A stretch of DNA of 64,000 bases from Octopus vulgaris (lineage: Eukaryota). The notes under the pieces were generated by a model. That model was not told where the DNA came from. It was given only the letters and a program-made list of their open reading frames with translations, and searched no databases. The translations under genes were made by a program, and so were the position numbers. The DNA is taken from contig OX597828.1 of the NCBI GenBank assembly GCA_951406725.2, forward strand, positions 76,136,001 to 76,200,000. Reading direction: 5' to 3'. Numbering within the stretch: the stretch's first letter is position 1; each line of letters starts with the position of its first letter. Below, piece after piece: positions 1-64,000 of the stretch.

Positions 1-803
1 CACAGATATAGTTGGTATACATACATTCTATCGATATTGCGATGTTGATAGCATGTATACAACCTCTTAGTAGAAATCAGTCGGTAAGCACACCGAAAAT
101 ATATGCAAAGATATTACCGTAGCAGCTTCTCCGTTCTTTCCGAGCGTCAAGCAAAAATACCTGCTTGTGTTGGGAGGCACTGAAGTTGAGGAAACAGACT
201 TAACCACTACAGAAGTTTTGATTTCTTTCATCTCTCAATTTCCTAGTTGCTTGCTTACACAGACACACATAGACATAACCCCCCCTAACACACACACGAA
301 TCACAGACAGACAGACACATACACACAGAATATTTTAGCGTAATAAAATGGTTAAGAAGTACTGAAACGTGAAAAATGAAGTGGTTTTGTCACGTAGCCC
401 AACATATCAGTAATTCTCGTGAATATTGTCAGAGAAACCATTTACGGAGGAGCAATAGCAAAACTAGAGATAAAGGTGGAGATAAATAAGATGAGGGAAG
501 TTGGGGAAAATACATAACGATGGTTGAAGGATGGGAGAGCGCGGGAAGGTATCCTTTGTTCTTGTAAAAAATTTGCCAACAACCGTGCGTGTGTTTTGTT
601 GGCCCTATGACCCTTCTAAGATAGAAATGTTACAACACATAATGTCACAACATGGAAAAAAAAAAGAAAATTATGTGTGCGTTTATTTCTGTGTATGGAT
701 ATGTGCGTGATTTAGTTATTTTTGTGTGTTTAAGAATACAGCATTTTTTAAGTTCCTTCTTTTTGCAGGGATTCGGTTGACAACTTAGTTAGAGAGAGAG
801 AGA

Positions 804-855
<52 letters not shown>

Positions 856-874
856 ATCAATGAGGTGCATCAAT

Positions 875-1030
875 TTGCTAGAGATAGCAGTGAAATCACT
901 CCCTGATCACGTTTTACCACCTTAAATAAAGAAATAATAGGTGAAATAATGTAGTCGTAGACTCTAAAATTACAGGGTGGTCATGACTGGAATGCTTTTC
1001 CTCATAATTTTGACCTGGAAATAAACAACA
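875..1030 (+). repeat. Old interspersed repeat family (related copies ~1160-1315, ~2725-2885, ~20780-20960, ~37500-37670)
   Basis: The copies share a degenerate order of motifs: (gctagagatagcag)..cacattgg..ggtca(c/t)g(a/g)ctgga..gacctgg..aaacaac. Confidence 0.5.
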
Positions 1031-1518
1031 AGAGCACTACAGCCAATAATATTATGCATTATCTCGTCTTGTGTAGTAATAAAGTAAATGTCCGCCGTCT
1101 TTGTTATATTCTTTCCACCAGCAATCGCACAACTTTCTTATGGTTAAGTATTCTAAACGTAACAGCTAAATGACAATCCACCCTATTGAAAAGGGAGGGT
1201 CACATTGGGTTATGCATTTCAAGAGGTGTAATGCACAAGAATGGTGGAATTGTCACAACTGAAATACATTTGTCTATTGGTCTGTTCAGTGAGAACTGGA
1301 CTGGTGCTACAACAACCACCACAGCAAAAAACATGTTAAAGCGCAATAACTAGAAAGGTAAGACATGCTAATCCACCCACCCCATAATTAAGCCAATTCA
1401 ACAATCCCCAACCTCTCTATAAACTACTTTCTTCTACTCGACGCACTCTCTATGATTCCGGAATTCACCATTATTTCGACTTTCCTTAAGTTGATCTATA
1501 ACACCCAGAACCACCTCG

Positions 1519-1568
<50 letters not shown>

Positions 1569-1998
1569 TGTTGTGGTTCCGTAGAGAAAATCCAGTCACT
1601 GTATGTTGGTTCTATGATATAATATAATGTATTGGATACAGAATGTTGTTGTATATTATAACTGTTACCTGCTCCCTTCCTTCCTTATTTTATTAATCCA
1701 ATTCCATAATAGCTGGTTGGGCTGTTGGAAGTTGGTACACGTGTTGCGAATATGGCGACGGCTTTTCTTTGATAACGTTCTCAGTAATTCAAATGATGTT
1801 CCCAGAGTGTTTTCTATGCTTTCGAAATAATCATTTCCTTATTCTCATTCTATAGATATCCATATACGTTTACGTACATACTCCCATCTAAATACTCACG
1901 CACCCACATCCTCACACCCACACACACATACATACGTATACACACGCAAATATATGCATATATGTATATATATATATTTATTTATATACATATTCATG

Positions 1999-2069
<71 letters not shown>

Positions 2070-2108
2070 TCATATACATATTCATATTTACATACATACG
2101 TTAATCTA

Positions 2109-2153
<45 letters not shown>

Positions 2154-2209
2154 GCATATTCACACACATATACATATATATACCTAAATGCATACACGTA
2201 TACAAGCCT

Positions 2210-2247
<38 letters not shown>

Positions 2248-3175
2248 GTATATGTATATTCGCACACGCACACACATGCACACATGCATTGGCTTACGTT
2301 CTACCATAACTAAACACCAATAAAATACAGAAATTACCCATCTCCAGTATGACATCTCCATAATGGAGACGAAAATCATTCTTTGACGTATTTGTATAGC
2401 ACCATTTTGTATTGTGAAAGTTCTATGTACGTCTTTCTCGAAAAAGCATTTTTGGGAGGGGTTTTGTTTTATTTTCCTTTAATATCTTCTGTCAACTGCT
2501 TGACAATACTGAGAGAGAAGAGCACCAGAGGCAGCCATGTTTATAAGCATATAATTTTCACTGATTGAAGGAGATAAATGATGGTTGCTGTTATCTGCTC
2601 ATCCCTGTTTCATCTGTATGAAATACACTACATTAGCATGATTATTAGGTCAAAAGGTAATAACCACTGTGTCTACGAAGACCGGGAACGCAGGAAGAAA
2701 GTAATAATCACCCGACCTGATGAAGAACCTTCAAATGACACCTTAGTGTATTTATGAAAGGAACAGGGCTCATTGGATAAACAAAGGCATGATATATTTT
2801 GTGGATACGGTCAAGGTGGTCCCGGCTGGATGTTTCTTTTTGTCATAAGATTTGCTTGATTACAGTTGAACTGGGGATGCAAATGTAGACGACAATATCA
2901 ATAATATCGGTAGCGATGAAAACAACGGCTACAACGCCGACAGAGATTTCATGAGGAACACGAATGGGATCTTAGGTGGGGATTGTACTCCCCATGGTAA
3001 CATGCGAAATTTAACACTGAGGTTTATTCAGTCTTAAAACCTATCATTCCTTCGAATACAAATAATGATCATAATAATGCTGGTGACCATAATGATGACG
3101 ATGGTAATAATGATAAAAATAATAACAACAACAACAGCAACAATAAAAAAAATACTACTACTACTACTACTACTG

Positions 3176-3261
<86 letters not shown>

Positions 3262-3314
3262 TATAATAATAACAATAATAATAATAATAGATAGGCCTCA
3301 AATTATAATAATAA

Positions 3315-3473
3315 CTCTTTCTACCCAGTGCGTAACTGGTACTTATTTAATCGACCCCCAAAGGATTAAAGATAAAGTCGACCTCGGCGGAATTTGAACT
3401 CGGAACGTAGCGGCAGAATAAATATTGCTACGCATTTCGCCCAGCGTGCGAAAGATTGTGGCAGGTAGCTGCC

Positions 3474-3474
<1 letters not shown>
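3315..3474 (-). mobile_element. SINE family A copy inside (AAT)n
   Basis: ccagtgcgtaactggtacttatttaatcgacc...gtcgacctcggcggaatttgaactc is the reverse complement of family A. Confidence 0.8.
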
Positions 3475-3550
<76 letters not shown>

Positions 3551-3551
3551 C

Positions 3552-3592
<41 letters not shown>

Positions 3593-3593
3593 C

Positions 3594-3656
<63 letters not shown>

Positions 3657-3744
3657 TTGATGATAATAATAATGATAATAATAATAATAATAACAACAAC
3701 AACAACAACAACAATAATAATAATTATCATTATTATTATTATTA

Positions 3745-3816
<72 letters not shown>
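3475..3816. repeat. (AAT)n followed directly by (ATT)n microsatellite
   Basis: Read directly from the sequence. Confidence 0.95.
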
Positions 3817-3817
<1 letters not shown>

Positions 3818-4381
3818 CAATTGACCTCCCAAATTTGAAACCAATAATGATAATAATTATAATAACGACGATTATGATGATGATAAGGATGATGATGAGG
3901 AGGAGGTTGGTGGTGATGATGACGACGACGACGACGGCGAAGACGACAGAGGAAATGGATTCGGTTGAGCTCAACGTGGATCTAACCAGATTACGTTATT
4001 TCATACCAGGTTACAAAATACAAAAAAAAAGAAATATATATAAATACATAAATATACAAAAATCAAAGAGAAACAAGAGCAACACAAAGAACAATAAAAA
4101 CAAACCGTGAAGTGTTGGAATCAATCGAATATTTAAACTGCAATCATAAAACAGCCATATACACCCGTATATACACCCGTATACACATAATTACAGGCAC
4201 CTATACAAATATCTGAACACGAATGGAAACACACACACAACATACATCCGTAAACACACTTACACACACTGACAGACACACACACATACGCTTACATACG
4301 CAAATATATATGTATATATATATATATATATGTATATGTATATGTATATATATACATATATACACATGTATATATATATAC

Positions 4382-4421
<40 letters not shown>

Positions 4422-4441
4422 TTTCTGCTGCTTAAAATAAA

Positions 4442-4492
<51 letters not shown>

Positions 4493-4580
4493 TACCCATC
4501 TGTATGTGCGTTTAAAGGGTTTTGCTTAACGTCCTTTCATGTTTCGAATGGAATGTTGTAAAGTGTGTGTGTGTGTGTGA

Positions 4581-4641
<61 letters not shown>

Positions 4642-4953
4642 CATGTGTGTGTGTGTGTGTTTTACGATTTACGTTTATATTTTTGCTCCATTCTGAAAAA
4701 GCCTTCAACAGAGAAGCAGTAAATACTAAAGTGTTATCATTGTGAAATTATATTTTATCGTTGCACTTCAATAAAATAGCCAAGAAATAAGAAAAATAAT
4801 ATTGAAAACAAAAACAAAACAAAAACAAAACCAAAAAAAGCAAAAAGAGCGATGCTTTCTAGAATGTTCCCTTTGCCGTCACGCAAACCATTTTCTAATT
4901 TTCCCTATTGTGTCTAGATTTCTACGAATGCCAATATCTCTGAAGGGTTGGCA

Positions 4954-5024
<71 letters not shown>

Positions 5025-5128
5025 CATGTATGGATGTATGTGTATGTGTGTTCTTTTGATTGTGCGTGCTTCTGTGTTTTGTGATTGTGTGTGTGTGTGC
5101 GCTGGCTTGGGAGTATGTGGTTGAATGT

Positions 5129-5186
<58 letters not shown>

Positions 5187-5222
5187 CATTAGATGTGTTT
5201 GGGATTACATGTGATCGTTTCT

Positions 5223-5310
5223 GTGTGTGTGTGTGAGCGGGTGGCAATAAGTGTGTGTGTGTGAGCGGGTGGCAATAAGTGTGTGTGTGTGAGCGGGTGG
5301 CAATAAGTGT
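5223..5310. repeat. 28-bp tandem repeat x3
   Basis: gtgtgtgtgtgtgagcgggtggcaataa repeated three times. Confidence 0.9.
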
Positions 5311-5685
5311 GTTTGCTATATTTCTACGAATGCTAATGTATTTTTATTGTTTGAGTGAGGTGTATCTATTCACACGTGTGTGTGCGTGCGTGTGTATACG
5401 TACAGGTGTGTGTGTGTGTTCATGTGTGTGCATGTGACTGTGCGCTTGTGTCTGTGTCACTACCTGTGTTTGTTTCTGTGCGTGTGTGCAAATGGCAATA
5501 TTTCTCTATATGTTTCAGAACGTGTGTGTGCTTGCGTATATGTGAATGTGTGTGGATACGCGTGTAGATGTGTGTGAGCATTCGTGTGTATTTATACGCA
5601 TGTCTATGTATATATTTGATATTTCTACAAGTGTCAAAATATCTATGTACTTGGTAATGCGTGTATTTGTGACTGCGCATTACTT

Positions 5686-5775
<90 letters not shown>

Positions 5776-6232
5776 TGTTTTTGCGTAGGCTTCTGTACTT
5801 CATTATGTGCATATGAATAATTTTTACGAATTCCAATATCTTTGTGCGACGGAGCTATATGTGTTGAACAGTCGAATGCGCATGTGCAGGCATATAAGCT
5901 TTACGTATCTGTGTGATTATTGAATTGATTCTCTGAGTTTAGGTGCCATTTTTGTATGTAGTTATAGCACTGAGCATGTGTACGTCGGAGTGTGTGTTTA
6001 TGCGCTTGAGTCTGTATCTGTATGTGCGAAGGTGTATGAATACATCTCAATGACTGTTCTTTATTCCTTACATGTGCTGATAAATTATCTCACGATATAT
6101 ACAGACGCAGATATGCATATATGTATCTATGTAATGTATCTATGTAATGTATGTATGTATGTATAAATATATATATGTATGTATAAATATATATATGTAT
6201 GTATACATATATACACATATAAAATGCTTCAA

Positions 6233-6397
<165 letters not shown>

Positions 6398-6542
6398 GAA
6401 ACATAAATATACTTGTATACAGCTATACATTAACGCATATAATCATATTATTGTTATTCTTCTTCTTGTTCTATTTCTGCTTGTTTTATTTATTATTATT
6501 ATTATTACAATTATTATCATTATTATTACTGTAAGCTGTAGT

Positions 6543-6640
<98 letters not shown>

Positions 6641-6951
6641 CTGCATTCGTAGTGTTAGTGTGACAATAGAATACTCCTAATGGATGGCGGGAAAAAGTCA
6701 GTATTCATTGGTTTGTAGCAAATTCTATACAATGATGATTTAAACGGCAGCAGACGGTCTTTTGAAGATCCAGATATCCATTCTCCTATAATATATTGAA
6801 CGTTAAAAGCCGTTCTGTATCTCAATATTTCTCTATGATATTTAGAGAGATAGTTAGAGGGGGAGACAGTGGGGGGGGGGGAGAAAGGGGAGAAAGGGGA
6901 GAAAGGGAGGAGAGAGAGATAAAGAGCCCCCGAAGAGAAAAGACGATATAC

Positions 6952-7071
<120 letters not shown>

Positions 7072-7221
7072 ATGCATGTATATATATATAAGTATATATG
7101 AATACATACATATATATATGAATACATACATACGTATATATATATATGTATATATGTATGTATATGTATATGTATGTATATGTATATGATGTATATACGA
7201 ATATAGATATACATAAATATA

Positions 7222-7329
<108 letters not shown>

Positions 7330-7476
7330 TGGATAGAGAAAGAGAGAGATATATGTTTATATACATATACACACACACGCACCAAATGAGACGGAAGAGG
7401 GAGGTATGCCATTTGGCATAGAAAGAATGTTAGCGAGATATAGGGAGTGAGAGATTGAGATATATATATATATATA

Positions 7477-7599
<123 letters not shown>

Positions 7600-7972
7600 C
7601 ATAGATAGAGAGGTGGATAGAAGGATAGATAGATCAATAGACAGAGAGAAAGAAAGCTAGATAGACAGACAGATAGATAAAGAGAGGGAGGCAAAGAGAG
7701 TTGGAGGTAGGAAGAAAGGGAGACCAACTCATTTCAGGTGGGGAAGGCAGACGATAGAAGTATAATAAAATAATTAAAGAGGGAAAGTGTGAGGAAGTGG
7801 AGAGGGTGAGGGAGGCGATATAATGTGGATCCTATGAATATTATTGAATCCAGCGACAATTTTGCTGATATTCCATTACTGGTCATTGGAATCGTATATC
7901 TATATGTCTACAGATCAATAGATCGATACATCGATAATATAGAGACACGTACACATACGCGTGCGTATACAT

Positions 7973-8005
<33 letters not shown>

Positions 8006-8064
8006 ATCGCCTACGCACATTCAAGCAGATACATCACAGACGTGTCTGTATACATAAATATATA

Positions 8065-8122
<58 letters not shown>

Positions 8123-8361
8123 TGTATATATATATATCGGTATATATATATACATATACATGCATGTAAATATGTATGTATGTATGCCTATATATAGATA
8201 CACGCACACACACATACACACATATATATATATGTATATGAATATATAAAGGTGTATATACTCGTATATATATATGTATATACACACATATATATGTATA
8301 TATATGAATATATATGTACTGTATATATATATATATCTATGCATATATATATATATATATT

Positions 8362-8439
<78 letters not shown>

Positions 8440-8627
8440 TATATATACACAACCCCACCCACACTCACACGCACTCTGCGTAAAAGAGCACGTAGGTGGT
8501 ATATACAAAAGCGACATGCAAGGAAGTAAAAATAAATCTGGAGCTTAAACTTGTTACTCTGAGTAGGAGTTGAGAGTTGTACGAGTACTCTGCATACGTA
8601 CATCAATACAGTCATACATGCATGCAT

Positions 8628-8660
<33 letters not shown>

Positions 8661-8662
8661 TG

Positions 8663-8707
<45 letters not shown>

Positions 8708-9077
8708 CGGGATATATATGTGTAGATGTGTGTGTTTCTGACTATTTTCATATATATTTATTATTTTTATTTCCCCCCATTATTATTCATTTATTTTTTT
8801 TATATATTTATTTGTCAATCTATTGCAATCTATTGAATGGGAATCACAACGACTGTATTTTGAAGACATGCGAACATATCGATTGTATAGCGTTTGATTT
8901 GGAAATGCCAGCCGATTCCTTTAAACGCTATCACCGCGATTTACCAGAACAGTTAACAATGGCATTGATGTAGATTACGGTTGCTTCTTGCATCCATACA
9001 GATGCAAGCTTCGCCTCCGTTCATATTTGTCAGAAGAAGCGTGAGTAATGGAGTTTCCCTGTGTGCCTATGGAAGAA

Positions 9078-9136
<59 letters not shown>

Positions 9137-9240
9137 CATATGTGTGTGTGTGTGTATGTGCGTGTGTATTTCTGTACACATATATATATGTATCTGTCTG
9201 TCCGTCTGTCTGTCTCTGTCTATGTGTGTGTGTATATATA

Positions 9241-9294
<54 letters not shown>

Positions 9295-9369
9295 CATATA
9301 TATATATGCATATATATATATATATTCATGCATATATATACGTATATATATATACATATATATATACAC

Positions 9370-9403
<34 letters not shown>

Positions 9404-9447
9404 TTGATTAATAATTAATTAATTTTACCCTCAATTGTTGAAATATA

Positions 9448-9850
<403 letters not shown>

Positions 9851-10393
9851 CACACACACGCACACACACGCACACGCACACACACACACACACATATATA
9901 TATAGCGAGAGAGAGAAAGAGAAAGAGAAAGAGAGAGAGAAAAAGAGAGAGAGAAAGAGAAGTAGGGAGAGAGAAAGAGACAGACAGACACTCAGGCAGA
10001 CAGAGCTCAAAATTAGTTGTTGGTCACTTCATCCTTGTATTGACACCAATGTTTTCTTGGACTATTTCCCCCTTCTCTCCGGACTCTTCGTCACTCCTCT
10101 ACCTGGTCAAAAACCTGACGCGCTCACTCTGTTTTTTCCCCTCTTAAACTAGGCGTCACCTTGATGCATTCCATATATACATTCTTTTTGAACGTCAGTT
10201 GTTTTGCTTTAGTTTTTTTCTTTTCATCAGCATTGGATGTACAAATCTTCGTATATTTCGCATTACTCTAAGGCTTAAAAAATGTAGGGGGAAGTTTTGA
10301 TGCTATCATCGCGCGAACTTCATCAAAAGGATGCTAGAAGGAAAATAAAATATGAGAGAAAGAGTGAAAACTAGTCGTAAAACAACATACTCA

Positions 10394-10427
<34 letters not shown>

Positions 10428-10440
10428 TCTATATATCTAT

Positions 10441-10525
<85 letters not shown>

Positions 10526-10578
10526 TATATATATATATATCTGTATATACTTTATTCAAAAGCAGCAGAAAATTCAAC

Positions 10579-10626
10579 AAAACCTGTTACTCTGAGTTTC
10601 ACGTTCCCGTTCGTCAGACAGTTTTT
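10579..10626 (-). ncRNA. Type I hammerhead ribozyme (canonical core) in a ~90-bp insert within (TA)n
   Basis: Minus strand reads aaaaactgt-CTGACGA-acg(ggaa)cgt-GAAA-ct(cag)ag-TA-acaggtttt. Stem I is ctgt/acag (plus aaaa/tttt), stem II is acg/cgt and stem III is act/agt. The CUGANGA and GAAA boxes and a GUA cleavage triplet are all present. Folded by eye. Confidence 0.85.
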
Positions 10627-10642
10627 GCTAGAATATATATAT

Positions 10643-10986
10643 AGTAAAGTAAAGACCCCCTTCGGTCATGAATGACCATGGGATTGCACCTAGAAAGTTA
10701 CCCTCCTAGACACAAGTCCGGACAAGGTTGTTTATGGAAGACCAGCAGTCGCCCATGCATACCAGCCTCCCCTCTCCACGCCACCAGTGTTATCCAAGGG
10801 AAAGACAAAGGTCGATACCGCTTGGCACCAGTGACGTCGCAACTCATTTCTACAGCTGAGTGAACTGGAGCAACGTGAAATAAAGTGCCTTGCTCAAGAA
10901 CATAACACGCAGCCCGGTCCGGGATTCGAGCTCACAACATCACGATCGTAAGCTCGACGCTCTAACCACTGAGCCATGCGTCTTCA
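10643..10986 (-). mobile_element. tRNA-derived SINE family C (Meta/MESC-like core)
   Basis: Minus strand has A-box tggctcagtggttagagc, B-box-like gagctcgaatccc, core gttcttgagcaaggcactttatttcacgttgctccagttcactcagctgt, and a (TTTAC) tail. Confidence 0.8.
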
Positions 10987-11015
10987 CATATATACTTCTA
11001 TACATGCACGGCAAT

Positions 11016-11105
<90 letters not shown>

Positions 11106-11357
11106 TGTATGTATGTATGTATATATGTATACACACAAACTCTTCTCTTTGTTCACAGTTTATCTCGTCTTCTTTTTATCGTATATTTTTTTCGTTCTTT
11201 CTGTCTCGTTTTTTTCTTCCTAAGAATACACCCATTTTGTTTTTTGAGAGTGAAAGATTACACAAGAGTACACGGCGCGTCGTACAAGTTCGTGTAACTA
11301 TTATGTTGTCAAATCAATTTTAAAAGTCTATTGTAGATTAGTAGTTCACATACTATA

Positions 11358-11400
<43 letters not shown>

Positions 11401-11427
11401 TTTTCTGTGCTTGGCATTACATTGAAT

Positions 11428-12330
11428 ATAGAGCAACAAAACGAACATTATCGGCATCTCATGCTTGTTTATTTTGAAGAATGTCAAAAAAGCGGTGGGA
11501 ACCTGCAAGAAGATATGTACTGTTTACGCAGATGATGGTTCACCATGCAGCTCGCTCTTGCCGGCCAACTGAAATTAACAATCACACCAACACCTTTTAC
11601 ACGACCAGGATGATCCAGATATTCTCTAAGTATCCAAATCGAGTGTTGAAAACCATCTTCGTCCTCCTGAATACGTCAGCAGAGTCGATGCGTCACACAT
11701 TAGTTGAATGCAGATGATTTCGCTTCGTGACAGAAGAGTAAAGGAAACATTCGTTTTCTTTATGAAAATGGAGACAGGGAAAGAGAAATTGATCGCCTAT
11801 AAAAAATATGAAACACAAACCATCATAGGGGAAATGCAGCGAACCACCAACAAAAACAAAAATAAAAATACTTCCAAAGGAGATCCTCACCGGAAGGCTA
11901 TGCTTTCACCTTGGGATTGGGATGGGAAGGGCTTTCCTTTTAAGACCCTCATCTCACGGACATGACCGTCAACTCGGGTATATATTGGGACTAGATGGAT
12001 AAATTAAATGAATTGGTGCCCTAGAGGTCGCCATCACTTGATACTCATGAGGGCACTCTCTCTCATCACGGCAATTCCTGATAGCACACATCTTTGCAGA
12101 GGCGGTAGTAGTTACTTGCGTTTCTCTTGGAACTTTTGACCAACTCTCCATATTCGTCTGATCTTGCGCCTTCAGATTTCCACCTGTTCCATTCGCATCG
12201 AATTTCATTCAAAGGACACACCTTCGGCACTGAAGTAGATGTAAAACAGAACACCTGGAAGAATTTTACACTAGTAGAGGTAGAAAATTCACCGCGCAGG
12301 AGATAATGGGTCTGCACTCATTGGAGCCTC
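11428..12330 (+). mobile_element. Decayed near full-length mariner transposase pseudogene
   Basis: Frameshifted translation gives EQQNEHYRHLMLVYF..KKICTVYADD, ARSCRP, SKSSVENHL, TGKEKLIAY (TGDEKW-like), KAMLSPWDWDGKG, HHGNS (HHDNA-like) and SPYSSDLAPSDFHLF. TIRs were not recognised. Confidence 0.8.
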
Positions 12331-12617
12331 CCCCCCACCAAACAAAAGAAACAAAGGGAAGGCAATAACGAAGCGTTAAGTACATCCTTGATTGAATAAA
12401 TCGCTCTTTGCCTAAAGAGACGGAACTCTTGATGCGATATTGAATTCAGTCATTTCATTGCATATCCACGCACAATCCCATACATGTATGTATGTATGTA
12501 TGTATGTATGTATGTATGTATGTATGTATGTATGTATGTATGTATGTATGTATGTATGTATGTATGTATGTATGTATGTATGTATGTATATATATATATA
12601 TATATATATATACAAAA

Positions 12618-13050
12618 CTTAGATAGAATTTAGATATGTTTCGACCAAAGATTGGTCCATGTCATGTCTAACTTAATAGAACCACCTATTAGGATTATCT
12701 AAAGCCTTTTAAAGTCAAATTTTGTGGTATAATGGCCACTCGAGAAGGGAGTTCTTGTTTAGTGAGTTATGTCCAGGAAAGGTGACTTATATGGTATTCT
12801 TTCAAGAAATTTGTCCAGATTCCGTTTAAAGGTAAAGGGATCCTTTTCCTCTTTGATCTGTTTTGGGACAACTTTAAATAGGGCAGGGCCTGTTGCGGAA
12901 AAGAACTTGTGTTGCAGTGTATTTGTGTGTTGTGATCCTGAATTAGGTAGGGGACGTATAGCCCGTGGTCCTAGCCTGGGATGAATTTTGAAGCTAACCT
13001 AAGGTCGTTTGGGCAATGCTGGCAGTATATTCTCAACATCGTTCAAATAT
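12618..13050 (-). mobile_element. 3' fragment of a second, divergent CR1-like LINE family
   Basis: Minus translation gives FKIHPRLGPRAIRPLP..FFSATGPALFKVVPKQIKEEKDPFTFKRNLDKFLERIP, which is a CR1-type C-terminus. The 3' UTR is catg-gacca(atctt)tggtc-gaaac plus a tail. Confidence 0.75.
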
Positions 13051-13059
13051 ATGTAAGTA

Positions 13060-14148
13060 TCCTTAAATCTTTAAATCCTTAAAAATGTTTTAACCCGAAT
13101 GCCACGGCTATGCTGGGGCACCACCGTTGAATGAGCTACACTAATATGTGAATCCACCTCTGATACGTGGCACTTGATCAACAAGGGAGTTCGATGCTGC
13201 TGCCCGCATCTGCGTCTCCTGTCGTGAGGTAGGTTCATCTGAGACCCCCGACAAGAAGAAATCCAATTTAGTTTTAAAGAAACCCACATCCACAACATGC
13301 AAGTCTCTCAGGCATTTAGGGAGGATGTTAAAGAGCTGTGGTCCTCTGAAACCCAAGCTGTTGCAGTATCTGGTCCTGTATTTTGATGGTGATGTTGGAA
13401 TCTTTGGCACCATGCAGTGGCGCTCCGTTCTGCGGTTGGGGTAACTTTGAATGCCAAAGTTTAGGACAAGACCTTTCAGGATTTTCCAGATGTATATCAC
13501 CGCATATCTCTCCCGCCTTCGCTCTAGGGAGAAGAGTTTTAATACTTTCAGTCTTTCCCAGTAGCTGATATATTGCATTGAGACGATCTTCTTTGTGTAG
13601 CTTCTTTGAATTGCTTCGTGTTCTGCTGTTAGTTTTATATTGTGTGGTGACCATAGTTGGGAGCAGTAGGCCAAGCGGCTGAGGACGAAAGTTTTCCAGA
13701 GGACCATCAGTGTCTCCTTCTCTCTTGTTCTGAAAGTTCGGAGAATCCATCCAGCTAGCCGTCTGCATTTTATCACCAGATTAGTAATATGCACTTGGAA
13801 AGATGCATCATTGCTCATGTCAATGCCCAGGTGACGCACTGATTTTGACTCAGGGATTGCAATTCTTCCCGGGCCATTGTATCCAGTCTGCATGTCGTTT
13901 ACCTTTGAGTGCCTGTAGCGCAGGGCCTGGAACTTACCTGCGTTAAACTGCACGTTGTTGTCCTCAGCACACCTGTATATTGTATCCAACTCCTGTTGCA
14001 GATGCGCAATATTTTCAGGGTTTTGTATTGCGTGGGAGACTTTTGTGTCATCTGCATAGCTAGCAAGGGTGGCCATCTTAGCAACTGAGGGCATGTCTGA
14101 AATTGCCACTATGAACAGTAGTGGCCTCAAGACAGTGCCCTGTGGAAC
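13060..14148 (-). mobile_element. 5'-truncated CR1-like LINE; uninterrupted RT C-terminal frame 13141-14148
   Basis: ORF has VPQGTVLRPLLF, YADDTK, QFNAGKF, LERRRER and FKTKLDFFL motifs. The 3' UTR has a stem-loop and a short-repeat tail. The first residues of the predicted ORF are only (TATG)n translation. Confidence 0.92.
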
Positions 14149-14157
14149 ATACATACA

Positions 14158-14209
<52 letters not shown>

Positions 14210-15157
14210 TGTTTAAGTGTATGTGAGAGTATACAAGCCTATGAAGATGCGTCAACAGGCGTATGTTAATGTGACTACAGGTATATATAGATATATACGT
14301 AAGACTGTTTACATATGTGTGTGCCGATGTATACATAGCAATATACCCTGGATTGTGTGATTCTGTCGGTGTGAGTACGTACACGAGCGTGTCAAGTCCG
14401 AATTCATGAGTGCACAAGTACTGTAAATATGTCAGCCAGATGAAGTGGAACGCACCACAGAATTTATGACTCGTCAACAACAGGTATCATATCACTGGCC
14501 GGTACTAGATACCGGAGTTATTAATACCCGCTTCATTCTTTGTACGAGAGCATGTGCACCAGACCACGCTTGTGTGTGTGCTTGCATGTGAATGTCCGTT
14601 TGTACGATCGAGTGCATGTGCACCAGACCATGTATATGTGACCGTTTGTATATCCATATCTACTAACGGTTGTGCGTAATCATATTTTCTCTGTATTGTG
14701 TATTTATTTCTTTTTCTATCTCATATTTTTTTAATGTATCTCCTATAAGAATGAAGCGTGTTCGTTTATTTGCTCTTTTCTATATACGAAGACAAAGAAG
14801 ACAACGTCCCGCGCCAAGTTGTGCGTCACAGAGATTATTTTAACGAGATGCCTCTCGAAATCACTTGCGGAAACACATCTACACCGAGTGATACATCTAA
14901 ACCGGTTGTACAATATCCTATCCTCGAGGGATCGATACTAGATGGGTCAAAGCAATTGTAGTAATCAATCATCTTCCGAACACACTAAGACAGGGAACGT
15001 CTTCATTGGCAAACTACCAGGTGTATACCATACGATTTATCAAATACTAAGTATATATATATATATATATATATATTTGTAAAAAAATGAAGTTCGAAAA
15101 TGCTGCTGTATTATACAATTTTTAATTTTTATATATACATTATAACATGTTTCAGTT

Positions 15158-15219
<62 letters not shown>

Positions 15220-15229
15220 CATACATACA

Positions 15230-15265
<36 letters not shown>

Positions 15266-15276
15266 TATATGTGTGC

Positions 15277-15404
<128 letters not shown>

Positions 15405-16199
15405 TTATATTATTACATATTATATATATTAGACGAAGAGCTAAGCTCGAACTGTCAAATTCTGTCCTTTCACCGAGCACCAAGCTCGGGCAGGTCCTCG
15501 TTGTTTTTCTTTTTCATTTGAATTGACTATATATATATATATATGAATAAGCATAGCCACACATACGCTCCACTCTCCACACACGCCCCACCACCACCAT
15601 ACAGATATTTACGAACATCAAATACAACTTATTATTGTAGAAGTTTCACTTTTCTTCTGGTAATAACCATCTGTTTTATACTTATCCCCCAAACACTACA
15701 TAACTGTAGCGTTCTGTCTGCTATAAAAGTACAAAGCAATAGTTTTAATTGAAATTCAGTTTTTTTTCCTTCTATAATTACTTTTACACATCCTTCTTTT
15801 AATATTCCCTGTGTGAGGTTTTTTATCTTTGCTAAAATAGAAAACTTTGTTCTATAATTGTTAAAGAGTGTCCACAGTATAGTTTTGACCAGTAGATAGT
15901 CTTTACCGCGAAAACACCGTACACTTTGTGAATAAAGATTGGTCTAGGAAATTAATATTTCATCCATAACCCCGTCATCATGTTCTTGTTGTTGTTTTTT
16001 GTTGGTATTTTGTCCCCGCTTTAGTCATTGCTTGAATCATAAATTTAGCAATTGTTAAACAACTATTTGAAAATAAACTATTTCCAGTTTTCTACCCGGA
16101 TTACATCTCATTCATCCCGGCATTGTTTTCAAAATCAATTTTTTTTTTTTCCTTATACAAAGACAATAATTTGTCAATTATGAGGAATTTCTGTGCGTT

Positions 16200-16370
16200 C
16201 GCAATATGCAAAAAGGGTATGTCGTGTCCTTCAGTGGAACACTCTATTATTGACCCTGGAGGGATGGAATGCGAAACTGACTTCGGAATCGCTTGAACTC
16301 AGGAACTAATAGCCGTAACAAATGCCGTAAGTTCCTTTTTTCTGTGGCTCTAACGTTTCAAGCAATCCAT
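16200..16370 (-). mobile_element. Degenerate SINE family A copy
   Basis: ttattgaccctggagggatggaatgcgaaactgacttcggaatcgcttgaactcagga resembles the family A reverse complement. Confidence 0.55.
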
Positions 16371-16380
16371 TACTTAAACA

Positions 16381-16445
<65 letters not shown>

Positions 16446-16518
16446 AATGATGATGATGATGATGATAATGATTATAATAATGATAACTATTATAATTATT
16501 ATTATTATTATTATTATT

Positions 16519-16549
<31 letters not shown>

Positions 16550-17074
16550 TAACTATGAAAAGGAAAGGGGATGAGTGGAAGGAGTATATTAATAGTTAAT
16601 ACAAGTAATGCGGTTATTAAATATGGTAATGAGAGGAAGGCGTTAGAGAGGCTAATATTTATTGCAGCAATATTAAATAGATATGTAAGACAATGAAGAA
16701 TTGATTAGGATATTGTACGTTCATTGAATTTAGAACAAAAGATGGTATTGTTTAACGATGTATCTTTCGGAAAAATAGAAAACATAGCAACAACAAGAAG
16801 GACGCTTTGTTCGATACACTCGCAGACACCATTGTGTAATGGGTGGGGAAGAGTGGGGAAGAGAACGACATTTTTGAGGAAGTATTTTCCATGGATTTCC
16901 ACAGTGCCCATCATAAGACTATTTATGAGTGTGTCTGTTGCGAGGACGTATATACATAGGTATACATACATATAGGTATACATACATATATATTCATATA
17001 TTATATATATATATATATTTATTAGAATTATATGTAAATACTACATATATATATATATATTTATATATGTATAT

Positions 17075-17143
<69 letters not shown>

Positions 17144-17154
17144 TAGATTGGTAG

Positions 17155-17173
17155 ATAGATATAGGTAGATAGG

Positions 17174-17257
<84 letters not shown>

Positions 17258-17272
17258 CAGATAGATAGACAG

Positions 17273-17332
<60 letters not shown>

Positions 17333-17396
17333 GAGATAGATAGAGAGATAGATAGAGAGATAGATAGAGAGATAGATAGAGAGATAGAGAGATAGA
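17155..17396. repeat. (GATA)n microsatellite
   Basis: Read directly from the sequence. Confidence 0.95.
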
Positions 17397-17754
17397 CGGA
17401 AAACATTTTACTCGCAGGCTGGTCATTTATTGATACTCAGATAAAGTATACAAATGTAAGGTTAACTCTCTTGTGTTATGCATATGTATATATCTTAATC
17501 TTGTTCTACTCGTATCAGCCATTTTGCTGCGCTCTTGCTCGGATGCCATCTTGAAGAAATTTTTGGGAACGAATCAAAAACGTCTTTTTATTGTTTTTTT
17601 TCTAAGTTGATATATTGAAGGTTTACAAAACACAGACGCAGAAATACACGTACACGCACATACACACATACACGCAGACAGGCACACTCATACACACTTA
17701 CACACACGCACACACATATGCACGCGAACGCACGCCCACACACACACACACATA

Positions 17755-17898
17755 TTCCCGTCCAGTAAAACCACTCACCTGGTTTTGGCCGATCTGAGTG
17801 ATTATATTAGAAGACATCTACCCAAATTGCCACGCAGTGGGACTGAACCCGGAACCATGTAGTAGGAAAGCAAACTTCTAACCACATAGCCACGCCTA
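17755..17898 (-). mobile_element. SINE family B 5' part
   Basis: ccacgcagtgggactgaacccggaaccatgt..accacatagccacgcct. Confidence 0.72.
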
Positions 17899-18763
17899 CA
17901 TACATATATACATGATTGCCGTCTTCTCGTTTGGCGAGCATGATCATTGCTGGCCGGTATGTGTCAGCTATGCTCGTACCAGGGTTTTATGTTGAGTGTA
18001 GCCTTGTACAGCACCAAAACGAATTGCATTAGCAATACCAAGAAGCCCAGAGCAAGGGAAAATGCAAAGGGCAAAATATCCGACTCAGTAGAGCATCCGA
18101 TTTTATATACGAGTTAACATTCCTCTAACAATGACGAGCGAGCGCTCACTCCCACTGCACTTACGACACCCTCGGACACCAACGCGAGTGTTTCTACCTC
18201 CCGTCGCTCATATACTAGTTAACCTATAACAGGGGCCCTGACAGGTGCTATTAATCCGTGTCAGAGTAGACCTGAGACGAATTTGTGACTAAGAGCTGGT
18301 TCAACATTCCTCAAAACACTGGAAATTAATGAACAAGAACCCCATAACCAGATGCAAATTAAAGTCATACACACCACATAGACACACATACTTGCATATA
18401 TACATACAAGCGTAGCGAACCAGAATCTCGTGATTTCGGTCGAAATTTCTTAATCACTCTACGCTCTGTCATGACTGTTTATCATGCCTGGTAATCTATT
18501 CTCAACTGAGAACATCAATCGTTCTCCAGAGTTCATGCATATTTATATGGAAGGCCAGCAGTGCCTATGCAATGTCTCACATGTATACAAATAGAGCTTG
18601 CTCGTCATTGTTGTAAAACAATTTTCCAAATCATCGGATAATGACTCTCCCTCAGGATAAAGTACCAGTTCAACCAACCCAAGCACCGAAGTCGGCCAGC
18701 AGGGCTGAACATCTCTAAAACAAAATTATTGAGTGATCACTCAATTTACTGCAAATTTACCTC

Positions 18764-18822
<59 letters not shown>

Positions 18823-18829
18823 TATATAT

Positions 18830-19231
18830 AAGTAAAATAAGACAACAGACCAAGAGAGTGTGAAATTTCTAGAGCATTTATAAAGACAAAGGTAGTCTTA
18901 CAGCTGTTTCAGGGATATGAGTCATTTCCGTTCATCAGAGACGATATGTGAGAATTAAATATAGGGAAATAGTAGAATTCAATATAAGAAGATATTCTGG
19001 AGATGGAGAGAAAGAGGAAGTAGAAAGGATGTTACAGTCGCAGTTCAACATCTATTGGAACTGCAACTGCAAATATAACATCCAACATATATTTTCGTTT
19101 TTATTCTCTTATTTCCCTTTATACTTCCCATACCTCTTCCTATATCTCTTCCTTTCCAAAATAACTTTTATTAAACTCTAGTATTTCCGTCTATTTAACT
19201 CTCATATCTTCTCTGATGAAGGGACATCCCT
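18830..19231. mobile_element. Inverted pair of hammerhead-bearing PLE pLTR-like fragments
   Basis: The reverse complement of ~18931-19000 (ccagaatatcttcttatattgaattctactatttccctatatttaattctcacatatcgtctctgatgaa) aligns with ~19156-19220 (ccaaaataacttttattaaactctagtatttccgtctatttaactctcatatcttctctgatgaa). The second copy ends in CTGATGA-a-ggga(ca)tccc, then runs into (TATC)n/(TA)n. Confidence 0.65.
18895..18942 (-). ncRNA. Minimal type I hammerhead ribozyme (PLE-type, palindromic stem III)
   Basis: Minus strand reads gtct-CTGATGA-acggaaatgactcatatccct-GAAA-cagctg-TA-agac. Stem I is gtct/agac, stem II is gga..tcc, and the self-complementary CAGCTG stem III is typical of dimeric PLE hammerheads. 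Confidence 0.75.
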
Positions 19232-19235
19232 CATA

Positions 19236-19344
<109 letters not shown>

Positions 19345-19355
19345 ATCTATCTACC

Positions 19356-19399
<44 letters not shown>

Positions 19400-19660
19400 T
19401 ACTGTCATCAGGTGAGATCTAGAAATGGTCAAAAAGCAGTAGATCTCAAATGATTTGAACTTGATATCCGATGTCTTTATCGAGGTTAAAGTCCGAAGGT
19501 TAAAGAATGGCCATTAGGAAAGTCCAGGTGAGCTGATATGGAGATGAACATGATTATCAGAATTAACAGTGTTTACCTGCATCGCTATCTCTCTTTCTCT
19601 CTTTCTCTCTCTCCATATATACATAAATACATACATGTGTGTGTGAGTGTATTTCGATAT

Positions 19661-19778
<118 letters not shown>

Positions 19779-21099
19779 GTATATATATATATATATGAAA
19801 TGTTTTGTTGTATAAGGCAGAGCAGAAAGAAAATGATACTGCGGTGAGTTATTAGAAGAAAGAGGTAGCGTGACGTTTAAGTAATGACTTAGTATGCGAG
19901 ACTATCAATGTAATTTTCAGTCAATGTAATTTTCATCGAAGGAGATCTAGTTTGAAATAGCCACAGAGATCGACTTCATAACCTCTACCTCTGCCCATAA
20001 CTAACAACCTTCAACGTGGTAGTGAGTGGTCGAAGCAAATCGATACTGAAGCTTCTAGTAAAGATAGATTTCCTGTTTAACTTTATGCCACAAATGGCGG
20101 AGTGGTTAAATATCTATGACGTCATATGTTTTCCAGTTTGCCAAGCCACCCACAGTCAAATGTTCATTCGCTGAGATAATTGAAAAAGAGAGAAAAAAGA
20201 AAAAAAAAGCTGAAGAAAAATAAAAGGAAGAGGAGATTCAAATTTGAAACTTTTTCTTGCCAATGGCAGGAGGAACGGCTGTGATTTCTTTCTACGATAT
20301 TTTCACTCTAACATTTTCTACCGTCAAGAGATTCACTCGATATACAATTTTAAAGAGTGTGCCAGCTTCTCTATCTTATTTCTATTATTATCACGTGCAT
20401 AAATATTTAATGTAGATGTCTCAAAATAGTTGCGTCTAAATAGTAAGAGCCGAGCATCTTAACGCTAGTGATAAGCTATTATAAAGTAAAAGCTTCAAAC
20501 TTGTTTTAGTTCCCACGTTCTTCTATCTAACTTCACCCTCTCCACCAATCGCATTGTGAAGTAGCATTGACGTCACGTTTCGGAATAATTTTTATCTACC
20601 AAATACAATTTGGTTGTTGAATGATTCAAGAACTCAGCTGAGAACAGTATTGCAAATATTTGAACCTGTTGATCGAACTGGTGAACTACAGTATATATTA
20701 AGTAAATATTTTATTTCCTGCCCAGTAGGATAAACTCACTTTCACTGCTGCTACCAAATTAAAACATCGTTGATCTAGAGGGAGCCTCTATATAGTCGTG
20801 CTATCTGCTAAAAACAACTGCTAAATCTCAACTTCTTTTTTCATCTAGAGTCTCAAGAAAACAATATATCAACGGGTGATTTCCAAGGTACTCTAATTCT
20901 TATAAAGAATGAAAATCCTTATCAGAAAGTAGAGGTAATCTTGGTTAGATTCTGCCTATAGTCACACGTGACTGTCATCCAACCAAACTACAGACGAGAA
21001 GCACCAACATTTTCCCAAGTATCTACGCTTTGTATCTGTAGAATTAGTGGTGAAGATCGCGCCCTGGCAACATAACCATCTGGATTTTTCTCAAATTTT

Positions 21100-21540
21100 C
21101 TAGCACCATTTCCCCGCCACTTCCCCGCTGCTCGTTCTCGGGCTTTTCTTTATTTGTCTTATAGTCGAATTAAAATATCCTAAAAACTGTCGATACTTCT
21201 GTGTTATATTCTTGTCATTCTGCCTGATAATTAGTTCGCCAATCTGGTCGTTCAGGTTGTTCCATTTCAGGAACAATGTACCAACCTCCCAGAAACTCGT
21301 ATTTATACATATCATCAAGCGCGGATTAACAATTCGAAGTGGTGGCCCTTGGCTTCTGTTCATGTCCAGCACCAATAAGTTGCCAACTGAATTTAGAGAG
21401 ATTATTCGGACCTCGAAATCATTTCCATTGAACCAGGCCAAACAAATGATGCTAAAGTTTGTAGCTACAGGAAACCCAGATTGAAGCCGTACTTGAAGTA
21501 CTGTTCTTGATAAAGCACTCCACATCCATATCTATTGTCC
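21100..21540 (-). mobile_element. Degenerate LINE apurinic endonuclease (APE) fragment, probably RTE-like
   Basis: ORF 21100-21525 has NLLVL-DMN (LLVLGDMN-like), MICINTSF (xIxNTxF-like) and DQIGELII (QIDYILI-like) in the expected order. Confidence 0.5.
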
Positions 21541-21616
21541 TGATTTAATTAAGCAAGTAATTTTATATTTAGGCCAGGCCTAAGTCTGTGCAGGTATATA
21601 CATAAATGTATAAAAA

Positions 21617-21828
21617 AGCGGCGAGCTGGTAGAAATGTTAGCAGGCCGGGTGAAATGCTAAAGGTATTTCGTCTGTCTTTACGTTCTGAGTTCAAATTCT
21701 GCCGAGGTCAACTTTGCCTTTTATCCTTTTGGGGTAGATAAATTAAGTACCAGTTCCGTACTGAGGTCGATCTAATCGATTGGCCCCCTTCCACCAAATT
21801 TCGGGTTTGTGCCTAGAGTAGAAAAGGA
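21617..21828 (+). mobile_element. SINE family A copy
   Basis: Same head, B-box and core as 58896-59124, with a different 3' tail (cccttccaccaaatttcgggtttgtgcctagagtagaaa). Confidence 0.85.
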
Positions 21829-22622
21829 TATATACTCATACTTAGTAAGGTAATAATAGGTGGGGAAAATTTCAGTGAGATGTCACATCATATCGTTTTC
21901 GAAGAACGTGTTTGTAGACCTCTTTTCTGAGGAGGTAGTCATGAAAAGGCTCCTCCGTAATCGTGCTATCCGTTCCTTTTCCGTAAATTTGGAAAATTTT
22001 GCATTTTATTCCATCATCCCACATCTTTTGCCATCCACCTGTGGGCAGGTTTGTGTCACAAAATAAGCACTTGTCATCACGCGTATTCCTCGATTTCATT
22101 ATTAGAGTACCCCACCCTACATACTCATGACTCCTTATCGATGAGACACAAATTAAAACGCACATCAATAATTGTTTTCTTACAACTGTTATTTAGGTAT
22201 TGACAGTGTTATGGTTTTTTTTTTCCATTTTCAAAAAGAAAATTAAGTCACATTCCTCATTGACAAATAAGATCTTCGCGGTTCATATGACACCCTCGTG
22301 CATATTTATTTTTAGTGCGGACCGAGACATGTGCGATAAATTATGTAAAATATTTGGCAGCCCTAAATCTCCTCCATAGCTTTGAGTATCCTTGGTGACG
22401 CCAAAGAATCTATGAATGCTTGTATTCAATATTCTGCTTAACTTTGATCAAATCCTATCCATGTTCTCCAACATGTTCCTAATTCTTGTTCTAATAATGG
22501 AAACTCTTGTACTTTGCAAGCAATGAACACCACCACCACCACCACCACCACCAAGAACAAGAACAAGAACAACGATGATATCAACAATAGTAATAGCAGT
22601 AGTAGTAGTAATAATAATGAGG

Positions 22623-22656
<34 letters not shown>

Positions 22657-23112
22657 TGATGATGATAATGATAATGATGTATGCATTTGGTGTTTGTAGG
22701 TAATATTTTCGGCAGAAACAAAAAGAATCTAAAATAGAAGACTTGAATTCCACTTAAAACAACATAAAATATAACATAAAGAGCTAAAACAAAACTAAAA
22801 GGAAAAAAAAAAGATATTTGGCTACAATTCGATTAGTATTTGCATTTTTATTATATATGAGGGAATTTTCTTATTGGTTGCGGTGGGGGTGGGGCATCAC
22901 GGTTTTAGGTAATTATTTTTGTTGGTTTTTAAGTATTTTGTCTTTTGTTTTCCTTCTTGTAATTCATATTGTTGCTGCTGTAGTTGTTGCTTAGAAAAAT
23001 CGAAGTAAACAAATGAATTCATCTGATATATGGGTCAATATTTAGGGGTGAGAGAGAAAGAGGGAGAGAGACATAACGATATATATATATACATACATAC
23101 ATATATACATAC

Positions 23113-23177
<65 letters not shown>

Positions 23178-23765
23178 AAGATATATATATACATACATAC
23201 ATATATATATATGTATATGTATATATAAATATATATATGTATAAAGATATATATACACACAGAAACAAACAGACAGACACACAGACAGACAGAAGAGAGA
23301 GAGACAAAGATTGAAAGATATAGAGACCGAATCAAATAATAGAAGACGATAGTAAAAGACAGAAATAAAGAGAGGAAGATAGAGACAGAGATGAAGCGAG
23401 AGGCAGAGAGACGTAGACAGAGCGAGAAAGGACAAAATGTTGGAAGGTCAAATGGAAGAGAAAAGAAGAGGAAATCGGATTATGAGACCGAGTAATTAGA
23501 ATTATAGAAAAAAAAAACTTATATAAAAACTAGTAACAACAACAACAACAAAAACAATACTAAAGAAAGAAAAGGGAAGAATTAAAACAAAAAAAATGGA
23601 GATAGAAACTCTAATTTGTTTGCGTGTTTAAGAAAATATAAATAATAAAGACAATGGGTTCGTTAATTTTTGTTTTGTTACAATAATATGGTTGAACTGG
23701 CAGACGTTGATATAAAAACAGGGCCATGAAGAGGCTGTTTAAGGCCAATATGTATACACACGTAC

Positions 23766-23809
<44 letters not shown>

Positions 23810-24183
23810 TTATTATTTGTGATTGATTCCGATCTAATATTAATTGTTATTGCAAACTTTTTCTGATGTTATTGTTGTAGAATGTGTTTGCAGCTTCGGT
23901 GTCTATCGTATATTCTCTCTAGTCATCAACAACTTGATAGCAACGGTTAGACTGCTTCTTAATGAGGTCTTATACGACTGAAACATATCGCTAAACTTGT
24001 CACTTACCATACCGACTAAAGATCTCTAACTCACCGCTGCATTTTATATTTAATTCACATTACTCATTTTCTACTATAGTGTTGTCTCCTTTGCCTCTCT
24101 TACCCAGAATTAATCATAACTTTATTAATTGGTTTTTCATCATCATTGCTTTAGATTAAAAGACATTGCCATGAAATTATGTA

Positions 24184-25012
24184 TTGGGCTGGCAACTACA
24201 TTCCCGCCGTTTTTTAAAATTAATTTTTTTAAGGGTTAATAAAGAACAACAACTAATTAATCAACAATGTATTCACCCGTGTTGTTTAAAACATCTTCCC
24301 GACATTCAACAAGATTTTCAATACCTCGTTGGTAGAAATCATCCAATTTCGACTCGAAAAGTTGATCCAACCAAGCTCTCAATTCTGCATCAGTATTGAA
24401 CGAAGCTCTGCGCATATCATTTGAAAGAGATTGAAAGAAGTGGAAATCCGTTGGTGCCAAATCAGGAGAGTACGCGGGTGTGGCAGCACTTCCCAGCCAT
24501 GCGTTTGAATGGCTTCCTTGGTCATATTGGCAATATGAGGGCGGGCGTTGTCGTGCAGCAGAAGAACCCCATGCTGACGATTAGGTCTTTTCTCTTGAAC
24601 TGCCGCGCTGAGTCGTTCCATCTGTTGAACATCTGTTGAGTTCCGCGTTGACCTTTTGGTTCCGTTCAAGAAATTCGTAATGGATAATCTCTTCCCAGTC
24701 CCACCATACGCAGAACATCGTTTTAGATGAAGACCTTGTTTCAGGCCCGCTTTTGTTCGGTTTCACGTAGGTTTTGTGGCCTTAGAACCATAATTAAAAG
24801 CAAAAAGGTGTCGAAAATGCTGGTTTTTCTAAACTTGACATTCCTTTTTAATGATCTGAAAATAACCAAAAATTAACTAAAACTAATTAGAAAAAATTTA
24901 TATTCCAAAATTATTCAAAAATAGATTTTTCGAAAAAATAGATTCTACAATTTAAAAACTCAATAAATTCCAAAATTAAAAAAATCGGCGGGAACTTAGT
25001 TGCCAACCCTAA
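24184..25012 (-). mobile_element. Internally deleted mariner DNA transposon with TIRs and TA target duplication
   Basis: Left TA-ttgggctggcaactacattcccgccg matches the reverse complement of right cggcgggaacttagttgccaaccctaa-TA. Minus frames give KTMFCVWWD, LLHDNARPH, WEVLPHP and APTDFHFF (mariner catalytic motifs). The N-terminal half is missing. Confidence 0.92.
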
Positions 25013-25099
25013 TATGTTGTCACCCTCTTTACAGTATTTTTCTTCTCTTGCTTCTGCTAAACTGCAATGGCATGCAAACTGTGGTTTCAGCAGTCAATA

Positions 25100-26250
25100 A
25101 CCCTTGCTCCTGTAACAACTGAATATCCTTACCGAGTGTAACCAACAGCACTTTGCTATTAATACTGCGTTCCAAAGACAAATGGCATAAGCGCCGATGT
25201 TCTATGTTATCTCCGGAACCGGAAGAAGAAAACTCACATCGGAGAGGTTCTCTGAATTTGTGGAGCCGAGTAAATTCTGTTGAGATTATTCAAAGTTTTA
25301 GCCAAGTGGTGTTTTTTACTGTCCAATTGATTAGATACCCCATTCATGAACTGATAGAATCCTTCCCGCGCAGACGACGGCTTACGTGTACAAGGATTTG
25401 ATCGAATACATTTGTCTATGGTACCCTTTAGTGAGATTGAACTAGAAGCCTCGACGTTGCGAAAAGAACTTAACCACGTGGATCATACTTATCCCATTTC
25501 CAGCAAATTTCCACCAGAGAACTTTATATATTCTTTTCTGAGTGAGGAGATTCACAAGTCCGTGCAATTTGTGACATAAATGGACGTCAGAATGAAGACT
25601 GAATGAATAGAGACAGGTCTGATGCCTTGTTTGATGTAGGAAGTGGACAAAATAGACAGAGATGCTTGAAAACATCTAGAGATACCTGACCGACAGATTG
25701 CCTTGCTGAACTATTTCCCTACGGCAGTTTCTAAGTTTCCATCGTTAATGATATTACAACCGCGGTGCACGAAGGAGATAAGGATCTTCATAATCTTGCC
25801 CTCCGGCAAGAATTGTTTCTATTGTATCTCAACCATAATCACTTGGGTCTTTTTCATCGCTGATACGAGCACCGACCCTTCAGATGCTGTTACTGTAACT
25901 GGGATTCAGGCCTTGGTTTACCGTATATAAGGCACTAAGGACACCTAGATCGTTAGTGAAGTCTAGTTTTTTGTATTTTCCTTTTCCGCATTTGATGGGT
26001 CCATATGCTGGACCCCTCAGAGGTGATCCTTATGATACAATCCAACATCGGTATGAACAAGAATGGTACCAGTACACATACATGGTGTCGAAGCTTATAA
26101 AGTTAGCATTTTGTTTCTCATGCATCATAGTATCCGCCGGGACCAAACGAAGGATGAATGTGGGAGGAAAGCATTTGGAAACTAAATAGAGACGAGAGTT
26201 ACCGCAATAAATGTGATCAAAGGAGTTGTACAAGAGACAAAAAGATGGCG
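25100..26250 (-). mobile_element. Highly decayed RTE-like RT fragment
   Basis: Minus frames give VLVPFLFIPMLDCIIR (like LAPFLFIIVLDYVMR), LDFTNDL (like LDFADDI) and ..SAMKKTQVI, in order. Boundaries are approximate. Confidence 0.45.
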
Positions 26251-27261
26251 CTCAAGAGGAAATGGCATAAAGTACAGAATCGTTAAGGAGTTGATAGTAT
26301 CTCGAAGTGTTTCATGTCCCCAATTCAAGTGTGAGGATTGACAGAAGTTGATAACAAACGAGGATGAGAGGAAGACTCATCGTTAAAAGCTATTTACATT
26401 GATACCGTCTCCATAGATTACGTGAAGACAGACACTTCCCTGGTAATACGATGGCCAGCTGAAACTTTAAACGGTTGAAATGAGATTGTTGTTATGTAAA
26501 TGGATTTCGTGTTCGTAAAATAAGCCTGCAGAACGCCTAAATAGTAATCAAACTAAATTGTAATACTCTCAAGCTAAAAAGAATGTGTCTTTTCGCCAAC
26601 ATTTTACGTTAACGAACTGTAACTGTGTATAATATGTACTTAAAACTACAGAATCTGATTCAAACAGGGTTTGAATAAATCAGTAAGTATTTTTTTATGG
26701 CCTAAGATCATCCTATATAGAATGACATAAATAGCAACTGTCTTTTCGTATATGTTCTGTCATTTCTTAAGCGAACGATTTGGGCTAGGAGAACTTGTTG
26801 CTACTTCTAGCAGGCCGATCTAGCACACAAACAGCAGCGGAAGTGATGAAGCAAAAACCAGACAGTGAAGTAGCATCACATAATTTTACTTAAAGTTTTT
26901 GTAAGTTACAGTCTGTAAATTGTAACAAAATGGACGCAATTCCGTTGTTATTTATTACATCACAGACTCGATTTGAAGTGCAGACTGCGCTCTAACGTTT
27001 ATATTTATTACTGTTGGTGAGTTATGGTGCTTCGGGATGTGAACGTTGCGTAAGTAATTATATTAGCAGAGGAAATATCAAACTGCGGTTATTATTAAAG
27101 TGGTTGTGTAGCCCCATTTCAGCCACAGATAGAGTCATATACCATGCTCGTTGCGGCTCGTAGTACTGTGATCGATATGACCGCGTGAGACTTACCACTG
27201 ACTAGCTGTGCTATGATCTGTTAGAAGAATCCACAGAAATTGTTTCAACATGAATTAATAT

Positions 27262-27609
27262 AGGCGCAGGTGTGGCATCTTGGACAAGTGTGTTCCGTTA
27301 TAGCCCCGGGTCGGCCAAATCCTTGTGAGTGGATCTGGTGGACGGTGACTGAATAAAGCTTGTCGTATATGTATTGATATATGCGTGTGAGTCTGTGTGT
27401 GTAGGTTTGTCCTGCTAAACCGCTTGGCAGCCGGTGTCGGTATGTTTACGTCCCTGTAACATAGCGGTGCAGCAAAAGAAAACGACAGAATAAGTACAAG
27501 ACTTTAAAAAAATAAGTCCTGGGGTCTATTTGTTCGACTAAAACCCTTCAAGGCAGTGCACCAGCATGGCCGCAGTGAAAAATGACTCATACAAATATAA
27601 GGTAAAAGA
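27262..27609 (+). mobile_element. SINE family B copy with deleted tRNA head
   Basis: aggcgcaggtgtggcatcttggacaagtg..ccttgtgagtggat..aaggcagtgcaccagcatggccgcagt. Confidence 0.78.
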
Positions 27610-28186
27610 TAATATACTTGGTACATGATCCCAGGCATTGACATTTTAGAAATAAAAATGCGATACAAATTAGACAGACGAGTTTAAGCATTTCTCAGTA
27701 AGTTTTGTCTTCTAGAAGCCGGGGCCAGGCAGCAACATCACCATTCAGTGTGTTTGGCTTTCTTTCCTCAACACCTTCTGGTGAATGTAACGAGTCGGAT
27801 GGTGCTGCACTATTTTCTGCCTCCTGCCGCGATGTGGGTTTCATCTCAAATATCAGATCAAAAATTTGGCCAGACGCTCTTTGACAACTTCGACACCTAC
27901 ACCACGCTAATCTCTGGGGCTGTTTAGCAGAATGCTGAACTGTTGCGGAACCCTGAAACCCGAGCTGTAACGGAACTGCGTCCTATGGAACACAGCATAT
28001 AGGAGTTCTTGCTACAAATATCACTGCGCAATATTAGAATAAGATAGAATTTACATAGGAAACTTTCTAAGTCTCTATTCTTGTATGTAGCCACTGCATA
28101 TTTTGAATTTGTCTGACATAAGATCAAAAGAAACATCTAAACATTCAGATAAAGGGTGAATTAGCAATGCCTTCTAAAGAAGGCCG

Positions 28187-28252
<66 letters not shown>

Positions 28253-28354
28253 GAAGAAAATGGTTATAATATCAATAGGAAACTCATGGTTTTCGCTGGC
28301 ATGTCTTTAATTAACTAGGTAACGAAGAAGTGAGAAGCAGAGATGAGGGTGGCA

Positions 28355-28471
<117 letters not shown>

Positions 28472-28820
28472 ATATAGTTACTATTATGCAAAGGTGTCGT
28501 TGGTCCAAAACGTAGCTTTTTCAGGAAACGAAAACATAGTTTCACCGTTCCATTTCTTTTTACATTAGCAACAGTTTCAGCTTAACAATAGCACTTTGTT
28601 GGTTGCATATAAGTCCATGCATGTTGTCGTATTTTCAGTAAGTATTTTTTGTACTACTGTCGTATGTGGGACATACTACTATTTTGAAAAATGCCAAACC
28701 GTTGTATTACACTTTGCCAATTTTCATATCTTGGTACCTGAAGCAACTGGAGGAACGATAATTTCACCCTAAAACCGGCTTGTAATACTGAAAAGAACAT
28801 GTAGCAGTTTAATATATTAG

Positions 28821-28919
<99 letters not shown>

Positions 28920-28990
28920 TGTGTGTCTGTGTGTATGTGTGTGTATATATATACATACACACATACATATGTGTGTGTGTGTATATTATT

Positions 28991-29341
28991 TTATTCTTTT
29001 ATTTGTTTCAGTCAATTTGACTGCATCCATGCTGGAGTCGAACCAATCCACTTTAGGACTTATTCTTCGTAAACCTAGTACTTATTTTACCGGAATCTTT
29101 TGCCGAACCGCTACGTCACGGGGAAGTAAACACACCAACATCGGTTGGAAGGACAAACACAGACACTAAAATGTATACATATATATACGAAGCGCGTCAT
29201 TCCGTTTCCGTCTACCAATACCACTCACAAGTTTTTGGCCGGCCCGAGACCGACAATTGCCCAAGGTTTTACGCAGTGGGACTGAACCGGAACCATGTGG
29301 TTGGGAAGCGAGCTTCTTAACTCACAGTCACTACTGCGCCT
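28991..29341 (-). mobile_element. SINE family B copy
   Basis: Collinear with 31281-31671 from tail to head. Confidence 0.8.
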
Positions 29342-29365
29342 ATTTTATACACACACACACACACA

Positions 29366-29412
<47 letters not shown>

Positions 29413-30141
29413 GTATGTAAGCAAATATACACGTGTGCACACACACACACGTTAAGGACTCCATCCTGTAACAGAAAAGTATAATTTAACGGACTCAGGA
29501 TTCAAAATAACAGTTACTAATGGATGTTTACCGTAGAAATATTGTGATTTGCCAGAATTACATAACGTACCTTTTGTCTCCTAGTGATCATCACGTTCAG
29601 AGACCACGTGCTCTCAGCCCATTGATTGATAAGAGATTCACGTACTACAAATCTGCTTAATCACGGTGTCCTCATGGCAAGAAACTGTTAGCAGCTCTCA
29701 GTTTAAATGCTGTGTTCATTATATATATATATATATATAACATTATATTATATTATATTATATTATGCTATATGATTTATTGTTTTCGAGTCTCAATTAA
29801 TCGTACGTAAGGACAAAAGCACGTATTTATAACCAATATTTAGTTGGGTCCACTTGTGTTCACAATACAAAAGAATAATATATATGAGTGCATACAATGT
29901 ATGCACATATGCATGTATGCTTCGCTCTGTATGTAACTATACCTGTGTATTTGTGTGTGTGTGTGTGTGTGTGTCGCAATGATAATTAACCTTACTGAGG
30001 TGCAAAGCCTTCAAGCTTTTTTAAAATTTCTCTCTCTCTCTTATTCATTTTCTGTCTCACTGTATATGTATGTGTGTATAGATGTATGTATATATTCTTT
30101 TGTCGCATTTATAATTAACCGTACTGAGGTACAAGAATTCA

Positions 30142-30219
<78 letters not shown>

Positions 30220-31017
30220 TTATATATCAAGTAGATTTATGGTCAATTATAACGGGACCAGATTGTTGGCACCGAATTAATGGCTCACAATTGAAAGGAA
30301 GAATAATGAAGAAGGTTCTATAGACTTTCAAGCATGGCTTAATGTCTATAGGATATTAAGTACTCTGTCTTTCGTACCGAATTGAATCTGATGAAGTGTG
30401 CATGCCACGTACACATACACGCACACATACACAGACACACACGCACACAAAGAGGCTCTCTCTCACACACACGCGTGTGTGTGTGCATTTATATATCTAA
30501 ATTTGTGTATATACGAATATAAATTCTGTAAATGAGACAACAAATGTGACGTATTTGCTTTTAAAATTCTTATTAAAAACTAAGTATTTTACTATAAAGG
30601 ACAAATAATCCGCAGTATTAATTAAGGATATTGTTTAATTTTATTAAAATGTGTATTAGATTCGGTAGGCTGTTCGACGATAAATTCGCTATTTCACTAA
30701 GTTCCAGTAAGATCTCAAATCACAGCAATCGTAAGTTTCACTCAATATTTGATTGTTTCGAAGGTGGAGGAAACATAAAGGTCTAGGAAAGTTTCCATTT
30801 CTCTTGTTCTGCCGCACGATGCAGTCATTGGATTACGACCATACTGCAACATCGCTTCGAAGGGTTTAATCAAATAAATTGACACAATTATGCATTTTGA
30901 AGCCTTGTAATTATTCCATGTACCCACACGTCACTAAACCAATGCGGAAATAGAGGAAACACGCACGCATACACACATACAAACACACATATATGTGTGC
31001 GTAGGTGTGTGTGTGTA

Positions 31018-31062
<45 letters not shown>

Positions 31063-31280
31063 ATGTGTTGCTGTAAGGAGTGTTTTCCTCGAAGTTTTGG
31101 CCTAATAAATCCGTTGAGCACGTTTTGGCTGACCCCGGGTTATAGCAGAAACCTGTTAAAAACACCACTTTTGTGTTTAAATGTTCATTAATTTTATATG
31201 AAAAATATGTTGTCTATTGACTAGTTTATACACGCTAGCCACTAGTAGAAAAATTTCTATAATTTTTCCTGCCCTCTCTC

Positions 31281-31671
31281 TTTACTCTTTTACTTGTTTC
31301 AGTCATTTGACTGCGGCCATGCTGGAGCACCGCCTTTAGTCGAGCAACTCGACCCCGGGACTTACTCTTTTGTATGCCAGTACTTATTCTATCGGTCTCT
31401 GTTGCCGAACCGCTAAGTTACGGGAACGTAAACACACCAGCATCGGTTGTCAAGCAATGCTAGGGGACAAACACAGACACACAAACACACACACGCATAC
31501 ATATATATACATATATACGACGGGCTTCTTTGTACCAAATCCACTCACAAGGCATTGGTCGGCCTAAGGCTATAGTAGAAAACACTTGCCCAAGGTGCCA
31601 CGCAGTGGGACTGAACCCGAAACCATGTGGTTGGCAGACAAGCTACTTACCACACAGCCACTCCTGCGCCT
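31281..31671 (-). mobile_element. tRNA-derived CORE-like SINE family B, full-length
   Basis: Minus strand has head aggcgcaggagtggctgtgtggtaag, B-box ggttcagtccc, CORE-like ccttgggcaagtgt, an internal (TA)/(TG) tract, and tail ggcggtgctccagcatggccgcagtcaaatgactgaaac. Confidence 0.88.
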
Positions 31672-32129
31672 ATTTTCTTTATATGATTTTAGCAATTTTT
31701 GAAGTAAGTCGGCATTTTAATCGCTGCCGACTAAAACTGCGCTTGCGCAGTGGATTTGAAAGAATTATAATATATAGTCGATTTGTTCGACTAAAGGCGG
31801 TGCTCCAGCATAGCCGCAGCTAAATGACTGTAACAAATAAAAGATTTTTTTAAAATCCGGCAAACGGTAATTCGCAATACATCTCACGAGTAATTTTCAA
31901 TGAGGACCCAGGCCTCAAATTTATGATGCTGCTACTAAACCTGGAGAGACCGGGGATTACAACGACGGAAAGGATATTTGGCTCATTGGCATCAAGGTAT
32001 ACAAAATGATTTTAGTGTTTCTGTCCCACAGATGTTCTGCCTCCTTTCACACGATTGTATTCTTTACTATAACCACCTCTGTCCCACATTGGGGTCTTTC
32101 CAATTTTGGGACTTTTTTATTTTTTTTTA

Positions 32130-34160
32130 ATCTTTATTTATATCTAGTTTCAGCTCACAAGCTGTGGCCATGCTGGGGCACCGCCATTTGGTGTTGCTAC
32201 ATGATTTTACTTCACGAATGCTTTTTAGCAATTGCCATTTTGTGCATGAGAGAGTTCGATGCAGCTGCCCTCATCTGCATATCCTGCCGTGAAGTTGGTT
32301 CATCTGGGACACCTGACAAGAAGAGATCCAGTTTTATTTTAAAGACATCTGCATCCACCCCGTGCAGGTCTCTTAGGTTCTTCGGGAGGATATTGAAGAG
32401 CTGTGGGCCTCGGAAGCCCAGGCTATTACAGTATCTTGTCCTACATCTTGATGGCAAATTTGGAGTCCTTGGCACTGTGCAGTGGCGCCCAGTTCTGGCA
32501 TTTGTACAACTCTCGATGCCAAAGTTTGGGACAAGTCCTTCTAGGATCTTCCAGATGTATATTATGGCATATCTTTCTCGCCTACGCTCCAAGGAATAGA
32601 GTTTTAATCTCTTGAGTCTTTCCCAGTAGCTTATATGCTACACAGAGGCTATCTTCTTCATGTAGCTTCTTTGGATCGCCTCAAGTTCTGTAATTATCTT
32701 GACACTGGATGGTGACCATCGCTGAGAGCAATAGTCAAAGTGGCTTAGGACAAGTGTCCTCCAGAGGACCATCATGGTTTCCTGGTCTCTTATTCGAAAG
32801 GTTCTAAGAATCCATCCGGTCAGCCGCCTACATTTCATTGCCAATTTAGCAACATGCAGATGAAAGGTTGCATCATCAGTCATGTAAATACTCAGGTCTC
32901 GCACTGATTGTGCCTCTGGGATTGCAATCCATCCAGGTCCAGTGTATTTATTGGGTATTGCATTTAGTTTTGCATGCTGATAGCATAAAGCTTGAAACTT
33001 TTCAGCATTGAACTGCATGCTTTTCTTTTCATCCCACTTGTATATTTTGTCCAGCTAACTTTGCAGGTGCTTAGTGTCTTCAGGGTTCTGTATTGCCTGT
33101 GAAACTTTTGTATCATCTGCATAACTTGTGATCGTGGCTCTCTGCGTGGCTGAGGGCATGTCTGAGAGGGCCATTATGAACAGTAGTGGTCCCAAAACAG
33201 TGCCTTGCGGAACACCGCTCACTATTTGCGTGTTAATGGAAGTGGCTACTACCACCTGACTTCTATCCTTCAGAAAGTCATGAAGCCATTCTCCCAAGTT
33301 TCCAACTATGTTGAGATCACGCAGTTTGTGACATATCATTCCATGATCGACTTTATCAAAGGCCTTTGCAAAGTCGAGATATATGACTTCCACATTTTAG
33401 TGGTTGAGCAGTCGTTTCTGCACCCAGTTATAGTGTTGTAGGAGCTGAGTTAAGCAGCTTCTTCCTGGTCGGAAACCGTGTTGGGTGTCAGGCAGCAAGT
33501 CATTTTCTTCAAGGAGGGTGATTAGTTTCCTTCTGACTATTCGTTCCATGACCTTGCTGATATGTGAGGTCAGAGAGATAGGTCTGTAGTTCTTGGCCTC
33601 CGCTCTGCTACCTCCTTTATGAATAGGGCATATTTTACCTTCCTTCAGTTTTCTTGGGAGTTTACCAGTTGCAAAGAAGCTCTGAAAGAGGAACTGCAGT
33701 GGTCTTGCTAGGACTCTCTTACTTACTTTTAGAAGGATTGCTGGGAATCCATCGGGGCCAGTAGCTGAGTCTGTTTTCATTTCATCTATAGCCTTTATTA
33801 CATCGTCTTCCTTTATATTGATGTAATCAATCATCGCTGCCTCTGATTTTATATCTGCAGTGGTAAATAAGTCAGTTGGATTGCTGACTTGAAAATGCCC
33901 TAGGGGTGGAATGAAAATACTCTTAAATTCATCATTTAGTATTTCACTTACCCTCATTGGATTTCCTGTGAGTGTGCCATCCTTTTCAAAGAGTGGCCCT
34001 ATCCTACAGTGCACTGTAGCTGTTTCTTTGGCATACCTGTAAAAAGCTCTGAGGTTAGATTTTTTGTTGTCTATAGCCCAGGCTTCTTTGTCTGCTCTTT
34101 CTTTTTCATGGGAGAGTTGCAGACATTTTTCAATTTCCAACAGTTTTATTTTCAGGCAGG
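32130..34160 (-). mobile_element. 5'-truncated CR1-like LINE ORF2 (RT), frameshifted
   Basis: Four consecutive minus ORFs (33397-34140, 33055-33393, 32638-33018, 32212-32592) carry GPDG, NYRPISLTS, QHGFRPGRSC, YLDFAKAFDKVDH, GVPQGTVLGPLLF, YADD and ERRRER. It belongs to the same group as 13060-14148. Confidence 0.93.
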
Positions 34161-34186
34161 ACTCTTCACTTCCTGAAAATGTATAT

Positions 34187-34460
34187 ATTTTCTACAACAA
34201 ACGTGCTGCCCCACCCCTCACTCTCTCTGTCTCTCTCGATTGTTCATCTTTTCTACAAGCGTGTCTGTCCCCATATATGCTGTCTCCCCTGTCTCCGAAT
34301 TGAATACATTTTTTACGACAGTCTCCGCCTCACAGATATGCTCTCTTTTTTCAAGATTGTGTACATTTACTAAAAACGCCTCCGTCCCACAGTCACCCTA
34401 TTTCCTCTCTCTCTCAATTGAAAACGTTTACAACAACTGTTCTTCTCCCGCAGACGAACC
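34187..34460. repeat. Degenerate ~55-60 bp minisatellite, ~4.5 units
   Basis: Recurring ttt(c)tacaa..gt(c/g)..(c/t)gtccc(c)a..ctctct..attg pattern at about 34187, 34249, 34311, 34367 and 34427. Confidence 0.5.
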
Positions 34461-34988
34461 GTTTACTTTCTCTTGGTTTTACACAATGGTCTCCACTTCC
34501 GTTGGTTGATCCCCACAAAAGCATTCTCTTCGCCTTTACTTTTCCCATTCTTCCCATTTTGTATAAACAACCGCCAGGTATTGCTCTAACCTCAGCAGTC
34601 AGCCATTTCTTTTGCACGACACGTGATTGTCCTACAATATTTTAACCGGGATGGAAACATCGTCAACCACGCTGGAAATAAATACAAACACCTTTGATAT
34701 TGACACTCCCAGGCGAAATTAACCGAAAATGTTTCAATGTTTATGCGTATGCATGCGTACGTGCGTGTGTGTTTGTGTGTGTGTGTGTGCATGCGTGTTT
34801 GTGCCTGTCTGAGTGTGTTCGTGTACGTGTATGTGTGTGCGTTCGTGTCTGTGATGTGCGTTTGTGTGTGTTTGTCAATGTTGTTATGAATGAATGTGCT
34901 GCTAAAAGAGTGTCTCGTTTGTGTGTAAGCATCAACGACTCACAGATTGCAAAGGCGGTGTCTAATCTTTGAGCGAGTACATTCACCA

Positions 34989-35040
<52 letters not shown>

Positions 35041-35363
35041 GTATATTACACCCTATCTAAGTATCTACGTATATAAAAGAGTGGAATATAATAGAATCTC
35101 TTTAGAAAATATTCTAAAGCCTGCTATTGTACTCAGTTATATCGTACTTATAATGGAGTTCATACGCAAGTGAACTAAGTCGACACAAATTAAATTTTAA
35201 GTAGCTGTTTCGTTTTACAAAAACAAACAAAAACGGACACTTTTTTTTTAATCGTGTTCACAATGCGTTTTTCACAGTAACATAATGCTTCAGCCTTTGT
35301 TTACTACAATACTCCAACGATTCAGTTTGCTGTTCTCTCTTGCCGGCTTTTTTTCCTTCTTGT

Positions 35364-35443
<80 letters not shown>

Positions 35444-35459
35444 TACTATTATTATTATG

Positions 35460-35526
<67 letters not shown>

Positions 35527-35879
35527 TTAGTTTTTTTTTTCCTAAAAATTGTCGATAACTGCGGAGGAAATTGAATTTAGTGTTATTATGTTGATTCTAT
35601 GTCTGAGTGTATGTGGACACATAGGTGCATGTGTGGGTCTATAGTGTGTGTGCGTGTGTGTAATATGTATGTATTTGCGTACGTGTGTGTGTACGTCTGT
35701 GTGTATGTGTTCTTCTGAGTGTGTGTGTGTGTGTAAGGGAAAGTGAGCAAGATATTTCTATTGATTTACCTCTTAAGTTGTGTGTTTGTTAGATTAAATA
35801 TCCTTCTATACAAAATGTGAGAATTCAGTCCATACACACACACATACATATATATATATGCACATACATATATATATAA

Positions 35880-36002
<123 letters not shown>

Positions 36003-36580
36003 TATACATACATACGTCTGTCGATTTCTCGATTATAAAACATGTTTAATCAGAATCTTCCTAATGAACCAACGTATACACATACATACGAACACTCACA
36101 CACACGCACACACGCACACACACACGCACATACTATATACATATATATGTATATATGTGTGTGCGTGTGTACGTGTGTTGATATACTTATATACGAACAT
36201 ATATATGTATATATACGCATATAAATATATATATACACACACACTTACGCACACCATTTATATACATATATACGTATATGCATTCTTATATAAATATATA
36301 TATCTCAGTGTGTGTGTGTGTATAAAGATGGAGAGGGACTTTCAACAATAAGTATATTCTCACAGTTCCCCACTTTATTATGGCTGTCTTCATTCTTTAT
36401 GTGTGTGTGTGTGTGTCTAGATGTGAGCGCGTGTGTTTTCAAATAAGTGAAATTATATAATGTTTACAAGTTTGTATTAAATCTAAATTAGATTTGAAAA
36501 TTGATTTTTCAGTTTGTTCGCTGGCCGGGTATTTAGGTTGAATGGGAATTTAATTTACACACACGCATACACCCGCACCC

Positions 36581-36660
<80 letters not shown>

Positions 36661-36857
36661 GTAGATGCACACATACCTATAGCCAAATATACACTAAAAT
36701 ACATTTATAGTATACAATATATGTTTATATATTTATTTTAAATGTCTGTGTTTGAATGTGTGCACATATCTACGCGTCTATATCAATTTGTCTATTCACA
36801 CGCAACACACGCATACATATGTGTTTAGATATGTATAAGCATATTGAAATATACATG

Positions 36858-36894
<37 letters not shown>

Positions 36895-36920
36895 GTATAC
36901 ACACATATGTATATATACAT

Positions 36921-36993
<73 letters not shown>

Positions 36994-37974
36994 TAGATAT
37001 ATAGATATGAACATATATAAGTGTGCATCTGAATTTATCATAGCTGAATAGTTAAGTAGTTCTCTTGGCATTCAGAAGGTCGCGGGTTCGTTCCAACTAC
37101 AAGTCATCTTGGTGAAGATTCTCTTAGTATTACAATAGGTCGGTACATCTCTTGTGGAAACTGTGTGGTATCCAGTTTAATGAAAAAGTAGTACGGAGAC
37201 CCCCGCTTTGTCATACTTTCTGCTTCACCGATATTGTTTGAGTATTAGTGTAACCGTTGTGCATACGCTTACTGAATACTCAGACACCACAGTTAAACAA
37301 GTATTTCCGTGAACGATAAACACGAAACAGTAATATTTCCCTCGTAACATGTCCGTCCATGCATCGATACAGAACTTCATACAAGCACACACTCATACAC
37401 AAACAGAAGGAAAGGACATGCACTCGAAGACGCACATAAATCGTCACAGATGCCCTCAGTCATACAAACTGACATACATTACCGGGAACATGATGACTTG
37501 GGAGCCTCAATACAATATCTGAATCTGCAAGACATTTCAACCACAATCCCCTTAATTTATAACCTACTGTCTAAAAATGGAAGCACATTGTTATGAAAGG
37601 TCAGTGTGGTCACGGATGGATCGTATTTCATCATATTTTTGTATGCTCGAGGTTGATGTAGATCCGAACCAGAACACGTAACTTTGATAAGGAGCATTCA
37701 TTCAACCGAAAACTCGGCTTTATATTGTTGTTTCGCCATAGACTATCAGTGGTGGAGTACATCTAGCATTAAAGTTATTCAACCGTGACCATGCCACCAA
37801 TTTTATCAAGCACAGTATATCAAGAATCCCATCAATTAGGGTGGCTAAAATTTACAGCCAAAAAAGGTAGATCGACTTAAAGAGCAAGGAGAACTTGAAG
37901 AACCGAACGTTCCATGTAACAAGCAGAAGGAAAAATACAAATTGGCGATGCGTGAATGTGTGCACAATATACGC

Positions 37975-38815
<841 letters not shown>

Positions 38816-39046
38816 TAAAATATAAAAAATAAGAAGCACCATTCGACTTGTAATCTGCAAAGTATAGTGTGTGTTTCTATATGCGCTTCGAAAACCACCA
38901 AATACTGGCACATTAAAGTTTGATACATTTAGGAAGCTGACATTACTTTTAAATCTAACACTCAGCTAGCTATTTGCTAATTAGAATCTACAGTGGCATT
39001 AACTGGAATAGCAACGAGAGAGCAAAATTACATTCACCAAATGTTA

Positions 39047-39100
<54 letters not shown>

Positions 39101-39142
39101 TTGTTTTCTGTTACTTTGAATTTGTTGCGTTGTAGTAGTATC

Positions 39143-39177
<35 letters not shown>

Positions 39178-39180
39178 AAC

Positions 39181-39293
39181 GAAGAAGAAGAAGAAGAAGA
39201 AGAAGAAGAAGAAGAAGAAGAAGAAGAAGAAGAAGAAGAAGAAGAAGAAGAAGAAGAAGAAGAAGAAGAAGAAGAAGAAGAAGAAGAAGAAGA
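39181..39293. repeat. (GAA)n microsatellite
   Basis: Read directly. It is the source of the poly-K/F/S pseudo-ORFs. Confidence 0.95.
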
Positions 39294-40600
39294 GTGTTTC
39301 ACTAAATATGGAATAAAGTAGAGAAACAATTTTGTGCTTAAAAAAAATCAATAGTTATTTTTTGCTTCATTTGCAGTTTATTTGTGTGTTTTTTTCATGT
39401 ATTTCGTCATAATCTACTTCTCCAAAATAAATTTTAAATGTAATGAACATTAATGTGTGTGTTTGTATTAGTGTGTGTGTACATGTGTGTGTCTATGTGC
39501 TTGTGTGTGTCTATGTGGATGTGTGTGTATGTGTCTTTGTTTGTGTACACGTTTGTGCGAGTCGGGGTGAAACATATGGTACCTTAATGAAGCTGCTTGC
39601 AGGGAAATATCTCTGGCGAAGTGCAGAAGACATGCGCATTAAATGCAACTTACTTAGAAAGTTAAACTATGATGACAAAGATTTATGGCCGCCCCTTTAA
39701 TAACTATGTATTATGTTTACTATATCACGCTAAAACACTCACCAAGGGGCACATAGAAACTCAGCTACGCACGTACACACAGACACACACACATCTGTAA
39801 ATATGTGTATAAATGTATATACATATATATATATGTATGTATATAAATATATATATATATATATGTATAGATCTATATGTATATGTATCTATCTATAGAT
39901 ATATACATGTATGTACACAAATGCACACATGTCTATGTACATACAATTGTGTATATATATGTATGTAAATATATATGTATGCATATATGTATATATGTGG
40001 GTATATATATATATGCATACACACACATATATATGTGTATATATATACGCACACACACCATCTCGACGAAATGACAATTACTGTCTAAAATGGCTGTCAT
40101 TTAAAGGAAATGTGATGCAAACTTCAAATATTTCACTGATAGATTGGTAATAATAGAAACAAAAAATGTAAGTGCTACCATTTAGGATTGTAGGCATCCA
40201 ATGATGTGACAGTCATAACAACGTGTCACGCAAGGGTCAAAAGTTGAAAGGCAATATGTCACATTCACAACTCGCGCAGACGAAGTAAAGGGAAAAAAAT
40301 CGAAAACAAATCTAAGAAAAAATCACGGTAAAATCTAATTTAGTTTTGAAACATATTTAAAATGGCTGACCTCGTTAGTAGAATGTTTTCCTTAATGAAT
40401 TTTATATTCGTTTATATTTTGTGTCTGTTTGAAAATAGCATAATTATCAAGGTTGAGTGATAGTGTGAAGGGTTACCAATTTGAAAGGTTGCAGGTTCGA
40501 TTCCTCCAAACGTTGTCATAATTCCACTATCGTATATATTCCAATATACTATAGTAATATATATAGTGCGTTCAATGAGAATAATTATCCATTGCTGGTG

Positions 40601-41292
40601 TAGGCACCAAATCAGAAATTTAAAGTGACGGGTCACTTGATTACATCGATCCAAGTACTTGATTGGTACCTACTTTATCGACCCAGAAATGTTAAAAGTC
40701 AAAATCGACCTCAGTGGAATTTGAACTTAAGAAATATAGAAAGACGAGATGTTGCTAAGCATTTTGTCCGCTGTGCTAACGATTGTACCAGCTCAGCGCC
40801 TTGGTGGTTCATATTTTGGCACAGGGCCAGTAATTGCAAGTGGAAGGGGTTAGTGAAAGGAATTAAACCGAATGCCGTAATTCACTGCTATTTTATTTTA
40901 AGGACCTCGGAAAGGAGAAGGGCAAAGTAGATCTCTGCCAGATTTTGAACTCAGAAATTAAAGAACCAGAAGAAAACGGAGCAAGTTATTTACTTCGACT
41001 CGTTAAAGATTATTGCTTTCGCATCAATAATAACGTCTAACACAGGCAAAAATAATAATTTCTGCTACATGCAAGCATACAATGTCAGATATTATTCTAC
41101 TGGAGAAGAAACAGTCAAACGTACGTCTCTGTTCGGTCCTCGGAAGGATGAGAGCAAGGTTTCAGTATGGTACAACCGAACGATCGATACCAAAGCATGA
41201 CTGCTACTTATTTTGTCTACTCTGGAACTTAGAAATATCAAAGGTGACCTCCACGGGGTTTCGACTCGGAAGATAAAGGACCACAACTAATT
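40601..41292 (-). mobile_element. Cluster of three head-to-tail degenerate SINE family A copies
   Basis: Copies at ~40601-40802, ~40818-41020 and ~41170-41292 each carry the tact..ttt.tcgacc..aaagtcgacctc..ttgaactc pattern. Confidence 0.65.
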
Positions 41293-41769
41293 ACAATGAG
41301 ACTATAAAGAATTCTTTTCATTCAAGTTTTTATATAAAAACATTGGCTCAGAGCTGCTGCCAGTGATAACCCGGGTAGATGTCTACTGCTTTATTTCATC
41401 TCCCGGAAATGAAATCGCAGGATGAAAAAATCACTGAGAATGCTATCAGAACTGGTTAGAAAAAAAATTGGCATTGCATGAAAAAAGAAGAAAATACAAT
41501 AATAGTTAAAGAACTATAGCGATAGATTAAATGGTTAAACAAAATATTTAAGCAAAGACTCAGTGATGTACGCAATAGCAATACAATTGGTATAACAATG
41601 TCACAAAAGTGAACAAAATATCACAGTTTATTTACCGTATTTGCTGGTATATAAGACACAATCCTGTCCCCAAATGCCTGTCTATGTTCTGTATATGCTC
41701 TGCTAAAATTGAAATGTCCCTAACATATCCATGCGCTTTTTTACAATTGAATACGGTAATTGTTGTCGT

Positions 41770-42686
41770 CGACATATATCGTGCGTCTACAACGCATTGA
41801 TGACATTATAACGAAAATCTTCCCGATTAAGCATGAGTTCTCCGGCTGCCTTGCCTCTGTTGGTCAACCATCTCTTTATATTGTCCATCCATTGCGTTCT
41901 TTGTCAGCCTCTTCATCTTCTACCCTCTACTCTTTCTTCTATGATAATGTTTTCCAGACCTCTGCTTCTTTGGCTATGGCCGTTCTAGATGATCTTTTGG
42001 TTTTTCACAATGTTCAGGAGTTGTCTTTCACCAACCTGTTGTAACAGTCGCTCTTTTGTCCGATTGATCCTTGTAAAAGAATCCCAACATTCTCCTATAT
42101 ACCCACGTTTCAAAAGCATCAATTATTTTCTCTTCAAATTTGTTCAGGGTCTACGCTTTAGAACCATTAATGTCTATTGGTCAAATGAACAATCACACCA
42201 GACTTGTTTTAAGCTTTACTGAGATACTTTTGCTGGCGCACATACTATCAAGCTTGTCCATTGACATTCTCCCCATGGTTAGCCGTCTTCTAATCTCTTT
42301 CTTACACGTGATTTCCTCAGAGACTTGTGCTCCAAGGCATTTGTACAATTCAACCTGCTCGAGCCTCTCATCACCCACTTTGATATTAGCATTTACTTTC
42401 TCTTTTCCTACAAATTTGACGTTTATTTCCTTATGGATGAGATAAAGCCAATGCGTAATTGAGACATTTAAAACTCTATTTATCATTTCTTGTAGTCCAG
42501 TTGCATTCTTCGCGGTTCGAACAGTATCGATTAGCCATACATTTTGATGCTGTCTTCTTCCTGGATTGCTCCTTGCGTTACCAACTGAGAATAGATGTTG
42601 AACAAGCATGGAGAAAGAAAACAACCCTGATGAATTCAGCTCCAACTTTTGAACTCTGCTGTTTTCTTATTATTTACCTGAGCGCA
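41770..42686 (-). mobile_element. RTE-like LINE RT 3' portion, degenerate
   Basis: Minus frames give HQGCFLSPCLFNIYS, LEQVELYKCLGAQV..CKKEIRRRL and VEGRR*RG*QRTQWMDNIKRW, which are RTE-clade RT and C-terminal motifs. Confidence 0.8.
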
Positions 42687-42689
42687 GGA

Positions 42690-42983
42690 CTCCTGCTGAA
42701 TATCAATCTTCGTGATAAACCTTCGGAATGCCGAGACTAGACATGATGAGCAATGTGCTGATACAGTTTGAATAGTCAAAGGCCTCAACTAAAGAAGATG
42801 CTGGCTTTAGAAGCGGAAGTGACACTAAATATCATCTGTACAGTCTCCACACAATTTTAGAAAACAGAGAAGAGCACCCAGCCTTGCAACCATTCTTTTT
42901 GCATTATTAGCTGCAGAAAGGCCTTGTGGAAAGCTAAAAATGAGATAATGCACGTAATAAAACAACTAAATACAAAAACAAAA
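42690..42983 (+). mobile_element. Inverted 5' segment of the same RTE-like RT
   Basis: Plus frame gives EDAGFRSGSDTKYHLYSLHTILEN, like RTE EQAGFRxGRSTxDxIFxLxxIIE. It continues ..KALWKA..HVIKQLNTKTK. Confidence 0.65.
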
Positions 42984-43434
42984 CATGAAATCTGTGATTT
43001 ATAGAAGTCTTTCAGTGACATTTGTTTTTTCTTGGATTCATTTTACCGAGTCTGGAAAGATGAGGCCTGAATGTAACGAGAACGAGATTCGAACTCAGGA
43101 GTTAAACTTTGTAATTCCGACCGAAAAGCCACGACAACTAGAATCAGTCTTACACTGCGCTGAACTTTTTAACTTTATCGAATTAATCTGCAGCCGAAGT
43201 TTGTAAACACAAGGAATAAATATTTCATATCTATCTTGCTTTCGTTCATCTGTGTATTGCATGAGCTTCAGACATTAAAATCATTTGAATATTATCGACT
43301 TCATTTATTTAAATCAGTTTATTATTGCGCAACAGCAGCGGAAAACGTAAGGACGTTGACTTGAAGGAAAAATCCAAAGTGAATCACGAAGAATCAGCAA
43401 CAGCATTTCTTCAACAACAAAGATTCTTTCTAAT

Positions 43435-43636
43435 TTTGACCCAAAGTCAGCAGATTTTAGAGGAAAGGAAAGTCGATTAGATCGACTACAGGGCTTAAAT
43501 GGTATTCGTTTTAGCGACCTCGACAGACACGCAAAGTCGCCATGGGGATCATTCGAACTCAGAACATAAAGAACCGAAACAAAATGCCGCAAGCATTTTG
43601 TTCTGCGCAATAACGATTCCACCAGGTCACCGCCTT
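43435..43636 (-). mobile_element. SINE family A copy
   Basis: gtcgattagatcgac..ttcgaactcagaac..aagcattttg..taacgattccaccaggtcaccgcctt. Confidence 0.7.
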
Positions 43637-45353
43637 GATTTATGTCAGTAGTAAAGTGGGAGTGGTTGGTGGACAGTAAAGGGACGATGGTTTCCGGTAG
43701 ACATATTCTGTACCATATGGAGGACCCTTACTCATTAATCTCCTGCTTACAAGGAGTTATGAAGACGAGGAACAAATTACTGGTTTGTGGGTGCGCGCGT
43801 GTGTTTTTGTCATTTTCTATCCGAGAAGATATAAATATGAGGAAGAAAAGCATAAAATATGGCACTTTACACATAAAATAGATTATAATGAGAAGATGCA
43901 TCCTTATTACTCAAGCCGATACACGCACACACACACACACTGATATACACAGCGAAGGTTTCGTTAGACCAATGTCAACATGTAAATAAATAACAATGCT
44001 GTTGTTTACTAATGACTATACGATAAAAGCACCTTGCTAACAACAACCATATCAAACAGTACCATCCCAAGTCAGAACCTGTTCTATTACGTTCCGGTAA
44101 CAAATCTCACCTGCGAAGACTATCAGACCTACGTTTGGAGACCATTATACTGAAATATTTCTCGCAAAATTTAAAGTGAGCCAAGCAACAAATGTCTACG
44201 AGGTGGATCAATAGGCAAGAAATCACAGTAATGTCTCCTTCACATATTTCCGTATCTTCAGTCTCATATAAGCAAAAATACGGAATGTTCATAATTGAAA
44301 TGACTTTGATGAGAAGCCCACTCACTAAGGGATAAGCTGGGGCTGTACAACCTCATCACGAGTTCAAATTTCAGCGGTGTCGTCTTAGTTTTCTAGAATC
44401 TAAGACAATGGCTGACCTAACAGTACCGAATGTTGATAGTTTCACAACAGAATTAGAAATTCCTCTGTCAGAATTAATAAATCATTGATTAATTATCTCC
44501 CAAGAGAGCTTGAATCGTAATTGGTATAAAACTGTAATGGGTAGGTGATGCTTTGTCTGAAATACGTTGAATAGCTATCAATTATCGTATCCTTACTTAA
44601 GAAATAGATCATTCAACAATATGGCTGCGTAGGTGAGGAAATGGGGATTCATGGGAGATGCTTAATCGTTTTTTATATGTTTAAGCACCAAAGAATGCGA
44701 CGTTTTTATTTCAATTTAATAATAAACGAATATAAATTACATATATATAAATAATTTATGTATATATATGAAGCAAAACATCAGAAACTGGAAAAATAAT
44801 AGTTTTGGTTTATCTCTGTTCTCAAATATTGGTTACGATATAATAGTTACACACGAAAGGTAAATACTTACGCATGCGCATACGCATGTAGTATACGTAT
44901 ATAACATACACACATATATGTGTATGCATATGTGTTGTGTGCGTTTGTGTGTGTTTGTGTGTTGTGTGTGTGTGTAGTCAAATAGAGAGGATGTACTCTG
45001 AAAATATGAGTAACGAGGATGCTGTAAATCTCAATCCTACATTTCTTGCTACTGTTTAGTGTGTATATTATTCATGCACGCACGCACGCGTGTACACACA
45101 TAGAGCGTGTATAAATATATACACACAAGCTATATATCGACGCACCGATTTAGGGGCCTGGTAGATTTGCGGATCCAACAAGTAACGAATAGTATTGCTT
45201 AAAACAAACACTACTTGCTGAAAAAGCAAGGAGACGATATGTATTGAAGTCATGGATGGAACGGCAGAGAACATAAACTCTTTTTTTCTCATCAGAACAT
45301 CCAAGAAAAAACAATTTATTAAAGATCATACGTAAGATAGGAACTTTCACTAA

Positions 45354-45403
<50 letters not shown>

Positions 45404-45471
45404 CCTTCTGTCTCGTTCATTCTCTCTATCTTTCTTTCTTGCTCACTCTCTCTGTCTCTGTCTGTCTCTCG

Positions 45472-45520
<49 letters not shown>

Positions 45521-45917
45521 AAGAGAAGAGGTTATTGAATGCATGAAATCTGGGCAAAAAGGCAGGGGAGACAAATCTGCATAATGAACAACGGAAGTGG
45601 TTGCACTATATTCAAAGTCCAGCGTACAAGAACCAGTGCAAGACATGTGGAACTGAAGGAATTGAATCTAATCCTTCATTCTAGACAAGGGTGACATCAG
45701 AACAGATGATTCCATCTTGTTAAGACTTTTCAGCGATTGAAGGAGTTTAGCATGTATATTAGGTCTATAGTAAAAGAAATAAGTGTACAACTGTAATCTA
45801 ATGAATATGAGTTGGCGAGACATTAAAGCATGGGGAGGGGGAAAATTTCCCATTGACAAACGACACCAGTTGTTTATATAACAGCGTACACACACACAAA
45901 ACACACACATAAAAGTA

Positions 45918-46687
45918 CAGGCTGCGATAGGTAAATTGTCGCCATTTTATATTTTTAATCTCGCGCATGCCCATTGTCGCGCATGCCCATAGTAGGGTGG
46001 ATTGGACACTTTCTGTGAGAAAAGCAGCACCGTGACGCAAATCGTTTGGACAGAAATTAGAAGCCGACATGCTGCTGCTGCTGCTTGGCATTCTCGCCGG
46101 AAGCTCCAATACGAACATTTCAGAGTGTTTGAGTGTCAATCTGAGGACATGTACTGAGAGTGATAAAAATCAAACACCCAGTCAACATCATGGTGATGGC
46201 GACGTTATGCCACCATTCATCTTAACCATACGGCCTGGAAGAGGTAGTACTGCCCTGGGTAAAGTGGGTGGCTGATAGAAGACCCTATGTCTTGCAAATA
46301 GGATTCTGCACCAGGTCACAGAAGCAGGAGAACCCAGTAATGGGTATCAGACAATTTCTGCGACCACATCAGACAACAACCCTATTGATTATTATGTGTG
46401 GGGGCGCAGTTGAGCGAGAGACCAACAAAACTCTTTGTTACACCAAAGATGAACCGAAGGCAAAGATTACGGCTGCATTCACCAACTTAAACAAGGTGAC
46501 CGTCCAGCAGAGTTGCGGGAGATTCCGATGTCGTCTGGAGGTCATGGTTGAGGCCAATGGCGAATTTATTCAATAAATTTACTCTTTAGAATTTCAAGAT
46601 AATCTTCTGTAAATATATCTGTTAAAATGAGATGTCAGTACTATTTTCATTTTTGCGTACTTTAGACCACAGTTTATTCACAGCACC

Positions 46688-46690
<3 letters not shown>
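45918..46690 (+). mobile_element. Internally deleted Tc1/mariner-superfamily element (maT/DD37D-like)
   Basis: TA-caggctgcgataggtaaattgt at the left and acagtttattcacagcaccctg-TA at the right form imperfect TIRs. Fragments read IKHPVNIMV, GDVMPPFI, DSAPGH, NPIDYYVWG and SCGRFRCRLEVMVEANGEFI. Confidence 0.8.
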
Positions 46691-46764
<74 letters not shown>

Positions 46765-46882
46765 TTAGAGATAAAACCACTATTAGGCAAATCATACAAT
46801 GAAAAACTTAAGCCAATACATAAGATTAATTAATTTATATTATTTAAATATATAACAAAATTATTTAAAAAATAATTAATAT

Positions 46883-46950
46883 AACACTACAATCGTTTCA
46901 TGGCTGTTAATTTCTTTAAAATTTCGAGTTACAGTCATTCTTCAGGTGGT
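46883..46950 (-). ncRNA. Type I hammerhead ribozyme motif, left arm of palindrome
   Basis: Minus strand reads accac-CTGAAGA-atgactgt...acagccat-GAAA-cgattg-TA-gtgtt. It is a mirror copy of the plus-strand motif with a differing 3' side of stem II. Confidence 0.65.
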
Positions 46951-46962
46951 TTAAATATTTAA

Positions 46963-47029
46963 ACCACCTGAAGAATGACTGTAACTCGAAATTTTAAGAA
47001 TTGGACAACCATGAAACGATCGTAGTGTT
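46963..47029 (+). ncRNA. Type I hammerhead ribozyme motif, right arm of palindrome
   Basis: accac-CTGAAGA-atgactgt...acaaccat-GAAA-cgatcg-TA-gtgtt. Stem I is cac/gtg, stem II is long and imperfect (atg/cat closing), and stem III is palindromic CGATCG. Predicted cleavage is after GUA at 47024. Confidence 0.7.
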
Positions 47030-47237
47030 ATATTAATTATCTTTTTTAATAATTTTGATATATATTTAAATAATATAAATTAAATAATCTTATGTATTGG
47101 CTTAAGTTTTTCATTGTATGATTTGCCTAATAGTGGTTTTATCTCTAATTTAATATAATCTAATATTTTACTATAAAATTGGATTCAATCCTAAATTTGA
47201 TTTTTCCTTGTAAGTTTGGATTTATTCCCTAATATTT

Positions 47238-47283
<46 letters not shown>

Positions 47284-47473
47284 CTATATATATATGTATA
47301 TATATATATACTTATATGCATACATGCATATATAAAAATGTATATATACTTGTATATACATGTGTGTATGTGCGTGTGCGCATGCGTATGAATCGCTCAT
47401 TTCTATATAGAACTAAAATCGATAGAAATGCCAGAAAATATAAATATATGCTGAATAATGTAAAACAAATTGT

Positions 47474-47511
<38 letters not shown>

Positions 47512-47561
47512 ATGCATGTGAACCTATATACGTAAATGTATATACTCCATAGAATTACTAT

Positions 47562-47651
<90 letters not shown>

Positions 47652-48060
47652 TATATATATATACATATGTGTGTGTGTTTGTGTCTGTGTATTTGTGTGT
47701 GTATATGTGTATGTGAGCGTGTGTGTGTGTATGACTATATAAATATATAAACATATTGAAAGCTGCCGGTCTATTCACATTGGTATTATATATATATCTG
47801 TATTGATTAAGAAGACTGTGAGTGAGTAAAACTCGCATATTCCGTTATGCATCCACACCTACTCACACAGACACACACTAACACACATGCACTCCAGCGT
47901 GCGTACATTACTAATATATAATACCATTATATATACCAGACATTACTAAATGGGGTATTTATCTGCCCTTTGCGATGGAAAAAAGTCTTCTATGTAACTC
48001 TATGTAAACAATACATTAAAAGTCGAACACCCAACTATATGATAAGTCATTTCTGTATGC

Positions 48061-48105
<45 letters not shown>

Positions 48106-48163
48106 CGTACATATACATATATATTAAATATATATATATGTATACAATGTTTAAATATGTATG

Positions 48164-48226
<63 letters not shown>

Positions 48227-48238
48227 ATATATATATGC

Positions 48239-48387
<149 letters not shown>

Positions 48388-48393
48388 TATGTA

Positions 48394-48424
<31 letters not shown>

Positions 48425-49849
48425 TTATATTTATACTTATATTTATATATTCTGAATCCATTCACTCATATTTATATTTTAGAAACATATCTACGCGTGC
48501 TACTACATAACTTATTTCGAATATGTTAATATTTATTATGACGAAGATAACCAGAGGGAATGAGCTAATATTTAATTCTCTTCCCTTAACAATATCCTGC
48601 ATTCAAACACACATCTATATCCGCAATATAGACATATATGTATATATACGCATTTAAGCGCACAAACACTCGCACGCGCGCACACACATGTGTACATATA
48701 TATATATATTTATATACACATCCACATGTATATATTCCAATATGTAATGTGTTCTTGCTGTATCCTATATTTTAATAACTTTATTGAACGTATCCATTAT
48801 TGAGTTTTGTTAATACTGGAAAGAAATATGTCTCACATAGACACACATACACACACACATACACACACACACACACATACACACACACACACACAAGCAC
48901 GTGCACAAAGACTCTCTCTCTCTCACACACACACACATAAATATATATATTTTTTTCTTTTCACATATGTTTACCTCCCGAGCTATACTGCTAGTGTAAG
49001 TATATACCAGTATTTCAAACACTCCCTGTATATTAGCTCCATTATATATGCTTATAGTAATCGGTGAGGTTACGTTATACATAAATCGAAAAGGAAAATG
49101 TTGTTAGTCGCGTTTCAGGTCGATATCATTGTTATTTGTAGCACAGGTTTGTGAGGCTCCATTTGTCTAGTCAGAAATACGTAGTAATTCTCCGAAAACT
49201 GGCTAAGCTTGTTGTTGTTGGTGGTGTTTAGCGTTTCTACCCTCATCATTTCAACTATAAATAAAGAGAACTGTAGTATTCCATGTATTTTTTTTGTAAG
49301 ACATCGTGTAGCGTTTCTAATTGGATTTGGTTTTTGTTTCTAGCGAATTAGACAACCAGGTACACAGAAACGCCCCTCGTTTTATTTGGTGTTCAACATT
49401 TCCGCCCTCACCATTTCGACTAGTTTCCATTGTATGTAAGACGGACTGCACTACTCCCTGGACAATTTTTAATAAAGAAGTGCTTTGGGATTTGAATGGT
49501 TGTTGTTTCTTGCGAGTCAAACAAACAAGTTGACAGAATTCTCTCGATTTATTTGCAGGTAACATTTACCAATAAGCGGGATTACATTGATCAGCGAGGA
49601 ATCTAAATACTTATACGGTAATATTCAATATTGTTTTGCATAGAGAAATCTGTGGCAATGTCTGTCTGCTGTAACTGCTTGCTTCTTCGTCACGTTGTTT
49701 ACCACTTTTCCTATCACGGGAGTCATTCGTGACTCACCACGCCATATTCTTTATCACATCATAGGAATCACCGTTGACATCAAACTGTGATGATCTTTTC
49801 TTTATGGAGTCGCACAAAATTGTGGTTCAAACTAAATTATTTCCTTAGC

Positions 49850-50016
49850 GAATAATTTCGTCTTGCCTAACGTTTAAGTTCATTTACAGCCGGAATCGAC
49901 TGTTGCCTTTCGTCCTTTCAGGGTCGATAAAATAAGTACCAGCCGAGAACTGAAGTCGATGTAATAGACTTACCGCACCTTCACCGAAATTCCTGGACTT
50001 GTTCCAAAATTTCAAA
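49850..50016 (+). mobile_element. SINE family A copy, 5' decayed
   Basis: tcgactgttgcctttcgtcctttcagggtcgataaaataagtaccag. Confidence 0.7.
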
Positions 50017-50331
50017 TCAATTTTGTATCTTGTCAAATTTCAAGATTAAAGACTATTTCCACGTCCACTTAGTGACAGATAAAAAGGAAATGATCGAAAT
50101 ATTTCTGTCCTCGAAGTCAATAAAATGAATTTTGATGAACTTTTACGGAAACTATAGTACGTTTCAATCATTGAAGTGCGACTGTGTGAGATTTTGTTGA
50201 ACAAATGAACCCCAGCACTTTTTTTTCTTCTTAAATACTGCTTCTTACTTTGTCCGTCCCTTTTGCCGAACCGCCAGTCAGGCGTAAGAAAACCACCTCT
50301 GGTTACATCGTAGTAATGAGGGATAAATACA

Positions 50332-50385
<54 letters not shown>

Positions 50386-50440
50386 CATACACACAACATA
50401 GACTCAAAAGGCTCTATCGGGGCATCTAGAAGACAACAAA

Positions 50441-50732
50441 CTCTGTGTGGTAAGAAGCTTGCTTCCCAATCACATATTTCTGGGTTCAGTCCTATTGTGT
50501 TGCACCTCGGGCAAGTGTCTTCTACTATAGCCTCGGGACAGCCAAAGCCTTGTGAGAGGATTTGGTAGATGGAAATTGAGAGAATCTCGGTTTAAATATA
50601 TATATATATATGTGTGTGTGCGTGTGTATGTAAATGTGTATATATATGTATATATATATGTATATGTATATGTGTGTATATATATATATATGTATATATA
50701 AGTATATATATATGCACACATATGTATGTTTG

Positions 50733-50769
<37 letters not shown>

Positions 50770-50774
50770 GTTTT

Positions 50775-50826
<52 letters not shown>

Positions 50827-51009
50827 TATGTTTGTGTGTCTGTTTGTCCCCACCATCATCGGCTGACAATCGATGTTGGTATGTTTAGCAGCTCGGCAAA
50901 GGAGAATAAGTACTAGGCTTACAAAGAATAAGTCCTGGCGTGGATTTGCTCGACAACAGGCGGTGCTCCAGCATGGCCGCCGTCAAATGACTCAAAGAGG
51001 TAAAAGAAT
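50441..51009 (+). mobile_element. SINE family B copy
   Basis: gtgtggtaagaagcttgc..gggttcagtcc..cgggcaagtgtcttctactatagcctcggg, internal (TA)n, and tail ggcggtgctccagcatggccgccgtcaaatgact. Confidence 0.82.
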
Positions 51010-51454
51010 ATGGTTTTTGGCTTTTCGTTATATTCCTCTTTAATTTGATAATCCGAATAACTCTTCGCCACCCCTACCATTCTCTCTTCCGTTTACAGCC
51101 CCTTCCCCATCAGGCATTCCCTTACCTCTGGCCCTACAACCTACTCTTTCGACTAGATATAGGTAGATATATGGTTCCAGTAGATTGAGAGTCTAGTAGA
51201 TTGACTGACAATTGATTTATCACCATTTAGTAGAACATAGTTATGAGGAAAGAAACAATTTATATATTCTGAGTTCTATTATTGATGTAATCAACTTTTA
51301 AAAATTGGTTGTCCTTATGATTGAAGTCTATGCGGTCATTTGACGAGAACGGTTTCTTTCAAGTTGATGTAATATTTTCAGTGATTAATTAAAGGAGCGG
51401 CTAGAAACGGCCGTAATCAATTGGCACCTTTACATCTTTGTTACTCATTTATAT

Positions 51455-51769
51455 TATGTCATTTAGTTAAATCGCCCCCAGGATTTATTCTTTGTAAGCC
51501 TAATACCTATTCTATCGGTATATTCTGCCGCTAAGATGTGGGCACGTAAACACACCAACAACGGTTTTCAAGCGATGGTGGGTGGGGGACAAGCACAGAC
51601 ACACACAAATATATAGGTATATATATACGGTAGGCTTCTTTCAGTTTCCGTCTAACAAATCCACTCACAAGTCTTTCGTCGACCCGCGGCTATAGTAGAA
51701 GACACTTTCTCAAGGTGCCAAGCAGTGGATCTGAACACGGAACCATGTGGCTGTGAAGCAAGCTTCTTT
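51455..51769 (-). mobile_element. SINE family B copy
   Basis: ccccaggatttattctttgtaagcc..ccactcacaag..ctatagtagaagacac..ctgaacacggaaccatgtgg. Confidence 0.78.
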
Positions 51770-51850
<81 letters not shown>

Positions 51851-52499
51851 TATTTCACACGTATAACTAATTTATTTACACTTTCTAGTCTGGACTTCTT
51901 GAGTTTGCACCTAATCACAATGGATGAACTTGGATGAACTTCCAAGTAAGTGATGTGTTTTCAAGCGAGATTAGCGCCACCTATTCCTCAGTGAAAGCGA
52001 AGTAATTATTACGACATCAGGGGAGGTAATACTATGTGTATAGTGTAGACAATAAAATGTATATATCCTTTATTCTATCAGGATTAGCAGAAAATATTTG
52101 GCTTAAACGAAATATACTGTCGCCCAACAAACCTAGAAGATTTATATTTTCAGCTTTAAGTGGTACATACACACACACACACAAACACATACACACACAC
52201 ATACACACACACTGTTCATAGTTTTTCAAGTGGACACTTGCATTTGTAAGTGGAAAATAGTTTTACATTATCACCAACATAACATTTATGGTTGAGAATG
52301 TAAATTTGGATACTGGCTGTTGTGGCAGTGGCGGTGGTGATGGTGATGGCGCTGCTGACAGTTGTGGAGGCTGGGCGTGTAGTGGTGGTGGTGACTGTTG
52401 AAGTGGTACTGGTAGGAGAAGAGCATGAGTGTTATATTTCGAAGGAACCTACTTGCAACAGACGCCAACACAATTCTAGTTTCATATGTATTTTTTCTC

Positions 52500-52676
52500 C
52501 AAACACTTTGCGCTATTCGGTTACTAACCTTTACATTCCGAGTTCAAATCTCAGCAGGGTCAACATTGTCTTTTATCATCCTGGGAATTATAAAATAAAG
52601 TACAGGTCAAGTAACGGGTGAAATTTAATCGATTCTCGGCTACCCGAAAATAGCTGGCCATGTGCCAATGTTAGAA
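52500..52676 (+). mobile_element. Degenerate SINE family A copy
   Basis: ccgagttcaaatctcagcagggtcaacattgtcttttatcatcctggg..aaataaagtac. Confidence 0.6.
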
Positions 52677-53926
52677 TTCAATATGATTCTTCGTGAAATA
52701 TTCTTACTGCAGTGCAGGAGATATATTTTAAAATTTGTGAAATAAATTGATCACCAGAACGAATAAATAGAAAAATACATAAACAGCAAAAACGAAATAT
52801 GTAAAGAAAAACATAATTCTCATAAATACACAAGATATTTTAATTTTTTATCCTATTTTTTTTTTGTATCAAAGTGAATTTCATATGAAATACATAGACA
52901 AGAAATACAAAAATGGTTTTAAAAAAATGAACGCAACATTTTATATAAGTAAATATATTCATCACGTGATTTCTGATGCATGCAGTTGTGATAGGAGAAA
53001 CGTCCGAAGATGGGGTGAGGCCACAAATAATCAGACCCAACATAGAATTATTCCCTTACCAATATTTGTGTGCGGGTGTGTGTATGTGTGTTTTGTTTAG
53101 ACGTATTTATAGAATTTTGCTAATGTGTAAAGAGTTCGTTTCTAACATTTGTCCAAGACTTTTTCATTGGAATTTCAACAACATCAACAGGGTTATCGTG
53201 TATGCACGTGCGTACATGTGCAAGTATTTGAAGTGAATGCATGTGCAGATCTGTATGTTTCGTTTCATGTAGTTATACTCATGCATCTAGTTGCATGTCG
53301 AGACATGTCCACATGTTTCTATACGATACAATTTTGGTGCATTTTACATTTTGACACTGCTAAAGATGGCGACTTTGTAGTTTTCTAATTAGCTTTCTAC
53401 TTTCAGATTTTGAGAACCTTAACTTCTCAAGATTAGTTCTGAAGCAGTTTCCTAAACATTCTAATATCCCAATAAATACAAGTATAAAACTGGACTGGCA
53501 TTTCAAGTCGAGTGGCTGCAAATCTCTCAACAGTTCAGCGCAGGTGACTTCTTACTCGGTGATCTTTAGCTTTATATTGACCTCCACTGGGCAACTGTAC
53601 ATAGTTTACCTTCCCTTCAGAAATCACTGTGTTTGGTCTATTATATTTGCAATGTATTGAGATGTCCACAGGGAAATTCCACCAGTAAACTTTCCTCTTA
53701 TGAATAGATTCTGTCACACTCTATGCTTGTGAATGTGTGTGTATAGCATTCTACACAAATCCGTATACGTTCTTATATATAATGCTTCTTACCTATAGTC
53801 TGCACCTCAGTTGGTGATAGTTAAAATTGAGATACGAGAATTAATGCTTGATATGTTGTGTTAAACAATGATCTGAATTTGACAATCGATGTGTCAATTT
53901 CTATATTTATACACACACGCAAACAG

Positions 53927-53959
<33 letters not shown>

Positions 53960-55151
53960 AACACAAATATCAAGAGAGAGGGGGGGAGAAATATGTCTAT
54001 ATACTTACAAGTTATATTAAAAATTGTTTCCCATTCAGACGTTCCTCTCTAGGTTTATAGACGACAAACTTATTCTTAAACGAGAATATTTTAATTTGAC
54101 TTTGACTTTGAACGTGAGGCCAGTTAAGCCGTCGTCAGTTTGCGAGGCATTAAAGTTAATCTTGGCCCTATATAGTCTCTGTTGAGTTGAAGCCTTCTAG
54201 AGGTATGTGGCTTTGTGTTTGGTGGTAATTAGGTTTTCGGGTGGATTGTTATGGAGAGGCTTTCCGCTTTTGAGAAATTTTTACTGCTTAGATTCGGGGT
54301 TATGTGATTCTTTAGAATTTATTCATGTATGTAGAACGTTCTATGCAAACGTACATGACTTTTCGTCAGGTAAGTCACGGGATGTGTTAGAAGTTTAATT
54401 ATTTTTGGTTTGTTGGATTTAATCCTTTGGTTTGTCAATGTAAAAGACAAGATACAAAGCCGAGTATTTGAAACCTTAATAACTTGGTGTCACCTATTCG
54501 TAAGAGAATCCTTAACGGGTTCACAAAATTCTAATTAGGTTGTATGTTTTAGCTGGTCAGTTCCTTTGCTAGTTGTTGGCATTTAGGGTATTTCCTATTC
54601 GTATTTGGAAGGTGATGGTTATTAGTCAGGCATGTCATGGTGTTGTTAGTATAGACGATTGTTTATATTGTACTTTGATGTTCACAAATGGATTTGCTTA
54701 GGCGTAGAGGTTATTGATTCATACGCTTCGCTCTAGGTGTCCATTCCTCTACCAGGAATTTTGTTAGTATGCAGAGATAATAACTTGTGTTTTATGGAGG
54801 CTCAGTTTGTAGGATGAGTGTTTACAAATATTGCTTCAGTTATGTTTCAAACGAGGGTATTTTAAAATGTGTTCGCTTAATTGGCCGAAACATCGAGATC
54901 ACTCAAAGACATTCTTGATAAGAATAAACGCACACACCATCGTATTTATCAATATATATTCTGATCGATTCTTCCATATGTTAAGGAGTACCTCCTTGCG
55001 ACAATGTAAACTTTCATCTTATCAAGATATCCTGGGTCTGAAGTGTAGCATGCGGTACACACCTCGCTTGGATATTTACCACTTCTGAGAATCCGCTCCC
55101 TATGGAATGTATGTAGCCTGAATCTTTTCTTCTCCATTCCTTAACTCTTGT

Positions 55152-55242
<91 letters not shown>

Positions 55243-55244
55243 GT

Positions 55245-55318
<74 letters not shown>

Positions 55319-56211
55319 ATCGATGGAGTAGTTTCTCCATGGCGCAAGCCTGGGCGATAGAATATACATATATATATATATATATATATATGTACGAACG
55401 CAGAGAGAGAGAGAGTGGGGAAAGAGAGGGAGACAGAGAGAGGTGATCATACATATTTCCCATAATTGATTATTAGCTAAACGCGTCTATTGTTTTACTC
55501 CATAGACTTGTCTCATCATCCAAATGATTTATAATTTCATAATTGTTGAGAAATTTTGGTGAAAGCTATCCTGCGATGATTAATTATAGTGTAACCTATG
55601 GAATATATAACTTGCGTGAGCATGTATATATATATATATATATATATACATATATCCATCCACACACCACTCCATATATACATATATATAATGCAATTTC
55701 CTTTTTGCAGGCACGCGTGTGAGTGTAGACGTGCAAATCTTTAGGGATTTTAAATGAGTTAATGATGAATGGAAAAGTGTAGCATAAGATCTGCAGATAG
55801 CGGTGAGGTTGACATTAATGATGTTGTTTGGTGGAAAATGAGAGAAAGAGAGAGAGAGAGAAAGAATATAGAGAGAAATAGAAGAGAGAGAGAGAGAGTG
55901 GCAGAGTGGGGTACGTGATATAGTATAATCTCAGCGTGTCACGATGACATGGAAGGAATCCCGGAAGAACTAGGTGTTAGGGTTATAGTTCACTTCCTTG
56001 ATAGATGTAAATATTTATTCAGCCATTATAGATAGTTATCAAATAATGAATTACTTGTGACATAAATCCGAATTCTCCAGGGAATATTGGCTTTTCATGA
56101 TATGTCATCTGCACTCATTTTATATTCATGATGATCATTTCGCTTCTCTTGCATCAATCACACAACCTTCCACTTCCACCTCTTCCACTTCCACCATATT
56201 ATTTACCTCCT

Positions 56212-56424
56212 CCCTCTCTTCTTCTTCTTCTTCTTCTTCTTCTTCTTCTTCTTCTTCTTCTTCTTCTTCTTCTTCTTCTTCCTACTTCTTGTCTTCTCCT
56301 TCCTCTTCTTCTTCCTCCTCCTCCTCCTCCTCCTCCTCCTCCTCCTCCTCTTTTTAACGCTGACACTTTGAAATACATCCTCTTCAGCTTCTCTTAGTTT
56401 CCTTATTCACTCTCTCTCTTTCTA

Positions 56425-56476
<52 letters not shown>

Positions 56477-56836
56477 CCTTCCATTTGCTCATTTTTTTTC
56501 TCATCTTCTTTCTGTGTCAGCCATATTTATCCTTACCTGCTTATATACATCTGAATTGTCATAATTTACAACACACGCAAACACACACACGCGCGCATGC
56601 AAACACACACACACGCACACACACACACACACGCACACGCACACTCGCACACACACATGCACTCACACACACACACACACGGGTTTCTAAACTTAGGTTC
56701 ACAAACAAGAACAATCATTAATTTGTCCATTCTGAACGATATATATGTGTGTGTGTGTGTGTGTGTGCCTCCGTGTGTGTGTAATATACACATATACATA
56801 TAGGTTTGTGTGTGTGTGCGAGTGTTATGTGTGTAT

Positions 56837-56874
<38 letters not shown>

Positions 56875-57980
56875 TATATATCATATATAAGCACATGTAT
56901 GTAAATATATATATATACAACCTTCTCTACAGTATTGCTTTTAAATGTTAGCAAACAACCCGGAATCTCAGGATAGGGACTATGTGAATTACGTCTACTG
57001 AAGGGCTGTACTGGTACTTAATTTGTCGACCCCGAAAAGTTGGAAGGTGAAGTTGGCCTCGGCGGAATTTGAACTCAAAACGCGGAAGATTGACGAAATG
57101 CTACGAAGCATTTTGCATGGCGAGCTAACAATTCTGCCACCTCGTCGCATTTTGATTTTGAATTTCAGTACAAGGTCAGCAGGTTCGGAGGAGGAAGGAG
57201 TTGATCAGATCGACCCCAGTGCTCAACTGGTCCTCAGTTTATCTGATCCGAAATGATGAAAGGCAAAGTCGACCTCGGAGGAACTAGAACCCAGAACGCG
57301 AAATATGAACGGAATGTCGCTAAGCATTCTACCCGGCGTGCTAACGACTCCGACATCTTGCCGCGTTATATGATGATATTAATGACATTACTTCGCGAGC
57401 GGCGATAATGAGGAAGCACGGCAATCCCTTCACTGATTATATAAACCAATCATTCATTGAACGATCCCCCCTCTCTTCTTCTTCTTCTTCTTCTTCTTCT
57501 TCTTCTTCTTCCTCCTCCTCCTCATTTTAACGCTCACACTTTGAAATACATCCTCTTCAGCTTCTCTTAGTTTCCTTATTCACTCTCTCTCTTTCTATTT
57601 CTATCTTTCTCTCTCTCTCTCTCTCTTTCTCCCTTCCATTTGCTATCTTTTTTCTCATCTTCTTTCTGTGTCAGCCATATTTATCCTTACCTGCTTATAT
57701 ACATCTGAATTGTCATAATTTACAACACACGCAAACACACACACGCGCGCATGCAAACACACACACACGCACACACACACACGCACACGCACACTCGCAC
57801 ACACACATGCACTCACACACACACACACGGGTTTCTAAACTTAGGTTCACAAACAAGAACAATCATTAATTTGTCCATTCTGAACGATATATATGTGTGT
57901 GTGTGTGTGTGCCTCCGTGTGTGTGTAATATACACATATACATATAGGTTTGTGTGTGTGTGCGAGTGTTATGTGTGTAT

Positions 57981-58018
<38 letters not shown>

Positions 58019-58610
58019 TATATATCATATATAAGCACATGTATGTAAATATATATATATACAACCTTCTCTACAGTATTACTTTTAAATGTTAGCAAAC
58101 AACCCGGAATCTCAGGATAGGGACTATGTGAATTACGTCTACTGAAGGGCTGTACTGGTACTTAATTTGTCGACCCCGAAAAGTTGGAAGGTGAAGTTGG
58201 CCTCGGCGGAATATGAACTCAAAACGCGGAAGATTGACGAAATGCTACGAAGCATTTTGCATGGCGAGCTAACAATTCTGCCACCTCGTCGCATTTTGAT
58301 TTTGAATTTCAGTACAAGGTCAGCAGGTTCGGAGGAGGAAGGAGTTGATCAGATCGACCCCAGTGCTCAACTGGTCCTCAGTTTATCTGATCCGGAAATG
58401 ATGAAAGGCAAAGTCGACCTCGGAGGAACTAGAACCCAGAACGCGAAATATGAACGGAATGTCGCTAAGCATTCTACCCGGCGTGCTAACGACTCCGACA
58501 TCTTGCCGCGTTATATGATGATATTAATGACATTACTTCGCGAGCGGCGATAATGAGGAAGCACGGCAATCCCTTCACTGATTATATAAACCAATCATTC
58601 ATTGAACGAT
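56212..58610. repeat. Tandem duplication, two copies (56212-57465 and 57466-58610)
   Basis: Both copies start in a ccctctcttcttc (CTT)n/(CCT)n tract and end at ccaatcattcattgaacgat. Unique parts are nearly identical, with a few substitutions and indels. Confidence 0.95.
56950..57365 (-). mobile_element. Two tandem SINE family A copies (repeated again at ~58093-58510 by the duplication)
   Basis: ctggtacttaatttgtcgaccccgaaaag..ttggcctcggcggaatttgaactc and tcgaccccagtgctcaactgg..aaaggcaaagtcgacctcgg. Confidence 0.75.
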
Positions 58611-58895
58611 GGACGAGCATGAGGCAAACATATACGGCATGTGATGACAATAACGTCTATACATTTAGCTCAGCGGCGGCTGACGTGGTGAATAATCACA
58701 AGCATAAAGATGTGATGTTTAACTCATCAAAAATATTTCGTATTATATTTCTATTTGGTATCTTTGGGTCTGCTTCACATAAACATATATTACCGAATGG
58801 TTGCCGATTCAACTTGCATTCTCGCATGGATTAAGCGATATTACTTTTAGTGGTCCATTTGCTTGGACGTAACTATATAGATATATATAGCAACA

Positions 58896-59124
58896 GGCGG
58901 CGAGCTGGCAGAAACGTTAGCACGCCGGGCGAAATGCGTTGCCGTATTTCCTCTGCCGTTACGTTCCGAGTTCAAATTCCGCCGAGGTCGACTTTGCCTT
59001 TCATCCTTCCGGGGTCGATAAATTAAGTACCAGTTACGCACTGGGGTCGATGTAATCGACTTAATCCGTTTGTCTGTCCTTGTTTGTCTCCTCTGTGTTT
59101 AGCCCCTTGTGGGTAGTAAAGAAA
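58896..59124 (+). mobile_element. tRNA-derived SINE family A, well-preserved copy
   Basis: ggcggcgagctggcagaa A-box-like head, B-box gagttcaaattcc, and core gtcgactttgcctttcatccttccggggtcgataaattaagtacc (Deu/Nin-domain-like from memory). Many copies are present in the window. Confidence 0.85.
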
Positions 59125-59614
59125 CATATATAGATATATGTGCGTGTGCGCGTGCGTGTGTACGTATGTGTGCGTGTGTGCGTGTGTGTGAGTGAATGCG
59201 CCCGCGTGTATGTATGTGTCTGTGCTTATGTGTATTGTGTGTGTATATGTGCCTGTGTTTATCTTTGTAAGTACAAATATATATATATATTAGAAATATT
59301 AAATTTCTAAATACTCAGAGAGATATGAGCGGTGGTGGAACGATAGAGCGGTTGTATACTGTCAACTTAACATGACAGTCCCGTAAAAGGAATCACACCA
59401 CCGCTATTTAGCCCTAGGAAGCATCGACGCTTCCTGTCGGCTTTGACACATTTCCTGTGTCCTTATATTTACGAAGGGGAGACAAGCACCCCCAACAGCT
59501 AGACCTGCATCCAGAGACATGCATGTTTCTCGCCCGCTAATCGGGTATCCCTGTCGCGTATTTTCTCTTCTCAGCAACCAAAAGTTCCCTGTGAAAGTTC
59601 TTGTGGATTGGAAG

Positions 59615-59830
59615 GGTTGCACTCGGTTAAGATATGTTGGAAGTTGTATTCCAACACCTTATACCATTTAGCCATTCCGAATAACCAGCGAGTCAGCTCT
59701 GCCATTGGACTACATCTGAACAACAATGCGGATCTTAGTAGGCTTCTAGCTTTCAGACCTATAATTCGATGAAGGGGCTAAAATTGATCCCCGAAATATT
59801 GTTTTCTTCGTTCACTGATCGACTAAAGCT
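59615..59830 (+). mobile_element. Penelope-like element remnant: GIY-YIG endonuclease fragment plus decayed hammerhead
   Basis: Frameshifted translation gives C-TRLR-YVGS (59618-59644) and IPNNQRVS-SAIGLHLNNN (to 59727), resembling the YVG and SAIxxHL motifs of PLE GIY-YIG domains. It is followed by tcgatga-a-gggg...cccc-GAAA-tattgtt (59766-59803). Confidence 0.5.
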
Positions 59831-60978
59831 GGCTGAATTCCTCAATTTGAAACCTGAAAAATCAACGAAGCCCGACGATGACAAATCTCACCATTGTGAC
59901 ACTTGTAAAGGACACCAAACAACGGAAGGAACAAAGTAAAGCGATAAACGAGAGACGATTTTGATTGTTAATGATTTCTATAGATACGACAAATAAATAT
60001 TCACTTAGAGTGAGTTGGAGAATCACTTCTCTGTGAACGGTCAGAATAGGTGTGCCTCAATTTCCTCTGCATTGGCTGCAAGACAATGGGACGCCGCACT
60101 CTATCTATGAATTGGTTTGTAAGGAAAGTGGCTGGGGGCCACTTCCTTGTGTAGGGGACAAACTGCTTGTTGAATACAGGGTTTAGCACCAGGATTCCTA
60201 GTCGGGAGTCAATGAAAGGCAAGTTGTTAGTATAAATATCTGTACAACACCCTGAATTACCAGGTGAGCATTATAGCTTTCTTTTAGAAGTCTAGATGAT
60301 CTTGACTGCTATACCATTAGTCGTATACATGTTTCACCTGGGGCTAAACCACAATCGACATTATTCGTTTATGAAATATACAAAACCACGATACGGCAGT
60401 GAGATACCACGAATATGGATGGATAAAATCCATAACAGGACACTTCATATTGATCGAATGGTCACAGTCGATTGAAATGGATCATTCTTCCGTTCCATGG
60501 ATATATTCTAGGGAAGATAGGTAACAACTCTCTCATACCTTCTTATATATTCTGACGCCGCCAGTGTGGAACAGCCGCTGTAGAGTCGATGGGCCAATCA
60601 CAACGACCATTCTTCCGGAATTTCATCTTCCACCTCTTAATACCTCTTCACATAATAACAAGTTTATGGTGATGTGGTTCTCCTACATTTTGTTTGTTTG
60701 TGGGTGTGATTATTAGTGTATGTGTGTATGTGTGTGCACGCGTGAGTTTACCTGTATATGATCATGTGTGGGAGTGTGAGTGAGTATATATCTCTGTGTA
60801 TGAGTGTTGCAGTGTGCAGTACGTAGTACGTGTGAATGCTTACCTCCACAGAGTCGTTCACCGAATGTCGGGTGTGTACATAGGTGTCAGTTTTGTTACC
60901 TTGCCACGACTATGTGCGCAGAGTAATTATCATTGTTGTGCTCGGCACGTTGGGTATATGCCTATAGCGGTGTGTATG

Positions 60979-61011
<33 letters not shown>

Positions 61012-61389
61012 CTGTGTGTGTGTGTGTGTGTGTGTGAGTCCTTCTGAAATCTAACCAATGTGTTTATATACACGATCAAGTCTACTGGTTTCCGTATGTT
61101 CTGTACACAATATATATATATATATATATCAACAAATGGGTAAAAAATTATATATATATATATGTATATATAAGTTCATGTGTGTGTGTGTGTTTGGTTT
61201 GCGCGCGCTTGTTTGCATGAATGTATATATTAGTCCCGCTGTTCTGATTATGGATTAGGTGTTTTCTTCTTAAAATGATTCCCGAAGAAACCGTTGCGAC
61301 AGGAATTGTTGCTGTTTTAACTACACACATTCCGATTATCTCTCCTCATTATTATTATTATCATCATTATCATTATCATTATCATTACA

Positions 61390-61421
<32 letters not shown>

Positions 61422-62159
61422 CATCATTGTTATTGTTATTGTTGTTGTTGTTGTTGTTGAAATGGATTGGTAGAATCGTTGGAGCGTTTGAAAAAAATAA
61501 CTGGAACTCAACGCTCGACTTCATGCATTTTTTTCTAAATTTTCATCGCCGTCGTCGCCATCATCGTCGCCATCCTCCTCCTCATCATCACATCATCACC
61601 ATCATCATCCTCTTAACTTCCACATCCTCATCTTCAAACTTCTGCACTTCTCTCCCCTCCACCCTTCTCAGCGTCGTGCTCTTCCTACTCATCATCACCG
61701 TTATGATGATGATGATGATGATCATCATCATCATCATCATCATCATCGTCATCGATATCAGCGTCTTCATTATCGTCATCTTGTACACCATCATTCTTCC
61801 GTTGTACACATATTGCCTCGTCCCCACACCCAGGCCCTCCGCCACTGTTTGCGCACTTTCCCTCATTTATCACCGATTCTATCTCAGGCACGTGATTTCA
61901 TCTTATTAATGTTGCTCTTCTTGCTGTTGTTGACGACGACGACGACGACGATGATGATGATGATGTTGTTTTATTGTTACATCTTTGGACATCTTCTTCT
62001 GCTGTTGTTCAGCGATGGATGACGAAAGATGTTAACAAAAAGGATGGAATACAAGTAGAACGAGATGGATGTGGATACAGAAATAAAAGTCAAGCAAATG
62101 AAGATGATGCGCACGTATACATGCAGAAGCATACGTACGTGCATCCATATATATCTATG

Positions 62160-62317
<158 letters not shown>

Positions 62318-62472
62318 TATATATATATATATATGCACATGATATGCATATATATATATATATATATATAGATAGATAGATAGATAGACGCACATATGTA
62401 TATGTATATAGATATAGATATATACGCATGTATGTATATATATTATATGTATATTATATATTATATACACGC

Positions 62473-62505
<33 letters not shown>

Positions 62506-62679
62506 CACGTAGATTTTTGTTGTGTGCCCGTATATGTATATCAGTAATATAAACATGTGTATATATACTAACACATACATACATACATGTATATATATGT
62601 ATATATATATATATGAAATATATATAAATATGTATATATATGTAATATGTATAATATATGTATGTATATATACATACAA

Positions 62680-62736
<57 letters not shown>

Positions 62737-62964
62737 AGCAAGTATGTATATAAAGTGTTATATATACATTATGAGTGTATCAAAGATGGCTGTTATGCAA
62801 GAAATCTAATTTCTCCACTCCATTCCTATGACCAACAACAACAACAACAACGGCGGCGGCGGCGACGACACTTCCCCCAACACAAAACTACTTTGATCTG
62901 ATCTGTTTGGCATACGAAAGCGAAAACGTAAAACTCTCATCTTTTGATCTTCAATATTCATGAG

Positions 62965-63019
<55 letters not shown>

Positions 63020-63237
63020 GAGAGAGAGAAGAGAGAGTAAAAGGGAGGCAGTGAGAATGAGTGGAAGGTAGAATTGAGATATGTAGGCGAGAGGGAGCGA
63101 ATAGGGAAAGAGAGAGAGAGGGGGGGAGCATAAAGGGATGCATTCGTTACTTTTATGGAAGACCATTGCGACGAGAAATACATCACGTCAATTAGTAGGT
63201 ACTTTTAAGGTTGGTGTTGGTGGTAGTGGTGGTACAT

Positions 63238-63321
63238 GTGGCGGTGGTGCTGGTGGCGGTGGTGCTGGTGGCGGTGGTGCTGGTGGCGGTGGTGCTGGTG
63301 GCGGTGGTGCTGGTGGCGGTG
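63238..63321. repeat. 15-bp GC-rich tandem repeat (ggtggcggtggtgct) x~5.5
   Basis: Exact repeats are visible. Confidence 0.9.
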
Positions 63322-63756
63322 TAAGTGGAGGTTTACTGTAAGGTGGGTGTCGGAAGGGCGGGAGACGGGGGGGAGGGGGAGGGGGAGGTGATTTTTATGT
63401 CTTCGCTTTTACTTGGATTCACACATGCATGACTTCTTCATTTGGAAGAGGCCGAGAAAGAGCGGGAACGGGGAGGAAGGGGAGAGGGAGAGGAAGAAAA
63501 AAAGTGAAGACGAAGGAAAAAGAAGAAGGAGAAGAACAAGAAGAACGATCTACAGGTTGTAGAAAATATATCAAGCGTTCGATAGAATCGATTACTACGT
63601 GTAGGCGGGGGAGGGGGTTGCTTTATATGGAATAATATATATTATTTTTATACACGCACACACATATGCATATATATTTATACGTACATGCACATACATA
63701 TGTGTGTATGTGTGTGTGTATATATGTATATATGTATACGTAATTATGTATGAGTA

Positions 63757-63802
<46 letters not shown>

Positions 63803-63852
63803 TATACACACAAACATCTACATATACTCGCGTTTGTGTGTGCTTGTATGAA

Positions 63853-63899
<47 letters not shown>

Positions 63900-63958
63900 G
63901 TGCGTATTTGTATATGTATGGGCGCACACACACACTCGCTCACACACACACACTCTCG

Positions 63959-63997
<39 letters not shown>

Positions 63998-64000
63998 ATG

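Follow-up and report, generated by a model that had tools for sequence, protein, structure and literature searches.

A spacerless head-to-head pair of pLTR-like copies with opposed hammerhead motifs in Octopus vulgaris, very probably a truncated insertion of the Penelope-like type

The stretch of DNA analysed here, referred to as the window, comprises 64,000 nucleotides of the Octopus vulgaris contig OX597828.1 and contains an inverted repeat without any spacer. Its two arms, a left one at 46757-46956 on the minus strand and a right one at 46957-47156 on the plus strand, are 200 nt each, abut at 46956/46957 and are 95% identical over 201 columns (E 2e-87, alignment within the window). The inner 41 bp form a perfect palindrome, the sole one of that size in complex sequence of the 64-kb window, the outer 72 bp of both arms are identical, and all 10 differences between the arms lie between the right-arm positions 46995/6 and 47084. 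A preliminary description of this DNA had reported spacerless arms of about 200 bp meeting at this very point, with about 40 inner and 70 outer bp matching exactly and some ten differences between them, all of which is borne out by the alignment. It had also bounded the element by (TA)n on both sides. This holds on the left, where the microsatellite of the target flank (46691-46760) touches the arm directly and merges with its 3' end, but not on the right, where about 83 nt (47157-47239) precede the (TA)n-rich target flank at 47241-47348. Besides the two arms, no further copy of the arm was found within the 64-kb window, and the repeat search across the whole window was dominated by microsatellites. 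The left (TA)n flank of the palindrome is directly adjoined by what presumably is a remnant of a Tc1/mariner-like transposase (about 46226-46690, with an open reading frame at 46226-46576).

Elsewhere in the window, two decayed fragments of a LINE-type reverse transcriptase, by eye of one family, are located at 32212-34191 and 13141-14238, both on the minus strand. What we take to be a mariner-like transposase remnant with broken frames is found at 24257-24762 (minus strand), and regions of about 56100-57250 and 57480-58400 form a local duplication, about 1.1-1.2 kb apart, with similar translated frames and near-identical motif contexts at 56387/57560 and 57237/58381.

Each arm of the palindrome carries the motif of a type I hammerhead. 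On the plus strand (46965-47027), it consists of stem I CAC/GTG, the box CTGAAGA (46968-46974), GAAA (47013-47016) and helix III ACGATCGT, with a predicted cut after 47024; on the minus strand (46885-46948), CTGAAGA reads from 46945, helix III is ACGATTGT and the predicted cut follows 46888. Both motifs have a 3-bp helix I, a helix II region of 38-39 nt opening with ATG/CAT, a palindromic helix III and a GTA cleavage triplet, and both satisfy the type I core (CUGANGA, GAAA, UH) with helices I-III able to pair. When a type I hammerhead descriptor was run on all 28 CTGANGA motifs of the window, three of them matched, namely those of the two arms and an unrelated one at 10584-10621, compared to none in 60 block-wise dinucleotide shuffles used as control. 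The sites agree with those that the preliminary description had proposed on each strand, including both cut sites. The check by Rfam that it had suggested turned out differently, as no hammerhead family matched at E<=1 in the region 44000-50000 or at E<=10 with the arm alone. Since Rfam was also silent on the unrelated motif at 10584-10621, this search looks insensitive to such compact motifs. The arm elements are termed hammerhead motifs here and not members of an Rfam family. Matches to miRNA families, of which mir-181 scored above the gathering score, were rejected, as they reflect merely the perfect central hairpin.

The compact motif at 10584-10621 lies on the minus strand and shows a 4-bp helix I, the box CTGACGA, a helix II with ACG/CGT and a GGAA loop, and a near-palindromic helix III, with a predicted cut after 10588 and (TA)n about 40 nt beyond. 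It is likely the solo stump of another PLE family. Directly upstream of this stump, at about 10650-10980 on the minus strand, there is a SINE-like element, whose motifs we assume to be of the tRNA-type A/B-box kind.

The arm hammerheads share with the minimal type I hammerheads of Penelope-like elements (PLEs), as described in PMC4209133, the intact core boxes, the short helix I, the long imperfect helix II, the palindromic helix III and a predicted dimer. They differ from them in the helix II region of 38-39 nt and in the closure of this helix, where the pair A10.1-U11.1 follows directly after A9 without an extra base between 9 and 10.1; the consensus given there, G10.1-C11.1 (called highly conserved) plus an extra base between 9 and 10.1, is thus not matched by the arms. 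Dual hammerheads on opposite strands are described in the same source for Schistosoma with a spacing of 100-700 bp, whereas the CTGAAGA boxes start just 23 nt apart in the locus analysed here. The arm hammerheads would be grouped with the PLE class by their predicted way of working, which they resemble, and are not filed under its consensus.

For PLE hammerheads, cleavage is reported to be inefficient and to require a dimer or other assistance (PMC4209133). For the arms, the predicted folds of a forced monomer hammerhead are weak (+2.2 and -0.2 kcal/mol), and the intermolecular duplex of helix III is predicted at -10.0 kcal/mol for right/right, -7.9 for right/left and -5.8 for left/left. For read-through RNA of either strand, the predicted fold of the whole palindrome is a long hairpin with 189-190 pairs (-255/-263 kcal/mol). 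Four pairs of the hammerhead were tested in this context; their predicted probability is 0.0, and it is no higher than 0.07 in an RNA started at the centre. Because of these probabilities, ribozyme activity at the locus is predicted to be low or nil, with the ribozyme expected to be hidden in the long hairpin of a read-through transcript. These predictions weaken the earlier proposal of a working ribozyme in the transcripts of both directions; long double-stranded RNA, which had been proposed along with it, is predicted on condition that the locus is transcribed. None of the 15 family-variable sites of the arm (see below) falls into the 25 core and helix I/III positions, a weak result (p about 0.13, calculated by hand) that we do not take as evidence of selection.

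The family relations of the arms were assessed in public sequencing runs. The stretch is present in part in 20 of 24 listed runs from 10 studies and 4 organism labels, and the contigs of four of these 20 runs, one per organism label (X1, X2, X3 and X10), were analysed on 46918-47245 at 85% likeness. None of the 20 runs is on record as RNA, from which nothing follows for expression. There were 8829 matching contigs in 52.2 million records of X1 (about 76% of that run), and 1891 in 36.2 million, 2377 in 28.3 million and 554 in 14.2 million records of the others. The arms thus belong to a high-copy repeat family. In all four runs, the summed depth at 47127-47137 exceeded that at 46962-46972, by 30, 49, 75 and 56 times, with the reservation that summed contig depth does not equal copy number; this slope is the pattern expected from the 5' truncation of a retroelement.

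Towards the 3' side, the family has two end points. The inner one, at about 47159, leads into (AT)n in 30, 21 and 15 contigs of X1, X2 and X3, respectively, and the outer one, at 47236/47237, in 14 contigs of X2 and 9+11 of X3; additional loose ends are located at 47154 and 47166 (all among the 24 of 332 loose ends listed). Of the two arms, the left one terminates at the inner point (about 47159) and the right one at the outer (about 47236). The segment 47157-47239, which is family sequence with a mean depth of 0.22-0.40 of the peak, is present on the right arm only, and since the left arm ends at the first and the right arm at the second family end point, it constitutes a one-sided family tail of about 80 nt on the plus strand. 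The 11-mer CTAATATTTTA is found at both 3' end points (47160-47170 and 47229-47239). Through its TAATAT part, both priming sites could have microhomology with (TA)n targets. Inside the tail, at 47210-47215, there is also a splice-donor-like GTAAGT; introns in the 5' UTR have been reported for PLEs (PMC8557442). (TA)n is present in both flanks of the locus and in the family loose ends, and a target-site duplication is unreadable inside such a microsatellite.

With regard to the differences between the arms, 19 variable family sites were listed at a threshold of 5% of depth, 15 of them in the arm. The right arm carries the majority family alleles at 47001-47004, and the left arm represents a minority haplotype in the loop and the 3' strand of helix II. 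At 47001, 47003 and 47004, the letters of the left arm account for 9-18% of depth in X2, X3 and X10 and for 0.4-2.7% in X1. In X10, those at 47001 and 47003 have the identical depth of 525.2 with two contigs each, and a 20-letter loose end behind 46997, among the loose ends listed, equals the left arm including its extra A. Based on these identical depths and this loose end, 4 of the 10 arm differences belong to one pre-existing minority haplotype of the family. A fifth difference, at 47084, is a common polymorphism with both letters frequent in the family (T 58-70%). At 47008, practically all family depth is G, so that the A of the right arm is private; on inspection of helix II, a C-G pair is lost through it. 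For 47021, 47041, 47047 and 47058, the states of the left arm are below the 5% listing threshold and may be private or part of the minority haplotype. The T at 46891 of the left arm had been considered as a private CpG change, which was dropped, as a minority haplotype could sit under the same threshold.

The arms also have much in common. Of the 15 family-variable sites, 9 have the same letter in both, a minority A at 47118 being one of them; the crude chance of this agreement under independence is 0.4-2%. The 10 differences are confined to 89 of the 200 nt (p about 0.004). Judged by the family alleles at which they differ, the arms are not copies of one molecule that have since decayed at random. 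Since so many sites are shared and the differences are clustered, either the templates were closely related, for instance as the paired pLTRs of a single source locus, or a single template was copied and conversion followed later. The two arms were probably copied from two slightly different templates. The haplotype difference favours two-template priming or later gene conversion over pure snap-back, which is weakened by two arms bearing distinct alleles that were already present in the family. The preliminary description had left the choice between a snap-back and an inverted pLTR insertion: the latter is supported by the truncation gradient, the two end points, the one-sided tail, the (TA)n flanks and the native palindrome at the centre, and the former, in its pure form, loses ground to the distinct arm alleles.

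The centre of the locus, 46951-46962, reads TTAAATATTTAA and is situated immediately 5' of the hammerhead. This 12-bp palindrome is the element's own, as family copies continue upstream of 46951 with other sequence. Such continuations were found in three contigs each of X3 and X10 among the loose ends listed, and two pieces (2 and 25) of the 32 listed pieces begin at 46951 after 15 and 281 differing upstream letters, respectively. The junction of the window lies exactly on the axis of this native palindrome. As DNA, the 12-mer is predicted to form a self-duplex of -8.6 kcal/mol and no hairpin of its own (0.0). The 30 upstream letters before 46951 do not match the end of the tail. One X1 record (depth 16) is also head-to-head, with 46962 joined to 46951 via 23 letters, which by eye are composed of 17 inverted upstream letters (16 of 17 matching) and 6 direct ones with an overlap of 2 letters. 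From its letters, this joint reads as another head-to-head insertion, whose asymmetric break is unlike that of the window's palindrome. Another strand-switch joint of X1, 46957/47042, is ambiguous in its geometry, as the reference stretch holds the mirror of that part, and the joints 47046/47119, 47072/47052 and 47179/47156 were excluded from the argument, as their orientation was not given.

Taken together, we consider it very probable that the locus is an inverted pLTR insertion of the PLE type, i.e. a truncated dead-end stump. It is the architecture that carries the assignment to PLEs, since no RT or GIY-YIG ORF was seen by eye in the ORF lists of the window, as expected for a stump, and no parent element was retrieved: exact 22-mer scans of metagenome contigs, viral contigs and prokaryote genomes gave no matches, as expected for an animal repeat. 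The repeats of Octopus vulgaris include Penelope-like elements according to the repeat sections of PMC13282606, in which hammerheads are not mentioned.

The head-to-head architecture of inverted pLTRs with a one-sided tail has already been published for PLEs, and the locus adds a case. Inverted 5'-truncated copies, tails and a bias for (TA)n are described for PLEs in PMC8557442 (with a scheme in the legend of its Fig. 2), and head-to-head inverted pLTRs, junction palindromes and a one-sided tail are reported for Pen2, Pen2a and Pen3a of Adineta vaga (PMC3846280). As in the EN+ PLEs of the latter organism, there is here a pLTR of about 200 nt, an inverted 5'-truncated copy in head-to-head orientation, a tail at one end and an AT-rich/(TA)n target, and the palindrome at the junction has its counterparts in a 15-bp overlap and in palindromes of 18 bp and 38 bp. 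Unlike in these elements, the arms are joined in perfect symmetry with no ORF in between and are of different haplotypes; the tail is about 80 nt compared to the 30-40 nt reported in PMC3846280. The different source haplotypes of the arms are a new detail with respect to known inverted pLTRs. Like the Poseidon PLE PAc of the green anole, as presented in PMC11167929, the locus combines a helix II starting with ATG, a tail defined by two 3' end points and an AT-rich target. It differs from PAc in that the ATG frame closes, after 16 codons in the right arm and 20 in the left, and in that the end points are at TAATAT-like sites and not at an AC-rich stem-loop.

PMC8557442 treats the formation of inverted pLTRs by PLEs as an unsolved question, and PMC3846280 explains it by self-priming on an antisense template. 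The protein of the anole PLE cuts and extends both target strands, is predicted to form a dimer and has two RT start sites that define the tail, and hammerhead cleavage is dispensable for its insertion in vitro (PMC11167929). Based on these reports and on the features of the locus, we propose the following course of events, for which, taken as a whole and including the two templates, we would give an even chance. By analogy to the anole enzyme in vitro, a PLE enzyme would nick both strands of the AT-rich target. One nick would then prime at the observed outer end point (about 47236) and yield a pLTR plus tail, and the other would prime at the observed inner end point (about 47159) of another pLTR copy and yield the pLTR only; the second template could come from a separate RNA or from the same tandem RNA, as its other pLTR. 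Both cDNAs would stop early, in line with the 5' truncation observed in the family. Their ends would carry the self-complementary TTAAATATTTAA, so that they could anneal and be sealed, leaving the zero spacer of the observed palindrome. The hammerheads would be passengers in this process: a dimer via helix III is their predicted requirement, and a read-through RNA is predicted to mask them.

In the twin priming of L1, both target strands prime, and the resulting inversion is joined by microhomology. The inverted piece of L1 is a different part of the RNA, whereas here both primers would copy the same repeated segment, which results in a palindrome. We raise as a tentative generalisation that twin priming on two pLTR templates, in place of self-priming, generates head-to-head PLE inversions: the two nicked target strands would each prime at one of the two RT start sites, and the cDNAs would be sealed via a self-complementary motif retained just upstream of the hammerhead. 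If true, the inverted orientation, the palindrome at the junction and the tail on one side would all follow from a single scheme. In the largely open-access literature searched, we found no mention of a two-template model for PLE inversions.

The closest competitor to this scheme retains the PLE-type insertion and has one template self-prime by folding back at the native palindrome, as put forward in PMC3846280; the arms would have been identical at first, with the middle of one of them overwritten later by gene conversion from a different copy of the family, in addition to point mutation. The position of the junction exactly on the palindrome axis speaks for it, as do the identical inner 41 and outer 72 bp, the 9 shared polymorphic letters and the restriction of the differences to one 89-nt tract. 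It needs the conversion as a second event, however, and the 12-mer on which it relies is without a predicted DNA hairpin (0.0 kcal/mol), yet anneals to a second copy at -8.6 kcal/mol. Moreover, a fold-back of the tailed cDNA alone leaves unexplained why the left arm stops at the inner family end point. We regard this course as possible, on the unlikely side. The preliminary description had also considered a non-autonomous fold-back element, MITE-like or a palindromic retroelement, which would exist as a fixed unit of 400-480 nt with the junction of the window. The perfect spacerless centre would suit such a unit, and the ambiguous strand-switch joint of X1 has a break at 46957 too, but the depth at the centre is 30-75-fold below that at the 3' end, copies continue one-way upstream of 46951, the other inverted joint breaks differently and there is no second arm copy elsewhere in the window. 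Family copies were not seen as whole palindromic units with a fixed centre. The proposal of a fold-back element is not supported by these results, and we deem it improbable.

It is still more doubtful that the locus is an inverted, truncated insertion of a non-LTR retrozyme, i.e. of a tandem hammerhead satellite that borrows PLE proteins. Retrozymes are reported to be non-coding, PLE-derived and provided with type I hammerheads (bioRxiv 10.64898/2026.07.22.740005), which agrees with the dimer-type helix III of the arms, their high copy number and the lack of an ORF beyond the 16 and 20 codons from the helix II ATG. According to the same preprint, they are arranged as tandem arrays, head-to-tail, whereas we found an inverted pair only, with no further arm copy in the window, and as the letters upstream of 46951 are unlike the end of the tail, a monomer would have to exceed the analysed stretch. 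As for an artefact of the assembly from a fold-back (chimeric) long read, there is not one among the pieces listed (32 of 13,708) that crosses the exact junction to the left of 46951, which would suit such an artefact. On the other hand, BLAST found no mirroring of the flanks (about 930 nt compared from each side), and several of the 10 arm differences are genuine alleles of the family. Moreover, just one side bears a tail, and the locus ends at family end points on both sides. A chimera is unlikely because of the unmirrored flanks and the position of the outer ends, and we allow it barely any probability.

The locus itself is ordinary for PLE-rich genomes; what makes it of interest is the mechanism of insertion. 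Arms with different source haplotypes discriminate between one-template and two-template models of inverted pLTR formation, and many such junctions might be obtained from a family of this abundance, which occurs in runs under 4 organism labels. Where stumps of this kind lie in transcribed regions, they would give rise to a near-perfect double-stranded RNA of 190 bp, a possible substrate of editing or RNAi.
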